64,000 nt of DNA from Candidatus Azambacteria bacterium (lineage in GTDB: Bacteria > Patescibacteriota > Minisyncoccia > UBA10092), in assembly GCA_016213445.1 (NCBI GenBank), contig JACRAJ010000001.1, positions 206,203 through 270,202 of the forward strand. The letters run 5' to 3'. The notes beneath the pieces are model-generated. The model was not told the DNA's origin and searched no databases. It saw nothing but the letters and a program-made list of their open reading frames with translations. How positions within the stretch are numbered: the first letter of the stretch is position 1; the number at the start of each line of letters is the position of its first letter. Made by a program: the position numbers and the translations under genes. Positions 1 through 64,000 of this stretch are shown here, one piece after another.

Positions 1-2
1 AG

Positions 3-290
3 AAAAAGGATCAGCTTGAAAATTCTCTTCAAAACGAACAAAAAAACATAGAAAAAGAGATGAGTGAAGCTGACCAGAAAAAAGAAGAACTTGAGCAGAA
101 AGAAGAACAAGAGGCAATAGAGGCGGAGGAAGCAAAGGAGGCTGATGAGCCGGAAGAGGTTGAAGAACCAAAGGAGGCCGCAAAACAGCCGGAGGCAGAA
201 GAAAAAGATAACAAGAAAGATAATTCTCAAAATTCAAGTTCCTCAAATCAGGGCGATCAAAATACCACCAAGACGGAAGACAACGAGTAA
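3..290 (+). CDS. 3' end of an acidic Glu/Lys/Gln-rich low-complexity protein (5' end outside window)
   Basis: Frame open from window edge to TAA 288-290; translation ...KKDQLENSLQNEQKNIEKEMSEADQKKEELEQKEE... is coiled-coil-like; no recognisable domain. Confidence 0.5.
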   Translation, partial: KKDQLENSLQNEQKNIEKEMSEADQKKEELEQKEEQEAIEAEEAKEADEPEEVEEPKEAAKQPEAEEKDNKKDNSQNSSSSNQGDQNTTKTEDNE

Positions 291-366
291 GATTCACAAA
301 TTAGAATCGTTGGTAAAGAAAAAATTTTCTTTCCGGAAAACGCCGGATGGGCGCGCAAATTCGAAG

Positions 367-395
367 TTGACAAATATTTTTTTACGGTATAAACT
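367..395 (+). promoter_or_regulatory. sigma70-type promoter upstream of nusA
   Basis: TTGACA (367-372), 17-nt spacer, TAAACT (390-395); about 110 nt upstream of nusA ATG. Confidence 0.5.
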
Positions 396-423
396 GATAA
401 AGATAATTCAGACATGACTTTTT

Positions 424-449
424 GAGTCCGCCGGCGCGCGGACTTTATT
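424..449 (+). promoter_or_regulatory. GC hairpin plus T-rich tail inside the nusA leader (attenuator/terminator-like)
   Basis: GTCCGC (426-431) pairs with GCGGAC (438-443), followed by TTTATT; lies between the predicted promoter and nusA. Confidence 0.4.
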
Positions 450-505
450 AATAAAAATTCCGTATTTTTAGAAATTAGAAATTAGGATTTAGAAATTTAT
501 AAATT

Positions 506-2092
506 ATGGATTTAAAACAATTCGCTTCGGCTTTAAGCCAAATTTCCGAGGAAAAAGGCATATCTCCGGAAAAAGTGCTTGAAACCATAGAAATCGCTCT
601 GGCCGCGGCTTATAAAAAAGAATACGGCGAAAAAGGCCAAATCGTTAAGGCTAAATTTGATCCGAAAACGGGAGACGCGAAGTTTTCCCAGGTTAAAATT
701 GTCGTTGACCAGTCGATGTTGAAACCGGAAGGCGAGGAAGAGGAAGGCGGGGAATTGCCCCTCGCTAAAACCGCGGAGGGCGAGGAAGGCGAGAAAAAAA
801 TAAAATTTAACGCCGAGCGGCATATTATGCTCGATGACGCCGAAGAAATAAAAAAAGGCGTTGCGGTTGGCGACGAGCTTGAATTTCCGCTTGAAACTCA
901 TGAAGATTTCGGCCGTATTGCCGCCCAAACGGCCAAACAAGTTATTATCCAGCGAATTCGCGAGGCGGAAAGAGAAGCGGTTTGGAATGAATATAAAGAC
1001 AAGGAAGGCGAGCTTATCAGCGGCCTCGTGCAGAGAATCGAGCCTTACAATATTTTTATAGATTTGGGAAAAACCGTAGCCGTTTTTCCAAAAGAGGAGC
1101 AGGTGTTCGGCGAAAAATATTACGTCGGCTCCAGAATGAAATTTTATATTTTAGCGGTTAATTCCGACCCGAGAGGGCCGGGCATAGTTTTGTCGCGCTC
1201 TCATCCGAAAATGATTTCGAGGCTTTTTGAGCTTGAAGTGCCGGAAATCGGCGCCGGAACGGTTGAAATAAAATCAATCGCGCGCGAAGCCGGAAGCCGC
1301 ACGAAAATCGCCGTGGCGTCGAATGAAGAAGGCATTGATCCGATCGGTTCCTGCGTCGGCCAAAAAGGCACTCGCGTGTCCGCGGTTATTTCGGAAATCA
1401 GCGGCGAAAAAGTAGACATAATCGAGTGGTCGGAAGATCCGGAAATTTTCGTTTCCAACGCAATGTCGCCGGCCAAAGTTATGAAAATTGAAATTATGCC
1501 GAATCGGCATGCGGCGAAAGTTTTCGTTCCGGAAGACCAGTTGTCTTTGGCGATTGGCAAGGCCGGCCAGAACGTTCGTTTGGCCGCCAAGCTTACCGGC
1601 TGGAAAATCGACGTGGCCGGCGCCGCCATCGCAATGGGCGCGCTAAAAGAAAGCAAAAGTTTGGAAGATTTGGAAGGCGTCGGTGAAAAAACCGCCGCGG
1701 CTTTGCGCGGCGCCGGTTTTAACACTCCTCAAGATATTTTAAATTCTTCGATTGAAGAAATTAAGGGAATCGAGGGAATCGGAGAAAAAACCGCGGAGAA
1801 AATTTTCAAATCGGCGGGCGATTTGCTAGGCCGAAAAGAAGCGGAAAGCGAAGAAATTGCCGCGGAAGGCGAGCCGGAGTCGGCGGAAGAAATTAATAAA
1901 GAAACTCGGGAAGAGGAAAAAGTTGTTGAAAAGGCGGCTGAAGCGGCGGAAGAAGAGCTTGCCGCCGAAGCGAAAGAAAAAGACGAGGCCGAAGGGCTTT
2001 CCGAATCGGAATTGTCGCAGGCGGGATACGAAACCGAACCGTCGGCCGAAAAAGAAATCGAGGAAGACTTAAAACCGAAAGACTTTGAGTAA
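506..2092 (+). CDS. nusA: Transcription termination/antitermination factor NusA with long acidic C-terminal tail
   Basis: N-terminal NusA domain, S1 region, two KH motifs (GSCVGQKGTRV, LAIGKAGQNVRLA), HhH repeats (GVGEKTAAAL, GIGEKTAEKI), then ~90 aa Glu/Ala/Lys-rich tail. Confidence 0.95.
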   Translation: MDLKQFASALSQISEEKGISPEKVLETIEIALAAAYKKEYGEKGQIVKAKFDPKTGDAKFSQVKIVVDQSMLKPEGEEEEGGELPLAKTAEGEEGEKKIKFNAERHIMLDDAEEIKKGVAVGDELEFPLETHEDFGRIAAQTAKQVIIQRIREAEREAVWNEYKDKEGELISGLVQRIEPYNIFIDLGKTVAVFPKEEQVFGEKYYVGSRMKFYILAVNSDPRGPGIVLSRSHPKMISRLFELEVPEIGAGTVEIKSIAREAGSRTKIAVASNEEGIDPIGSCVGQKGTRVSAVISEISGEKVDIIEWSEDPEIFVSNAMSPAKVMKIEIMPNRHAAKVFVPEDQLSLAIGKAGQNVRLAAKLTGWKIDVAGAAIAMGALKESKSLEDLEGVGEKTAAALRGAGFNTPQDILNSSIEEIKGIEGIGEKTAEKIFKSAGDLLGRKEAESEEIAAEGEPESAEEINKETREEEKVVEKAAEAAEEELAAEAKEKDEAEGLSESELSQAGYETEPSAEKEIEEDLKPKDFE

Positions 2093-2127
2093 AAATTTAA
2101 AATCAATGTAATTAACATTATCGCGCT

Positions 2128-4167
2128 ATGTTTAATTCTCTTTTTATTTCTTTGTTCTTTCCGTTCATCGCTTTGGTTTTCGCGGCGTATTTCATTTATT
2201 GGATAATGAAAAAAGATCAAGGGACGGATGAAATGAGACGCGTTAGCGATGCCATTCGCGAAGGCGCCGGCGCCTTCATTAACCGGCAGTATCGCGCTAT
2301 CGGGTTGATAAGCGTTATCGCGGCTTTGAGCCTTTGGGCCGCTTATTATCTATTCAACAAACCAATGCTTGGCTGGCAAATGGCGTTGGCATTTATTTTT
2401 GGCGCCGCATCTTCGGCGGTTTCGGGAATCATCGGCATGGCTATCGCGGTTCGCGCCAATTCGCGATCGGCCGCGGCCGCCAAGAGAAGCTTTAATGAAG
2501 CTTTAACTGTGGCTTTGCGCGGCGGAGCGGTTTCAGGACTGACAATCGTGGCTTTAAGCTTGATCGGCATCGCCGGTCTTTTCGGCATTTACAGGCTTTT
2601 CGGTTATGAGGCGATAAAAATTCCCTCTTTAATCGTCGGCTACGGATTTGGCGCTTCGCTGGTGGCGCTTTTCGCCCAGCTTGGCGGCGGAATTTACACG
2701 AAAGCGGCGGACGTCGGCGCCGACTTGGTCGGTAAAATCGAAGCCGGTATTCCGGAAGACGATCCGAGAAATCCGGCGGTGATTGCCGATTTGGTCGGCG
2801 ATAATGTCGGCGATTGCGCCGGCCGCGGCGCCGATCTTTTCCAGTCGACGGCGGCGGAAAACGTGGGCGCGATGATTTTAGGCGTGGCGCTTTTTCCGTA
2901 TTTCGGGATTTCCGGAATTATGTTTCCGCTGGTATTAAGAGCATTTGGGCTTTTGGCCGCCATTATCGGCGTTTTGTTTGCCAGAGCCAAAGAAAATGAC
3001 AATCCGATGAAAGCTTTAAATAAAGGTTATTTTATCACTTCCGGATTGGCGGCTTTGGCGTTTTATTTCATCACCCAAAAAATGCTCGGAAATATGTGGT
3101 TTTTCTGGGCCGGCTTGGTAGGAATTTTAACCAGCCTTATTTTCGTTTATATCACCCAATATTACACCGAAGCGAGATTTCGGCCGGTGAGAGAAATAGC
3201 CGAAGCGAGCCAGACCGGCCACGCCACAAATATTATCACCGGATATGCCGTCGGCCTCGAATCAACCGGATTCACGGTTATCGCCATTTCTTTCGCGCTT
3301 TTATCTTCATATAAATTCGGGTCGCTTTCGGGGATTCCTGGCGGCGGACTCTATGGCACGGCGGTTGCCACAATGGGAATGCTTGCCACCGCGGCGTATA
3401 TTTTGGCGATGGACACATTCGGCCCCATTGTTGACAATGGCGCCGGCATTGCCGAAATGGCGGGCGAATCCGGCCACATGCGAGACGTGATGGATAAACT
3501 GGATTCAGCCGGCAACACCACCAAAGCGCTCACCAAAGGCTATGCCATCGGTTCGGCCGCTTTGGCGACTTTTCTTCTTTTTTTGGCTTATTTGGAAGAA
3601 ACCCATCTCCAGGCGGTTGACTTGGCGAAAGTAGAAGTTTTTATAGGGGCGCTTTTAGGCGCGGCTTTGGTTTTTATTTTTTCATCTTTGGCGATTCGCG
3701 CCGTCGGGAAAGCGGCTTACGCCATAATTAACGAAGTGAGGAGGCAGTTTAAAGAAAATCCGGGCATCATGGCCGGTTCCGAAAAACCCGACTACTCAAA
3801 AGCGGTTGGCATTACCACCGGCGCCGCTTTGAAACAAATGATTTTGCCGGGAATTTTGGCCGTTGCCGTTCCGATTGCCGTTGGCCTTACGTTAAGGGCG
3901 GAAGCCGTAGCCGGATTGATTATGGTCGGCACCATTGCCGGCATTTTAATGGCGACATTTATGAACAATGCCGGCGGCGCTTGGGACAACGCCAAAAAAT
4001 GGATTGAAGCCGGCAATTTAGGCGGCAAAAAATCCCCAGCCCATCAGGCGGCCGTGACCGGCGACACCGTTGGCGATCCGTTCAAAGACACCGCCGGCCC
4101 CTCGCTTCATGTTTTAATCAAATTACTTTCCACCTTAACCCTCGCCCTCGCCGCCTTGTTTGTTTAA
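2128..4167 (+). CDS. hppA: Membrane-bound H+-translocating pyrophosphatase, K+-independent type
   Basis: GGGIYTKAADVGADLVGK and DNVGDCAGRGADLF motifs, many TM segments; GNTTKA (Lys variant) is the published K+-independence signature. Confidence 0.95.
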   Translation: MFNSLFISLFFPFIALVFAAYFIYWIMKKDQGTDEMRRVSDAIREGAGAFINRQYRAIGLISVIAALSLWAAYYLFNKPMLGWQMALAFIFGAASSAVSGIIGMAIAVRANSRSAAAAKRSFNEALTVALRGGAVSGLTIVALSLIGIAGLFGIYRLFGYEAIKIPSLIVGYGFGASLVALFAQLGGGIYTKAADVGADLVGKIEAGIPEDDPRNPAVIADLVGDNVGDCAGRGADLFQSTAAENVGAMILGVALFPYFGISGIMFPLVLRAFGLLAAIIGVLFARAKENDNPMKALNKGYFITSGLAALAFYFITQKMLGNMWFFWAGLVGILTSLIFVYITQYYTEARFRPVREIAEASQTGHATNIITGYAVGLESTGFTVIAISFALLSSYKFGSLSGIPGGGLYGTAVATMGMLATAAYILAMDTFGPIVDNGAGIAEMAGESGHMRDVMDKLDSAGNTTKALTKGYAIGSAALATFLLFLAYLEETHLQAVDLAKVEVFIGALLGAALVFIFSSLAIRAVGKAAYAIINEVRRQFKENPGIMAGSEKPDYSKAVGITTGAALKQMILPGILAVAVPIAVGLTLRAEAVAGLIMVGTIAGILMATFMNNAGGAWDNAKKWIEAGNLGGKKSPAHQAAVTGDTVGDPFKDTAGPSLHVLIKLLSTLTLALAALFV

Positions 4168-4213
4168 TTGTCTGTGGATAGTTTGTTTGGCTGTTTTATT
4201 GTAGAATTATGGA

Positions 4214-4747
4214 ATGGAAGATCGGGGTTTTATAAACATCGATAAAATTGTTGATCAGCTTGATATAAAGCCTAATATGACGGTTGCCGATTTTGGCGCC
4301 GGGCACGGTTTTTTTTCCATTGCTTTTGCAAAGAGAGTCGGTTTGTCCGGCCAAGTTTACGCCATAGATGTTTTGCCGCAGGCGCTGGAAGCGGTGCGTT
4401 CCAGAGCTAAGCTTGAAGGCTTGTTTAATATAAAATTAGCGCAGGGAGATTTGGATAAGCCGCGGGGTTCATCGCTTGAAAATGAAAGTTGCGACGTTGT
4501 TTTTGTCGCCAATGTCTTGTTTCAGGTTCAAAACAAGTCCGCGCTGATAAATGAAGCGAATCGCGTTTTAAAAAAAGACGGAATATTGGCGGTTATTGAA
4601 TGGAAACCGTATATTAGCCTCGGTCCGCAAAAAGGCGCGCGACTTTCGGAAGAAGAATTAAAACAGCTTGTTATCGCGAGCGGCTTTGGCGACGCGAAAC
4701 AAATTGACGCCGGCACGCATCATTTTGGTTATATTTTTAAAAAATAA
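4214..4747 (+). CDS. Class I SAM-dependent methyltransferase
   Basis: Motif I VADFGAGHGFF, Rossmann-type spacing, 177 aa; substrate unknown. Confidence 0.8.
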   Translation: MEDRGFINIDKIVDQLDIKPNMTVADFGAGHGFFSIAFAKRVGLSGQVYAIDVLPQALEAVRSRAKLEGLFNIKLAQGDLDKPRGSSLENESCDVVFVANVLFQVQNKSALINEANRVLKKDGILAVIEWKPYISLGPQKGARLSEEELKQLVIASGFGDAKQIDAGTHHFGYIFKK

Positions 4748-4865
4748 AATTTTCAATTTCTGATTTCTAAACAATTTCCAATAAACCAGTGTTTTAAACG
4801 CTTAATAATTAAAACATTGAATCATTGTTTGAAAATTGAAAATTGAGAATTGAAAATTGAAATTT
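4748..4865. repeat. Family C: AT-rich heptad-periodic imperfect palindrome filling the gap up to 16 nt before the next ATG
   Basis: 5' arm AAATTTTCAATTTCTGATTTC... faces 3' arm ...GAAAATTGAAAATTGAGAATTGAAAATTGAAATTT; right half ~85% identical to 36585-36636. Confidence 0.7.
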
Positions 4866-4881
4866 AAACATCAATGAACAA

Positions 4882-6207
4882 ATGAACATAGGAGCACATC
4901 AAATTACCCGCGGAACGCTGATTATCGCCGGCATCGTTATTTTTATTTTTCTTCTTTTGTCATTGATTTTTTTGGGCGTGTTGCCCGGTTCGCGGCCGGC
5001 AACCCCATCGCAGATAACGCTTGAATTTTGGGGGCTTTTTGACGGTTCGGCCGTTTGGCAGCCGATTTTCGACGCTTACAGAAAAGCCAATCCCAATGTT
5101 TTTTTCAATTACGTCCAAAAAAATCCCGACACTTACGAACGGGATTTGGTTGAGGCTTTGGCTTCGGGCAAGGCGCCGGATATTATAATGTTTCATTCTT
5201 CATGGCTTCCGAAACACGGCAATAAAATTTCTCCGCTTCCGGAAACGCTGATGAATATGAGGAATTTTCAGGAAACTTTTCCCGATGTCGCCACCGCCGA
5301 TTTTGTTTCGCAAAATAAAATTTACGCCTTGCCGGTGTGGACCGATGTTTTGGCGATGTTTTACAATAAGGATTTGTTCAACGCCGCCGGTATCGCCGCG
5401 CCGCCGAAAAATTGGGACGACTTTATCAAGGTTGTTAAAAAATTATCGGCGAAAGACAAATTCGGAAATTTGACTAAATCCGGCGCCGCTATCGGCGCGG
5501 CCGATAATGTTAATAACGCTTCGGACATTTTAAGTTTATTAATGCTCCAGGCCGGCGCAAAAATGATAAGCGACGACGGCAGGGAAGCGGCTTTTGATCG
5601 GCTGGTTGCCGTTGACGGATCGAGGTATAATCCCGGCGAATCGGCTTTGCGATTTTATACCGATTTTGCCAATCCTCTTTCCACCGCCTATGCCTGGAAT
5701 AATAATTTTCAGAATTCTTTCGACGCTTTCGCTTCCGGCCAAACGGCGATTATGTTGGATTATGCCGTAAATATGCCGCGCTTAAAACAACGGGCGCCGA
5801 ATTTGCGCCTGGGCGTCGCCCCGGTTCCCCAGCTTGCCAACGCGTCCAAATTTGTCAATTACGCCGATTTTTGGGGATACAGCGTTTCTTCCGCGTCGAA
5901 AAACTCTTCAGCGGCGTGGAATTTTTTAATTTATTTGACCGGAAAAGACATGAATAAATATTTTTCAAACACAGTTTCAAGGCCGGCTTCGCGGCGCGAT
6001 GTTTTAAGCGAAGAACAATCGTTGCCCGACATCGGAATTTTTGCCGAATCGATTTTATCGGCCGCGAATTGGTATCAAGTCGATCCGCCGGCGATTGACG
6101 GCATATTTAAAAGTATGATCAATGCTGTTGTGTCGGGAGGCGCCAAACCGGCCGATGCGATTGCCGACGCCGCCGCTCGAGTTTCATCATTAATGAGAAA
6201 ACAATGA
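4882..6207 (+). CDS. Extracellular solute-binding protein (ABC family-1-like), orphan, N-terminal membrane anchor
   Basis: 441 aa, N-terminal TM (IIAGIVIFIFLLLSLIFLGVL), size and aromatic-rich pattern of sugar-binding SBPs; no permease/ATPase genes adjacent. Confidence 0.65.
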   Translation: MNIGAHQITRGTLIIAGIVIFIFLLLSLIFLGVLPGSRPATPSQITLEFWGLFDGSAVWQPIFDAYRKANPNVFFNYVQKNPDTYERDLVEALASGKAPDIIMFHSSWLPKHGNKISPLPETLMNMRNFQETFPDVATADFVSQNKIYALPVWTDVLAMFYNKDLFNAAGIAAPPKNWDDFIKVVKKLSAKDKFGNLTKSGAAIGAADNVNNASDILSLLMLQAGAKMISDDGREAAFDRLVAVDGSRYNPGESALRFYTDFANPLSTAYAWNNNFQNSFDAFASGQTAIMLDYAVNMPRLKQRAPNLRLGVAPVPQLANASKFVNYADFWGYSVSSASKNSSAAWNFLIYLTGKDMNKYFSNTVSRPASRRDVLSEEQSLPDIGIFAESILSAANWYQVDPPAIDGIFKSMINAVVSGGAKPADAIADAAARVSSLMRKQ

Positions 6208-7055
6208 ACCTTGATTTTTTAAAAGGCCTCGTGCCTTGCGGAACGAGCTACGCGCCCCATGCTTGCACGGTTTGCGATTTTTTCGCCTTGGCTCAAAACA
6301 TCATTAATTTTATGCTTTTTATTTTCGCGCCTTTGGCGACGCTCATGGCGATTTACATCGCTTTTATTTTTTTATTGTCCGGCGGTTCGCCGGCAAAAAT
6401 CACTGACGCCAAAGAAAAACTGCGGCTTTTGGTTTTGGGCATTTTTTGGGTTTTGGGTTCATGGCTGGTTTTAAACACGGTTTTGAACTTTGCCGTTGAT
6501 AAAAGCGTTTTCCCTTGGCCTTGGAATCGGGTTGTGTGCGAAGTCGCTCCGCCGCCCGTTGTTCAGCCGCCTGTCAGCCAGCCGCCCGGCGCCGGCGAAG
6601 GAAAATTCGGCGGCGGTGGCACTGAAGGAACCGCAGGTCCGGAAGGAACGCTGACCGAACAGGAAGCGAGAAGCACGCTTCAAAATTCGGGTATCACGAT
6701 TAATAAAAGCGCTTGTCCGACAGGCGTCAGATATCAAGACGTTTCGGGCGGTTGCACTTCGCTTGACGGCATAAGCGCTTCAACAATAGCGCAGGCGATT
6801 CAATTAAAAAACCAATGCAATTGCAATTTTACGATTACCGGAGGAACGGAGCTCGGACACGCCGCGGGAGCGGCAGGTCATTCCAGCAGAAACAAGTTAG
6901 ATTTGGGTTTAAATCCGGCGCTGGACCAATATATTCAGAATCACTCCACCTATATAGGTGTAAGAAGCGATGGCGCTTTGCAATACCAGACACCGAACGG
7001 AACGATATATGCGAAAGAGGGCACTCATTGGGATGTAAAATTTCCAAATTTGTGA
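6204..7055 (+). CDS. Fusion protein: TrbC/VirB2-like 'pilin' membrane domain + Pro/Gly linker + putative LAS/M15-type zinc peptidase domain
   Basis: N-term LVPCG..C..C...two TM...LLSGGSPAKITDAKEKL like the two downstream pilins; linker PPPVVQPPVSQPPGAGEG; C-term ITGGTELGH..GHSSRNKLD (H-x6-D) and THWDV. ATGA overlap with upstream gene. Confidence 0.6.
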   Translation: MNLDFLKGLVPCGTSYAPHACTVCDFFALAQNIINFMLFIFAPLATLMAIYIAFIFLLSGGSPAKITDAKEKLRLLVLGIFWVLGSWLVLNTVLNFAVDKSVFPWPWNRVVCEVAPPPVVQPPVSQPPGAGEGKFGGGGTEGTAGPEGTLTEQEARSTLQNSGITINKSACPTGVRYQDVSGGCTSLDGISASTIAQAIQLKNQCNCNFTITGGTELGHAAGAAGHSSRNKLDLGLNPALDQYIQNHSTYIGVRSDGALQYQTPNGTIYAKEGTHWDVKFPNL

Positions 7056-7077
7056 AATAAATCCCACATGATATAAT
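7050..7077 (+). promoter_or_regulatory. sigma70-type promoter placing the start site at the pilin ATG (leaderless)
   Basis: TTGTGA (7050-7055, includes the upstream stop codon), 16-nt spacer, TATAAT (7072-7077), 7 nt, ATG 7085. Confidence 0.55.
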
Positions 7078-7084
7078 ATAAATT

Positions 7085-7429
7085 ATGAAAATAAAAACTT
7101 TTTTGATTTTTTCGTTATTTTTTGTTATATTGTTAAGTGCTGGCGCGGCGTCGGCGGATATAACGCTTCTAAATCCTCTGGGAAGCGCCGGAAGCGATAT
7201 CCCCACTTTAATTAACAGGATTGCCGTGTGGCTTTTGGAAATCGGAACCATTATCGCCACAATCGTAATTCTCTGGGCGGCAATTATTTTTATGACAAGC
7301 GGGGGCAATAAGGAAAGAGTGACGAAGGCGCGGCAAATGTTATGGTATGCTATAATCGGAATTGTGATTTTGCTGGTAGCCACGGGGTTGACGAGCGTTA
7401 TTCAAAAATTTTTAAGCGGCCAATTTTAA
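7085..7429 (+). CDS. TrbC/VirB2-like small 'pilin' (Patescibacteria pilin family)
   Basis: Signal peptide, then LINRIAVWLLEIGTIIATIVILWAAIIFMTSGGNKERVTKARQMLWYAIIGIVILL: two TM helices around an SGG..K..AK motif. Confidence 0.75.
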   Translation: MKIKTFLIFSLFFVILLSAGAASADITLLNPLGSAGSDIPTLINRIAVWLLEIGTIIATIVILWAAIIFMTSGGNKERVTKARQMLWYAIIGIVILLVATGLTSVIQKFLSGQF

Positions 7430-7502
7430 ATTTAACAAATTAATAATTAACAATTAATAATTTTAGCCACAGGCGAACTCGTCTCTGGCGAAAAAAACAA
7501 TT

Positions 7503-7853
7503 ATGAATAAAAATGTTTTTAAAAAAGCAGTGGCGGGAATAACATTTGGTTTCGCGCTTTTGCCGTTTTTAGCGTTGGCGCAGGTACCCGGCGTCCCCGG
7601 TCCGATTATTACCAGTCCGCAGAGTATTTTTACCATACTTAACAACGTTTTGAATTTTCTTGCGGCGGCCGTTTTTGTCATCGCCATAATTATGCTGCTT
7701 TACGCGGCGATATTATTTCTTACGGCCGGCGCCAGCGAAACTGTTCACGCCAAGGCAAAAAGCGTTTTAATGTATGCCATTGTGGGCATTGTGGTCGCAT
7801 TGTTGACTTATTCGGTGATACCGTTTATCCAAAACTTCTTTTTAGGCAAATAG
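7503..7853 (+). CDS. TrbC/VirB2-like small 'pilin', second paralog
   Basis: Signal peptide ...ALA/QVPG, then FLAAAVFVIAIIMLLYAAILFLTAGASETVHAKAKSVLMYAIVGIVVALL; same architecture as 7085-7429. Confidence 0.75.
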   Translation: MNKNVFKKAVAGITFGFALLPFLALAQVPGVPGPIITSPQSIFTILNNVLNFLAAAVFVIAIIMLLYAAILFLTAGASETVHAKAKSVLMYAIVGIVVALLTYSVIPFIQNFFLGK

Positions 7854-7883
7854 AGTCGATTTAAGCGGCAAATTTTGAAAAAA

Positions 7884-7908
7884 GCCCCGCCTTGGCGCGG
7901 GGTTTTTT
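7884..7908 (+). terminator. Rho-independent terminator after the pilin genes
   Basis: CCCCGC (7885-7890) / GCGGGG (7897-7902) stem followed by TTTTTT. Confidence 0.8.
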
Positions 7909-7913
7909 GTTGT

Positions 7914-7942
7914 TTGACAGGAAATTTGATGTGGTGTATAAT
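7914..7942 (+). promoter_or_regulatory. Consensus sigma70 promoter for the 8001-8855 gene
   Basis: TTGACA (7914-7919), 17-nt spacer, TATAAT (7937-7942); followed by ~50-nt leader with GGAGGTG. Confidence 0.75.
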
Positions 7943-8000
7943 ATGGGGAAAGATAAAAAGGAGCATTGCTCTTTAAATTTTAAAATATCGGAGGTGTTTG

Positions 8001-8855
8001 ATGAAGAAGTATAAGAAGTTTTTGGCCTTCTTTTGGGAAAGAAGGCGATGCATTTTTACGCTGCTTTTAGCGGCGGCTGTATTTGTTAGCGGTTTCAAGT
8101 CGGCTCTGTGGCTGGAAGGCTACAAGAGCTTGAAAAGGGAAGTAATCCAATTGCGCGGGCAATTGGACAAATGCGAAAAGGCGCGGTCGAAAAAACCCGC
8201 GCCGCCTGTCGCAAAAAAGGCGGCGCCGGCTCCAAAAAAACTGATAAAACCCGCGGCGAAGTATGTTGAGCCCCCAGCCGCAAAAAAAGCGGCGCCTGTC
8301 GCAAAAAAAGCGGCGCCGATCATTCCGGCGACCATACCTCCGCACACTTTGCGACTGAACGTCGTAGAGTGGAGCGATTCGCTTAGCGGCGAGTCGCGGA
8401 AGATCGGCCCGGCGATCCGCAAAGGGTTGGCCGACGGCTCGGTAAAGCGGGCTTCGGCGCCGATTAGGTTCCGGATCGAATGGCGGCAGGGCGCGGCGCG
8501 GCTCGCCGGAAAGACCATAATGGTCAACGGCGAGAAAAAAACGCTGCCATCGAATTTTGCCGACGGCGGTGCTATCGAAGTGCTTGTCCGTAGCGGACAG
8601 GCGACTATCGAGCTTGATGCAAGCGCGATAGGGCCGGAAACCGTTTTAGTTGTTCACCCGCCGCGGGACGCGCGCCTGGCGTCGCCTCCGGACGAATTGC
8701 CTTTGATAACTACCCCCGGAGAATTAGAGGGGCAGATTAGCAAAGGCTTTCAGGTGATAAATTTCAATTTTGTTTTATCGCCTGGTAAGAGGGCGAACAC
8801 CTATTCGCCCTCATATAAAGGGCCGCCTTATACGCTGGCCCCGGATGGACAGTAA
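8001..8855 (+). CDS. Membrane-anchored hypothetical protein with Ala/Pro/Lys repeats; GC-rich relative to neighbours
   Basis: ATG 8001 preceded by GGAGGTG (7990-7996); N-terminal TM, coiled segment, KKAAPAPKK/AAKKAAPVAKKAAP repeats, ~190-aa C-terminal domain of unknown function; own promoter and terminator. Confidence 0.7.
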   Translation: MKKYKKFLAFFWERRRCIFTLLLAAAVFVSGFKSALWLEGYKSLKREVIQLRGQLDKCEKARSKKPAPPVAKKAAPAPKKLIKPAAKYVEPPAAKKAAPVAKKAAPIIPATIPPHTLRLNVVEWSDSLSGESRKIGPAIRKGLADGSVKRASAPIRFRIEWRQGAARLAGKTIMVNGEKKTLPSNFADGGAIEVLVRSGQATIELDASAIGPETVLVVHPPRDARLASPPDELPLITTPGELEGQISKGFQVINFNFVLSPGKRANTYSPSYKGPPYTLAPDGQ

Positions 8856-8858
8856 TTT

Positions 8859-8893
8859 CGGAAAGCTCTAAGTTGTATCATTAGAGCTTTCCG
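8859..8893 (+). terminator. Hairpin terminator after 8001-8855
   Basis: 12-bp stem CGGAAAGCTCTA / TAGAGCTTTCCG followed by T-rich tract. Confidence 0.6.
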
Positions 8894-8966
8894 TCTCTAT
8901 CTTTATTTTTGTTATGCTAACGAAAATAAAGAAAGGGATTTTGGAAATTTTGAAATTTTAAAGAAT

Positions 8967-9947
8967 ATGAAATATTTTGAATCCGTAAAATTAAATTACA
9001 AAAAAATATCGATAACGGCGGTTTTGGCAATGGCGTTTTTCGCGCTGTCTTTAAATAATTTTATACCGACTGCTCACGCGCAATACGAGGGCGATGTTGG
9101 CGGATATTCTATGGGCGATGCCGGCGGGTATTCCGTTGGCGACGCGGGAGGTTATGATTATTCAACCGGCGACGCAGGCGGTTATTCATCCGTTAGCGAT
9201 GCGGGAGGATATTCTTATCCTTCCGTTAGCGACGCCGGCGGTTATAGTTATCCTTCTGCGAGCAATGGCAGCTATAGCTATCCATCTGTAGGCGGTTCAG
9301 AAAGTTATTATTATCCGGCAAGCGGCGTAGGCTATTATGCTTTTTCTCCGGTATTTTATACCGGAACTTACGATTATCCCGCATCGAACATAAACTCTTA
9401 CAGCTTCCCTTCGGTTTCTTATCCGTCAACTTACGATTATCCCGCATCGAACATAAACTCTTACAGCTTCCATTCGGTTTCTTATCCGTCAAATCAAGGC
9501 CATGCCGCGACTGTCGGTTCATATAATTTTCCTTTAACCGCTTATGCCTCGACTTATAATTATCCGGCATCGGACATAGGCTCTTATAGTTTTCCTTCGA
9601 TTTCTTATCCGGGAACTTACGATTATCCGGCATCTTATAATGTCGGAAGCTTATATTATCCATCGACGTCATTTTTTGGCGATTATTCCACTCCGGTAGC
9701 GGAAGCGGCAACGGAAATTCGTCCGGTTGCCGCTGTTCCGACAGGTCCCGAAGATATTTTACCGTTGATTTTACCGGCAGGATTGATTTTATCCGTTGCC
9801 GTGTATTTAATATTATTTAAGGTTCGCTTCGGCGGCAGGCTTTCTTTTGCCGGCGCTTACGCGAATGTCGTTCTTGAAAGAAAAATCAGGAAAATAAAAA
9901 GAGAAGAATTGAAATCAGGCGCAAACGAAAATGAAAATAACTTTTAA
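8967..9947 (+). CDS. Secreted Tyr/Ser/Pro/Gly-rich repeat protein with C-terminal sorting-signal-like segment
   Basis: Signal peptide ...PTAHA/QY; GDAGGYS repeats; four ~21-aa TYDYPASNINSYSFPSVSYPS-type repeats; C-term AAVPTGPEDILPLILPAGLILSVAVYLILFKVRFGGR; 17-nt overlap with sortase gene. Confidence 0.7.
   Translation: MKYFESVKLNYKKISITAVLAMAFFALSLNNFIPTAHAQYEGDVGGYSMGDAGGYSVGDAGGYDYSTGDAGGYSSVSDAGGYSYPSVSDAGGYSYPSASNGSYSYPSVGGSESYYYPASGVGYYAFSPVFYTGTYDYPASNINSYSFPSVSYPSTYDYPASNINSYSFHSVSYPSNQGHAATVGSYNFPLTAYASTYNYPASDIGSYSFPSISYPGTYDYPASYNVGSLYYPSTSFFGDYSTPVAEAATEIRPVAAVPTGPEDILPLILPAGLILSVAVYLILFKVRFGGRLSFAGAYANVVLERKIRKIKREELKSGANENENNF
9366..9491 (+). repeat. Near-perfect 2 x 63-bp tandem repeat inside the Tyr/Ser-rich gene
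   Basis: ACTTACGATTATCCCGCATCGAACATAAACTCTTACAGCTTCC(C/A)TTCGGTTTCTTATCCGTCA twice (period 63 = 21 codons); two diverged units follow. Confidence 0.9.
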
Positions 9948-10557
9948 TCTTAAAAAAGAACTCGCAATATTTTTCGCGATATTAATAGCGATTAGCGCCG
10001 CGATTTATCTGTTGTTAAACGCGGGAGCTTATTTTTCCATTTTCCGCTATAACGATAACGGATCGATTTTCGATTTAAAAATTTCATCGGCAAAACAAAC
10101 GGCCAAAAACGGCGAAAATTATTATCTCCACATTCCCAAAATCGGCGTAACGGCCCCCATTGTTTTTCCAAAAGACGAGTCCGATAAAAGCGTCTTGGAC
10201 AGCCTTGAAGAGGGGGTCGGGATTTATCCGGGATCGCAGTTGCCCGGAGAAATCGGCCGTTCGGTAATTTTGGGCCACAGCTCAAGAGCGGATTGGTATA
10301 AAGGAAAATTTGCCTATATTTTTGCTCTTTTGGGCAAGCTGGAAAAAGGCGATGAATTTTACATAGTTTCCGAAAATAAAAAATTGGTTTATAAAGTTTT
10401 TGCCAAGGATATTTTAACGCCGGACAAAACCGACGAGCTTCTTTCGAAAGTTCCGGAAAATGAATCGGAAGTCGCTTTAATTACCTGCTGGCCGATAGGT
10501 TCTTCTTCATTGCGAACCGTCGTTTTTGCGAAGTTTGATCGTGAAGAGAAATTGTAA
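9931..10557 (+). CDS. Sortase family transpeptidase
   Basis: N-terminal TM; YLHIPKIGVTAPIV; catalytic His (VILGHSS), Cys (LITCWP) and Arg (LRTVVFA) in the expected order. Confidence 0.85.
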   Translation: MKITFNLKKELAIFFAILIAISAAIYLLLNAGAYFSIFRYNDNGSIFDLKISSAKQTAKNGENYYLHIPKIGVTAPIVFPKDESDKSVLDSLEEGVGIYPGSQLPGEIGRSVILGHSSRADWYKGKFAYIFALLGKLEKGDEFYIVSENKKLVYKVFAKDILTPDKTDELLSKVPENESEVALITCWPIGSSSLRTVVFAKFDREEKL

Positions 10558-10574
10558 ATTATCACGCCAAATAA

Positions 10575-10583
10575 TGCTATAAT
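10575..10583 (+). promoter_or_regulatory. Extended -10 promoter element for tRNA-Leu
   Basis: TGCTATAAT (TGn + TATAAT) about 30 nt upstream of the tRNA 5' end. Confidence 0.5.
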
Positions 10584-10613
10584 TTTTCAAACGCGCCCGT
10601 GGCGAAATTATTT

Positions 10614-10695
10614 GTCGGGATGGCGAAACTGGTAGACGCGCCAGCCTTAGGAGCTGGTGGGGCAACCCTTGGGAGTTCGACTCTCCCTCCCGACA
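10614..10695 (+). tRNA. tRNA-Leu (anticodon TAG)
   Basis: Acceptor GTCGGGA/TCCCGAC, anticodon loop CTTAGGA, long variable arm, T-arm GGGAGTTCGACTCTCCC; CCA not encoded. Confidence 0.9.
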
Positions 10696-10751
10696 CAAAC
10701 ATTGAGGTTTGACCCTGCGGGTCATCGCCCGTAGGGCGACAAGTCCTCTCG

Positions 10752-10818
10752 GGCACGCAACCAATTTTTTTCTTTAAAATGTCCTTTCCTTTTTTAAGAA
10801 AAAAATTGGTTGCGTGCC
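10752..10818. repeat. Isolated long perfect hairpin (20-bp stem, 27-nt loop)
   Basis: GGCACGCAACCAATTTTTTT (10752-10771) pairs perfectly with AAAAAAATTGGTTGCGTGCC (10799-10818). Confidence 0.85.
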
Positions 10819-10820
10819 AT

Positions 10821-10851
10821 AACAAACACCGGCCTAAGGCCGGTGTTTGTT
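10821..10851. terminator. Bidirectional hairpin between tRNA-Leu (+) and hsp20 (-)
   Basis: 14-bp stem AACAAACACCGGCC / GGCCGGTGTTTGTT, loop TAA, 4 nt from the hsp20 stop; weak U tracts. Confidence 0.6.
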
Positions 10852-10855
10852 GTTA

Positions 10856-11332
10856 TTATTCTTCGTGGTGCTTGATTTCGATTTTTTTGGTTTTGATTTT
10901 TTCCGATTTCGGAAGGCGTATCGTGAGCACTCCGTTTTTCAAAGTGGCGAGAGATTTGTCGGTTTGCACGTCAACCGGCAGAATAATCGAGCGGGAAAAA
11001 GGGCCCCAATAGCACTCTTGGTAGAAATAATCGTCTCTGGTGAGTTCTTCCTCGGCTTCCCGTTTGCCGCGAATGGTTACCATATCGTTGGTAATGGCGA
11101 TATCCAAATGTTCCGGCTTTACTCCCGCTATAGTCGACTTTATAACTATATCGGCCGGCGTTTGAAAAACGTCGATTGAAAGCTGGCCTTCGGTTTCGCT
11201 CGGCGCCCAATCGGTTTTTTTTGTTTCTGTTTCCATTTTTGTTGAAGCCGGATCTATTTTAGAATCCGGAACGCTAATTTTTTTATCTTGTTTTTTGCTT
11301 GAAGAGGCGGTTAATTTTCCAAAAAAAGACAT
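10856..11332 (-). CDS. hsp20: Small heat-shock protein, Hsp20/alpha-crystallin family
   Basis: Alpha-crystallin domain: GQLSIDVFQT...VKPEHLDIAITNDMVTIRGKRE...FSRSIILPVDVQTDKSLATLKNGVLTIRLPK. Confidence 0.92.
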   Translation of the reverse strand: MSFFGKLTASSSKKQDKKISVPDSKIDPASTKMETETKKTDWAPSETEGQLSIDVFQTPADIVIKSTIAGVKPEHLDIAITNDMVTIRGKREAEEELTRDDYFYQECYWGPFSRSIILPVDVQTDKSLATLKNGVLTIRLPKSEKIKTKKIEIKHHEE

Positions 11333-11342
11333 ATTCGATTAA

Positions 11343-11372
11343 ATTATAATTTACGATCGTTCGGTTCGTCAA
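11343..11372 (-). promoter_or_regulatory. sigma70-type promoter for hsp20 embedded in the 3' end of prsW
   Basis: Minus strand TTGACG (11372-11367), 18-nt spacer, TATAAT (11348-11343), 10 nt, ATG 11332. Confidence 0.55.
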
Positions 11373-12114
11373 CAGCGGCTTGTTGATAAGTTTGAAAATG
11401 TTTCAGGCGGTTGAACATAAAAATCACCAAGGCGGCTCCCGCTCCAAGAAGAATACCGGCTAAAACCATCGGAACGGCATCTCTGTTGCTTACCAGAAAA
11501 TTATACAGACCGTGGAAAGACGCGGCAAAAAACAATCCTTTGGCGATCAGGAATTTATCTTTTTTTATAAAATAAAACTTGGCGAAATAATATCCGGAAA
11601 TTCCGGATGCCAATCCGTGCAAGGCAACAGCAGTGATGAATCTCATCGACATAAAATTGAAAGCGGCGGAAAAATATCCCGGATCGCCGATAGGTATGAA
11701 AGAAAAAATGGCAAAAACATTTTCAATGGCCGCAAAACCCAGCGCCACAACGATTACATAAATCATCGCGTCGACCGGTTCGTCCATAATCGGATTTTTA
11801 TTTAAAGCCAAATGAGCCGCGCCGTATTTCGCCGCTTCTTCAATAAAAGGAGCGATGAAAAATAGCAGTAAGGCGCCTTCAAGGTATCCGCCTCCGAGGG
11901 GAGAGATGGAGAAGAGGTTGAAGGCTTTGCTCGCGGCCATTTCCAGAGAAATAACTATCGGCGCCAAAACGATGCCCATAAGGAACATTATAAAAATCCA
12001 ATAGCGCGGTTCCGGATTCGTATCTTCTTTTAAATAAAAAAACAGCCAAATCAAACTCGGCGAAACCGCGAGAAACAAAATTGGCAGCAATGTCGGCAAC
12101 CCTTGGCCAAACAT
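11344..12114 (-). CDS. prsW: PrsW-family intramembrane metalloprotease
   Basis: Multi-TM protein with FIEEAAKY and ENVFA/HGLYN motifs; start moved to ATG 12114 (MFGQGL...), 1 nt after valS stop. Confidence 0.75.
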   Translation of the reverse strand: MFGQGLPTLLPILFLAVSPSLIWLFFYLKEDTNPEPRYWIFIMFLMGIVLAPIVISLEMAASKAFNLFSISPLGGGYLEGALLLFFIAPFIEEAAKYGAAHLALNKNPIMDEPVDAMIYVIVVALGFAAIENVFAIFSFIPIGDPGYFSAAFNFMSMRFITAVALHGLASGISGYYFAKFYFIKKDKFLIAKGLFFAASFHGLYNFLVSNRDAVPMVLAGILLGAGAALVIFMFNRLKHFQTYQQAAVDEPNDRKL

Positions 12115-12115
12115 T

Positions 12116-14341
12116 TTATTTTGGCCACGATTCAATAATAAGCGCATCGGTTTGGAGTCCCTCGGATTTTAAGCCGCCCCAAATTTCTTCGGTTATGAAC
12201 GGCAAAAAGGGATGAAGCATTTTTATGGAATTCGTTAAAATGTAAAATAAAATTTGAGCGGTGTTTTTGGCGAGTTTAGGGTTGGCCGATTGCTGTTTTG
12301 ATTTCTCGATATAAACATCGCAGAAATCATGCCAGAAAAAATCGTATAATTTGCGCAACGCTTTTCCGAATTCATATTTTTCCAGTTGTTTTTCAATTTC
12401 TTTTTTGGTTTTTTTAAAGTCGTTAAGTATTTTTTTATCATATTTTGATAATTTTAATTTGGAAATTGTTTTAAAATTGAAAATTGAAAATTGAAAATTC
12501 TCGGTTTGTAATAGTACAAACCGAGTTGCATTCCAAATTTTATTGCAGAATTTTTTTCCGGTAATCATGGCGTCTTCGGCAAACCTGATGTCTTGATTGC
12601 CGAGATTTTGGTAAATCAGGCCGAAGCGGGTGGCGTCGGCGCCGTACTTGTCGATCAGAAGAAGGGGATCGATGCCGGTGCCGAGCGATTTGGACATTCT
12701 TTTGCCCTCCTTGGTTAAAATGGTGGCGTGAATATGCGCCGTTTTAAACGGCGATTTTCCCGTGAATTCCTTTCCCGAAAAAATCATTCTTATAATCCAA
12801 AGGTTTAAAATTTCCCTTGCCGAGGCGATGTAATCGGTTGGGTAGTATGTTTTTAAATCGGCGGTTTTTTGGGGCCAGCCGAGGGTTGCGAACGGCCAAA
12901 GCGCGGACGAAAACCAGGTATCCAAAACATCGACGCTTTGTTCCATTTCGCAATTTTTGCAAATAGGACATTCTTTTGGTTTTTCCAATGAGACTATAAA
13001 ATTATCATCCTTAATTTTATTTTTTCCTTTTTTTTGTTTAGAAATTGAAAATTGAAAATTGAAAACTCCTGTCTGGTTTTTACAAAACCAGACAGGCAAC
13101 TGGTGCCCCCACCACAATTGCCGCGAAATGTTCCAGTCGCGGATATTTTTTAGCCAGTTTAACGCCATTTTTTCCCATTTTTTCGGATGCAGCGCTGTTT
13201 CTTTGCTTTTTATGGTTTTGATCGCCGACTCGGAAAGTTTGGCCATTTTCAAAAACCATTGTTTCGAAAGGCGCGGTTCGATTTTCGCGCTGCAGCGTTC
13301 GCAAAAGGCGACGTTGTGGACATAGTCTTCGGTTTTTTCGAGCAATTCGAATTTTTGAAGTTCTGCAACCACTTTTTCCCGGCATTCAATCGCTTTAAGG
13401 CCTTCGCAAATAGGTCCGGCCGTATTCGCCATTATGCCTTTTTCGTCGATTATTTTTATTTTCGGCAAATTATGCCGAAGCGACATTTCGAAATCGGCAA
13501 CATCGTGGGCCGGCGTCACCTTTACCGCGCCGGTGCCGAAATCCATATCGACGCCGCGGTCGGCGATTACGGGTATTCTGCGGTTTTGAATCGGCAGGGC
13601 GACAAATTTTCCGACCAGATGTTTATAACGGCCGTCTTTCGGGTTGACGGCTACGGCCGCGTCGCCGAGCATCGTTTCTGGCCGCGTTGTGGCAACAGTT
13701 ATAAATCCCGATTTATCGGCCAGCGGGTATTTTATATGATATAATTTTCCTTTTTCTTCGCGATATTCGATTTCCAAATCCGATATGCCGGTTTCGCATC
13801 GCGGACACCAGTTGATAACGCGTTCTCCGCGGTAAATCCATCCTTTTTTGTGGTAATGAATAAAAGCTTCCTGAACGGCTTTCGCGTAATCGTGGTCTAA
13901 AGTAAATCGCGTCCGCGACCAGTCGGGAAGCGCTCCGATTTTTTTAAGCTGTCCCAAAATAATGTGGCCGTATTTTTCTTTCCACGCCCACATTTTTTCG
14001 GTAAATTTTTCGCGGCCCAGATCTTGCCGGCGCAAACCTTCTTTGCGCAAGCTTTTTTCAACGACATTTTGCGCGGCGATGCCGGCATGGTCGATGCCCG
14101 GAAGCCACAGCGTTTTAAATCCCTGCATCCGCTTCATTCTTATAAGAATATCGATCATCGTGTTTTCCAGCGCGTGGCCAAGATGCAACGATCCGGTAAT
14201 GTTCGGCGGCGCCATCATCACCGAAAATTTTTTGGTTCTTTTTCCCGGAAGTTTGTCGGGGTTAAAACAGCCCGATTTTTCCCAAAGTTTGTATATCCGT
14301 TCTTCAACGTCTTTCGGATTGTAAGCGGTGTTTAATTTCAT
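12116..14341 (-). CDS. valS: Valyl-tRNA synthetase, short form lacking the C-terminal coiled-coil
   Basis: PPNITGSLHLGHA (HIGH), GIDHAGIAAQ, WWGHQLPVWF, DVLDTWFSS, RMSKSLG (KMSKS); ends ...IIESWPK right after the anticodon-binding domain (741 aa). Confidence 0.95.
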   Translation of the reverse strand: MKLNTAYNPKDVEERIYKLWEKSGCFNPDKLPGKRTKKFSVMMAPPNITGSLHLGHALENTMIDILIRMKRMQGFKTLWLPGIDHAGIAAQNVVEKSLRKEGLRRQDLGREKFTEKMWAWKEKYGHIILGQLKKIGALPDWSRTRFTLDHDYAKAVQEAFIHYHKKGWIYRGERVINWCPRCETGISDLEIEYREEKGKLYHIKYPLADKSGFITVATTRPETMLGDAAVAVNPKDGRYKHLVGKFVALPIQNRRIPVIADRGVDMDFGTGAVKVTPAHDVADFEMSLRHNLPKIKIIDEKGIMANTAGPICEGLKAIECREKVVAELQKFELLEKTEDYVHNVAFCERCSAKIEPRLSKQWFLKMAKLSESAIKTIKSKETALHPKKWEKMALNWLKNIRDWNISRQLWWGHQLPVWFCKNQTGVFNFQFSISKQKKGKNKIKDDNFIVSLEKPKECPICKNCEMEQSVDVLDTWFSSALWPFATLGWPQKTADLKTYYPTDYIASAREILNLWIIRMIFSGKEFTGKSPFKTAHIHATILTKEGKRMSKSLGTGIDPLLLIDKYGADATRFGLIYQNLGNQDIRFAEDAMITGKKFCNKIWNATRFVLLQTENFQFSIFNFKTISKLKLSKYDKKILNDFKKTKKEIEKQLEKYEFGKALRKLYDFFWHDFCDVYIEKSKQQSANPKLAKNTAQILFYILTNSIKMLHPFLPFITEEIWGGLKSEGLQTDALIIESWPK
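12473..12525. repeat. (AAAATTG)n heptad array plus perfect 11-bp hairpin, in-frame inside valS
   Basis: AAAATTG x3 + AAAATTC (12473-12500) then CTCGGTTTGTA-ATAG-TACAAACCGAG (12500-12525); encodes ...TRFVLLQTENFQFSIFNFK... Confidence 0.85.
13040..13096. repeat. (GAAAATT)n heptad array plus perfect 13-bp hairpin, in-frame inside valS
   Basis: AGAAATT GAAAATT GAAAATT GAAAACT (13040-13067) then CCTGTCTGGTTTT-TAC-AAAACCAGACAGG (13068-13096); encodes ...LPVWFCKNQTGVFNFQFSIS... Confidence 0.85.
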
Positions 14342-15450
14342 AAACTAAGATTAGCATCGGCTTCCAATTTTTTCCAGCCGTCTTTCGCAGGTTTTTTGCG
14401 AAGATAATTGAAGTATCCGGCGGCGGCGATCATCGCGGCGTTGTCAGTGGCGCAAGATAAATCCGGCGCGAAGAAGGGGATTCCGCATGAATTGATTTTT
14501 GCGGCCATTGCTTCCCGCAGTTTTTTATTCGCCGAAACGCCGCCGGCAATCATCACGATTTTGGGATTAAAGTTTTTAACCGCCCGGGCGGTTTTAGCCG
14601 TTAAAACGTCAATTACGGCGTTTTGAATTTCCGCGGCCATTGCCGGTTTTATTTCTTCGGGCGGGTATTTTTTTATCAAATCGTTGTATAAATATAAAAC
14701 GGCGGTTTTGAGGCCGGAAAAGGAAAAATTATAATCTTTGGAATTGATCATTGGCCGCGGCAGTTCAATATGTAATTTGTGTTTTGTAATTTGTAATTTT
14801 TTTCGGACTTCAGACTTCGGATTTGAGATTTTTGCCGCTTCTGCGGCAATAGCCGGGCCTCCGGGGAATCCCAATCCCAAAAGCCGCGCGGTCTTGTCGA
14901 AGCATTCGCCCGCCGCGTCGTCCAAAGTTCGCCCGATGATTTTATATTTTCCGTAATCGCTCATTAAAATCAGTTCCGTATGTCCCCCGGAAACAATGAG
15001 GATGACAGATGGAAAAATCCCGCCTATCCTTTCACTTAGCCAATTAGAGAAAATATGTCCCTCCATATGATTAACTCCAATTATAGGTTTCCGAAACCTA
15101 TAAGCCAAAGCGCGGGCGGCGTTGACGCCGATTAAAAGCGACGGCATCAAACCCGGCCCTCGCGTTACTGCGATAAGGTCTATATCACCGAGTTTGGTTT
15201 TTGCCGCGCTTAAAGCGCCCTTTATCGTGGGCATGATTTTTTCCAAATGGGCGCGGGAAGCGAGATTCGGCACGATGCCGCCGAATTTTTTATGAATGGC
15301 CACTTGGGAATATGATACGTTCGACAAGATCGAAAAACCCGCCTGCGCCGAGGCTTCGGTGGGCAGGGACGGATTGGCAAATCCGCCCTTTGCTTCCACC
15401 ACCGCCGCGGCGGTGTCATCGCATGATGTTTCTATTCCAAGAATTCGCAT
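14338..15450 (-). CDS. tsaD: tRNA N6-adenosine threonylcarbamoyltransferase TsaD with low-complexity insertions
   Basis: MRILGIETSCDDTAAAVV, GVNHMEGH, GGVSAN; start moved to ATG 15450 (the longer ORF runs into the toxin remnant); ATGA overlap with valS start. Confidence 0.93.
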   Translation of the reverse strand: MRILGIETSCDDTAAAVVEAKGGFANPSLPTEASAQAGFSILSNVSYSQVAIHKKFGGIVPNLASRAHLEKIMPTIKGALSAAKTKLGDIDLIAVTRGPGLMPSLLIGVNAARALAYRFRKPIIGVNHMEGHIFSNWLSERIGGIFPSVILIVSGGHTELILMSDYGKYKIIGRTLDDAAGECFDKTARLLGLGFPGGPAIAAEAAKISNPKSEVRKKLQITKHKLHIELPRPMINSKDYNFSFSGLKTAVLYLYNDLIKKYPPEEIKPAMAAEIQNAVIDVLTAKTARAVKNFNPKIVMIAGGVSANKKLREAMAAKINSCGIPFFAPDLSCATDNAAMIAAAGYFNYLRKKPAKDGWKKLEADANLSL

Positions 15451-15455
15451 AGTAG

Positions 15456-15615
15456 TTATTGATAAATAGAATGGTCGCCGACAGAATGAAACCAAACTAT
15501 ATCTTTTTTATCAAAATTAAAAATAATCCGATATTTATCGTTAATAGAAAAAGCCCAGTACTCTCGGCAACTTTTTATATTCCCGTTCGAATTTTGAAGA
15601 ATAATAAATCCTCAT
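15456..15615 (-). pseudogene. Degraded RelE/ParE-superfamily toxin gene (internal deletion plus frameshift)
   Basis: Frame 1 from ATG 15615: MRIYYSSKFEREYKKLPR...stop. The +1 frame continues ...EYWAFSINDKYRIIFNFDKKDIVWFHSVGDHSIYQ*. 160 nt, not a multiple of 3; ~30 central residues of a normal toxin are missing. Confidence 0.6.
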
Positions 15616-15623
15616 AAATGGAT

Positions 15624-15839
15624 TTATCGCAAATCTTTGAACGATTTCAATAATTTTCCTCCGCCATTGCGAAGTTCTTGACGGCTTTCTTCCAATTCTT
15701 TGGCGAGCCTTCCCTCCATCCAGGAACGGAGCAACGCGCGGAAAAATTCGCTTTTGCTTGAAAAGTGTTCTCTTTTTACGCCGTCTTCAACCGCCTTAAC
15801 CATTTCTTCCGGCAATGAAATATTTACGATATTTCGCAT
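15624..15839 (-). CDS. Ribbon-helix-helix (CopG/ParD-like) antitoxin
   Basis: MRNIVNISLPEEMVKAVEDGVKREHFSSKSEFFRALLRSW: beta-strand then two helices typical of RHH; stop is 8 nt upstream of the toxin remnant ATG. Confidence 0.75.
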   Translation of the reverse strand: MRNIVNISLPEEMVKAVEDGVKREHFSSKSEFFRALLRSWMEGRLAKELEESRQELRNGGGKLLKSFKDLR

Positions 15840-15853
15840 AGGTTTATGTTTTA

Positions 15854-15876
15854 ATTGTAATAATTTATATTACAAT
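15854..15876. promoter_or_regulatory. Palindromic operator candidate upstream of the RHH antitoxin gene
   Basis: ATTGTAAT (15854-15861), 7 nt, ATTACAAT (15869-15876); overlaps TATAAA-like -10 sequences on the minus strand. Confidence 0.45.
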
Positions 15877-15909
15877 AATAACAGTTTGGTTGATGTTATC
15901 AAATGATTG

Positions 15910-15981
15910 TAGCCCTAAGGGGAATCGAACCCCTGTTACCAGGATGAAAACCTGATGTCCTAACCACTAGACGATAGGGCC
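15910..15981 (-). tRNA. tRNA-Glu (anticodon TTC)
   Basis: GGCCCTATCGTCTAGTGGTTAGGAC..., anticodon loop TTTTCAT, T-arm AGGGGTTCGATTCCCCT, acceptor with G1-U72. Confidence 0.88.
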
Positions 15982-16048
15982 TTAAAAAACCTTGATTGGC
16001 GTATTTTACTGAATTTTTGAATTTTTGGCAATTTTTGTGTTATAACTC

Positions 16049-17617
16049 ATGCGAGCAATGGCGGATACTAATTTTTATCTGAATATCGGGCGGGCTTCCG
16101 AAATAACCGATAAAAAGGAGCGGCGTTTTTATCGCGCGCTGGAAATTCTTCCCGCCGCGCTGTCTTGGCTTACGCTTTTTCTGGTTTTATTGTTGTCTTG
16201 GCTTTTGCCAGTTTGGATGGCGATTTTCATTATCGCGTTCGACGTTTACTGGCTTTTTAAGACGATATTCCTGTCGCTTCATATGCGCGCGGCCTTCAAT
16301 AAGATGAAAATTAATTTGAAAAAAAACTGGCTTGAAGAGTTGAAGCGCGTCGAAGCCGGTTCGGAAATTTTGGCGGGCGCCAAATGGCAAGATATATACC
16401 ATTTGGTTATTCTTCCGATGTACAAGGAGTCGCTTGAAGTCGCAAGAGCGAGTTTTTCGAGCTTGATGAAAATAAATTATCCTCCGGATAAATTGATCGT
16501 GGTTTTGGCGATTGAAGAGAGCGGCGGAGAGGCGGCTTTGAAGACGGCCGAAGAAATTGAGCGCGAATTCGGCGATAAATTTTTCAAATTTTTGATAACT
16601 GTTCATCCCGCTAATATTGCGGGAGAAATTGCCGGAAAGGGCAGCAACGACGGCTGGGCGATAAAGGAAGCAAAAAATAAAATCATTGATCCGCTTAAAA
16701 TTCCGTATGAAAGAATTATCGTTTCTTGTTTCGACGTTGACACCGTCGTCCATTTAGACTTTTTCGGCTGTTTGACTTTTCATTACTTAAAATCCGAAAA
16801 GCCGCTTCGCTCGTCGTTCCAGCCCATTCCGCTTTTTACGAACAACATTTGGCGCGCGCCGGCCTTTGCCAGAGTTTTTGCTTTTTCAACCACTTTCTGG
16901 CAGATGATCCAACAATCGCGTCCCGAACGGCTTATAACTTTTTCTTCCCAGTCCATCGGTTTTAAGCCGCTGGCCGATATCGGCTTTTGGCAAACGAACG
17001 TGGTTAGCGAGGATTCGAGAATTTTTTGGCAGTGCCTTCTTCATTTTGACGGCGATTGGCGCACGGTTCCGCTTTATTTTCCGGTATACATGGACGCCAA
17101 TGTTGCCGAAACTTTTTGGCAAACTTTAAAAAATCAATACAAGCAAATTCAACGCTGGGCTTACGGCGTCGAAAATAATCCTTATTTTTTGTACGGGTTT
17201 GCGAAAAATAAAAAAATAAGCCGAAGCAAAAAATGGCGCCTCGGATTCGTTATGGTTGAAAGCGCGCATTCGCTCGCCACAAATTCTTTGATTATTTTCT
17301 TGTTGGGGTGGCTTCCGACATTTGTCGGTCGTGGCCGTTTTTCCGAAACTCTTCTTTCTTACAATTTGCCGTCCGTAACCCGCTGGATTATGACTTTGGC
17401 GATGGTGGGTTTGGTTTTTACCACTATTTTGGCAATCAACCTTTTGCCGCCCAAACCGCCTTATTATGGCCGCTTTAAGTATGCATGGATGGTTTTGCAA
17501 TGGTTATTGCTTCCGATAAACATGATTATTTTCGGCGCCATTCCGGCCCTGGACGCTCAAACCCGCTTGGCGCGCGGAAAATACATGGGATTTTGGAACA
17601 CCCCGAAATCGAGATGA
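16049..17617 (+). CDS. Membrane-embedded processive family-2 glycosyltransferase (cellulose/chitin-synthase-like)
   Basis: TM helices flank a GT-A domain with ILPMYKES, SCFDVDT, VSEDSRIF (TED-like) and QIQRWAYG (QxxRW). Start may be ATG 16058. Confidence 0.8.
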   Translation: MRAMADTNFYLNIGRASEITDKKERRFYRALEILPAALSWLTLFLVLLLSWLLPVWMAIFIIAFDVYWLFKTIFLSLHMRAAFNKMKINLKKNWLEELKRVEAGSEILAGAKWQDIYHLVILPMYKESLEVARASFSSLMKINYPPDKLIVVLAIEESGGEAALKTAEEIEREFGDKFFKFLITVHPANIAGEIAGKGSNDGWAIKEAKNKIIDPLKIPYERIIVSCFDVDTVVHLDFFGCLTFHYLKSEKPLRSSFQPIPLFTNNIWRAPAFARVFAFSTTFWQMIQQSRPERLITFSSQSIGFKPLADIGFWQTNVVSEDSRIFWQCLLHFDGDWRTVPLYFPVYMDANVAETFWQTLKNQYKQIQRWAYGVENNPYFLYGFAKNKKISRSKKWRLGFVMVESAHSLATNSLIIFLLGWLPTFVGRGRFSETLLSYNLPSVTRWIMTLAMVGLVFTTILAINLLPPKPPYYGRFKYAWMVLQWLLLPINMIIFGAIPALDAQTRLARGKYMGFWNTPKSR

Positions 17618-17621
17618 AATT

Positions 17622-19745
17622 TTATTCCAAATGAATTTTGTTTCTAAATTCTGCGAGGCGGGTTTTTAATAACGGATACGCGTTTAAATTGGGGTCGCGG
17701 GAAATTATTTCTTTCGCGGCCGCGCGTGTTTGTTCGACAAGCTTTGCGTCGGTCAGCGAGGCGATGGCCAAATCCGGAAGCCCTGCCTGGCGGACGCCGG
17801 TAAAATCGCCCGGGCCCCTTATTTCCAAATCGCGCTCGGCCAAATCAAAGCCGCTTTGGGCCGATTCAAGAGCTTTCAGCCGCCGGTTTGTTTTATCGGA
17901 CGGCGATTCGGTTAAGAGGAAGCAATAAGATTGATGTTCGCCGCGGCCCACTCGGCCACGAAATTGGTGCAGCGAAGCCAAGCCGAAACGGTCGGCGCCT
18001 TCTATCATCATTATCGTGGCGTTCGGAATATCAATGCCCACTTCGACCACCGAAGTCGCTACCAGAATATCCAGATTTTTATCCAAAAATTCCGACATTA
18101 TTTTTTCCTTTTCTTTCGGTTTCAAACGGCCGTGAAGAAGCCCGATTTTAAATTCCGGAAAAATTTTTTCCTGAAGCCTCTCTTGTTCTTTTTTTGCCGC
18201 TTTTATTTCTCTGGCTTCAAGAAGTTTTTCCGACAGTTTTTTCGATTCCTCGATAAGGGGGCAGACGATGAAAGCCTGGCGGCCTTTTTTAATTTCGGTT
18301 TTTATGAATTCATAGATTCGGTTGCGACCTTCCGGCGGCGCGATTTCGGTTATGATGTTTTTTCGTCCCTTCGGCATTTCCTTTATCAAAGACAAATCAA
18401 GGTCTCCCCAAACGGTCAAACCGAGAGTTCTCGGGATCGGCGTGGCCGACATTGATAATAAATGGGGGACTAATTGCGGCGCGGGGCGCCGCAAAATTTC
18501 GGCTCTTTGATTAACGCCGAAACGATGCTGTTCATCGATAATCGCCAAAGCCAGATTTTTGAAACGGATGTTTTTTTGGATAAGCGAATGAGTGCCGATA
18601 ACTATTTTAATTTCTCCGGAAGCGACTTTTTCGATGAATTTGTTTTTGGAAATTTTTTCGCCTTTATCATTGAAAATTTTGGCTTCCGAAGAAGTTAATA
18701 GGCCGGTGGCAATATTGAATTTGTTTAAAAGCGGCGAAATTTTTTCAAAATGCTGGCGGCTCAAAATTTCCGTCGGCGCCATAAAAGCCGTTTGATAGCC
18801 GTTTGAAGCGGCGAGGCAAGCCGCCATTGCGGCGACGACGGTTTTTCCGCTGCCGACATCTCCTTCCAAAAGGCGATTCATAGGCCGATTTTTCGACATA
18901 TCCTGGATTATCTGCCAGGCGGCTTTTTTCTGGTCGCCGGTCAATTCGAATGGCAACGCGCCGACGAATTTTTTGGCCATTTTCTCGTCGAACGGCACTT
19001 CCGGCGCTTTTTGTTTTTGAAGTTTGAGGCGGCTCTGCCCCATAAAAAGCTGTAAAATAAAAAGTTCTTCAAAAGCGAAGCGTTTTTTGGCGAGCGCGGC
19101 TTTTTCGGCGGTTTCGGGAAAATGCATTTGAGACAAGGCGCTGTTCAAATCCGGAAGATTATTATCTTTTTTAATTTCTTTCGGCAGAGGGTCGGGAATT
19201 TGGGCGACGAAGCGAAGCAAAGGCTTGATTATCAGCCTTAACCAGCGGGAAGTGAGCCCGTAGGTTTCGGGATAAACCGGCACCAATCGGCCGGTATGCA
19301 AGGTTTCTTTTTGTCGGCGCGAATCTCCGTCGCGGCCCGTGATTTCATAAGCCGGATTGGAAAAACAAAGCCGCTTTTTGCTTAAAACGACTTTGCCGGA
19401 AAGATTGATTTGGTTGCCGGGCTGGAATTGGTTTAAAAGATAGGGCTGGTTAAACCAAACCGATTTAATTTCGCCGGTTCCGTCTTCAATCAATATTTCC
19501 GTCAAAACCATGCGCCTTCTGAAAATATTTATGTTTTTGGCGCTTAAAATTTTTCCGCCGGCCGTGGCTTGGCAGTCCGTTTTGATGTCGGCAATAGAAA
19601 TGAAATTTGAAAAATCCTCATAGCGGAAGGGGAAATGGTAAAGCAGGTCCCGAACCGTTTTTATTTTAAGTTTGGCCAGTTTTTTTACCGCCGCCGGCCC
19701 GAAATATTTTATATTTTGAATCGGCGCGTCAAGAATTTGTACCAT
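17622..19745 (-). CDS. recG: ATP-dependent DNA helicase RecG
   Basis: Wedge/OB N-terminus, GDVGSGKTVVA (Walker A), IIDEQHRFGV, helicase C motifs QFRGRVGRG; 707 aa. Confidence 0.95.
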   Translation of the reverse strand: MVQILDAPIQNIKYFGPAAVKKLAKLKIKTVRDLLYHFPFRYEDFSNFISIADIKTDCQATAGGKILSAKNINIFRRRMVLTEILIEDGTGEIKSVWFNQPYLLNQFQPGNQINLSGKVVLSKKRLCFSNPAYEITGRDGDSRRQKETLHTGRLVPVYPETYGLTSRWLRLIIKPLLRFVAQIPDPLPKEIKKDNNLPDLNSALSQMHFPETAEKAALAKKRFAFEELFILQLFMGQSRLKLQKQKAPEVPFDEKMAKKFVGALPFELTGDQKKAAWQIIQDMSKNRPMNRLLEGDVGSGKTVVAAMAACLAASNGYQTAFMAPTEILSRQHFEKISPLLNKFNIATGLLTSSEAKIFNDKGEKISKNKFIEKVASGEIKIVIGTHSLIQKNIRFKNLALAIIDEQHRFGVNQRAEILRRPAPQLVPHLLSMSATPIPRTLGLTVWGDLDLSLIKEMPKGRKNIITEIAPPEGRNRIYEFIKTEIKKGRQAFIVCPLIEESKKLSEKLLEAREIKAAKKEQERLQEKIFPEFKIGLLHGRLKPKEKEKIMSEFLDKNLDILVATSVVEVGIDIPNATIMMIEGADRFGLASLHQFRGRVGRGEHQSYCFLLTESPSDKTNRRLKALESAQSGFDLAERDLEIRGPGDFTGVRQAGLPDLAIASLTDAKLVEQTRAAAKEIISRDPNLNAYPLLKTRLAEFRNKIHLE

Positions 19746-19748
19746 ATG

Positions 19749-19820
19749 TCCCCTCGGTAGGAATCGAACCTACATCGCGAGAACCGCAATCTCGTGTCCT
19801 GTCCATTGAACGACGAGGGG
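19749..19820 (-). tRNA. tRNA-Arg (anticodon GCG)
   Basis: Acceptor CCCCTCG/CGAGGGG (C1-G72), D-arm GTTCAATGGACAGGAC, anticodon loop TTGCGGT, T-arm GTAGGTTCGATTCCTAC; discriminator is 3 nt from the recG ATG. Confidence 0.85.
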
Positions 19821-19841
19821 ATTTTGAACTTACATCGTACC

Positions 19842-20309
19842 TTAAAAAAATCTTTTTCTCAACAAATCTATCAACGATTCTTGTTCTTCTTTTTCCGGCA
19901 GATATTTTTCAAGAATCGCTCTTATTTTATTTTCATCATCGCCGTAAAAGGGCGCGACGAGAAGCGGCGACAAATGCCTTTTGCGCCGCAAAACCAATTC
20001 CGGATTTTTTCCGATATGGGCGGGGAAAATCCAAAAAGATTCAAAATCTTCATACGGGGATATTTTTTTTTCGATATGAAATCCTTCGCCGTCCAAACGG
20101 AAATTAATAAGTTCCGGCTTTTGGTTTTTGTTGGCGTAAATGATAAACATCGCCAAGGCTACTATCGCAATCAGGAGATAATTTTTCAGCAAAATTGAAA
20201 AAACAACGAGCGCGAACGCCAAAATTCCCAAAGCCCAAAACCATTCCGCGCTTTTCGGCGTAAAATCCGGCTCTTCTATTTTCCATTCAAAATTGTTTTC
20301 GATTTCCAT
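19842..20309 (-). CDS. Hypothetical two-TM membrane protein
   Basis: Start moved to ATG 20309 (MEIENNFEWK...) because the longer ORF overlaps tRNA-Ser; WFWALGILAFALVVFSILL and LLIAIVALAMFIIY helices; soluble C-terminal ~85 aa. Confidence 0.6.
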   Translation of the reverse strand: MEIENNFEWKIEEPDFTPKSAEWFWALGILAFALVVFSILLKNYLLIAIVALAMFIIYANKNQKPELINFRLDGEGFHIEKKISPYEDFESFWIFPAHIGKNPELVLRRKRHLSPLLVAPFYGDDENKIRAILEKYLPEKEEQESLIDLLRKRFF

Positions 20310-20398
20310 GGCGGAAGCGGGAGGATTCGAACCTCCGATGCCCTTTCGGGCATACCGCATTTCGAGTGCGGCCCATTCGGCCTCTCTGGCACGCTTCC
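20309..20398 (-). tRNA. tRNA-Ser (anticodon CGA), CCA encoded
   Basis: GGAAGCGTGCCAGAGAGGCCGAATGGG..., anticodon loop CTCGAAA, long variable arm TATGCCCGAAAGGGCATC, T-arm GGAGGTTCGAATCCTCC, ...CGCTTCCGCCA; terminal A is the A of the next ATG. Confidence 0.9.
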
Positions 20399-20463
20399 AC
20401 AATACCCAATTTTAATACTTTGCGGCGGATTTTGCCAAATATTTCTGAACTTGCGCAAATAAA

Positions 20464-20494
20464 AAGGGCGGCGTCAAAGACGCCGCCCATAGCT
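20464..20494 (-). terminator. Rho-independent terminator after the small membrane-protein gene
   Basis: Minus strand GGGCGGCGTC-TTT-GACGCCGCCC followed by TTTTTATTT. Confidence 0.8.
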
Positions 20495-20506
20495 TCGCGA
20501 GAAAAT

Positions 20507-20731
20507 CTACTTGACGTAGATTTTCTCATATGTTGGCGGAAGCGGGGAAAGCGGCAGGGGCTTTCCCTTTGCATCCTCCACAGCCAAAATTTTATTTTGG
20601 CTGACGGAAAACTTTACCCTGGGCATGTCGGTGCAAGACCGGACACCCCAAAGTAGTTCAAAAAAGACAATCGCGATTGCCGCGATTGTCAAAACAAACT
20701 TTACTGCCTTTACTGCAAATTTTGCCGCCAT
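20507..20731 (-). CDS. Small single-TM protein with Pro-rich tail
   Basis: Strong RBS GAAAGGAGGAGAAG immediately upstream of ATG 20731; FVLTIAAIAIVFFELLWGV helix; overlaps the response-regulator 3' end by 74 nt out of frame. Confidence 0.6.
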   Translation of the reverse strand: MAAKFAVKAVKFVLTIAAIAIVFFELLWGVRSCTDMPRVKFSVSQNKILAVEDAKGKPLPLSPLPPTYEKIYVK

Positions 20732-21119
20732 CTTCTCCTCCTTTCTTAAATCTATTCCTCAAACAATCACTGATCACATAACGCAACCAGTCTAAACCAA
20801 ATGGTTTATCAATCACCCCGTCGGCAAGATGATGGGGTGGAATCGCGTCCGAATTGCCTGTCATTATAATGACAGGCAATTCGGGTCTTAAAGTTTTTGC
20901 TTTTTTCGCGAGTTGGACACCATTTAACCCGCGTCCCCCCGAGAGATTGAAATCTGTAATTATCAGATCAACCCCTTCTATATGCTCAATGGCCTGTTCG
21001 CCATTTTCACATATAATCGGTTGGTGCGACATTGATCGGACTAAGTGTCCGACCAACTTTCCAATCGGCTTCTCATCGTCAATGATGAGAATTTTTTTTC
21101 CTGTCTTTTTTCCTGCCAT
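20658..21119 (-). CDS. Stand-alone CheY-like response-regulator receiver protein
   Basis: KILIIDDEK, LIITDFNLSG (phospho-Asp), IIMTGNSD, IDKPF; RBS AAGGAGA; no output domain, 28-aa basic/Cys-containing tail. Confidence 0.88.
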   Translation of the reverse strand: MAGKKTGKKILIIDDEKPIGKLVGHLVRSMSHQPIICENGEQAIEHIEGVDLIITDFNLSGGRGLNGVQLAKKAKTLRPELPVIIMTGNSDAIPPHHLADGVIDKPFGLDWLRYVISDCLRNRFKKGGEDGGKICSKGSKVCFDNRGNRDCLF

Positions 21120-21162
21120 AATTTCTCCTTGTTTTAAAAGATCTCGTTTTATTATACGTTAT

Positions 21163-21191
21163 GTTATATCAACTGTAAACAGATTTGTCAA
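21163..21191 (-). promoter_or_regulatory. Consensus-like sigma70 promoter for the response-regulator operon
   Basis: Minus strand TTGACA (21191-21186), 17-nt spacer, TATAAC (21168-21163), ~45-nt leader with SD. Confidence 0.65.
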
Positions 21192-21205
21192 ATTTACCGG
21201 CATTG

Positions 21206-21276
21206 TCCCCCCACTAGGAATCGAACCTAGATCAATTGCTTAAGAGGCAACTGCTTTACCACTAAGCTATGGGGGG
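21206..21276 (-). tRNA. tRNA-Lys (anticodon CTT)
   Basis: Acceptor CCCCCCA/TGGGGGG (C1-G72), TAGCTTAGTGGTAAAGC, anticodon loop CTCTTAA, T-arm CTAGGTTCGATTCCTAG. Confidence 0.85.
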
Positions 21277-21299
21277 CTTTTGCGCGCCCTGTAGGATTC

Positions 21300-21341
21300 G
21301 CCACGGGATGAACCCGTGGCGCCCCGAGTTCATCTCGGGGC
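21300..21341 (-). ncRNA. Two abutting 21-nt hairpins with mutually complementary loops in the tRNA-Arg/tRNA-Lys spacer
   Basis: Plus strand GCCACGGG-ATGAA-CCCGTGGC then GCCCCGAG-TTCAT-CTCGGGGC; loops are reverse complements (7 nt including closing pairs). Confidence 0.5.
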
Positions 21342-21351
21342 GAACCCCTTG

Positions 21352-21423
21352 CGCGCTCTAGAGGAATTGAACCCCTATCACCGGTTCCGAAGACCGGTGC
21401 TCTATCCGTTGAGCTAAGAGCGC
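21352..21423 (-). tRNA. tRNA-Arg (anticodon TCG)
   Basis: GCGCTCTTAGCTCAACGGATAGAGC, anticodon stem CCGGT/ACCGG with loop CTTCGGA, T-arm AGGGGTTCAATTCCTCT, acceptor AGAGCGC. Confidence 0.88.
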
Positions 21424-21444
21424 CGAAGAAAAATACCATAAAAA

Positions 21445-23010
21445 TCACTTTTCGGCAAGAATTTTCAACAAGCTTTTGCCGGTCATTTCCGGCGGTTGCG
21501 GCAAACCCATCAATTCCAAAATCGTCGGCGCCACATCGGCCAAGATGCCGCCGACTTCGATTTTTTCCACTTCGATTTTTTCCACCGATTTTTCCCGTTT
21601 GAAATCGTCGCCAACCAGATAAAAAGGCACGGGATTGGAAGTGTGTTCGGTGATTGGCATGCCCGTTAGAAGGTTTATTTTTTCATCGGCATTGCCGTGA
21701 TCGGCGGTGATGGCCAACACTCCGCCGCTTTTTAAAACCTCGGCCATAACTTTTCCGATTTCTCCGTCTAAAATTTCAATCGCCGAAACCGTGGCTTTAA
21801 AATTTCCGGTGTGGCCGACCATATCGGCGTTGGCATAGTTCATAATGATGAAATCGTATTTTTTTGAATTGATCGCTTCAATTAATTTTTCGGTAACCTC
21901 GGAAGCGGACATTGCCGTATTTTCGGCAAAGTCATGGTCTTTTCTCGTCGGTATTAAAATTCGGTCTTCGTTGGGAAAGGGGGTTTCTACGCCGCCGTTG
22001 AAGAAATATGTTACATGGGCGTATTTTTCCGTTTCGGCGACATGCAGCTGCGTCTTTCCGGCATCGGAAACAACTTTGGCAAGCATATTTTTTATTTGGA
22101 GCGGTTCGAACAAAACGTTCGGCGTCAGGCCTTTTTCATAGAGGGTCATTGTCGCGATATATAGTTTGCCGATTTTTTTTCTTTCGAATTTGTCGAAATT
22201 TTCCTCGGCGAAAGCGCGCGTCAATTGCCGGGCGCTGTCTTCCCGAAAATCGATGAATATTATTGCGTCGCTTTCTTTAACGGGTTCGTTTTCTATGACT
22301 TTTGGCTCGATGAATTCGTCTTCTATGTTTTTATCATAATCCGATTTAATGGCGCTTGCGGCGTCGGAAAAAATTTCTCCCTTGCTTTCCGTCATCAGGC
22401 GATAGGTGGTTTCGGTTCTGTCCCAGTTGTTATTCCGATCCATGGCAAAATGCCGGCCGATTAAACTGGCAATTTTGACGAACGGATAATCGCTATTCAG
22501 CCTGTTTTGGATTTTTTCATAAAGGTTTAAAGCGTCTTTTGGCGGCGAGTCGCGGCCGTCGGTAAAAGCGTGGATAAAAACTTTTTGGAGATTTTCTTTT
22601 TTGGCGAATTCCAAAATGGCGTAAAGGTGGTCGATATAGCTGTGCACGTTGCCGCTTCCGACAAGGCCGGCGATATGAAGCGCGGAATTATTTTTTTTCA
22701 CCTGTTCGGCGGCTCCAACGAGCGCCGGTATTTTAAAAAACGAGCCGTCGCGGATGGCGAAAGTGATGCGGGGGAGGTATTGGTAAACAATTTGGCCGGC
22801 TCCCAAATTCAAATGGCCGACTTCGGAATTGCCTTCTTCGCCCCAAGGCAGTCCCACGGCGATGCCCGAAGCTTGCAGATTGGTCATCGGGAAATTTTTT
22901 TCGATGGAATCGATATTCGGCTTTTTCGCTTTGAAGATGGCGTTGGCCGCGTTTTCCGGCCCGCGTCCGTAGCCATCAAGTATCACCAAAATAACAGGTT
23001 TATATGTCAT
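21445..23010 (-). CDS. gpmI: 2,3-bisphosphoglycerate-independent phosphoglycerate mutase
   Basis: PVILVILDGYG, NSEVGHLNLGAG, FTDGRDSPP, ITADHGNA; first ATG is 23010 (the ORF-track start 23025 is a TTG). Confidence 0.95.
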   Translation of the reverse strand: MTYKPVILVILDGYGRGPENAANAIFKAKKPNIDSIEKNFPMTNLQASGIAVGLPWGEEGNSEVGHLNLGAGQIVYQYLPRITFAIRDGSFFKIPALVGAAEQVKKNNSALHIAGLVGSGNVHSYIDHLYAILEFAKKENLQKVFIHAFTDGRDSPPKDALNLYEKIQNRLNSDYPFVKIASLIGRHFAMDRNNNWDRTETTYRLMTESKGEIFSDAASAIKSDYDKNIEDEFIEPKVIENEPVKESDAIIFIDFREDSARQLTRAFAEENFDKFERKKIGKLYIATMTLYEKGLTPNVLFEPLQIKNMLAKVVSDAGKTQLHVAETEKYAHVTYFFNGGVETPFPNEDRILIPTRKDHDFAENTAMSASEVTEKLIEAINSKKYDFIIMNYANADMVGHTGNFKATVSAIEILDGEIGKVMAEVLKSGGVLAITADHGNADEKINLLTGMPITEHTSNPVPFYLVGDDFKREKSVEKIEVEKIEVGGILADVAPTILELMGLPQPPEMTGKSLLKILAEK

Positions 23011-23016
23011 AAATAC

Positions 23017-23045
23017 ATAATACAATTTTTAAGTTTTATTGACAA
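23017..23045 (-). promoter_or_regulatory. sigma70-type promoter placing the start site at the gpmI ATG (leaderless)
   Basis: Minus strand TTGTCA (23045-23040), 17-nt spacer, TATTAT (23022-23017), 6 nt, ATG 23010. Confidence 0.55.
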
Positions 23046-23067
23046 AATTATGAAACGATATTAAATT
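23039..23067 (+). promoter_or_regulatory. sigma70-type promoter placing the start site at the rpsL ATG (leaderless)
   Basis: TTGACA (23039-23044), 17-nt spacer, TAAATT (23062-23067), 7 nt, ATG 23075; its -35 overlaps the -35 of the divergent gpmI promoter. Confidence 0.6.
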
Positions 23068-23074
23068 ACAGCGT

Positions 23075-23485
23075 ATGCCGACAATTCATCAATTAATAAA
23101 AAAACCAAGGAAGTCAAAAAAGAGCAAAACCAAGTCTCCGGCTTTGCAGTACTATTTTAATTCCATCAAAAACCGGCCGGTTTTTTCCGCGTCGCCGTTT
23201 AAGCGCGGCGTTTGCGTAAAAGTTTTCACCACCACCCCGAAAAAACCGAACTCGGCTTTGCGGAAAGTGGCCAGGGTCCGCCTCACCAACGGAAAAGAAG
23301 TGGCGGCTTATATTCCGGGCGAAGGCCATAATTTACAGGAACACTCCGTGGTGGTTATCCGCGGCGGCAGGGTAAAAGACCTTCCGGGCGTCCGCTACCA
23401 TATAGTTCGGGGAGTTTTGGATTTCTCCGGCGTTGACGGCAGAAAACAGCAAAGGTCCAAATACGGCGCGAAAACACCTAAGTAG
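23075..23485 (+). CDS. rpsL: 30S ribosomal protein S12
   Basis: [10 protein letters not shown]...[56 protein letters not shown]. Confidence 0.98.
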
Positions 23486-23491
23486 TAACAA

Positions 23492-23557
23492 GTGACATGA
23501 GACAAGAAATTATTTTTTATTACATGTCGCATGCCGCGTGTTATATGTCGCAAATTT
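23492..23557 (+). repeat. Left arm of a long inverted repeat bracketing rpsG
   Basis: GTGACATGAGACAAGAAATTATTTTTTATTACATGTCGCATG...ATGTCGCAAATTT; begins 6 nt after rpsL stop, ends at the rpsG ATG; complementary to 24024-24110. Confidence 0.85.
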
Positions 23558-24025
23558 ATGAGAAGAAAAACAAAAATAAAAAAAGTTGAAAATATTGATC
23601 CGAAGTACGGCAGTCCCTTGGTGGGCAAATTTGTCAATTACATCATGCGCCAAGGGAAAAAATCCACGGCCCAAAGGGTGGTTTACGGCGCTTTTGATAT
23701 TATAAAAGAAAAAACCAAGGGCGATCCGATGGAATTGTTCGAAAAGGCGATTAAAAACATCACGCCGGCTTTGGAAGTGAAATCCCGCCGTGTCGGTGGC
23801 GCCAATTATCAGGTGCCCCAGCCGGTGCGTCCGGACAGGAAAATCCAGCTGGCTTTCAGGTGGGTTATTAACGCCGCCAAAGCGAAAAAAGGCAAGTCGA
23901 TGGCCGAAAAGTTGGCCGAAGAATTTATGCTGGCGGCAAACAACGAAGGCGCGGCTATCAAGAAAAAACTGGATACCCACAGAATGGCGGAAGCGAACAG
24001 AGCGTTCGCGCATTTTAGCTGGTAA
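23558..24025 (+). CDS. rpsG: 30S ribosomal protein S7
   Basis: [46 protein letters not shown]...GGANYQVP; start moved to ATG 23558 by comparison with the usual S7 N-terminus. Confidence 0.95.
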
Positions 24026-24110
24026 ATTTGCGACATGTAATATGCAACATGCAACATGCAACATGTGACATATAATAAAAAATAATTTTTTGTCTCTTGT
24101 CTCTTGTCAC
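24024..24110 (+). repeat. Right arm of the inverted repeat bracketing rpsG
   Basis: AAATTTGCGACAT...(CATGCAA)x3...AATAAAAAATAATT...TGTCTCTTGTCTCTTGTCAC; starts inside the rpsG stop codon, ends 6 nt before fusA ATG. Confidence 0.85.
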
Positions 24111-24116
24111 TAAACT

Positions 24117-26234
24117 ATGGTTGTTAAACAAAATTATCCAATCGAAAAAGTCCGCAATATCGGCATTATCGCTCATATTGACGCCGGAAAAACAACGGTT
24201 TCCGAGCGTGTTTTGTTTTACACCGGAATTTCCCATAAAATCGGCGAGGTTCACGAGGGCGCGGCCGTTATGGACTGGATGGAGCAGGAAAGAGAGCGCG
24301 GCATCACAATTACCGCCGCGGCCACGACCGCTTTCTGGACGCCGACGCGATACGTTGCCGCCGACGCCGGCAAAGAAAACGAACATCGCATCAATATTAT
24401 AGACACCCCCGGGCACATTGATTTTACCGTTGAAGTTCAGCGGTCATTGAGGGTTTTAGACGGCGCGGTGGTGGTTTTCGACGGCGTTGCCGGCGTTGAG
24501 CCGCAATCGGAAACCGTGTGGCGCCAGGCCGACAAATACGGCGTGCCGCGAATTTGTTTTATCAACAAGCTCGACCGAACGGGCGCGTCTTTTGAAAAAA
24601 GTTTGCAGTCGATTCGCGAGCGGCTTACTTTAAACGCCGTTCCGGCGAATTTTCCGATGGGCCTTGAAGACAAATTCGAAGGCGTTGTCGATTTAATTGA
24701 AAACAAGCTTGTTCGTTTTTTTGGCGAACACGGGGAAAAATTGGAATTTTCGGAAATTCCCGAAAATTTAAAACAAGAAGCCGAGAGCGCCCGGAAACAT
24801 TTGATTGAAAAAGTCGTTGAAACCGATGACAAATTGATGGAAAAATATCTTGAAGGCGCGAAAATTTCGAGCGATGAAATCAGGCGGGCGATGAGAAGCG
24901 CGGTGATTGCCAACAAATTGGCGCCGGTTTTTTGCGGCTCGGCTTTGAAAAATAAGGGAGTTCAATTGATGCTTGACGCGGTTGTCGATTATTTGCCAAA
25001 TCCGATTGAATTGCCGCCGACCAAAGGAATCGCTCCGAGAACGGGCGAAGAATTGGAACGCCGGCCGGATGAAAACGAGCCGTTCACCGCTTTGGCTTTT
25101 AAAATCGCCACCGATCCTTATGTCGGTTCGCTTACTTTTTTCCGCGTTTACTCCGGAAAATTATCCAAAGGCTCCTATGTTTTAAATTCAACCAAAGATT
25201 CCAAAGAACGGATCGGCAGAATTTTATTGATGCACGCCAACGAAAGGGAGGAGCTTGATGAAATTAAAGCCGGGGAAATCGGCGCGGCCGTGGGTTTGAA
25301 AAACACCACCACGGGCGACACGCTTTCCGATGAAGAACATCCGATAATTTTGGAGCAGATTGTTTTTCCGGAACCGGTTATTTCCCAAAAAATCGAACCG
25401 AAAACCAAGGCCGACCAGGAAAAAATGGGCATGGCTTTGAAGCGTTTGTCCGATGAAGACCCGACTTTCAGGATTAAAACCGATGCCGACACGGGCGAAA
25501 CCATTATTTCCGGCATGGGCGAACTTCATCTTGAAATCATCGTCGATCGGATGCAAAGGGAATTCAAAGTCGGCGCCAATATTGGCCGGCCGCAGGTGGC
25601 ATATAAAGAAACAATCAAGAAAACCGCCGAAGCCGAAGGAAAATACGTAAGGCAATCCGGCGGCCGCGGCCAATACGGCCATGTTTGGTTGAGAGTCGAA
25701 CCCGGCGAACGCGGTTCCGGCTTTGAATTTATGAATGAAATCAAGGGCGGCATCATTCCGCAGGAATTTATTCCGGCTACTGAAAAGGGCGTTATCGAAG
25801 CGATGGAAAAAGGCGTAAAAGCCGGTTTTCCCGTGGTTGATATGAAAGTGGCTCTTTACGACGGCTCTTTCCATGAAGTCGACTCTTCCGAAGCCGCTTT
25901 CAAAATTGCCGGCTCCATGGCTTTCCAAGAAGCCGCGAGGCGTGCCACCGTGATTTTGCTTGAGCCGATTATGAAAGTCGAGGTGGTTGTGCCCGAGCAG
26001 TTTTTCGGCGATATCACCGGAGATTTGAATTCCAAGCGCGGCAAAATTGAGCAAATGTCCGAACGGGCGATGTTGAAAGTGATTGACGCCAAAGTGCCTC
26101 TTTCGGAAATGTTCGGCTACGCCACGAAATTGCGCTCGATGAGCCAAGGCCGCGCGAGCTATACGATGGAATTCGACCACTACGAAGAAGTGCCGAACAA
26201 CGTCGCGGAAATGATCATCGCCGGAAAAAAATAA
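24117..26234 (+). CDS. fusA: Elongation factor G
   Basis: [27 protein letters not shown], domains II-V; 705 aa. Confidence 0.98.
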
Positions 26235-26237
26235 CTT

Positions 26238-26368
26238 TAAAATTTCTAATTATTCTAATTTCTAATTAACCTAATCAAATCTCAAATCCCAATGACTAAA
26301 CCTTAGACATTAAAAATTGGAGCTTGATTAGAAATTAGGTCAATTAGAGCAATTAGGTTAATTTTAAA
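26238..26368. repeat. Family C-like AT-rich periodic imperfect palindrome between fusA and the next ORF
   Basis: Arms built from ..CTAATT / AATTAG.. units (TTAAAATTTCTAATTATTCTAATTTCTAATTAACCTAAT ... ATTAGGTCAATTAGAGCAATTAGGTTAATTTTAA); centre CAAATCCCAATGA resembles 36535-36548. Confidence 0.65.
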
Positions 26369-26370
26369 AT

Positions 26371-26715
26371 ATGTATCAAACGATAAAAAAATTTTTGGCG
26401 GAAGGCGGAAAATGCCTTTTGATTGAAGACGACAAGCCTATCGGGGTTATTTTAACCATGGAAGAATATGAGCTCTTGCAGAGCAAACCCGAAACCAAAA
26501 ATTCCAAACAAGAAAAAAATTTATTTTCCGAAATCGACAATAAATTCGCTGGCGCGGACGCGCCCGCTAAAACCACTCCCGCTCCGGCCGCAAATCCCAT
26601 CGGCGAGATGATGGCAAGGGAAATGGACTATCCCGAAGCTTCGGCCGATCTCTCCGACATCGAATCCGCCGACCTCAATCTCGAAGACCTCGGAATTGAT
26701 GAACGGCTTTATTGA
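26371..26715 (+). CDS. Hypothetical acidic protein inserted between fusA and tuf; N-terminus Phd/YefM-antitoxin-like
   Basis: KCLLIEDDKPIGVILTMEEYELL resembles the Phd/YefM beta-alpha core; the rest is low-complexity and acidic (DLSDIESADLNLEDLGIDERLY); no toxin partner. Confidence 0.5.
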   Translation: MYQTIKKFLAEGGKCLLIEDDKPIGVILTMEEYELLQSKPETKNSKQEKNLFSEIDNKFAGADAPAKTTPAPAANPIGEMMAREMDYPEASADLSDIESADLNLEDLGIDERLY

Positions 26716-26724
26716 TTCGTTTTG

Positions 26725-26753
26725 TTGACAAGGTTGATTTTATTGACTACAAT
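26725..26753 (+). promoter_or_regulatory. Near-consensus sigma70 promoter for tuf
   Basis: TTGACA (26725-26730), 17-nt spacer, TACAAT (26748-26753); ~85-nt AT-rich leader. Confidence 0.7.
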
Positions 26754-26842
26754 GTAAGTTGTGTGTTAAATAAACTAAGGCAAAGCTATTTGTCTCTGGT
26801 TAGAAGTTTCACTAATTAAAAATAATTAATTTTTTTAAAAAT

Positions 26843-28036
26843 ATGGCAGAAAAATTTGAACGAAAAAAGCCTCACGTAAACGTAGGCACCATCGGCCACG
26901 TTGACCACGGAAAGACCACCTTAACGGCGGCTATTACGCATGTCCTTCATATGAAAGGCTTGGCGAAGAAAGAAGAGTCGGTTGACGATATCGACAAGGC
27001 GCCGGAAGAAAAAGCGCGCGGGATTACGATACAGCTGCACCACTCGGAATACGAAACCGACAAGCGCCACTACGCGCACATCGACGCTCCGGGACACGCC
27101 GACTACATTAAAAACATGATCACCGGCGCGGCGCAGATGGACGGCGCGATATTGGTTGTCGCCGCCACCGACGGCCCGATGCCTCAAACTCGCGAACACA
27201 TTCTTTTGGCTCATCAGGTGGGCGTTCCCAAGATTGTCGTTTTTCTTAACAAAGTTGACATGGTTTCCGATCCGGAATTGGTTGATTTAGTTGAGGCCGA
27301 AGTCCGCGAACTTTTGACCAAATATCATTACGATGGTGACGCCACTCCGGTTATTCGCGGTTCGGGCTTGAAAGCCTTGGCAACGAAATCTCCGGATGAT
27401 GAAGCCGCCAAACCGATTTTGGAATTGGTTAAGGCTCTCGATGAATATATTCCCGATCCGGTCCGCGAAACCGACCAGCCGTTTATTATGCCTATCGAAG
27501 ACATTTTCTCGATTGAAGGCCGCGGTACCGTGGTTACCGGCAGAATCGAAAAAGGCGTCGTAAAAATCAACGATGAAGTGGAAGTCGTGGGTTTGAAACC
27601 GACCCAGAAAACCGTCATCACCGGCATTGAAATGTTCAACAAACAGCTCGACGAAGGCCAGGCGGGCGACAACGCGGGCATTCTTTTGCGCGGCCTTAAG
27701 AAAGAAGACGTTGAGCGCGGCCAGGTTTTGGCCAAACCGGGTTCAATTACTCCGCACACCGAATTTGAATCGGAAGTGTATGTTTTAACCAAAGAAGAAG
27801 GCGGCCGCCACACTCCGTTTTTCACCAACTACAAACCGCAATTCTACATCCGAACAACCGACGTTACCGGCGAAGTCGCTTTAGCTCCGGGCGTGGAAAT
27901 GGTTATGCCCGGCGACACTGTGACATTTAACGTTAAGTTAATCGCGCCCGTGGCTCTTACAGAACAGCAAAGATTCGCTATTCGCGAAGGAGGCAGAACC
28001 GTCGGCGCCGGCGTGGTTACCAAGATTACGAAATAA
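26843..28036 (+). CDS. tuf: Elongation factor Tu
   Basis: [25 protein letters not shown]; 397 aa. Confidence 0.98.
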
Positions 28037-28073
28037 TGAATCGCCGGCCGTTCTTTAAAACTTATTGACAAAA

Positions 28074-28397
28074 ATGGTTAAAAAAGAAGAAGCAAAACAA
28101 AGAATAAGAATCAGAATCAGGGCTTACGACAATAAGATAGTCGATTCTTCGGCTCGCCAGATCGTGGAGACGGCGCAGAGGCAGGGCGCCGAAATAACGG
28201 GTCCCGTGCCTTTGCCGACCGAAACCAGAAAATATACGGTTAATTCTTCCACTTTTGTCCATAAGAACAGCCGCGACCAGTATGAAATGCGCGTTCACAA
28301 GCGACTCATAGATATCATCAGTCCCACTTCAAAGACTATCGACGCCTTGATGAACCTTAATTTGCCGGCCGGCGTTGATATCGAAATAAAAATGTAG
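28074..28397 (+). CDS. rpsJ: 30S ribosomal protein S10
   Basis: [49 protein letters not shown]; ATG 28074 preferred over the upstream TTG. Confidence 0.95.
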
Positions 28398-28406
28398 GGC
28401 CTTTTC

Positions 28407-28439
28407 AAAAACTTCGCCCTGTAATCGGGCGAAGTTTTT
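28407..28439 (+). terminator. Strong intrinsic-terminator-like hairpin between rpsJ and rplC
   Basis: 13-bp stem AAAAACTTCGCCC / GGGCGAAGTTTTT, 7-nt loop; the 3' arm ends in TTTTT and is followed by GTTG; a second hairpin TCCTTCG...CGAAGGA follows. Confidence 0.7.
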
Positions 28440-28484
28440 GTTGAATCCCTCCTTCGTTAAAACTTCGAAGGACAAGAAAAAAAT

Positions 28485-29111
28485 ATGTCTAAATTTATAC
28501 TAGGAAAAAAATTAGGAATGAGCCAGGTTTTCAAGGGGGACAATGTCGTTCCGGTAACTTTGATAGAAAGCGGGGCGAATGTTGTCGTTCAAGTGAAAAC
28601 TTCGGAAAAAGACGGCTATAGCGCCGTTCAAATTGGATTTGGCGAAAGAAGGGAAAAGAATATTAAAAAGCCCCAGAGAGGACATTTGGCCAAAATCCCA
28701 AACCAGAATTCCGAAACCAGAAATTTAAGATTTCTAAAAGAATTTCGTATTGATGCTACGGAGCTCAAAACGGGAGACGAAATTAATCCGGAAATTTTTA
28801 ATGTCGGCGATAAAGTTAACGTGATTGCCGTTTCAAAAGGCAAAGGATTTCAGGGCGTTGTGAAGCGGCACGGATTCTCCGGCGGTCCGAAAAGCCACGG
28901 TCAGAAAGACAGGCTTCGCGCGCCGGGTTCCATTGGTTCTTCCTGGCCCCAGCACGTTTTGAAAGGTTTGAAAATGGCCGGCAGAATGGGCGGCGATAAG
29001 GTAACGGTCAAGAATTTGGAGATTGTCGAAATCGACAAAGAAAATAATCTAATGGCGATAAAAGGCGCGATTCCCGGCAGGCGCGGCACGCTTGTGATGA
29101 TAAAAGGCTAA
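28485..29111 (+). CDS. rplC: 50S ribosomal protein L3
   Basis: GKKLGMSQVF, KGKGFQGVVKRHGFSGGPKSHG. Confidence 0.97.
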   Translation: MSKFILGKKLGMSQVFKGDNVVPVTLIESGANVVVQVKTSEKDGYSAVQIGFGERREKNIKKPQRGHLAKIPNQNSETRNLRFLKEFRIDATELKTGDEINPEIFNVGDKVNVIAVSKGKGFQGVVKRHGFSGGPKSHGQKDRLRAPGSIGSSWPQHVLKGLKMAGRMGGDKVTVKNLEIVEIDKENNLMAIKGAIPGRRGTLVMIKG

Positions 29112-29120
29112 AATAAATAA

Positions 29121-29756
29121 ATGTCAACGGTAAAAGTTTACAATCAAGAAGGAAAGGAAGTTTCCGAATTAAAGCTTAATGAAGCCGTTTTCGGCTTGCC
29201 GCTCAATGCCGATTTGGTTCATCAGGTTGTGAGGGTGGCTTTGGCAAACCAAAGGCAGGTATTGGCTTCAACCAAGGGGCGAAGCGAAGTTTCCGGCGGC
29301 GGCCGCAAACCGTGGCGCCAAAAAGGCACCGGCAGAGCCCGCCATGGCTCGATTCGTTCTCCGCTTTGGCGGCACGGCGGCGTTACATTCGGCCCGACCA
29401 GCGAGAAAAATTTCAAATTGAAAATAAATAAAAAAATGGCCAAAAAAGCTTTGCTCGCGGCGCTTTCCGGCAAGGCGAAAGACGGCGAATTGGTGGTTTT
29501 CGACGAATTGAAAATTTCCGTCCCCAAAACCAAGGAAATGGCGAAAATTATGGCTAATTTTCCCCAAATAAAAAACGGACTTTTGGTTTTGTCCGGAAAA
29601 AACGAAGATGTGAAAAAAGCCGGCCGCAATTTGCCTAATTTGAGCGTTATTAATATGGAAAACTTGAATATTTTGGATGTTTTGAGGTATAAATATCTGA
29701 TTTTAACCAAAGAAGGAATTGAGAATTTGAATAAAAAATATGCCGCTATTAAATAA
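29121..29756 (+). CDS. rplD: 50S ribosomal protein L4
   Basis: SGGGRKPWRQKGTGRARHGSIRSPLWRHGGVTFGP. Confidence 0.97.
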   Translation: MSTVKVYNQEGKEVSELKLNEAVFGLPLNADLVHQVVRVALANQRQVLASTKGRSEVSGGGRKPWRQKGTGRARHGSIRSPLWRHGGVTFGPTSEKNFKLKINKKMAKKALLAALSGKAKDGELVVFDELKISVPKTKEMAKIMANFPQIKNGLLVLSGKNEDVKKAGRNLPNLSVINMENLNILDVLRYKYLILTKEGIENLNKKYAAIK

Positions 29757-30153
29757 ATTATTCAAAAAAACCGGCGAGGGAAAAAAGAAAGAAGTGAAAA
29801 AACCGGCGGTAAAAAAAGAGCCGGTAAAGGCGGTTGGGGGAAAAAAACCGGAAACCGAAATTAAAAAAGAAGCTGTTTTAACTTCAAAAGTTTTAGTTTC
29901 TCCCCATATGGCCGAAAAAGCCATGGCGGCTCAACGGCTGAATCAGTATGTTTTCAAAGTCGGCGACAAGGCCAACAAAATTATAGTGGCGAATGAATTG
30001 AAGAAAAATTACAATGTCAAAGTTTTGAAAGTGAATATAATAAATGTTCCGAAAAAAGCCCGGCGGGTTGGCAAGAGCCAGGGATTTAAAGCGGGTTATA
30101 AAAAAGCGATTATAACTTTGGCCGCCGGACAAAGCATAGAGTTTAAACAATAA
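29740..30153 (+). CDS. rplW: 50S ribosomal protein L23 with ~45-aa Lys-rich N-terminal extension
   Basis: Core ...[10 protein letters not shown]...[30 protein letters not shown]...KKAIITL; preceded by [22 protein letters not shown]. Confidence 0.9.
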
Positions 30154-30160
30154 AATTTTT

Positions 30161-30997
30161 ATGGCAATCAAGATTTACAATTCAACATCTCCCGGAAGGC
30201 GCGAAATGACAGGCGTTGATTTTTCTATGATTACCAAAAGCGAGCCGGAAAAGAGCCTGACGAGCGGAATCAAGAAAACATCCGCCAGAAACAATCGGGG
30301 AAGAATAACAACTCGCCATCAGGGAGGCGGCCACAAAAAACTTTACCGCCTTGTGGATTTTAGGCAAGATAAGTATGATATTCCCGGCCGGATTGCCTCT
30401 ATTGAATATGATCCGAACCGCACGGCGTTTATTGCCCTGGTGGTTTATAAAGACGGCGAAAAAAGGTATATTTTGGCGCCGCGCGACATTAAAGTCGGCG
30501 ACGAAATTATTGTTTCCGAGAACGCGCCGCATAATGTCGGCAACCGCTTGATGCTTAAAAATATTCCGGTCGGAACATTTGTCCATAATGTTGAATTGTT
30601 TCCGGGAAAGGGCGGGCAGTTGGCGAGATCGGCCGGAACTTCGGTTCAGGTGATGGCGCAGGAAGGCGGCTACACCAACATTCTTTTGTCGTCTTCGGAA
30701 GTAAGAAAAGTTTTGGACGCGGGTTATGCCTCAATCGGTTCGCTTTCAAACGCCGAATGGAACGCCGTTAGCTTTGGCAAAGCGGGCCGTTCCCGATGGC
30801 TTGGCATAAGGCCGACGGTTCGAGCTTCGGCTATGAACCCGAGAGACCATAAGTATGGCGGCGGCGAAGGCCGGGCCGTAAGAGGCACGCGCCGGCCGAA
30901 AACCAAATGGGGGCAAATTACCGGCGGCCGCAAAACCAGAAAGAAAAACAAAAGGTCGAATGTCTTTATTGTCAGAAGAAGGAAGAAAAATAAATAA
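30161..30997 (+). CDS. rplB: 50S ribosomal protein L2
   Basis: [34 protein letters not shown]. Confidence 0.98.
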
Positions 30998-31003
30998 AGT
31001 AAT

Positions 31004-31321
31004 ATGTCCAGAAGTATTAAAAAAGGCCCTTGGGTGGATCCTAAACTGCTCAAGAAAATAAGCAAATTAAAACCCGGCGACAAGACGGTTGTTAAAACTT
31101 GGTCGCGCGACTGCATGATTTCTCCCGAAATGGTCGGCTTTACTTTTGGCGTTCATAATGGGAGAATTCATATCCCGGTTTTTATTGTCGAGGAAATGGT
31201 AGGCCATCGCCTCGGCGAGTTTTCTTTTACCAGAAAATTCACAAGGCACGGCGGCAAGATGCAGCGCGAGCTCGAACAAAAAGCCGCGGGAGCGGGCCAG
31301 CCGGCGGCGCCCAAAAAATAA
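31004..31321 (+). CDS. rpsS: 30S ribosomal protein S19
   Basis: [17 protein letters not shown]..., [17 protein letters not shown]. Confidence 0.97.
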
Positions 31322-31333
31322 AGGCATTCAATT

Positions 31334-31867
31334 ATGCAATACAAATTCCATTTGAATAATTTAAGAATGGCTCCGAGAAAAGTGAGGCGAGTCGCCGCGC
31401 TTATTAAAAAGTTGCCGGTCGAAGAAGCTGAAACGCAATTAAAATTCAGAAATATGAGAGCGGCTTTGCCGATTTTAAAATTATTAAAATCCGGCGCCGC
31501 GTCGGCGAATAATAATTTTAATTTGCCGATCGACAATTTGTACGTTTCCAATATTTTTGTCGACGAAGGCCAAATGCTGAAGCGGTTTATGCCGCGAGCT
31601 TTTGGCAGAGCCGGCGCCATTCATAAAAAAACCAGCCATATAACTTTGGTTTTGGAAGAAAAAATTCCGGGCGTTAAAAAAGCCAAGAAAAAGGTCGTTA
31701 AAGAAATCGGCTCGAAAGCGGCGGGTATGAAAAAAGCGGAATCGGCGGAAGAAAAAAAGCCTTCTTTTGCCAAAACGGAAGGCAGAGAAGCGCCGAAAGA
31801 AATAAAACCGAGAAGAAAATCAGAAGGCGTTGCCAGAAAAATATTCAGGAGAAAAGCGATAGGATAA
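31334..31867 (+). CDS. rplV: 50S ribosomal protein L22 with ~65-aa Lys-rich C-terminal extension
   Basis: LRMAPRKVRRVAALIKK..., FVDEGQMLKRFMPRAFGRAGAIHKKTSHITLVL, then a KKAKKKVVKE... tail. Confidence 0.93.
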   Translation: MQYKFHLNNLRMAPRKVRRVAALIKKLPVEEAETQLKFRNMRAALPILKLLKSGAASANNNFNLPIDNLYVSNIFVDEGQMLKRFMPRAFGRAGAIHKKTSHITLVLEEKIPGVKKAKKKVVKEIGSKAAGMKKAESAEEKKPSFAKTEGREAPKEIKPRRKSEGVARKIFRRKAIG

Positions 31868-31871
31868 AATT

Positions 31872-32555
31872 ATGGGACATAAAATACATCCGACAAATTT
31901 CAGATTGGGCGTGATTGAAAATTGGAAATCCCGCTGGTTAAATAAGAAACTCTTCCGCTATTTTCTGGAAGAGGATCTTAAAATTCGCGAATTTTTGATG
32001 AAGCAATACAATCGAATGGGAATCGGCGAGGTTGAAATAGAACGCTCCGGCGATAATCTTTCGGTTATCATAAACAGCGCCAAGCCCGGTTTGATTATCG
32101 GCCGCGGAGGCTCCGGTTTGGGAGATTTGAAAACCAAATTGGAAAAAATCGTCAAAAAATTGAGAACAAGCGGCGGTTATGGCACCGGCAAATGGGAATT
32201 GAAGCTTATTGTCAATGAAATTAAAAAATCCGAAAGCGAGGCTAAAATTGTTGCCCAAAATATCGCTTCCGACCTGGAAAAAAGAATGCCTTTCAGAAGG
32301 TCGATGAAAAGCGCTTTGGAAAAAATGATGGCGCAAAAAGACGTTTTGGGCGCCAAAATAAATTTGGCGGGCCGGCTTAACGGCAGTGAAATGGCTCGCC
32401 GCGAATGGCTTAGCAAGGGCAAGGTGCCTTTGCAGACGCTTCGCGCCAGCATCGGCTATGCCCAAGAAGAAGCGTTGACGACTTACGGCAAGATCGGAAT
32501 AAAAGTTTGGATTTATAAAGGTGAAGTATTTGAAGATTCAAAAGTAAAATCTTAA
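31872..32555 (+). CDS. rpsC: 30S ribosomal protein S3
   Basis: MGHKIHPTNFRLGV, KH motif GLIIGRGGSG, GRLNGSEMARREW. Confidence 0.97.
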   Translation: MGHKIHPTNFRLGVIENWKSRWLNKKLFRYFLEEDLKIREFLMKQYNRMGIGEVEIERSGDNLSVIINSAKPGLIIGRGGSGLGDLKTKLEKIVKKLRTSGGYGTGKWELKLIVNEIKKSESEAKIVAQNIASDLEKRMPFRRSMKSALEKMMAQKDVLGAKINLAGRLNGSEMARREWLSKGKVPLQTLRASIGYAQEEALTTYGKIGIKVWIYKGEVFEDSKVKS

Positions 32556-32591
32556 ATTTTTATATTTTATTTTTGATTTTTAATTTGTATT

Positions 32592-33002
32592 ATGTTAATT
32601 CCAAAAAAAGTAAAACATAGAAAATGGCACAAAGGCCGGAGGCGGTTTAAGGGGATAGAAACTCGCGGAACGCAGTTGGCTTTTGGCAGTTACGGCCTGA
32701 AATCCCAAGGCCGAGCCTGGATTACCGCAAGGCAGATTGAATCGGCGAGAAGGGCGATGACGCGCTATGTGGCTCGGGGCGGCAAGATTTGGATTAGAAT
32801 TTTTCCCGACAAGCCGATCACTAAAAAAGGCGCCGAAACTCCGATGGGCGGTGGCAAAGGAAGCGTTGACCACTATGTGGCTCCGATAAAACCGGGCCGG
32901 ATTCTTTTTGAGATGGACGGCGTTGCGAAGGATATGGCGGAAGAAGCTATGAAGCGCGCTTCTTATAAATTGCCGATTAAAACGAAATTCATAACCAAAT
33001 AA
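32592..33002 (+). CDS. rplP: 50S ribosomal protein L16
   Basis: [16 protein letters not shown]..., [19 protein letters not shown]. Confidence 0.97.
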
Positions 33003-33003
33003 T

Positions 33004-33288
33004 ATGGACGCGTCTAAATTAAAAAAATCAAAAATTTTAAAAGGCCTCGTGGTTTCCGATAAGATGGCGAAAACCGTGGTTGTGAGAGTTGATGATTATA
33101 AAAAACATCCTCTTTATAATCGCTATTATCGGACGAGTAAAAAATATAAAGCTCATGACGAGAAGGGGGAATTTCACGTCGGCGACAAGGTTTTTATTAA
33201 AGAAGTCAAACCGATGTCGAAAGACAAACACTTCATGGTAATGTCAAAAATAAAAAATAAAAGCGAAAAGTCGGAAATTAATGATTAA
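33004..33288 (+). CDS. rpsQ: 30S ribosomal protein S17
   Basis: LKGLVVSDKMAKTVVVRVDDYKKHPLYNRYYRTSKKYKAHD; starts 1 nt after the rplP stop (no rpmC in between). Confidence 0.95.
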   Translation: MDASKLKKSKILKGLVVSDKMAKTVVVRVDDYKKHPLYNRYYRTSKKYKAHDEKGEFHVGDKVFIKEVKPMSKDKHFMVMSKIKNKSEKSEIND

Positions 33289-33318
33289 ATTTTTCCGCCA
33301 AAGACGTAAATAATAAAT

Positions 33319-33684
33319 ATGGTACAACCAAGAACAATTTTAAAAGTAGCGGATAACACGGGAGCCAAAACTCTAAGGGTTTTTAAAATTTTGGGCGGCA
33401 CCAGGCGGCGCTATGCCGGATTGGGCGACATTGTGGTTGCTTCAGTCCAAGAAGCCGAACCGAGAAAGGCAGTTAAGAAAAAAGACGTCGTTAAAGCCGT
33501 GATTGTTCGCCAAAAAAAGGCTTTTCGCCGGAAAGACGGCAGTTATATTCGCTTTGATGATAATGCCGCGGTGATTGTCGACGGCCTTGACCCGAAAGGC
33601 AGCCGTATTTTCGGCCCGATTGCCAGAGAGCTTAGAGAGAAAGGATTTACAAAATTAATTTCTTTGGCTCCCGAGGTTTTGTAA
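33319..33684 (+). CDS. rplN: 50S ribosomal protein L14
   Basis: [27 protein letters not shown]. Confidence 0.98.
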
Positions 33685-33688
33685 ATTT

Positions 33689-33997
33689 ATGAACATCAAA
33701 AAAGGAGACAATGTAATAGTGGCGAGCGGCAAAGATAAAGGCAAGCAAGGCAAGGTTGTTAAAGTTTTAATTGGCGAGAATAAAATTATCGTTGAAAACG
33801 TTAATTTGAAAAAAAAGCATCAGCGCGCCAAAACCGGCGGAAAAAAGGGGGAGAAAATAGAAGTGCCGCGTCCGATTTCCGCGTCGGCCGCGATGATTGT
33901 TTGCAAAAATTGCGGAAAGCCGGCCCGTGTCGGCCGCCGGGTATCGCCGGATGGAAAAAAAATTAGAATTTGCAAAAAATGCGGCGCGGAAGCGTAA
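33689..33997 (+). CDS. rplX: 50S ribosomal protein L24 (C-terminal CxxC...CxxC)
   Basis: KOW motif KKGDNVIVASGKDKGKQGKV; C-terminus CKNCGKPARVGRRVSPDGKKIRICKKCG has four Cys. Confidence 0.95.
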   Translation: MNIKKGDNVIVASGKDKGKQGKVVKVLIGENKIIVENVNLKKKHQRAKTGGKKGEKIEVPRPISASAAMIVCKNCGKPARVGRRVSPDGKKIRICKKCGAEA

Positions 33998-34002
33998 AAT
34001 TT

Positions 34003-34539
34003 ATGACTAAGTTTAAAGATAATTACCAAAAGAAAATAATTCCGGCTTTAAAGAAAGAATTGGGCGTAAAAAGCGTTATGGCTTTGCCGAGGCTGAAAAA
34101 AGTTGTTATTAATATCGGCCTCGGCCGGTCGCTTAAAGATGAGAAATTTTTAGAGGTGGCAACCAAGGACCTTGCTTTAATCGCGGGCCAAAAACTTAAA
34201 ACTACGGCGGCTAAACAATCAATAGCTAATTTCAAAACCAGGCAAGGAATGATTGTCGGCGCCATGGCCACTTTGAGAGGCGAGCGAATGTATGACTTTG
34301 TAAGCCGCTTGATAGACGTCGCGCTTCCCAGAAGCCGCGATTTTCGGGGTCTGAATCCGAAATCGATCGACAAGTCGGGAAACTTGACAATCGGCGTAAA
34401 AGAACATATTGTCTTTCCAGAAATAAAAGGCGAGGAAGTGCGCAATATTTTCGGTTTTGAAATCACTTTCGCAGTTAAAGCCAAAAATAGGGATGAGGCG
34501 ATTGTTTTGTATAAAACTTTAGGATTTCCGATGAAATAA
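34003..34539 (+). CDS. rplE: 50S ribosomal protein L5
   Basis: [35 protein letters not shown]; start moved to ATG 34003, after the rplX stop. Confidence 0.96.
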
Positions 34540-34540
34540 T

Positions 34541-34726
34541 ATGCCGAAAAAATCGCAAATTGCCAAATCGAAAAAAAAGCCGAAATTCGTTACCCGAGTT
34601 GTGAGACGCTGTTTTAAATGCGGGCGCCGGCACGGATATATAAGAGATTTTGGCCTTTGCCGCATTTGTTTCCGGGAAGCAGCGAGAAAGGGAGAGATTC
34701 CCGGCATAAAAAAATCATCATGGTAG
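34541..34726 (+). CDS. rpsN: 30S ribosomal protein S14, zinc-binding short type
   Basis: 61 aa, CFKCGRRHG...CRICFRE. Confidence 0.96.
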
Positions 34727-35100
34727 ACCCAATTTCAGACATGTTAACAAGAATAAGGAATGCCCAATCGGCCGAACATAAAACGGTTGTTATTCCTTTA
34801 TCGAAAATAAAATTGGAAATCGCCGGAATTTTAAAGAAGGAAAATTATGTCGGCGATTATAAAAAAATCGGCAAAGGCAACAATAAAATGATGGAAATCG
34901 ATTTGCAGTATCCCGCGGTTATAAACGAAATAAAAAGAATCAGCAAGCCGGGCCACCGGATTTATGTCAAAGCGGCCGAATTGAAATCCGTTAAAAGCGG
35001 CTACGGCGTTTCCGTTATTTCCACTCCGAAGGGGCTCATGACCAATAAAGAAGCGCGCAAAGCCGGTTTGGGCGGAGAAATATTATTTGAAATTTGGTAA
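34720..35100 (+). CDS. rpsH: 30S ribosomal protein S8
   Basis: [15 protein letters not shown]; ATG 34720 overlaps the S14 stop (ATGGTAG). Confidence 0.96.
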
Positions 35101-35115
35101 AACTAATTATTGATT

Positions 35116-35658
35116 ATGTCTAAAGTCGGCAAAAAACCAATAGCGATTCCGGGAGGCGTTGCGGTGAGCGTTGAAGACAACGCGGTTAAAGTTAAGGGCT
35201 CTAAAGGCGAACTCTCGTTTAATTTGCCCAAGGAAGTGGAATTAAAATTGGACGGCAATCAAATTTTGGTTTTGCCCGTTGGCAAATCAAAGAAAACCCC
35301 GGCTTTATGGGGGACTGTCAGGGCCATCGTCGCCAATATGGTTGTCGGCGTGGAAAAAGGATTTGAAAAGAAATTGGAAATTGAAGGCGTCGGTTTTAAA
35401 GTCCAGCTTCAAGGCAATGATCTGGTTTTGAATTTGGGATTTTCTCACCCCGTTGTTTTTAAAACTCCCGAAGGCGTTAAAATCGGCGTTGAAAAAAACA
35501 CGATCACCGTTAGCGGCGTCTCATTGGAATTAGTCGGGCAAACTGCCGCGAATATCAGGGCGCTTAAAAAACCCGAGCCTTACAAGGGCAAAGGGATTCG
35601 TTATGCCGGCGAAGTTATTAAGCGCAAAGCCGGAAAGAAAGTCGCCGGTTCCGCTTAA
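35116..35658 (+). CDS. rplF: 50S ribosomal protein L6
   Basis: MSKVGKKPIAIPGGV..., two L6 repeats, PEPYKGKGIRY. Confidence 0.96.
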   Translation: MSKVGKKPIAIPGGVAVSVEDNAVKVKGSKGELSFNLPKEVELKLDGNQILVLPVGKSKKTPALWGTVRAIVANMVVGVEKGFEKKLEIEGVGFKVQLQGNDLVLNLGFSHPVVFKTPEGVKIGVEKNTITVSGVSLELVGQTAANIRALKKPEPYKGKGIRYAGEVIKRKAGKKVAGSA

Positions 35659-35675
35659 TTTGAAAATAAATTGAT

Positions 35676-36011
35676 ATGACCAAGATTAAAAATATAAAAA
35701 TTAAAAAACAAGCGAGGCATAAAAGAATCAGAGCGAAAATAAAAGGGGCGGAAAATCGGCCGCGAATTTCGGTTTTTAAATCGAATAAATATATTTACGC
35801 CCAGCTTATCGACGATAAAAACGGCAAAACATTGATTGCGATTTCAGGCGATAAGGGGCTTAAATCGGCTTACGAAGTCGGAAAGTCATTGGCGAAGAAA
35901 GCGGCGGCAAAGGGAGTAAGCGAGGTTGTTTTTGATCGCGGCGGATATAAATTTCACGGAGCGGTTTTAGAATTAGCAAAAGGCGCGAGGGAAGGCGGCC
36001 TTAAATTTTAA
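35676..36011 (+). CDS. rplR: 50S ribosomal protein L18
   Basis: [41 protein letters not shown]. Confidence 0.96.
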
Positions 36012-36020
36012 TTTTCAAAT

Positions 36021-36509
36021 ATGTTGAACAAAAGAAATCCCAATATTAAAAGAGGTTTCCAAAGGGAAAAATCTGAATTTGATCAGAAAGTTTTGGATAT
36101 CAGAAGGGTAACCCGAGTTGTGGCCGGCGGAAAAAGGTTTCGTTTTCGAGCCACGATTGTTTTAGGCGACCATAAAGGGCGCGTTGGCGTTGGCATTGCC
36201 AAAGGCGCCGATACTTCGGAAGCCATAGAAAAAGCCGGGCGGAGCGCGAAAAAGAATCTGATTTTTGTTCCGATGAAAAACAGCACCATTCCCCATGAAG
36301 TTGTCGGCAAATTTTCCAGCGCCGTGGTATTGTTCAGGCCGGCCGGGGAAGGCAGGGGCATTGTGGCCGGCGGCCCGATTCGGGCTGTGGCGAGTTTGGC
36401 GGGCATAGGCAATGTCACGTCCAAGATTTTGGGAACGACCACCAACAAATTAAACAACGCTCGGGCGGCGATAGAAGCGCTGAAAAAATTAAAATCTAAA
36501 CGACAATAA
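36021..36509 (+). CDS. rpsE: 30S ribosomal protein S5
   Basis: VLDIRRVTRVVAGGKRFRFRATIVLGD, GIGIAKG. Confidence 0.96.
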   Translation: MLNKRNPNIKRGFQREKSEFDQKVLDIRRVTRVVAGGKRFRFRATIVLGDHKGRVGVGIAKGADTSEAIEKAGRSAKKNLIFVPMKNSTIPHEVVGKFSSAVVLFRPAGEGRGIVAGGPIRAVASLAGIGNVTSKILGTTTNKLNNARAAIEALKKLKSKRQ

Positions 36510-36638
36510 TTTTCAAATTTACAATTTACAATTTTCAAATCCCATTGAATTTTCAATGAATCAATGTTCCAAACATTTGAAAATTAAAACATTAAATCAT
36601 TGATTGAAAATTGAGAATTGGAAATTGGAAATTTTTAA
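36510..36638. repeat. Family C AT-rich heptad-periodic imperfect palindrome occupying the slot where rpmD (L30) normally lies
   Basis: TTTCAAATTTACAATTTACAATTTTCAAATCCCATTGAATTTTCAATGAATCAATG ... CATTAAATCATTGATTGAAAATTGAGAATTGGAAATTGGAAATTTTT; ends 4 nt before rplO ATG. Confidence 0.7.
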
Positions 36639-36642
36639 TAAT

Positions 36643-37083
36643 ATGCAATTACACAATATAAAACCGAAAAATAAATTAAGGAAATCAAAAAGAGTCGCCC
36701 GCGGAGGAAAGCGCGGCGGTTATTCCGGCCGCGGCATCAAAGGCCAAAAGTCCCGCGCCGGCGCGAAAATCAGGCCGGCAATTCGCGACTTAATGATGAA
36801 ATTTCCTAAAGCGCGCGGCCGAGCGAAGCATGCTTTTAAGAGTATAGTTGCCAAGCCGGCGATTTTGAATTTGAAAGACATAGAAAATAATTTTCAAAAT
36901 GGAGAAATAGTGAGCCCAAACGTTCTTTTTGAAAAAAGTTTGGTTGGACGGCCCAAAAAAGGTAAGCTGAAAGTAAAAATTTTAAGCGAAGGAGAAATTT
37001 CTAAAAAACTTTCTTTCCAGAATGTTTCACTGTCAAAAGCGGCGCGCGATAAAATTGAAAAAGCGGGAGGCAGTATAAAATAA
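36643..37083 (+). CDS. rplO: 50S ribosomal protein L15
   Basis: MQLHNIKPKNKLRKSKRVARGGKRGGYSGRGIKGQKSR; start moved to ATG 36643 (the upstream extension is translated repeat). Confidence 0.95.
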   Translation: MQLHNIKPKNKLRKSKRVARGGKRGGYSGRGIKGQKSRAGAKIRPAIRDLMMKFPKARGRAKHAFKSIVAKPAILNLKDIENNFQNGEIVSPNVLFEKSLVGRPKKGKLKVKILSEGEISKKLSFQNVSLSKAARDKIEKAGGSIK

Positions 37084-37090
37084 GATTAAG

Positions 37091-38362
37091 ATGATCGAAA
37101 AAATCGTTCAACTTTTTAAAGTGAAAGATTTGCGAAACCGAATTTTTTTCGTTTTGGCGCTTTTGGCGGTTTTCCGCCTTATGGCCGTTATTCCGGTTCC
37201 CGGCGTCGATGTGATTCGTTTGAAGTCTTTTTTTGAAGGCAATCAGCTTTTCGGATTGCTTAATATTTTTTCCGGCGGCGCCTTGTCTAATCTTTCCATC
37301 GTGATGCTTGGCGTCGGCCCTTACATCACCGCTTCAATTATTATGCAGCTTTTAACAATGCTTATTCCGGCATTGAAAGAGCTTTACAGCGAAGAAGGCG
37401 AAATAGGCCGCCAGAAATTTAATCAATACACAAGATATTTGGCGGTGCCTTTGGCCGCCCTTCAGGGGTTCGGCCTTTTGGTTTTGTTAAGAAATCAGCA
37501 AATTATAACCACGCAAAGTTCGCTGGTCTTCTTGTCATCGGTTTTTACGGTGACGGCCGGTTCGATATTTTTAATGTGGATCGGCGAATTGATAACGGAA
37601 AAAAACGTCGGCAACGGCATTTCGCTTTTAATTTTTGCCGGCATTATCGCCCGATTGCCGACTGATTTGAAGCAAACGTTAATCAATTACGACCCTTCAC
37701 AAATTCCGGTTTATCTCGCTTTTATTGTTGTTTCTTTGATAGTTATCGCCGGAGTTGTCGTGATCACCGAGGGCGAAAGGGCTATACCGGTGGCTTATGC
37801 AAAAAGAGTGAGAGGTAGCAGGGTTTATGGCGGTTCCATGGCGCATTTGCCGTTAAGGGTTAATCAGGCCGGCGTTATTCCGATTATTTTCGCTCTTTCG
37901 ATTTTGCTTTTCCCGCAGCTTATCGCCAAAATGCTCAGCAATTCGCACATTTTATGGCTCTCCCAATTGGCGCAAGGGGTGGAGATATTTTTAAGGAATC
38001 AGTTTGTTTACGGTTCGATGTATTTTTTACTGGTAATTCTATTCACATATTTTTACACGGCGGTCACTTTCGATCCCGAACAAATTTCCCAAAATCTGCA
38101 AAAGCAGGGCGGATTTATTCCCGGCATCAGGCCCGGAAATTCCACTGCGGAATATATAAAACATATTTTAAACAGAGTGGTTTTAATTGGCGCCGTATTT
38201 TTGGGCGCGGTGGCGATTTTGCCGATAATTGTGCAATATTTTACCGGAATCGCCACTTTAACCATTGGCGGCACCGCTCTTTTGATTGTGGTTTCGGTGA
38301 TTTTGGAAAGCATGAAACAAATCAACTCTCAATTGGCGATGCGTGAATATGAAGGGTTCTAA
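37091..38362 (+). CDS. secY: Preprotein translocase subunit SecY
   Basis: 10-TM profile, FSGGALSNLSIVMLGVGPYITASIIMQLL, GGFIPGIRPG. Confidence 0.97.
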   Translation: MIEKIVQLFKVKDLRNRIFFVLALLAVFRLMAVIPVPGVDVIRLKSFFEGNQLFGLLNIFSGGALSNLSIVMLGVGPYITASIIMQLLTMLIPALKELYSEEGEIGRQKFNQYTRYLAVPLAALQGFGLLVLLRNQQIITTQSSLVFLSSVFTVTAGSIFLMWIGELITEKNVGNGISLLIFAGIIARLPTDLKQTLINYDPSQIPVYLAFIVVSLIVIAGVVVITEGERAIPVAYAKRVRGSRVYGGSMAHLPLRVNQAGVIPIIFALSILLFPQLIAKMLSNSHILWLSQLAQGVEIFLRNQFVYGSMYFLLVILFTYFYTAVTFDPEQISQNLQKQGGFIPGIRPGNSTAEYIKHILNRVVLIGAVFLGAVAILPIIVQYFTGIATLTIGGTALLIVVSVILESMKQINSQLAMREYEGF

Positions 38363-38960
38363 AATCGCCATAGTTATTTTGGGCCGGCCCGGCTCGGGCA
38401 AAGACACGCAGGCAAAACTTTTGGCGAAAAAATTCGGGTTGGTTCACATAATTTCAAGCAAAGTTATTGAAAAAGCTTTAAAATCCCGCGAAACAAACAT
38501 TAAGCTTGGAGGCAGGGTTTATAATCTCGAACGCGAGCGCCGCTTGCAAAAAAGCGGTTCTTTAAATACTCCCGAATTCGTTTTGGCGCTTATCAAATCG
38601 GAAATAGAATCGGCGGCTTTGCGCGGTCGGGGGATTGTGATGAGCGGCTCGCCGAGAACTTTAAAAGAATTGAAGGGCGAGTGGCCGCTGATTGAAAAAT
38701 TATACGGAAAAAATATTTTCGCTTTTAACGTGATTATCAGCCCCAAGGAATCTTATATCAGGAATTTGAAGCGGCGCCGCAAAGATTTGCCGGAGCTCGA
38801 CACTCGGAAACTTATAAAAAAACGATTGGCGGTTTTTATGAACGAAACTTGGCCGGCGATAAAACTGCTGAAATCCAAAAAAATGATTATCGACATCGAC
38901 GGCGAACGGCCGATAATGAAAATCCACAAAAATATTTTGAAAATATTGTCGCTAAAATAA
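38349..38960 (+). CDS. adk: Adenylate kinase-like nucleoside-monophosphate kinase (divergent)
   Basis: P-loop ILGRPGSGKDTQ, GSPRT in place of GFPRT, conserved secY-adk-map position; ATG 38349 (GTG 38343 also possible). Confidence 0.75.
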   Translation: MKGSKIAIVILGRPGSGKDTQAKLLAKKFGLVHIISSKVIEKALKSRETNIKLGGRVYNLERERRLQKSGSLNTPEFVLALIKSEIESAALRGRGIVMSGSPRTLKELKGEWPLIEKLYGKNIFAFNVIISPKESYIRNLKRRRKDLPELDTRKLIKKRLAVFMNETWPAIKLLKSKKMIIDIDGERPIMKIHKNILKILSLK

Positions 38961-39107
38961 AAACAACCCCGTATTCGTTTTCTCGCGGGTTGTGAGCCCG
39001 AGCGGGCATGGTTCTTCCGCCGAAGGCGGAAGAGAGCGAGGGCGAACCCTTTCATTTCCCTCGCAGGGGGAAATGAAAAAAGCGAGAAAGTGAATGCGGG
39101 GTTGTTT
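38961..39107 (+). repeat. Family B structured intergenic element, copy 1
   Basis: Outer stem AAACAACCCCGTATTC / GAATGCGGGGTTGTTT; core GCGGGTTGTGAGCCCGAGCGGGCATGGTT-[hairpin, loop GAA]-AGAGCGAGGGCGAACCCTTTCATTTCCC...GGGAAATGAAAAAAGCG; homologous to 47229-47370 inverted. Confidence 0.85.
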
Positions 39108-39122
39108 GTAAAGAAAGAAAAG

Positions 39123-39887
39123 ATGATCACGATAAAAACAAAAGAAGAAATAGAAATTTTGAAAGAAGGCGGGAAAATTTTAGCCGATGTGTTAAATGAG
39201 ATTTCAAAATTTGCGAAGCCCGGCGTCAGTACCGGTTTGTTGAATCAAAAAGCCCGCGAGATGATTTTGGCTCGCGGCGCCGAACCGTCATTCGAGGGAT
39301 ATAAGCCGAGTTTTTCCGCCAAACCGTATCCGGCCGCCATTTGCGCGTCGCTCAATAGCGTCGTGGTTCATGGTCTGCCTTCCGAAAATGTTTTTTTAAA
39401 AGACGGAGATATTTTAAAATTAGACTTCGGAGTTAAATATAAAAATCTTTTCACCGATGCGGCGACAACAATCGGCGTCGGCAAAATGGCCGGTGAAAAA
39501 AACAAATTGATCGAAACCACGAAACGCGCGCTGGAGCTGGCTGTTAATGAGGTGAAATCGGGAAACCGCATCGGCGATATCGGCTACGCCATAGAAAATT
39601 ACGTTAAAAAACAAGGATTTTCCGTTGTTGAAGTTTTGGTCGGCCACGGCGTCGGCTACGCGGTTCACGAGGAGCCGAATATTCCGAACTACGGCAAAAA
39701 AGGCGATGGATTGGTTTTGAAATCGGGGATGGTTTTAGCCATCGAGCCGATGGTAACCATGGGAAGCGACAAGGTTAAAGAATCCCAAGACGGTTTCGGC
39801 TATGAAACCGTTGACGGCTCCCTTGCGGCTCATTTCGAACACACCGTCGCCGTCACGGACACCGGCGGCTTAATATTGACGAAATAA
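39123..39887 (+). CDS. map: Methionine aminopeptidase, type I
   Basis: MITIKTKEEIEILKEGG, AICASLNSVVVHGLP, DFGVKY, HGVGYAVHEEP, LAIEPM; start moved to ATG 39123 outside the repeat. Confidence 0.95.
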   Translation: MITIKTKEEIEILKEGGKILADVLNEISKFAKPGVSTGLLNQKAREMILARGAEPSFEGYKPSFSAKPYPAAICASLNSVVVHGLPSENVFLKDGDILKLDFGVKYKNLFTDAATTIGVGKMAGEKNKLIETTKRALELAVNEVKSGNRIGDIGYAIENYVKKQGFSVVEVLVGHGVGYAVHEEPNIPNYGKKGDGLVLKSGMVLAIEPMVTMGSDKVKESQDGFGYETVDGSLAAHFEHTVAVTDTGGLILTK

Positions 39888-39889
39888 TT

Positions 39890-40261
39890 ATGAAAATTTT
39901 GGGAATTGATTATGGGTTGAAATGGATTGGGACGGCCGTTTCCGACGATGAAAGGAAAATGGCTTTTCCTTATGAAACCTTGGAAAATAATTCCAAGCTT
40001 TTTTCGCGTTTGAATGATATAGTAAAAAAAGAGGAGATATATAAAATAGTCATCGGCTTGCCGCTGAATAAAAAAATGAAGCCGACAAACCAAACAACGG
40101 AGGTTGAAAACTGGGCCGAGAGATTGATTAAAAATGTTGAAGTTCCGATTGATTTCGAAAATGAGATTTTTACAAGCAAAGCGGCAGCTAGATACGGGAT
40201 AAAAAACAATCACTCGGCCGCCGCCGCGATTTTATTGCAAAGTTATTTGGATAGAAAATAA
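39890..40261 (+). CDS. ruvX: Putative pre-16S rRNA nuclease / Holliday-junction-resolvase-like RuvX (YqgF)
   Basis: MKILGIDYGLKWIGTAVSD (RNase H-fold DxG), IVIGLPLN, 123 aa. Confidence 0.85.
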   Translation: MKILGIDYGLKWIGTAVSDDERKMAFPYETLENNSKLFSRLNDIVKKEEIYKIVIGLPLNKKMKPTNQTTEVENWAERLIKNVEVPIDFENEIFTSKAAARYGIKNNHSAAAAILLQSYLDRK

Positions 40262-40280
40262 AACTTTTTATGTCTCTTTT

Positions 40281-40425
40281 TTCAAACCAATATAAATAAT
40301 TTTCCTCGCGCATTCGGCCGCCCAGCGGCGGCCTCATTGTCCGATGAAAGCGTTTTGCTCCGCTATGCGGAGACCATGCCAAAACGCTTTCATAAGCTTC
40401 GTAAAATTATTTATATTGTTTTGAA
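40281..40425 (+). repeat. Family A structured intergenic element, copy 1
   Basis: 23-bp outer stem TTCAAACCAATATAAATAATTTT / AAAATTATTTATATTGTTTTGAA (1 mismatch); hp1 GGCCGCC-CAGC-GGCGGCC; 14-bp stem ATGAAAGCGTTTTG / CAAAACGCTTTCAT enclosing hp2 CTCCGC-TAT-GCGGAG. Confidence 0.9.
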
Positions 40426-40465
40426 ATGAAAAAAGCGAAAAAATAAAATAATTGATTTTTTTCGC

Positions 40466-40495
40466 TTGAAATTCATTATCTGAATCTGTTAAAAT
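40466..40495 (+). promoter_or_regulatory. Extended -10 promoter placing the start site at the GT2 ATG (leaderless)
   Basis: TTGAAA (40466-40471), 18-nt spacer, TGtTAAAAT (40487-40495), 7 nt, ATG 40503. Confidence 0.55.
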
Positions 40496-40502
40496 AATTA
40501 CA

Positions 40503-41240
40503 ATGTCCAAGCATTTATCTGTCATTATTCCGGTTTATAATGAAGAACGGAGAATAGGAAGCACTCTTGAAGCTGTTTATAATTATTTGTCGCGGCAAAA
40601 TTATTCGTGGGAAGTGATTGTTGTTTCCGACGGCAGTTCCGACAGGACTGTTGAAGTGGTTTCCAAGTTTATAAGCGATAAACCCGGATTCAGTTTGCTT
40701 GCCAATACCGTAAATCATGGCAAAGGTTTTGTGGTAAGGCAGGGAATGTTGCGGGCTCAAGGCGATTTTCGCCTTTTTACCGATGCCGATAATTCCACTT
40801 CGATAGAACAAATAGAAAAGTTCTGGCCATATCTCAATGAAGGCTACGATGTTGTTATCGGATCAATTGAATTGCCCGGCGCCGTGATTAACGAGCAGGC
40901 CCAATGGTACAGGCGTTTTTTGGGCCGCTATTCGAAATATTTGATTCGGGTTGTGGCGGGGCTTTGGCAGATTCGCGACACCCAAAGGGGTTTTAAATGT
41001 TTTAGCGCCAAATCGGCTCATGATATTTTTTCCCGCGCCGAAATCAATCGCTTCGGTTTTGATATAGAAATTTTGGCTTTGGCAAAAAAATTTGGATATA
41101 AAATAAAAGAATTGCCGGTTGTCTGGAATAATCCCGGCAATTCCACGGTTGGTTTGAAGAGTTATTTTCAGGTTTTGAAAGATTTGTTCAAAATAAGATT
41201 TAATTTGTGGCTTAACGTTTATGGCGCCGCAAAAAAATAA
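40503..41240 (+). CDS. Family-2 glycosyltransferase (dolichyl/polyprenyl-phosphate hexosyltransferase-like)
   Basis: LSVIIPVYNEE, VIVVSDGSSD, FTDADNS, 245 aa soluble GT-A fold. Confidence 0.85.
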   Translation: MSKHLSVIIPVYNEERRIGSTLEAVYNYLSRQNYSWEVIVVSDGSSDRTVEVVSKFISDKPGFSLLANTVNHGKGFVVRQGMLRAQGDFRLFTDADNSTSIEQIEKFWPYLNEGYDVVIGSIELPGAVINEQAQWYRRFLGRYSKYLIRVVAGLWQIRDTQRGFKCFSAKSAHDIFSRAEINRFGFDIEILALAKKFGYKIKELPVVWNNPGNSTVGLKSYFQVLKDLFKIRFNLWLNVYGAAKK

Positions 41241-41250
41241 AAAAGATTTC

Positions 41251-42228
41251 ATGTCGGAATTCCGCCAGGATCTTGTTTCCGGCGACTGGATTTTACTCGC
41301 TCCCAAAAGAGGGGAGAGGTTTGGATTTAAAGAAAGGGCGAAGGTAAAACTTGCGAAAAACAAATGCCCTTTTGAAAATCCCGCTAAATTCGGAAACGCG
41401 CCGGCGGTTTTGGTTTATCAAAATAAAAAAAAAGACGATTGGTTTTTACAGGTGATTCCGAACAAGTATCCGGCAGTCGGGCGAGGGAATTGCGAGCCGA
41501 CGCACCGAAAAGATTTGCATAAAATGCACGCCGGAACGGGTTTTCATGAAATAGTCATTTATAGAGATCATAACCGTTATTTGGCCGATTTTATCGCGGA
41601 TGATATTAAAAATATCGCGGCGGCTTTTCAAGATCGGTATAAAAGTTTGGCTGAAGATAAATGCATTGAGTATATTTCCATTTTTCATAATCACGGCAAG
41701 GAAGCCGGTTCGACCGTGCCTCATCCCCATTCCCAAATCCTGGCCATGCCGATTATTCCGCCCGATGTCAGCCACAGCATCAACGGCTCGCGCCGCTATT
41801 TTAACGAATACGGAAAATGCGTTCATTGCCAAATGCTGGCTCAAGAACTTAAAGAGGGGGAAAGAGTGATTTATGAAAATAACGGAATGGTTGTCATTGC
41901 TCCTTTCGCTTCCCGCACGAATTTCGAAATAAGGATTTTTCCAAAAAAACACTCCGCTTATTTTGAAAAAGCCGGCGAACAAGAATTGGCGCATCTTGCC
42001 GACGCTTTGAAGTTTTCGCTTTCTAAAATTAACAAAAAGTTGAAAGATCCGGCTTTTAATTTCTTCATTCACACGGCGCCGGCGGTTAAAAGCCGCGATT
42101 ACAGCCATTATCACTGGCATGTGGAAATTTTGCCGAAATTCGGCATTTTCGGCGGCTTTGAATTGGGCACGGGCATGGATATTATCACTATGGCTCCGGA
42201 AAAAGCCGCTGAAATTTTACGCAAATAA
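41251..42228 (+). CDS. galT: Galactose-1-phosphate uridylyltransferase family (HIT-like) protein
   Basis: FRQDLVSGDWILLAPKR, FHNHGKEAGSTVPHPHSQI (HxHxQ); start at ATG 41251 preferred, ATG 41221 also open. Confidence 0.8.
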   Translation: MSEFRQDLVSGDWILLAPKRGERFGFKERAKVKLAKNKCPFENPAKFGNAPAVLVYQNKKKDDWFLQVIPNKYPAVGRGNCEPTHRKDLHKMHAGTGFHEIVIYRDHNRYLADFIADDIKNIAAAFQDRYKSLAEDKCIEYISIFHNHGKEAGSTVPHPHSQILAMPIIPPDVSHSINGSRRYFNEYGKCVHCQMLAQELKEGERVIYENNGMVVIAPFASRTNFEIRIFPKKHSAYFEKAGEQELAHLADALKFSLSKINKKLKDPAFNFFIHTAPAVKSRDYSHYHWHVEILPKFGIFGGFELGTGMDIITMAPEKAAEILRK

Positions 42229-42229
42229 T

Positions 42230-42829
42230 ATGGAATCTTTTTTCGGATTTGATCTTGCGACATTTATCAAGGCGGCCGGCTATCTCGGCATTTTGGGGAT
42301 TGTTTTTGCCGAGTCGGGCCTTTTTCTCGGCTTTTTTCTTCCCGGGGATTCCTTGGTTTTTACCGCCGGTTTTTTGGCGTCTCAAGGATATTTTAATATC
42401 GCGATCCTGTGCTCGATATGCTTTGCCGGAGCGGTTTTGGGTGACAGTTTTGGCTACGCTTTCGGCAAAAAAACCGGTCCCAAATTATTCAAAAAAGAAG
42501 ATTCTTTTCTATTTAAAAAAAGCCATCTTGAAAAAGCGCGGATTTTTTATGAAGCTTATGGTGGCAAAACAATTGTCCTGGCGCGGTTTATGCCGATTGT
42601 CAGAACATTCGCTCCCATTCTCGCCGGCGTCGGCGAGATGAATTATTTTGTTTTTTTGTTTTATAATATTATCGGCGGCGCGTTATGGGCGGTGGGATTG
42701 TCGCTGGTCGGTTATTTGCTGGGAAATGTTATTCCGAATGTCGACAGGTATATAATTCCCATCGTGGTTGCCATAATCATCGCTTCAATTTTGCCGCCGA
42801 TTATTCATATATTGAGGGATAAAAAATAA
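42230..42829 (+). CDS. dedA: DedA-family membrane protein
   Basis: GILGIVFAESGLFLGFFLPGDSLVFTAGFLA, RFMPIVRTFAPILAG; start moved to ATG 42230, 1 nt after the galT stop. Confidence 0.88.
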   Translation: MESFFGFDLATFIKAAGYLGILGIVFAESGLFLGFFLPGDSLVFTAGFLASQGYFNIAILCSICFAGAVLGDSFGYAFGKKTGPKLFKKEDSFLFKKSHLEKARIFYEAYGGKTIVLARFMPIVRTFAPILAGVGEMNYFVFLFYNIIGGALWAVGLSLVGYLLGNVIPNVDRYIIPIVVAIIIASILPPIIHILRDKK

Positions 42830-42840
42830 CTGTTGGAATT

Positions 42841-43593
42841 ATGGAAAAAAAAATTATCATCGCCAATTGGAAAATGAATCCCCAGAACGCCGAAGAAGCG
42901 TTGCGCATTGTCAAAGGAATCGCGGGACAGCGATTTTCAAACAATGTCGAATTGGTAATCGCGCCGCCGTTTATTTATCTTGATTTAATTAAAAAAAACT
43001 GCGGCAAAGAAATAAAATTAGCCGCCCAAAACGCCGGTTGGGCCGAGCGCGGCGCTTACACTGGGGAAATTTCAAGTTTGATGTTGAAAAATCTCAGTTG
43101 CGATTATGTAATCATCGGCCATTCGGAAAGGCGGTATAAAATGGGCGAGACCGAGGAAATGATAAATTTAAAAATAAAAGCAGTTTTTAAAACGGGTTTA
43201 ACGCCAATTTTAGCCGTCGGAGAAAAAGGGCAAAACGACGATATTATCGAAGCTTTGACTCGGCAGGTTAAAAGCGCTTTGGAAGGCAGTGGAGCGTCGG
43301 AAATTGGCCGGTTGATTGTCGCTTATGAGCCGGTTTGGGCCATTGGCACCGGACTATCCGACACGTCGGACCACGCGCTTTCGGCCGCTTTGCTTATAAG
43401 AAAAATCGTTGGCAACTTGTACGGTTCCGATTGGGCAAAAGATTTGCCGGTGCTTTACGGCGGGTCGGTTTCCGGCGATAACGCCCGCGATTTCATCGGC
43501 CAAAACGGCATAAACGGCGCTTTGGTCGGCGGCGCTTCGCTCGAGCTCGATAATTTTATAAAAATAATCAAAGCGGCGGGAACCAATGAATAA
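42841..43593 (+). CDS. tpiA: Triosephosphate isomerase
   Basis: IIANWKMN, IIGHSERR, AYEPVWAIGTG, GGASL. Confidence 0.96.
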   Translation: MEKKIIIANWKMNPQNAEEALRIVKGIAGQRFSNNVELVIAPPFIYLDLIKKNCGKEIKLAAQNAGWAERGAYTGEISSLMLKNLSCDYVIIGHSERRYKMGETEEMINLKIKAVFKTGLTPILAVGEKGQNDDIIEALTRQVKSALEGSGASEIGRLIVAYEPVWAIGTGLSDTSDHALSAALLIRKIVGNLYGSDWAKDLPVLYGGSVSGDNARDFIGQNGINGALVGGASLELDNFIKIIKAAGTNE

Positions 43594-44575
43594 GAAAATA
43601 ATTTACATAATTTTATTTTTAATCGCCGTTGTTTTTATTTCCGCTTTTATTTTTTGGCGGCAGATAAAAACGCCGCTCAATCCGGCGGGCGAGACTAAGA
43701 TTTTCAAAGTGGCGAAAGGGGATTCGGCGAAAACAATCTCTGAAAATCTTAAAAAATCCGGTTTGATTAAAAGCCCTTTTCTTTTCCGCTTGTATGTTTT
43801 TTTATCTTTAAACCAATATTATTTACAGCCCGGCGAATATGAACTTTCGCCCAAAATGCCGATTCGCGATATCGGCGACATGTTGGCCGCCGGCGGAACA
43901 AACGAAGTTGTCATCACTGTTCCGGAAGGCTTTAATTTAAAACAAATTGAAGATCGGCTGGTTGCGGCGGGTTTGGCGAAATCGGGCGATTTGGCGAATT
44001 ACAAGTTTTCCATGAGTGAGCCGCCGATTTTGGAAGACAAGCCGAAATCCGCTTCTCTCGAAGGCTATTTGTTTCCCGACACATATCGATTTTTTAAAGA
44101 TGCGGTTTTATCCGATGTCGTCGGTAAAATGGTTGGCAATTTTGACGGCAAATTAACTCCGGATTTGCGGGCGGCGATAAAAAATTCCGGCCATAGTTTT
44201 TACGAAATTTTAACAATGGCTTCTCTTGTGGAAAAAGAGATTTCAAAAGATTCGGATCGGCCGATTGTATCCGGCATATTATGGAAACGGCTTGATGCCG
44301 GCGTTCCTTTGCAAGTTGACGCGACTCTTGTTTATATCACCGGCCGCAATGAAATTTCATCGGCCGATAAAAAAATAAACTCGCCTTACAACACATATCT
44401 TTACCGCGGTTTGCCGAAATGCCCCATTGCCAACCCGGGACTATCCGCCATTAAAGCGGCGATCTTTCCGGAAGCGAGCCCGTACTGGTATTACCTTTCA
44501 TCAAAAGACGGCACAACTATTTTCTCCAAAACCTTGGAAGAACACAACCGCAACAAAGCGGCTTATTTGAAATGA
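43586..44575 (+). CDS. mltG: Endolytic murein transglycosylase MltG (YceG-like)
   Basis: N-terminal TM, LEGYLFPDTY, ILTMASLVEKE, YNTYLYRGLPKCPIANPG. Confidence 0.9.
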   Translation: MNKKIIYIILFLIAVVFISAFIFWRQIKTPLNPAGETKIFKVAKGDSAKTISENLKKSGLIKSPFLFRLYVFLSLNQYYLQPGEYELSPKMPIRDIGDMLAAGGTNEVVITVPEGFNLKQIEDRLVAAGLAKSGDLANYKFSMSEPPILEDKPKSASLEGYLFPDTYRFFKDAVLSDVVGKMVGNFDGKLTPDLRAAIKNSGHSFYEILTMASLVEKEISKDSDRPIVSGILWKRLDAGVPLQVDATLVYITGRNEISSADKKINSPYNTYLYRGLPKCPIANPGLSAIKAAIFPEASPYWYYLSSKDGTTIFSKTLEEHNRNKAAYLK

Positions 44576-44576
44576 A

Positions 44577-44675
44577 TCCCGTTAGAAATTTTATGTTATC
44601 AACGCAACAAGAATTGAGATTAGTAATTATTAATGCTGTTATAATTAAGAAAAAAACAGCAGATTTCTAACGGGA
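44577..44675 (+). promoter_or_regulatory. Intercistronic hairpin bridging the mltG stop to the ligA start codon
   Basis: 13-bp perfect stem TCCCGTTAGAAAT (44577-44589) / ATTTCTAACGGGA (44663-44675); last paired base is the A of the ligA ATG; inner hairpin GCTGTT...AACAGC. Confidence 0.6.
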
Positions 44676-46774
44676 TGAAAACATCTTTAACTAAAAACGA
44701 AGCGAAAGAAAGGATTGAAAAATTAAAGAAGGCGATAAATCGTTATCGCTATTCGCGATTGGTTTTAAATAAAGAGTTAATTTCTCCCGAAGCCGAAGAT
44801 GCTCTTAAAAAAGAGCTTTTCGATTTGGAAACCCAGTTTCCGGAATTGATCACCCTCGATTCGCCGACGCAAAGAATCGGCGGAAAGCCGCTTAAAAAAT
44901 TTCCCAAAATCCGCCATTTTACGCGCATGCTTTCTTTCAACGACGCCTTTTCGCAAGAAGATATGAAAGATTGGCGCGACAGAAATTTAAAACTATTGCC
45001 CCGCGGCGCCAAGATCGATTTTTACTGCGAACTGAAACTCGACGGTTTGGCAATCAGCATGGTTTACGAAAACGGCATTTTAAAAACCGGCGCGACGCGC
45101 GGCGACGGGCTTGTCGGTGAAGACGTCACTAACAACATCAAAACTATCGAAGCCATTCCTCTTTCCTTATTGCCCAAAGAAGAGGTTTTGGAAAATTTGG
45201 AGAAATTAAAGCTTTATCATATTGCCAATCATTTGAAAAAATCATGGCCGAAAACAATCGAAGCGCGAGGCGAGGTTTTTATGAATAAAAAAGATTTTGA
45301 AGCGCTCAATAGAGAGCAGGCCAAAAAGGGCCTTCAAGTTTACGCCAATCCCAGAAATGTGGCCGCGGGATCGATTCGCCAATTGGATCCGAAAATCACC
45401 GCCGCCCGCCGCCTTGATTCTTTCTCCTATATTTTAGTCACCGATCTCGGCCAAAAAACCCATGAGGAAGAACATTTAATTTTGCGCGCATTGGGTTTTA
45501 AAACCAATCCCAATAACAAACGACTCAATTCGCTTGATGAAGTTTTTGAATTTCGCGATTATTGGGCCAAACATCGCGACAAGTTGCCGTTTGAAATCGA
45601 CGGCATTGTGGTGATGGTAAATTCGGAAGAATATTTGAAGCGGCTTGGCGTTGTCGGCAAGGCGCCGCGGGGCGGAATCGCCTATAAATTTTCCGCCAAA
45701 GAATCGGAAACAATCGTTGAAGATATCATTGTCCAAATCGGCCGAACGGGCGTATTGACGCCGGTAGCAATTCTTAGGCCGGTTCAAATCGGCGGCGTTA
45801 CCGTAAGCCGCGCCACATTGCACAATGAAGACGAGATAAAGCGCTTGGGGCTGAAAATCGGCGACACGGTTATCGTCGGCCGGGCCGGCGACGTGATTCC
45901 CGACGTCGTGAAAGTTTTGAAAGAACTGCGAACCGGACGCGAAAAAAAATTTCATTTTCCAAAAGAATTTTGCGGCCAAAAAGTGATAAGAATTTCCGGA
46001 GAAGCGGCGCATAAAATCGCGCATCCGGAAAAATGCGAATTGGTAAATCGCCGGCGGCTTTATCATTTCGCTTCCAGAGCGGCTTTCGATATGGAAGGCG
46101 TCGGCCCGAAAATTATCGACGCGCTTATGGATAGTAATCTCATTTCCGACGCCGCCGATTTATTTAATTTGGAAGAAGGCGATCTCTTGCCGGTTGAACG
46201 TTTCGCTGAAAAATCAGCCAAAAACGTTATTGCCGCCATTAAAAAAAGCAAAATAATCGGTTTGTACAAGTTTATTTTCGCTTTGGGCATTGCGCGCATT
46301 GGCGAGGAAACGGCGGTTGATATAGGTAAAAAATTGATCGAACGCAAAACTATCAAAAGCCCGCAAAATGTTATTGAAGCCGCGGAGAGTTTTGAATTGG
46401 AAGATTGGCAAGCGATTCCCGATATCGGCCCCAAAACGGCTGAAAGCATTTTTGAATATTTCAAAAATAAAACTAATATCGCCTTCATTAAAAAACTTGA
46501 TGACGCCGGCATAAAAATAATTTCGCCGAAGATTGGCGCGGCCGCAACGAAGCTGAAAGGAAGAGTTTTTGTTTTAACAGGCGGTTTGGAAACCTTGACG
46601 CGGGAAGACGCTAAGAGCAAAATTAGGGCAGCGGGAGGCGACATATCTACGTCTGTCAGCCCGTCGGTTGACTATGTCGTGGCCGGATCCGAACCCGGAG
46701 AAAAATACGAAAAGGCGAAAAAATTGGGAGTGAAAATAATCAATGAAAAAGAATTTTTGAAAATGGTAAAATAA
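44675..46774 (+). CDS. ligA: NAD-dependent DNA ligase
   Basis: CELKLDG (adenylation Lys), OB fold, Zn finger, HhH repeats, C-terminal BRCT (VFVLTGGLETLTREDAK). Confidence 0.96.
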   Translation: MKTSLTKNEAKERIEKLKKAINRYRYSRLVLNKELISPEAEDALKKELFDLETQFPELITLDSPTQRIGGKPLKKFPKIRHFTRMLSFNDAFSQEDMKDWRDRNLKLLPRGAKIDFYCELKLDGLAISMVYENGILKTGATRGDGLVGEDVTNNIKTIEAIPLSLLPKEEVLENLEKLKLYHIANHLKKSWPKTIEARGEVFMNKKDFEALNREQAKKGLQVYANPRNVAAGSIRQLDPKITAARRLDSFSYILVTDLGQKTHEEEHLILRALGFKTNPNNKRLNSLDEVFEFRDYWAKHRDKLPFEIDGIVVMVNSEEYLKRLGVVGKAPRGGIAYKFSAKESETIVEDIIVQIGRTGVLTPVAILRPVQIGGVTVSRATLHNEDEIKRLGLKIGDTVIVGRAGDVIPDVVKVLKELRTGREKKFHFPKEFCGQKVIRISGEAAHKIAHPEKCELVNRRRLYHFASRAAFDMEGVGPKIIDALMDSNLISDAADLFNLEEGDLLPVERFAEKSAKNVIAAIKKSKIIGLYKFIFALGIARIGEETAVDIGKKLIERKTIKSPQNVIEAAESFELEDWQAIPDIGPKTAESIFEYFKNKTNIAFIKKLDDAGIKIISPKIGAAATKLKGRVFVLTGGLETLTREDAKSKIRAAGGDISTSVSPSVDYVVAGSEPGEKYEKAKKLGVKIINEKEFLKMVK

Positions 46775-46779
46775 AAAGT

Positions 46780-46920
46780 ATATTGCCAAATAATAATTTT
46801 CCGAAGCTTATGAAAGCGTTTTGGCATGGCTCCCCCGCAGGGGGACAAAACGCTTTCATCGGACAATGAGCCTCGCGCTGGCGAGGCGAATGCGCGAGGA
46901 AAATTATTATTTGGCAATAT
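46780..46920 (-). repeat. Family A structured intergenic element, copy 3 (inverted orientation)
   Basis: Perfect 21-bp outer stem ATATTGCCAAATAATAATTTT / AAAATTATTATTTGGCAATAT; same core as 40281-40425 but hp1 = GCCTCGC-CAGC-GCGAGGC and hp2 = TCCCCC-TGC-GGGGGA. Confidence 0.9.
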
Positions 46921-46928
46921 AACAATAT

Positions 46929-47225
46929 ATGTTAACAAAAAAAGAAGTTGAAAAAATCGCCGGATTGGCGAGGCTGGAATTGGCCGAAAAAGAAAAAGAA
47001 AAATTCGCCGAAGATTTGTCTTCGGTGATCGGTTATGTCCAAAAACTGTCGGAAGTGAATGTTGAAAAAGTTGAGCCGATGGCGGGCGGAACGAATTTGA
47101 AAAGCGTCGTGCGAAAAGACGATGAAACCAAATGTATTTCCGATCCCGAAATGAGGAAACAAATTTTAAGCGCCGCTCCGGATCGCGAAGGCGATTATTT
47201 TAAGGTTCCGTCGATATTGGAATGA
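46929..47225 (+). CDS. gatC: Asp/Glu-tRNA amidotransferase subunit C
   Basis: 98 aa, LTKKEVEKIAGLARLELAEKEKEKFAEDLSSVIGYVQKLSEV. Confidence 0.9.
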   Translation: MLTKKEVEKIAGLARLELAEKEKEKFAEDLSSVIGYVQKLSEVNVEKVEPMAGGTNLKSVVRKDDETKCISDPEMRKQILSAAPDREGDYFKVPSILE

Positions 47226-47228
47226 TTT

Positions 47229-47370
47229 GAAAATTTTTTAATATTCATCCTCACGCTTTTTTCATTTCCCCCAGCGCGGGAAATGAAAGGGTTCGCCCTC
47301 GCTCTTGCTTCGCAAACCGTGCCTGCTCGGGCTCACAACCCGCTTTGAGGATAAATATTAAAAAATTTTC
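47229..47370 (-). repeat. Family B structured intergenic element, copy 2 (inverted orientation)
   Basis: 25-bp outer stem GAAAATTTTTTAATATTCATCCTCA / TGAGGATAAATATTAAAAAATTTTC (one C-A mismatch); core matches 38961-39107 inverted; variable hairpin TTGC-GAA-GCAA. Confidence 0.85.
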
Positions 47371-47376
47371 CTAAAT

Positions 47377-48828
47377 ATGAATTTAAAAGAATTAACAATT
47401 AAAAAAGCTCACGAACTTCTTAAAAAACGGGAAGCGAGTTCGGTTGAATTGGTTGAGGCGCATTTTGACGAGATTAAAAAACGCGACGGCGATATTTGCG
47501 CCTTTTTATCTTTAGCTGAAAAAGAGGCGACGGAGGCGGCGAAAAAAGTGGATGGAAGAATTGCGAAAGGCGAGCCGATTGAATTGCTTGCCGGAATTCC
47601 GGCGGCGATTAAAGACAATATTTTAATTCGCGGAGCCAAAGCCACCGCGGCTTCGAAAATTCTTGAAAATTATATCGCGCCTTACGACGCGACCGTTATT
47701 AAAAAACTCAAAGAAGAAGAAGCGGTATTTTTGGGAAAAACGAACATGGACGAGTTTGCCATGGGTTCTTCAACCGAAAATTCCGCTTTCGGGCCGACAA
47801 AAAATCCGATTGATTTGGAAAGAGTGCCCGGCGGTTCTTCCGGCGGTTCGGCGGCGGCGGTTAAAGCCGGCTTTTGCGTTTACGCTTTAGGTTCCGATAC
47901 CGGCGGCTCGATTCGCCAGCCGGCGGGTTTTTGCGGCGTAGTGGGCTTTAAACCGACTTACGGCGCCGTTTCCCGCCACGGATTAATGGCAATGGCTTCT
48001 TCTTTGGATCAAATCGGGCCGATCGCCAAAAATGTTGACGACGCGGCCGCGGTTTTCGAGGCGATTCGCGGCGCCGACGCGCTGGATTCTACCAGCGTTG
48101 ATATGGAATGGCAGGATTATTGGAATGAACCGGTAGATATAGAAGAAATAAAAATCGGCGTGCCGCGGGAATATTTTATCCACGGCTTGAATCCGGAAAT
48201 AGAAAAAAATATAAAATTCGCCATTCGCGCGCTGGAAAAAGAAGGCGCGAAGATTGTGGAAATTTCTTTGCCGTACAGCGAATGGGCTTTGGCGACTTAT
48301 TATATTATTATGCCGGCGGAAGTTTCGGCCAATCTGGCTCGATTTGACGGCATAAAATACGGGCATTCGGCAATCGACAAAGAAGAAAAATTGCAAAATT
48401 TATTGAAGGTTTATAATAAAAGCAGGGGAGAAAGCTTTGGAGCCGAAGCGAGGCGGAGAATTATGCTCGGAACCTACATTCTTTCCGCCGGCTATTACGA
48501 TGCTTATTATTCTCGGGCTCAAAAAGTGCGCCGGCTGATTAAACAAGATTTTGATCGCGCTTTTAAAGAAGTAGATGCCATTATAACGCCAACTTCGCCG
48601 ACAACCGCTTTCAAGTTCGGGGAAAAAATGCAAGATCCCTTGTCTATGTATCTGGCCGACATCTATACTGTTTCAATAAATTTGGCCGGCATTCCCGCCA
48701 TTTCCATTCCCGTGAAAGAAGTAAATAATTTGCCGGTCGGGCTTCAATTAATCGGCAATAATTTTGATGATATTAAATTGCTTAAAATCGCCAAGGTGGT
48801 TGAGATATTAAATAAACAGAATTTATGA
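47377..48828 (+). CDS. gatA: Glutamyl-tRNA(Gln)/Asp-tRNA(Asn) amidotransferase subunit A
   Basis: Amidase signature GGSSGGSAAAV, GSDTGGSIRQPA. Confidence 0.96.
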   Translation: MNLKELTIKKAHELLKKREASSVELVEAHFDEIKKRDGDICAFLSLAEKEATEAAKKVDGRIAKGEPIELLAGIPAAIKDNILIRGAKATAASKILENYIAPYDATVIKKLKEEEAVFLGKTNMDEFAMGSSTENSAFGPTKNPIDLERVPGGSSGGSAAAVKAGFCVYALGSDTGGSIRQPAGFCGVVGFKPTYGAVSRHGLMAMASSLDQIGPIAKNVDDAAAVFEAIRGADALDSTSVDMEWQDYWNEPVDIEEIKIGVPREYFIHGLNPEIEKNIKFAIRALEKEGAKIVEISLPYSEWALATYYIIMPAEVSANLARFDGIKYGHSAIDKEEKLQNLLKVYNKSRGESFGAEARRRIMLGTYILSAGYYDAYYSRAQKVRRLIKQDFDRAFKEVDAIITPTSPTTAFKFGEKMQDPLSMYLADIYTVSINLAGIPAISIPVKEVNNLPVGLQLIGNNFDDIKLLKIAKVVEILNKQNL

Positions 48829-49358
48829 TCGAATACGCCGCGAATATATTAAACAACTGGCAATCTTATATTATAAAACTTGGCGGTTCCGAATGGATTT
48901 TCGGCCTCAAATTGCTTGGAGGTTTTTTAGTGCTTGTTTTTGGCGGTTTGGCCGCGCTTTTGATTATAAAAATGCAGATATTCGACAAGTGGTTTAAAAC
49001 CACCGGCAATTTTCTTTTGATTCAAAAATTTCCGAAAAGGCATTTGAATAAATCATGGCAAAAAATCGCAACGCGTTTAAGTAAAAATGATGAGGCTAAT
49101 TTGCGGCTGGCTTTAATAGAGGCCGACAATCTTTTCGACAATTTATTGAAGCAAATGGGACTTCCGGGGGAGTCGATGGCCGATCGGCTGAAACTTGTCA
49201 ATTCTTCCCAAATTGCCAATATTGACGCAATTTGGCGCGCTCATAAATTGAGAAACCAAATCGTGCACAGCGCCGATTATCATGTTGATAGAAACGAAAT
49301 CGAATTCAACGTTCAGGCCTACGAAAAGGCGCTGAAAGAATTGGAGTTTATCGATTAG
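48825..49358 (+). CDS. Hypothetical single-TM protein translationally coupled to gatA
   Basis: ATGA overlap with the gatA stop; TM LLGGFLVLVFGGLAALLII; helical C-terminal domain; no recognisable family. Confidence 0.55.
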   Translation: MIEYAANILNNWQSYIIKLGGSEWIFGLKLLGGFLVLVFGGLAALLIIKMQIFDKWFKTTGNFLLIQKFPKRHLNKSWQKIATRLSKNDEANLRLALIEADNLFDNLLKQMGLPGESMADRLKLVNSSQIANIDAIWRAHKLRNQIVHSADYHVDRNEIEFNVQAYEKALKELEFID

Positions 49359-49361
49359 ACA

Positions 49362-49508
49362 AAAAACAAAAACAAAATCATTTTCCTCGCGCGCTCGTCC
49401 CGCCAGCGCGGGACTCGCTGTCCGATGAAAGCATTTTAGTCCCGCTTTGCGGGACACCGCGCTATAACGCCTTCATAAGCTTCGGAAAATGATTTTGTTT
49501 TTGTTTTT
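49362..49508 (+). repeat. Family A structured intergenic element, copy 4 (most diverged)
   Basis: Perfect 23-bp outer stem AAAAACAAAAACAAAATCATTTT / AAAATGATTTTGTTTTTGTTTTT; hp1 GTCCCGC-CAGC-GCGGGAC, hp2 GTCCCGC-TTT-GCGGGAC; central stem keeps 11 of 14 pairs. Confidence 0.85.
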
Positions 49509-49531
49509 ATGACACTGTTGCAATTTTTCTG

Positions 49532-49607
49532 CGCGGTGGAAGGGATTCGAACCCTCGATCTCCTCCGTGACAGGGAGGCGCTTTAAACCGGGCTAAGCTA
49601 CCACCGC
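49532..49607 (-). tRNA. tRNA-Asp (anticodon GTC)
   Basis: GCGGTGGTAGCTTAGCCCGGTTTAAAGC, anticodon stem CCTCC/GGAGG with loop CTGTCAC, T-arm GAGGGTTCGAATCCCTT. Confidence 0.9.
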
Positions 49608-49622
49608 ATATTTTAAATTCTA

Positions 49623-49694
49623 TGCCAGGAGTGAGGATCGAACTCACGACCTCGGCCTTATGAAAGCCTCGCTCTACCACTGAGCTATCCTGGC
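49623..49694 (-). tRNA. tRNA with CAT anticodon, elongator type (Met, or Ile2 if lysidine-modified)
   Basis: GCCAGGATAGCTCAGTGGTAGAGC, anticodon loop TTCATAA, T-arm GTGAGTTCGATCCTCAC; lacks initiator features. Confidence 0.8.
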
Positions 49695-49809
49695 GCGCCG
49701 CTCTATCCGGGGAATTTTTTAATGCTCACTTCGTTCGCTAAGATTCTCATAAAAGCTCGCCTGCTCGCTTTTATCCACTTCGCTACATAGGCGCATTTAA
49801 ACGCGGTAT

Positions 49810-49838
49810 TTGCCATATTATCAGAAATAGTTTATATT
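49810..49838 (+). promoter_or_regulatory. sigma70-type promoter for initiator tRNA
   Basis: TTGCCA (49810-49815), 17-nt spacer, TATATT (49833-49838), 5 nt before the tRNA 5' end. Confidence 0.65.
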
Positions 49839-49843
49839 TTCAA

Positions 49844-49917
49844 TGCGGGGTAGAGCAGTCTGGTAGCTCGCAAGGCTCATAACCTTGAGGTCGTTGGTTC
49901 AAATCCAACCCCCGCAA
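49844..49917 (+). tRNA. Initiator tRNA-fMet (anticodon CAT)
   Basis: TGCGGGGTAGAGCAGTCTGGTAGCTCGCAAGGCTCATAACCTTGAGGTCGTTGGTTCAAATCCAACCCCCGCAA is close to the E. coli tRNA-fMet as I recall it; A11-U24 pair present; position 1-72 is U-A rather than C-A. Confidence 0.85.
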
Positions 49918-49922
49918 CAAAG

Positions 49923-49957
49923 GCCCCTTGCGAGTCAAAACGCAAGGGTTTTTTGTT
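49923..49957 (+). terminator. Rho-independent terminator after tRNA-fMet
   Basis: CCCTTGCG-AGTCAAAA-CGCAAGGG followed by TTTTTTG. Confidence 0.8.
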
Positions 49958-49984
49958 GCCTTTGTCTTACAATTTTGATATAAT
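49956..49984 (+). promoter_or_regulatory. sigma70 promoter placing the start site at ATG 49991 (leaderless small ORF-pheST operon)
   Basis: TTGCCT (49956-49961), 17-nt spacer, TATAAT (49979-49984), 6 nt, ATG 49991. Confidence 0.6.
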
Positions 49985-50166
49985 TTTCATATGCTTGCGG
50001 GGAATCGCTGGCCTTATCTGGCCGCTTTAATTTTAACGAATATTCTGGCCGGAATTTCTTTTTTTGGCATGGTTTTTTTCACCAATCCCGGAAGCGCCGG
50101 CGCATTTGGCGCCGTTGTTTTGGCCGCGAGTTTCATATTAATCTTAATCTGTTCGGCGGTTTTAAT

Positions 50167-51198
<1,032 letters not shown>

Positions 51199-51199
51199 A

Positions 51200-55215
<4,016 letters not shown>

Positions 55216-55262
55216 GGGCTTATAAATAAAAGCCCTCGGGCTTTTTAAAATTACCCAAATTT

Positions 55263-55451
55263 ATGTTGGAGCGGATAAAAAATTATTTTAAGGAAGTTAA
55301 GGTTGAAATGGCCAAAGTTAAGTGGCCGACGAAAAATCAGGCCGTTAATTATACTTTGACGGTTGTCGGCGCGTCTCTCGCGGCCGCGGCTTTTTTAGGC
55401 GCTTTGGACTATATTTTCAGCTTGGGTTTGAATTTCTTTTTGTTTAAATAA
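55263..55451 (+). CDS. secE: Preprotein translocase subunit SecE
   Basis: 62 aa, FKEVKVEMAKVKWPTKNQ then a single TM; conserved position before nusG. Confidence 0.9.
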   Translation: MLERIKNYFKEVKVEMAKVKWPTKNQAVNYTLTVVGASLAAAAFLGALDYIFSLGLNFFLFK

Positions 55452-55455
55452 GATG

Positions 55456-55533
55456 ATGTGGGCGGCCCCGCCATGAAGGCAGGGCGCTCATAAATTTAGC
55501 TAAAAATATTAATTTTTAGAAATTTATGGCGAA
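55456..55533 (+). repeat. 78-nt leader repeat, copy 1 (upstream of and into nusG)
   Basis: ATGTGGGCGGCCCCGCCATGAAGGCAGGGCGCTCATAAATTTAGCTAAAAATATTAATTTTTAGAAATTTATGGCGAA, 100% identical to 56078-56155. Confidence 0.95.
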
Positions 55534-56068
55534 ACAGCAATCACAAGGCAAAAATTGGTACGTGCTTCACACTTATTCCGGTTATGAAGACGCGGTGGCG
55601 CGCAATTTGAAGCAAAGAGTTGAATCCCTGGACATGCAGGACAAGATTTTTAACGTTTTGGTTCCAAAGGAAAAGAAAATAAAAATCAAGAACGGCAAAC
55701 GGCGGGTTATTGAAGAAAAAATTTATCCGGGTTACGTTTTGGTTGAAATGATTGTTTCCGATGATTCGTGGTATGTGGTGCGCAACACGCCTCGCGTTAC
55801 GGGATTTATCGGTTCCGGCACCATGCCGATTCCGGTGTCTTTGGAAGAAATGAAAGACTTGCAGAGGCGGATGGGCGGCACCGAATCGAAGTATAAGATT
55901 GAGTTTTCGGTTGGCGATCCGGTGAAAATTATCGACGGTCCATTCAAAGATTTTGACGGCAAAGTGAATGAAGTTGATGAAGAGCGCGGCAAGGTCAAGG
56001 TTATGATATCGATGTTTGGCCGGGAAACGGCGGTAGAACTTGACTCATTGCAGATTAAGAAGTTATAA
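55526..56068 (+). CDS. nusG: Transcription termination/antitermination factor NusG
   Basis: NWYVLHTYSGYEDAV (NGN), KOW motif GDPVKIIDGPFKDFDGKV. Confidence 0.96.
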   Translation: MAKQQSQGKNWYVLHTYSGYEDAVARNLKQRVESLDMQDKIFNVLVPKEKKIKIKNGKRRVIEEKIYPGYVLVEMIVSDDSWYVVRNTPRVTGFIGSGTMPIPVSLEEMKDLQRRMGGTESKYKIEFSVGDPVKIIDGPFKDFDGKVNEVDEERGKVKVMISMFGRETAVELDSLQIKKL

Positions 56069-56077
56069 GGATATGTA

Positions 56078-56155
56078 ATGTGGGCGGCCCCGCCATGAAG
56101 GCAGGGCGCTCATAAATTTAGCTAAAAATATTAATTTTTAGAAATTTATGGCGAA
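56078..56155 (+). repeat. 78-nt leader repeat, copy 2 (upstream of and into rplK)
   Basis: Identical to 55456-55533, including the ATG and the next 5 nt (ATGGCGAA); offset 622 nt. Confidence 0.95.
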
Positions 56156-56573
56156 GAAAATAAAAACAATCGTAAAAATTCAAATTCCAGCCGGGGCGGC
56201 GACAGCCCAGCCGCCGGTTGGCACCGCTTTGGGTCCGCATGGGCTGAATCTTGGCGAATTCGTCAGCAAATTCAATTCGGCCACAAGAGAAATGGCCGGC
56301 GATATTATTCCGGTTGAAGTGACGGTTTATGAAGACCGGACTTACGATATGAGATTCAAAACTTCTCCGGCGGCTTCGCTTTTGAAAAAAGCGGCCGGCA
56401 TTGAAAAGGGAAGTGGCAATCCGAAGAAACAGAAAGTCGGAAAAGTCAGCATGGCCCAGATTCGGGAAATCGCCGAAAAGAAAATGGTTGATTTAAATGC
56501 CAACGATATTTCAGCGGCGGAAAAAATCATCATGGGCGCCGCCCGAAGCATGGGTATCGAGGTTGTTAAATAA
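56148..56573 (+). CDS. rplK: 50S ribosomal protein L11
   Basis: [29 protein letters not shown], 141 aa. Confidence 0.97.
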
Positions 56574-56603
56574 AAAAATCTGTTCTTTGGAGGAAGAAAA
56601 GAA

Positions 56604-56771
56604 ATGAGAGACAGAAAACCCAAATTGGGGCGAGTATTTTTTAGGGTTGTCAGGTGGAATAAATTGGCGTGTCACTTGCGATTGCAGTCGGCGCGCTACC
56701 GCCATTATAAGCAAACACTGTATAATCCTTGCCATCGGTTGTATCGGTTTAATTTCCGACAGACTTTGTAA
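56604..56771 (+). CDS. Candidate 55-codon ORF for a very basic Cys/His-containing peptide, in the slot where rplA normally lies
   Basis: GGAGGA (56589-56594), 9 nt, ATG; MRDRKPKLGRVFFRVVRWNKLACHLRLQSARYRHYKQTLYNPCHRLYRFNFRQTL; followed by a strong terminator. May instead be a non-coding RNA. Confidence 0.3.
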   Translation: MRDRKPKLGRVFFRVVRWNKLACHLRLQSARYRHYKQTLYNPCHRLYRFNFRQTL

Positions 56772-56788
56772 GTTTTTAATGAAGCGAT

Positions 56789-56811
56789 CCCCGCCGAGGC
56801 GGGGTTTTTTT
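56789..56811 (+). terminator. Rho-independent terminator ending the secE-nusG-rplK unit
   Basis: CCCCGC-CGAG-GCGGGG followed by TTTTTTT. Confidence 0.85.
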
Positions 56812-56855
56812 ATTTGAGATATTATGGTACTTTTAAACTAAGTTTAAATACAAAC

Positions 56856-58325
56856 ATGGCTAAATACCAGCCGGTGATAGGTTTGGAAATACACGCGGAA
56901 CTGAAAACGAAAACAAAAATGTTTTGCGCGTGCAAAAACGATCCGGATGAACGCCATCCCAATGTTAATATTTGCCCGATTTGTTCCGGCCAGCCGGGTA
57001 CTTTGCCCGTTATCAATGAAGAAGCGGTTCATAAAGTTATCCGAGTTGGCTTGGCTGTGAAAAGTAAAATTTCGGAAATAACAAAATGGGACAGAAAAAA
57101 CTATTTCTATCCCGATTTGCCGAAAGGCTATCAGATATCGCAATATGACGAGCCGATTTGTTTGGGCGGAATTTTAAATATTCCGGGTTTTGAAAAGAAT
57201 ATCAAAATAACGCGAGTTCATCTTGAAGAAGACACGGGGCGGCTGGCTCACTTCGGCCATATAGGCCATTCTTTGGTTGATTTTAACCGCGCCGGCGTGC
57301 CGCTGATGGAGCTTGTAACCGAGCCGGATTTGAATTCCGGCGACGAGGCGAGCGCTTTTGCGCAGGAATTGCAATTATTATTGCGTTATCTCGGCGTTTC
57401 CGATGCCGATATGGAAAAAGGGCAAATGCGAGTCGAAGCTAATTTGTCGCTCAAAGTTGCGGGTGAAAAAGAATTCGGCGTTAAAGTTGAAATTAAAAAC
57501 TTGAACTCTTTTAAAGCCGTTCGCGACGCCGTAAATTACGAAATCAAGAGGCAAACTGCGCTTCTTGAAAGCGGCAAAAAAGTCGTTCAAGAAACGCGCG
57601 GCTGGAATGAAACCAATGGGGAAACGGTATCGCAAAGAATCAAGGAAGAATCGCACGACTATCGTTATTTTCCGGAACCGGATTTGCCGCCTTTAAAAAT
57701 AAATTTTGCGGTTGTGGAAGAATTTGAAAAAGGCTTGCCGGAATTGCCGGCCGATAAAAGGAAAAGATTCAAATCCGAATACAAATTGACCGCCAATCAA
57801 ATCGATATTTTGATTGGCGATGAAAAATTAGCCGGATTTTTTGAAAATGTTGTAAGCGAATCGTTAAGCAATATTGAGCCGGATATGGTTGAAAAAGAAA
57901 AACAGGCGATTGTGAACCTGGCGGCTAATTATATGCTTAGCGATTTTCTGGGCCTTTTAAACGAAGCTTCGGCCGAAGTTGACGATACGCGAATTGGCGC
58001 CGAAAATTTTGGCGAGTGGATTGAATTAATCCATAAGGGCGCAATCACTTCCCGCGCCGCCAAAGATATTTTAAAAGAAATGTGGGCGAGCGGGAAAGAT
58101 CCGTCGCAGATTATCGAAGAAAAAAATTTGGATCAAATTGAAGACGCGGGCGCTATTGAAAAAATCGCTTCAAAAGTTATCGCTGACAATCCGAAAGCCG
58201 CGGAGGATTATAAAAAGGGAAAAGAAACGTCGCTGCAATTTTTGGTTGGCGCGGTGATGAGAGAATCGCGGGGAACGGCGCGCGTTGAAATTACGGTTGA
58301 CATCTTGAAAAAGTTGCTAAAATAG
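56856..58325 (+). CDS. gatB: Asp/Glu-tRNA amidotransferase subunit B
   Basis: MAKYQPVIGLEIHAEL, CPICSGQPGTLP, RVHLEEDTG, C-terminal YqeY-like domain; start at ATG 56856. Confidence 0.95.
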   Translation: MAKYQPVIGLEIHAELKTKTKMFCACKNDPDERHPNVNICPICSGQPGTLPVINEEAVHKVIRVGLAVKSKISEITKWDRKNYFYPDLPKGYQISQYDEPICLGGILNIPGFEKNIKITRVHLEEDTGRLAHFGHIGHSLVDFNRAGVPLMELVTEPDLNSGDEASAFAQELQLLLRYLGVSDADMEKGQMRVEANLSLKVAGEKEFGVKVEIKNLNSFKAVRDAVNYEIKRQTALLESGKKVVQETRGWNETNGETVSQRIKEESHDYRYFPEPDLPPLKINFAVVEEFEKGLPELPADKRKRFKSEYKLTANQIDILIGDEKLAGFFENVVSESLSNIEPDMVEKEKQAIVNLAANYMLSDFLGLLNEASAEVDDTRIGAENFGEWIELIHKGAITSRAAKDILKEMWASGKDPSQIIEEKNLDQIEDAGAIEKIASKVIADNPKAAEDYKKGKETSLQFLVGAVMRESRGTARVEITVDILKKLLK

Positions 58326-58406
58326 TGTATACTTATAAAGTAATGGTAATTTAAGTTAAAGCCAAAAAGGTCTTTTCAATTTAATAATTTAAAGGAGGTG
58401 AGAGCG

Positions 58407-59165
58407 ATGGAAAAGTTATTCAGCATGGAAAAACTAGAGGCGCTTGTCGATTTTCAGGAGAAAATCGACAGGCTTAAATTTACCGATTTAGTGGATTTGT
58501 CGGTAAAACAAATCGCGGAAATTTTAAAAATTGAACGATGTTCTATTTTTAAAGTCAGCGAGGATTTTCAAAGGGTTTGCCTAATCGCCGCCGAACCTAG
58601 GGATGGCCATGGGTTGGGGATGAATTTTTTGCTCGACGAACTAAAGGCTGTAAAAAAAATCGTCGAGGATGGCAAATACCACGTGATAAACAATCCCATC
58701 GATAATGAATTAACCATCGCCAGCCGGGATCTGATTTATTATAAGTGTATTAATGCCATATTGTTCGTCCCTTTCATCGCCGGGGAAAAAGTAATTGGCG
58801 TGATCGCGATTGACGCGACGGGCGAGAAGAAGGGTTTTTATGAGGAGGAGATTTGTTTTTGTTTGAATATAGCCAACTTGATCGGCTTACTTCTTGAAAG
58901 AGACATGCTTTTAAAGAAAGAAGCCGAAAAAGAAAATCTCCTCATTTTGAGCCGATTGGTGGATGAAGCGGCCGACAGGTTGCGGAATCCTTTAACCGCT
59001 ATTGGCGGTTTCGCCAGAAGATTGGCGAAAAAATCGGCCGGATCGCTATTTCAAGAAGAAATAGCGACCATCATCGAAGAAGTGGAGAAAATGGAAGCGA
59101 ATTTCAACCAATTATTAGAAGAAATGAAGAGGTTGAGATCGCAAATTAAAACACAAGGCAATTAA
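58407..59165 (+). CDS. GAF-domain protein with a degenerate histidine-kinase dimerisation (DHp) helix and no ATPase domain
   Basis: AAGGAGGTG 8 nt upstream of the ATG; GAF-like region (ERCSIFKV...VIGVIAIDA); H-box-like AADRLRNPLTAIGGFARRL with Asp where the phospho-His is expected; protein ends ~55 aa later. Confidence 0.7.
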   Translation: MEKLFSMEKLEALVDFQEKIDRLKFTDLVDLSVKQIAEILKIERCSIFKVSEDFQRVCLIAAEPRDGHGLGMNFLLDELKAVKKIVEDGKYHVINNPIDNELTIASRDLIYYKCINAILFVPFIAGEKVIGVIAIDATGEKKGFYEEEICFCLNIANLIGLLLERDMLLKKEAEKENLLILSRLVDEAADRLRNPLTAIGGFARRLAKKSAGSLFQEEIATIIEEVEKMEANFNQLLEEMKRLRSQIKTQGN

Positions 59166-59201
59166 GAGGCGTGATGACTAAAAAGGTCCGCCTCTTTTTT
59201 T
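59164..59201. terminator. Bidirectional terminator between the GAF gene (+) and miaA (-)
   Basis: AAGAGGCG ... CGCCTCTT stem (17-nt loop) followed by TTTTTTT on the plus strand. Confidence 0.6.
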
Positions 59202-59204
59202 GTT

Positions 59205-60086
59205 TTAATACAATTTTTTTACAAGCTTTTCAGCTTCTTTATAATTTTTTATCCAATGAATTTTTTTGTCTTTTTTAAACCAGGTCATTTGGCGCTTGGC
59301 GTAATGTTCTATTTCTTTTTGCAGTTTTTCAACCATTTCATTGTAAGAAAGTTTATTTTGAAGGTAATAGGCGACATAGCGGTATTCCAGGCCGAAATCT
59401 TCAAGCCGTTTGTAGCTTAATCCTGATTTTTTTAAATTTATAACTTCTTTAACCAAGCCTTGTTTTAATCGCTTCAAAAGCCGTGTTTTTATCGCTTCTT
59501 TCAGTTCTTTGGCGTTTCGTTTTATTCCTATCAGCAGTGCTTCATATTTCGGCTCGGCTTTCAGCGCAGGCACTTTTTTGCCCGATTTAATGATTATTTC
59601 CAAAGCCCGGATCAAACGGCGGCGGTTGTTTTTATCTACATTTTCAGCCCGCCGCGGGTCCAATTTTTTCAGCCGGTTGAATAATTCTTTTGTTGATTTT
59701 TTTTCCAGTTCGGCTCGCAGTTTGGCGTCGGGTTTTATTTCCGGAATCGATATATTATCCGCGATGGTTTGGATGTAAAATCCGGTGCCGCCGACGATAA
59801 GGGGAATTTTTTTGCGGCCGTAAATTTTTTTTATGGCTTTTTCCGCCATTTTTTTAAATTGAGCGGCGGTGAACTGTTTTTTGGGGCTTGCGACATCCAA
59901 AAGATAGTGGGGGATTTTGCCCATTTCTTTTTTGGTCACTTTGCCCGTGCCGATATCCATGCCTTTGTAGACTTGGCGCGAATCGGCGGAAATAATCTCG
60001 CCGCCGAATTTTTTGGCGATTTTAATTGAAAGATCGGTTTTTCCCGACGCCGTCGGCCCGACAATCACGATGATTTTTTGTTTCAT
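59205..60086 (-). CDS. miaA: tRNA dimethylallyltransferase
   Basis: IIVIVGPTASGKTDLSI, ISADSRQVYKGMDIGTGK, 293 aa. Confidence 0.95.
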   Translation of the reverse strand: MKQKIIVIVGPTASGKTDLSIKIAKKFGGEIISADSRQVYKGMDIGTGKVTKKEMGKIPHYLLDVASPKKQFTAAQFKKMAEKAIKKIYGRKKIPLIVGGTGFYIQTIADNISIPEIKPDAKLRAELEKKSTKELFNRLKKLDPRRAENVDKNNRRRLIRALEIIIKSGKKVPALKAEPKYEALLIGIKRNAKELKEAIKTRLLKRLKQGLVKEVINLKKSGLSYKRLEDFGLEYRYVAYYLQNKLSYNEMVEKLQKEIEHYAKRQMTWFKKDKKIHWIKNYKEAEKLVKKLY

Positions 60087-60105
60087 ATTCTGTATAAAAT
60101 TTCAC

Positions 60106-60250
60106 TTCAAACCAATATAAATAATTTTTCTCGCGCATTCGGCCGCCCAGCGGCGACCTCATTGTCCGATGAAAGCGTTTTGCTCCGCTACGCGGAGACC
60201 ATGCCAAAACGCTTTCATAAGCTTCGTAAAATTATTTATATTGTTTTGAA
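60106..60250 (+). repeat. Family A structured intergenic element, copy 2
   Basis: About 97% identical to 40281-40425 including the outer stem; differences are a C-to-T in TTTTCCTCG, a G-to-A in the hp1 3' arm (C-A on plus, U-G on the transcribed minus strand) and a T-to-C in the hp2 loop. Confidence 0.9.
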
Positions 60251-60294
60251 ATAACCAATAATATATCCTAAACCCAATCTCATTGCTTTTTATC

Positions 60295-61491
60295 TCATGC
60301 TTTATTTTCAATCTCTTCTTTTATTTTTTCAACGAATTTTTCCAATTTCATTGCGCCCAAGTCGCCCTTGCCTCTTTGGCGAACCGCCACTGAACCATCT
60401 TTTTCTTCTTTTCCGCCAACAACAAGACTGTAGGGGATTTTTTCAATTTCGGCGTTGCGGATTTTTTTGCCAATGGTTTCGTTTGAGTCGTCCGCTTCGG
60501 CGCGAATGTTGTTTTTTGCAAGCTCGGCGCGGATTCTTTCGGCGTAATTTTCATTTTGCGATCCTATCGGCAAAATTCTTGCCTGAACCGGCGAGAGCCA
60601 CAAAGGAAAAGCGCCCTGGTAATTTTCAACCAAAATTCCGATGAATCTTTCAAACGAGCCGAAAACGGCGCGGTGGATCACAACCGGCCTCTCTTTTTTT
60701 CCTTCCGGGCCCGTAAAACTTAAGTTGAATTTTTCGGCAAGATTAAAATCGACTTGGATGGTGCCGAGTTGCCATGATCGGCCCAGAGAATCTTTGACGT
60801 GAATTTCTATTTTAGGGCCGTAAAAGGCTCCTTCTTTAGGCTGTAATTCGTATTTTATTTTATTTTTTTTCAAGGCTTGGGTCAGAGCATCCTCGGCTTT
60901 ATCCCATAAATTTTTATCGCCCATGGCTTTATCCGGGCGAGTGGCGAGATAATAAGCCGTTTTAAATTCGAAAATGGCGTAAAAATTATTTATCAAACTT
61001 ATCAACCCGTCGATTTCATCAAGCATCTGTTCGGGGCGGACGTAGATATGCGCGTCATCCATTGTGATTTGTCTCACTCTGAACAATCCGTTTAAAACCC
61101 CGGAGAGCTCTTTCCGGTGAAGCCGGCCGATTTCCGAAAATCGCAAAGGCAAGTCGCGCCAGCTTCTGGTTTTAGTCGAATAAACAATGGCGCTTTCGGG
61201 GCAATTCATCGGCTTTAAAACAAAAGTCTGGTTGTCGACTTTCAAAGTGAACATCAGGTCTTTATAAAACTGGAAATGGCCGGATTTTTCGAAAAGGTCT
61301 TTTCTGACCATGATGGGAGTTGATATTTCCTGATAATCTTGTTTGTCGAGCGCTTCGCGGATCGCTTTTTCAAGTTCTTTGAAAATTATCATCCCTTTGG
61401 GATGCCAGAAAGGAGCGCCCGGAGATATTTCATGGAAAGAATATAAATCAAGCTGCGCGCCCAATTCCTGATGACTCAATAATTTTTTCAT
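60295..61491 (-). CDS. thrS: Threonyl-tRNA synthetase, catalytic core plus anticodon-binding domain only (no TGS or editing domains)
   Basis: Starts at ...HQELGAQLDLYSFHEISPGAPFWHPKG (equivalent to E. coli ~residue 240); PMNCPES, TMDDAHIY, IHRAVFGS zinc/class II motifs; 398 aa; only 21 nt to the dnaE stop. Confidence 0.9.
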   Translation of the reverse strand: MKKLLSHQELGAQLDLYSFHEISPGAPFWHPKGMIIFKELEKAIREALDKQDYQEISTPIMVRKDLFEKSGHFQFYKDLMFTLKVDNQTFVLKPMNCPESAIVYSTKTRSWRDLPLRFSEIGRLHRKELSGVLNGLFRVRQITMDDAHIYVRPEQMLDEIDGLISLINNFYAIFEFKTAYYLATRPDKAMGDKNLWDKAEDALTQALKKNKIKYELQPKEGAFYGPKIEIHVKDSLGRSWQLGTIQVDFNLAEKFNLSFTGPEGKKERPVVIHRAVFGSFERFIGILVENYQGAFPLWLSPVQARILPIGSQNENYAERIRAELAKNNIRAEADDSNETIGKKIRNAEIEKIPYSLVVGGKEEKDGSVAVRQRGKGDLGAMKLEKFVEKIKEEIENKA

Positions 61492-61512
61492 TTTTTTGTA
61501 TTTTCTAAAATT

Positions 61513-64000
61513 TTAATTTTTTTCGGCGGAAACATTTGTTCGATATTCGGGCGGCGCAAATTCTTTGGCGCTGTTGCAAATGACGCTTAAAACGCCGTTG
61601 CGTTCCGACACTTTGCCCTGCACCAAAATAATGTTGTCTTCCCGCCAGATATCCGGATTTTTTTCCAGAATGTCGGGAAACACAACCACCTCTATTTTAT
61701 TAGCCCAATCTTCAAGTTTTGTAAAGAGCATTAATTTGCCGTTTTTAGCAACATGTTTCTGGACACCGGAAATAAGCCCGCCGATAATGACTTTTTGGTT
61801 TACCAAAGCTGGTTTTATTTTTTGAATCAATAACGATTTTTTTTCCATAATTTCCCTGTAATCATGCATCGGATGTTCCGAAATATACAATCCCAGCAGT
61901 TCTTTTTCCCAAGCCAGTTTTTCTTTTTTGACGGCCGGTTCGGCGTCTTTAAGTTTTAAAGGCGCCGCGGTTGAATAAGACGCGAAAAGGCCGGTTTGGG
62001 AGGATGCGCTGTTTTTATGCATGTCTCTCAAATAGCGCAAAAGCTCTTCGATGTTTACGTTCAGTCGGCGGCGCTCTTCGAAGCAATCGAAAGTTCCGCA
62101 TTTAATGAGCGCTTCAAGCGATTTTTTATTTAAGTCGCGCGACGGAATTCTTTCCAGAAAATTTTTGAGATCTAAAAACCGGCCGCTTTTTTTTCTTTCC
62201 GCGATTATGCTTTGAGTGGCGTTGTCGCTTAAATTTTTTATCGCCGACAGGCCGAATCTGATTTTTATCGGTTCATTTTTTAGCTCTTCGGAGATTTCGC
62301 CGTTTTCGGCAGGGTTAACCAAAGTGAAATTTTCCAAGCTTTCGTTTATGTCCGGCGGCAGAATGTCTATTCCCATTTTTTTGGCCTCGCCGATGATTAC
62401 AGCCACCCGTTCAAGGTTGAAACTTTCGGCGTTTAGAAGAGCGGTCATAAATTCTCCCGGGTAATTGGCTTTAAGATACGCCGTTTGGTAGGCGATAATG
62501 GCGTAACAGGCGGCGTGGGAGCGGTTGAATCCATACTGGGCGAAAGGCTCGACATATTGCCAGATTTTTTCCGCGATGATTCTCGGGATGCCGTTATTTA
62601 CCATTCCGCTCACAAGTTTTTCCGACTGTTCTTCCAAAAGTTTTTTGATTTTTTTACCGACGGCTTTTCTCAAAACATCGGCCTCGGCCAAGGTGAAGCC
62701 GCCGAGCTGGTTGGCGATTTGCATCAGCTGTTCCTGGTACACGGCGATGCCGTAAGTATTTTTTAAAATCGGCTCCAGTTTGGGATGAATGTAGGAAACT
62801 TTTTCATGTCCGTGTTTTCTCGCGATATAGTTGGGAATAAATTCCATCGGGCCGGGCCGGAACAAGGCCACCATTACAATAATATCTTCAATGTTGGTGG
62901 GTTTAAGCTCTTTTAAATAGCGTCTCATTCCCGAAGATTCAAGCTGGAAAACGCCGGTGGTGTCTGTTTTTTTCAAAAGCTCGAAAGTTTTTTCATCATC
63001 CAGCGGAATGTCATAAATGTCTATTTTTTCGCCGCGGTTTTTTTCGATAAGCTCGAGCGCTTTTTCAATAACGGTAAGGTTTCTTAGTCCCAGAATATCC
63101 ATTTTTAAAAGCCCTAACGATTCGACGGAGCGCATTTCGTATTGAGTCACCAAAGCCTGTTCTTCATCTTTTTTGCCGCCGGATTTTGTCGCCCATTGGA
63201 GGGGCATATAATCGGTGATCGGGTTTTTGGTGATGACGACGCCGCAAGCGTGGGTGGAAGCGTGGCGCGCCACTCTTTCCAGTTTTTTGGCGGTTTGGAC
63301 AAGTTGCCGCGCTTGGAGATCGGTGTCGATGGCTTGTTTCAGTTCGGCGGTGATTTCTATCGCTTTTTCAAGAGTGATGCCGGGCCCGAAAGGCACCATT
63401 TTGGCGATGGCGTCGCAAAAACTATAGCCGAAGCCCAAGGCGCGCCCGGCGTCGCGGATGGCGGCGCGCGCCGCCATTGTTCCAAAAGTGATAATCTGCG
63501 CCACGTGTTCGCGGCCGTATTTTTTAGCGATATATTCCAAAACCTCGCCGCGCCGATGGTCGGCGAAATCGAGGTCGATGTCGGGCGGCGCGATTCTGTC
63601 GGGATTAAGGAATCTTTCAAAAAGCAAATTGTATTTTATCGGATCGATATTGGTGATACCTGTTAAATACGAAATAAGCGAGCCGGCGGCGGATCCGCGC
63701 CCCGGCCCGACGGCGATTCCTTGGTTTCTTGCCCAATTTACAATGTCCCACACGATTAAGATATACGAAGCGAAACCGATTTTTTTAATTACGCCGATTT
63801 CAAATTTAAAACGGTCGGCCAATTCTTTCGGCGCTTCTTCAAGCGAGGCGCAATTAAACCTTTTTTTTAGGCCTTCCAGGGCGAGATTTTCTAGAAAGTT
63901 TTCGGCCGTTTCTCCGCTCGGCAGTTCGAATTGGGGAAAATGCAGGTTTCCGAATTCAAATTCAAAATCAATGGCATCGGCGATTTTCTTGGTGCTCAAA
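61513..64000 (-). CDS. dnaE: DNA polymerase III alpha subunit (C-terminal ~828 codons; 5' end outside window)
   Basis: PDIDLDF, palm/fingers (GLLKMDILGLRNL, FNRSHAACYA), beta-binding and OB-fold regions; ORF is open to the window edge. Confidence 0.95.
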   Translation of the reverse strand, partial: LSTKKIADAIDFEFEFGNLHFPQFELPSGETAENFLENLALEGLKKRFNCASLEEAPKELADRFKFEIGVIKKIGFASYILIVWDIVNWARNQGIAVGPGRGSAAGSLISYLTGITNIDPIKYNLLFERFLNPDRIAPPDIDLDFADHRRGEVLEYIAKKYGREHVAQIITFGTMAARAAIRDAGRALGFGYSFCDAIAKMVPFGPGITLEKAIEITAELKQAIDTDLQARQLVQTAKKLERVARHASTHACGVVITKNPITDYMPLQWATKSGGKKDEEQALVTQYEMRSVESLGLLKMDILGLRNLTVIEKALELIEKNRGEKIDIYDIPLDDEKTFELLKKTDTTGVFQLESSGMRRYLKELKPTNIEDIIVMVALFRPGPMEFIPNYIARKHGHEKVSYIHPKLEPILKNTYGIAVYQEQLMQIANQLGGFTLAEADVLRKAVGKKIKKLLEEQSEKLVSGMVNNGIPRIIAEKIWQYVEPFAQYGFNRSHAACYAIIAYQTAYLKANYPGEFMTALLNAESFNLERVAVIIGEAKKMGIDILPPDINESLENFTLVNPAENGEISEELKNEPIKIRFGLSAIKNLSDNATQSIIAERKKSGRFLDLKNFLERIPSRDLNKKSLEALIKCGTFDCFEERRRLNVNIEELLRYLRDMHKNSASSQTGLFASYSTAAPLKLKDAEPAVKKEKLAWEKELLGLYISEHPMHDYREIMEKKSLLIQKIKPALVNQKVIIGGLISGVQKHVAKNGKLMLFTKLEDWANKIEVVVFPDILEKNPDIWREDNIILVQGKVSERNGVLSVICNSAKEFAPPEYRTNVSAEKN

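Follow-up and report, generated by a model that had tools for sequence, protein, structure and literature searches.

Why should two adjacent genes with different functions start with exactly the same leader? The question is raised by a 64-kb stretch of DNA (hereafter, the window) from a Candidatus Azambacteria (Parcubacteria, CPR) bacterium, in which nusG and rplK, the two downstream genes of a secE-nusG-rplK unit, are each preceded by a copy of the same 78-nt sequence (Table 1). The first-pass annotation that reported the repeat invoked either recent gene conversion or selection for a common cis-regulatory RNA. The evidence described below indicates that both copies are members of a dispersed, modular family of structured elements in Azambacteria and some other Parcubacteria, which would probably function as leaders.

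As originally reported, the two copies form a perfect direct repeat with a spacing of 622 nt (repeat search), the identical block includes ATGGCGAA, the first 8 nt of both genes, and a weak similarity is visible further upstream, up to the stop codons (TAAGATGAT vs TAAGGATATGTAAT). When each half of the repeat was searched for with up to 3 mismatches, no further copies besides the pair were found within the 64 kb, and none of 100 shuffles yielded a chance match to the halves. Judging from the comparison of loci, an assembly artefact is an unlikely source of the duplication because the element also occurs in independent assemblies of other species, in L135 in front of nusG and in many loci in front of rplK. 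The secE stop codon is separated from the GUGGGC of copy 1 by 6 nt. The promoter of the unit matches the consensus at 12 of 12 positions in a promoter scan, and relatives carry a TTGACA hexamer at the corresponding place. The NusG of the window is a 100% match to a Candidatus Azambacteria NusG at NCBI; a database look-up for the L11 protein found no exact record. Look-ups aimed at sequence beyond the ends of the window yielded only short Logan contigs from SRR12113407. The lack of a Shine-Dalgarno sequence in the two leaders, also reported before, is unremarkable given that the majority of the window genes likewise lack one; the typical leader in the window is AU-rich, contains no Shine-Dalgarno sequence and ends in AAATT-ATG.

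Table 1. The secE-nusG-rplK unit, the two repeat copies and their predicted structural parts, in window coordinates
Feature	Position	Strand	Description and evidence
Promoter of the unit	55187..55215	+	sigma-70-type, TTGACA-17-TATAAT
secE, 62 aa	55263..55451	+	ORF; orthologues in relatives with PF00584
Repeat copy 1	55456..55533	+	entire leader element and ATGGCGAA of nusG; 100% identical to 56078-56155
Copy 1, hairpin P1	55458..55491	+	RNAfold; pair counts across the family
Copy 1, P1 outer stem	55458-63 / 55486-91		GUGGGC / GCUCAU
Copy 1, P1 inner stem	55465-72 / 55478-85		loop AUGAA; bulged G55464
Copy 1, hairpin P2/P2b	55485..55531	+	RNAfold MFE, RNAalifold, family pair counts
Copy 1, P2 basal helix	55485-97 / 55520-31		CGC-U-CAUAAAUUU / AAAUUUAUG-GCG
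Copy 1, P2/P2b apical part	55500-19		apical stem CUAAAAAU/AUUUUUAG; AG bulge at 55498-99
nusG start codon	55526-28		enclosed in the copy 1 P2 helix
nusG, 180 aa	55526..56068	+	ORF; PF02357 and PF00467
Repeat copy 2	56078..56155	+	entire leader element and ATGGCGAA of rplK
Copy 2, P1	56080-56113
Copy 2, P2/P2b	56107-56153
Copy 2, start codon	56148-50
rplK (L11, 141 aa)	56148..56573	+	ORF; orthologues with PF03946 and PF00298; no rplA after it
Intrinsic-terminator-like hairpin at the unit end	56789..56812	+	CCCCGCCGAGGCGGGG followed by TTTTTTT (terminator scan)

Both hairpins previously seen in the repeat, the GC-rich one (GCCCCGCC/ATGAA/GGCAGGGC, with one C.A mismatch) and the AU-rich one (CUAAAAA(U)/AUUA/(A)UUUUUAG), are present and predicted by RNAfold. 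What had been overlooked is that the GC hairpin has a base of GUGGGC paired with GCUCAU, and that the AT hairpin forms the inner part of a longer helix, CAUAAAUUU/AAAUUUAUG, which pairs the start codon. This anatomy recurs in the family: the GC-rich hairpin P1, whose GGGC/GCUC base is conserved and whose tip varies, is directly followed on its 3' side by an AU-rich hairpin (P2/P2b), in whose basal helix (Y)GC-U-CAU-N6 pairs with N6-AUG-GC(R), so that the start codon and an Ala codon are part of the element and of the helix. The outer stem of P1 and the bottom of P2 are mutually exclusive because both require GCUCAU. The 5' GUGGGC, for which some copies have AUGGC or AUGGAC, is similar to the AUGGC of the start region; this likeness to the 3' end spans only 5-8 nt and is explained equally well by the shared pairing with GCUCAU. 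Two alignments (A1 and A2) and a covariance model (R1), which scores copy 1 at 78.7 bits (E=1.8e-16) and copy 2 at 79.4 bits, are the resources for this candidate RNA family.

Across the family, 96.0% of the paired cells hold pairs, vs 41-58% when the partners are slid by one to three columns, with pair counts biased towards structure where A2, which was fitted to the covariance model, is concerned. Changes on both sides occur in 13 of the 25 pairs, and the observed values were reached by none of 500 shuffles, a statistic that overstates independence given that the copies share descent. The invariance of GTGGGC and GCTCATA in A1 is circular, these motifs having been imposed by the search pattern. 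The helix that encloses the start codon has 97.5% of its cells paired, with changes on both sides in 10 of its 18 pairs. Compensatory changes are found in P1 as well as in P2. The two P2 variants CAUAAAUUU/AAAUUUAUG and CAUAUUUUU/AAAAAUAUG show no mismatch in the 38 unique copies described below; other variants that preserve pairing are CAUAAUUG/CAAUUAUG, CAUGUUUG/CAAACAUG and CAAUU/AAUUG, the last with the true start shifted to GGC-AUG. A bulged U and G.U pairs are conserved as well.

The initiation codon thus lies inside a conserved helix, YGC-U-CAU-N6/N6-AUG-GCR, as in a start-occluding operator or an RNA thermometer, and the two predicted conformers of the window copy are nearly isoenergetic (-26.7 and -26.9 kcal/mol; the predicted mean difference in the family is 1.4 +/- 1.6 kcal/mol). 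These features, together with the conserved bulged U and G.U pairs, could be taken as signs of a shared regulon leader, that is, an operator through which a single trans-acting factor, be it a protein, a small RNA, temperature or ribosome availability, would tip the equilibrium between the start-codon helix and the outer stem of P1, both supported by pair counts, and so co-regulate translation of ribosomal proteins, elongation factor, NusG, GreA, GroEL and GyrA; indeed, the same core precedes five ribosomal protein genes and those for EF-Ts, NusG, GreA, GroEL, GyrA and MiaA. We nevertheless consider such a regulon quite improbable: a close energy balance is expected of any three-base-pair branch migration, orthologous genes in sister lineages lack the element, just two of the many ribosomal protein and translation genes in the 64-kb window bear it, and no candidate factor was identified. 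Strong occlusion of the start codon is not predicted because opening the start region is calculated to take an ordinary amount of energy, namely 3.6 kcal/mol at nusG and 2.6 at rplK (ranks 24 and 35 of 53; median for the window, 3.3), and the predicted cost is ordinary at 15 C as well as at 37 C; exceptional occlusion was looked for and not found at the window copies. The sense and antisense strands fold about equally well (-28.6 vs -28.0 kcal/mol, p=0.17), and therefore an RNA structure is indistinguishable in this respect from constraints on single-stranded DNA or on a palindrome.

A metagenome scan with a pattern that did not include the start codon yielded 57 loci, of which 54 are real and provide 38 unique copies with a readable start; each copy from the scan has an in-register start codon downstream, or ATGGCA at the contig end. 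The genes behind these elements encode L11, NusG, EF-Ts, L35, L27, S9, GreA, GroEL, GyrA and a Pro-rich membrane protein; S18, MiaA and a PolX-like gene emerged in addition from searches with the covariance model. Such searches also detected copies before rplK or nusG in Sungbacteria and other Parcubacteria, as well as two copies apiece on seven contigs; different P2 variants are found side by side on single contigs (L114, L146 and L104). In total, the element, which is structured, modular and 57-105 nt long, precedes at least 13 different genes, enriched in translation and transcription machinery, with the core upstream of five ribosomal protein genes. No match to the element was found in viral contigs. 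Rfam at the gathering score returned only tRNAs; with the threshold relaxed to E = 10, the region 55150-56850 gave no relevant match, a weak OmrA-B match being the rplK terminator. Literature searches on structured leaders in CPR, MITEs and Shine-Dalgarno usage likewise yielded nothing relevant. The element is a previously undescribed stop-to-start spacer before many housekeeping genes in Azambacteria and related CPR. The earlier idea of a common cis-regulatory RNA was thus right in spirit and too narrow in scope, the leader being a dispersed family before at least 13 genes, not just two. A conserved upstream ORF within P1 was considered and rejected, its frames and lengths varying between copies. 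The element shows some likeness to boxA (NusB/S10), with UGCUC and a U/A-rich stretch; only UGCUC is conserved, and it is base-paired.

In E. coli, the L1 operator sits before rplK, and the position of copy 2 corresponds to that site; the first-pass annotation had also mentioned L1 autoregulation at the L11 operon leader of other bacteria. A gene-specific autoregulatory leader of this kind, be it an L11 operator or a remnant of the L1 one, with a copy transferred to nusG, is extremely improbable. The element also precedes at least 12 other genes, matches no Rfam leader family, unlike curated gene-specific ribosomal protein leaders, and is missing at rplK of close relatives. As had been noticed for the locus, rplA is absent, and the same holds for every related locus examined, so that the arrangement of an L1-binding leader, before rplK-rplA in an organism encoding L1, was not encountered; in all Azambacteria loci, rplK is followed by gatB, a dCMP deaminase gene or thyX. 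Furthermore, OD1-L1, a large group within Parcubacteria, lacks L1 altogether (PMC5220378). The L1/L11 framing is not supported. In a broader sense, the element is similar to ribosomal protein leaders (the L1 operator and those of L10, L20, L13, L21 and S6:S18) in occupying junctions before rplK, rpmI, rpmA, rpsI, rpsR and tsf and in having a folded 5' region that extends over the site where translation starts, but differs from them in that a single sequence serves many genes, including those for GroEL, GyrA, GreA and MiaA, in the lack of an Rfam match and in being dispensable in sister lineages.

The position of the element relative to the upstream gene is constrained. In 29 of the 38 unique copies, it begins 0-11 nt after a co-directional stop codon, filling junctions such as rpsB-tsf, infC-rpmI, groES-groEL, nusG-rplK and secE-nusG; elsewhere, a promoter-like AT-rich stretch takes the place of the stop codon. 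In E. coli, the gap between nusG and rplK holds both a terminator and a promoter. By analogy, P1 with a U-rich run could end the upstream gene, and the AT-rich part could be an internal promoter driving a highly expressed downstream gene; in copies of the CAUAUUUUU type, P1 is followed by AUAUUUUUA, and relatives of that type have AUAUUUUU after P1. This explanation is nonetheless very improbable. Only AUAAAUUU follows P1 in the window copies, neither of which contains such a site in promoter and terminator scans: no GC-rich hairpin with a U run of an intrinsic terminator was seen at either copy, and no -35 and -10 hexamers of the sigma-70 type at a distance of 16-18 nt were found within either. 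In L085 and L114, where short forms have just 8-10 nt from core to ATG, a promoter would not fit, and conservation tracks base-pairing rather than hexamers.

The phyletic distribution of the element points to rapid turnover. The window copies differ at 0 of 78 positions, and the nearest other family member found is at most 84% identical to them. Relatives with NusG 85-94% identical were compared at both gaps, with relatives at no more than 78% identity, among the matches listed in a NusG search of genome contigs, used as outgroups. The element is present solely before rplK in L084, L085, L089, L092 and L153, solely before nusG in L135, and at neither gap in L081, L152 and L155; copy 2 is homologous in position to the rplK-leader copies of L084, L085, L089, L091, L092 and L153. 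A comparison with relatives, as advocated in the first-pass annotation, therefore has a mixed outcome: some share the leader at rplK or nusG, whereas others lack it at both gaps. L153 and L155 encode an identical NusG protein and yet differ in the presence of the rplK copy; because near-identical relatives differ in this manner, the element is dispensable at any given gene. The short spacers in L081 and L091 resemble deletion stubs, and L129 has a tandem 3' end (AUAUGGCAAA abutting AAUUUAUGGCAAAG). A second identical cross-gene pair, from a single metagenome sample, consists of the rplK copy of L106 and the groEL copy of L107, which are the same over 86 nt. Given that relatives vary in presence and that no other member exceeds 84% identity, the nusG/rplK pair appears to stem from a recent copying or gene conversion event, the first of the two options originally put forward.

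Such mobility is also what a purely selfish palindromic repeat (REP, MITE or transposase-less derivative of an IS200/IS605-type element) without an RNA function would display. Under this explanation, a serious rival albeit a somewhat unlikely one, the hairpins and the core would be recognition features for a DNA-level mobilizing enzyme or for recombination, copies would survive only in harmless stop-to-start gaps, and the nusG/rplK pair would be the latest insertion or conversion. Consistent with selfish spread are the presence-absence differences among very close relatives and the deletion stubs in some gaps, the identical copies at different genes (the window pair and L106/L107), the modular variation of the hairpin tips, the equally good folding of both strands and the ordinary predicted accessibility of the start codon. 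Moreover, in other Parcubacteria (e.g., L058), the same two gaps are filled with unrelated palindromes, 80% of 46 long spacers have folds with z below -2, and the clade includes a locus (L091) with a Y1 transposase gene and a REP-like palindrome. On the opposite side, all 38 unique copies and the diverged copies from the covariance-model searches are in the sense orientation and abut the start codon in exact register; these represent about 17 gene contexts, none between convergent genes, for which the chance probability of uniform orientation is (1/2)^17, about 8e-6. Enrichment of translation and transcription machinery genes downstream, compensatory changes that retain the P2 helix even where its AUG is no longer the start codon, and a core common to Azambacteria and Sungbacteria likewise speak against a selfish repeat, and there was no sign of terminal inverted repeats, of a target-site duplication or of a linked transposase. 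The gene in L091, the sole Y1_Tnp gene seen, is flanked by a different palindrome, CTTGGTGACGCCGTCACCAAG, without sequence kinship to the element, and a link to it was rejected. A candidate target-site duplication in L153, where the 5' AAAUAUGGAC resembles the 3' AAAUAUGGCA, was not accepted either because AAAUAUGGAC is two transitions away from the common AUGUGGGC and the upstream flanks are gene-specific.

Like the REP/BIME of enterobacteria and pseudomonads, the elements are short, imperfect, hairpin-forming palindromes that are dispersed in one genome, intergenic and within operons, evolve in concert within a genome and lie close to the upstream stop codon. Many REPs are located within 15 nt of the upstream stop and are reported to lower translation of the upstream gene, according to reference 17 as cited in PMC12306157. 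Unlike REP/BIME, the element consists of two adjoining hairpins that share a strand, appears to be low in copy number, appears always in the sense orientation and is in register with a start codon that it contains and pairs; the occurrence in either orientation, mostly at 3' or convergent sites, that typifies REPs was not seen in the 38 unique copies or the diverged ones. As regards the GTAG-type head and the RAYT transposase of REPs, the copies have a GTGG head, imposed by the search pattern, and neither a GTAG motif nor a linked RAYT gene was found on the contigs examined. Structured MITEs with effects on adjacent genes, such as Neisseria Correia elements, pneumococcal BOX and ERIC, are modular, dispersed and co-transcribed, form stable RNA hairpins and are polymorphic in presence among strains. 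The element is equally modular, dispersed, hairpin-forming and variable in presence, but has no detectable terminal inverted repeats (its ends, GTGGGC and AAATTTATGGCA, are not inverted repeats of each other) or target-site duplication, and is tied to start codons, whereas structured MITEs are not known to bear a fixed relation to them.

The reading we favor, then, is that of a self-folding, insulating leader that may gate or preserve the start region. One of the nusG and rplK copies would have been derived very recently from the other within the source genome, via non-allelic gene conversion or a copy-and-paste route, with the 3' junction within the shared ATGGCRAA. The element would be transcribed within the mRNA and act post-transcriptionally: P1, within reach of the ribosome at the upstream stop codon, would insulate the downstream cistron and might also serve as a stabilizing 5' or 3' hairpin, whereas competition between P1 and P2 would keep open, or conditionally gate, access to the AAAWWUAUGGC start region that lacks a Shine-Dalgarno sequence. 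Start-site-occluding RNA switches include the fourU and ROSE thermometers and the chloroplast atpH 5' UTR that is opened by PPR10. As in these switches, an AU-rich helix holds the initiation region and an upstream segment competes for the sequestering strand, but the predicted occlusion is weak in the element, for which no ligand, protein or temperature response is known. In ribosome shunting on the CaMV 35S RNA leader, a few nucleotides separate the end of an upstream ORF from a stable hairpin, and ribosomes resume translation right after the fold. The closeness of the upstream ORF end to the hairpin and of the start to the end of the fold is only an analogy because CaMV shunting is a eukaryotic scanning mechanism, and ribosome transfer across the fold of the element is not indicated.

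A bolder extension of this scheme, which we regard as clearly unlikely, is that Parcubacteria with few Shine-Dalgarno sequences use the element as a portable start cassette, a mobile RNA module with its own AUG-GCR that is subject to a single global control. In such a cassette, the 5' start mimic (GUGGGC or AUGGC), the real start and the anti-start strand, whose GCUCAUAA is identical to the anticodon loop of tRNA-Met, would engage in a three-way competition, so that the mRNAs for ribosomal proteins, EF-Ts, NusG, GreA, GroEL and GyrA would be controlled jointly. Temperature, a dedicated binding factor or re-initiation that depends on termination and crosses the folded spacer might serve as the signal. 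If true, this would amount to the bacterial equivalent of a TOP-like regulon of translation that spread via gene conversion.

The CPR bacteria combine tiny genomes with unusual ribosomes and a small set of known regulators, and some lineages of Parcubacteria lack L1. The element described here, a covariation-supported, RNA-like structure that is reused at about a dozen core information-processing genes, offers a concrete and testable way into the study of translation initiation and operon punctuation for organisms in which Shine-Dalgarno sequences are rare, and is a candidate new RNA family. For annotators, the implication is that leaders of identical sequence in metagenome-assembled genomes of this kind reflect biology rather than misassembly. 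Gained, lost and homogenized over short timescales, the element presents a clean natural case of cis-elements that spread from gene to gene by copying.

A repeat search of the window confirms the perfect 78-nt duplication that the first-pass annotation had placed before nusG and rplK, including its extension into coding sequence: ATGGCGAA, at the 3' end of both copies, makes up the initial 8 nt of either gene. With either half as query and up to 3 mismatches, no third copy occurs in the 64 kb, nor in shuffled sequence. The copies are intercistronic within a single secE-nusG-rplK transcription unit, as a promoter before secE and a terminator-like hairpin after rplK frame them. The encoded NusG matches a Candidatus Azambacteria protein in NCBI at 100% identity. 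The repeat indeed has no Shine-Dalgarno sequence, but this is unremarkable because the AU-rich upstream regions of the window genes mostly lack one, the usual context being AAATT-ATG.

Features of the secE-nusG-rplK unit in the window
Feature	Position	Remark
sigma-70 promoter	55187-55215	12/12 consensus match, upstream of secE
secE	55263-55451	downstream of promoter
repeat copy 1	55456-55533	identical to copy 2
nusG	55526-56068	first 8 nt in copy 1
repeat copy 2	56078-56155	identical to copy 1
rplK	56148-56573	first 8 nt in copy 2
terminator-like hairpin, strong	56789-56812	closes unit

Between the promoter and the secE ATG (55216-55262) lies a hairpin with a U run, AAAGCCC-TCG-GGCUUUUU, to which GCCYGCGGGCUUUUU corresponds in position in the related loci L081, L084, L085 and L086; the sequence suggests that the unit has a conserved terminator-like leader or attenuator here. 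The rplK-gatB spacer (56574-56813) comprises 240 nt without a convincing gene and with a strong terminator at the end, against about 90-120 nt in relatives; its sole Rfam signal, a sub-threshold OmrA-B-like match (26 bits, gathering score 40), is the terminator itself. Elsewhere in the window (23540-24100), GCGACATG/GCAACATG units, repeated in an AT-rich region between two divergent genes, may be an operator or promoter repeat.

In the relatives compared, contigs encoding NusG 85-94% identical to that of the window, secE and nusG normally lie 3-5 nt apart. In L084, L085, L086, L089, L091, L092 and L153, the nusG-rplK gap is filled by a homologous element of 53-106 nt, and L135 carries the element before nusG only, with a nusG-rplK spacing of 17 nt. 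The comparison with relatives proposed in the first-pass annotation gives a divided answer: homologous leaders precede rplK or nusG, but are missing at L081, L152 and L155, where the nusG-rplK gap is 17 nt, 6 nt and a 4-nt overlap, respectively. L153 and L155 encode an identical NusG, yet only L153 has the rplK element. Short spacers in L081 (CGAGGGCAAAGAAATTTATGG) and L091 (TGCGGGCATTTTTAGAAAAATATGG) resemble elements with an internal deletion. Among the loci compared so far, both gaps are occupied in the window alone. Given that its copies are identical to each other and the closest element found outside the window is at most 84% identical to them, the pair would be a recent copy or conversion, as had been proposed, much younger than the split from the compared relatives. 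Two short Logan contigs from SRR12113407 (L150, L151) encode proteins identical to the window NusA and class II tRNA synthetase; this dataset probably contains the window organism and is usable for read-level validation of the duplication.

In L091 (3535-4257), an IS200-like Y1 transposase gene (PF01797, E=1.5e-6) adjoins rplK, and four copies of a perfect palindrome, CTTGGTGACGCCGTCACCAAG, lie around and within it. This is a REP/RAYT-like system whose sequence has no relation to that of the leader element; a link between this gene and the element was rejected, the palindrome around it being different. In L089 and L090 (760-2137), an RVT_1 reverse transcriptase and a bAvd gene, a pairing typical of diversity-generating retroelements, lie directly upstream of secE, which is called there at 104 aa, versus 64 aa. 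The gyrB gene of L092 (1-2245) contains an intein (PF14890), and the 1207-aa gyrA of L144 and L147, versus 817 aa in L097, suggests an intein there too.

A scan of metagenome contigs for GTGGGC, a 14-44 nt gap and GCTCATAWWTTTWRCTA, a pattern that leaves out the 3' third of the element, yielded 57 loci with one match apiece. Three matches (L122, L132, L148) are chance-like; in all 54 others, the start codon comes next in register or ATGGCA stands at the contig end, and these reduce to 38 unique copies with a readable start codon. The downstream genes, confirmed by Pfam, encode L11, EF-Ts, L35, L27, S9, GreA, GroEL and GyrA, along with NusG, recognised through sequence identity, and a Pro-rich membrane protein without domain assignment. 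A covariance model made from 37 unique copies recovered diverged copies before S18, MiaA, a PolX-like gene and four other genes and, in Sungbacteria and other Parcubacteria (L024, L026, L036, L041), copies that precede rplK or nusG. Most unique copies (29/38) start 0-11 nt past a co-directional stop codon, at junctions including rpsB|tsf, infC|rpmI, groES|groEL, nusG|rplK and secE|nusG; the others follow AT-rich, weakly promoter-like sequence. None of the copies found is antisense or lies between convergent genes, and a viral contig scan found no copies. The rplK copy of L106 equals the groEL copy of L107 over 86 nt. In the tsf leader of L129 (1190-1277, minus strand), where the first AUG is out of the tsf frame, tandem 3' ends (...AGAAAAAUAUGGCAAA|AAUUUAUGGCAAAGAUU) look like the trace left when one variant of the element was pasted onto a different one.

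The idea of a leader common to nusG and rplK thus holds for a shared structured element, but not for its restriction to these two genes. The framing as an L1 autoregulation site fails: an L1 or L11 operator is rejected because the same element precedes many genes, and it matches no Rfam family. As had been stated, rplA is absent after rplK, in the window and in all related loci looked at; OD1-L1, a large Parcubacteria group, has been reported to lack ribosomal protein L1 (PMC5220378).

RNAfold predicts two hairpins in the element. The GC-rich P1 has an outer stem GUGGGC/GCUCAU, a bulged G and an inner stem GCCCCGCC/GGCAGGGC; in the AU-rich P2, CAUAAAUUU pairs with AAAUUUAUG, enclosing the start codon in the helix, and an apical stem CUAAAAAU/AUUUUUAG lies beyond an AG bulge. 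In the RNAalifold prediction, P2 continues into coding sequence, YGC-U-CAU pairing with AUG-GCR, which accounts for the coding nucleotides at the end of the repeat. Because both need GCUCAU, the P1 outer stem and the P2 bottom are mutually exclusive; for the window copy, the alternative conformers are predicted at -26.7 and -26.9 kcal/mol, with a mean difference of 1.4 +/- 1.6 kcal/mol over 37 family members. Within the anti-start strand, GCUCAUAA (55486-55493 and 56108-56115) equals nt 31-38 of the window tRNA-Met (49844-49918), GGCTCATAACC, the anticodon loop with anticodon CAU; this may be coincidence, as CAU is required for pairing with AUG.

In a MAFFT family alignment, 96.3% of cells pair, versus 40-61% with partners slid. 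In a second alignment of 54 distinct sequences, fitted to the covariance model, 96.0% of cells pair, 13/25 pairs show both-sided changes and 0/500 shuffles attain the observed values, statistics to be read with GTGGGC and GCTCATA fixed by the scan pattern itself and with the shared ancestry of the copies. Counted on the alternative structure, in which the P2 helix is extended, paired cells make up 97.5%, with both-sided changes at 10/18 pairs. The common P2 variants, AA/UU in 14 copies and UU/AA in 24, show no mismatches, and rarer ones (CAUAAUUG/CAAUUAUG, CAUGUUUG/CAAACAUG, CAAUU/AAUUG) still pair; in the last, the element has UUG in place of AUG, and the overlapping GGC-AUG serves as the real start. 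Different variants occur on single contigs, for example, L114, L146 and L104. Sense and antisense strands fold equally strongly, so RNA hairpins and DNA-palindrome constraints are indistinguishable on this score.

The main rival, a selfish palindromic repeat without RNA function, is a serious one that we consider less likely. In its favor, long secE|nusG and nusG|rplK gaps in other Parcubacteria generally hold unrelated, strongly folding fillers (46 long gaps among the matches listed: median z-score -4.3, 80% with z below -2), and L058 has its own palindrome duplicated in both gaps. This palindrome, of about 145 nt with ACGAAT/ATTCGT units (2836-3015 and 3531-3685), is unrelated to the leader element; similar ACGAAT repeats occur in L034 and L039. 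The strict register with the start codon, the sense orientation throughout, the set of downstream genes and the P2 pairing maintained after the start codon moved all speak against a purely selfish repeat.

The element represents a dispersed, modular, sense-oriented stop-to-start family with quick turnover and two supported hairpins, which contains the start codon and, in the modeled structures, pairs with it. The window scan detects no promoter-like or terminator-like site inside it, and short forms have just 8-10 nt from the conserved core to the ATG. The element would be co-transcribed and act at the mRNA level. P1 would begin within reach of the ribosome terminating on the upstream gene, and translation of the upstream gene is reported to be lower where a REP lies within less than 16 nt of a stop codon (PMC12306157), so P1 could insulate the two cistrons as well as protect RNA ends. 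Together, P1 and P2 would pack the 60-100-nt spacer compactly, and competition for GCUCAU would keep the accessibility of the AAAWWUAUGGC start region close to that of an average gene: opening it is predicted to cost 3.6 and 2.6 kcal/mol in the window copies, against a window median of 3.3. Such openness would suit a gate in fine balance as well as a design rendering insertion harmless.

We hold the family and its recent copying in the window to be highly probable, and a genuine RNA-level regulatory role to be tentative; the combined explanation, a recently copied family member with an RNA-level role, is somewhat favored. Neither dispersed palindromic repeats nor structured leaders are new as such. 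Full-text literature searches returned nothing relevant on such a family, and a repeat family that supplies the start codon, and pairs with it, at about 12 core CPR genes appears to be undescribed.
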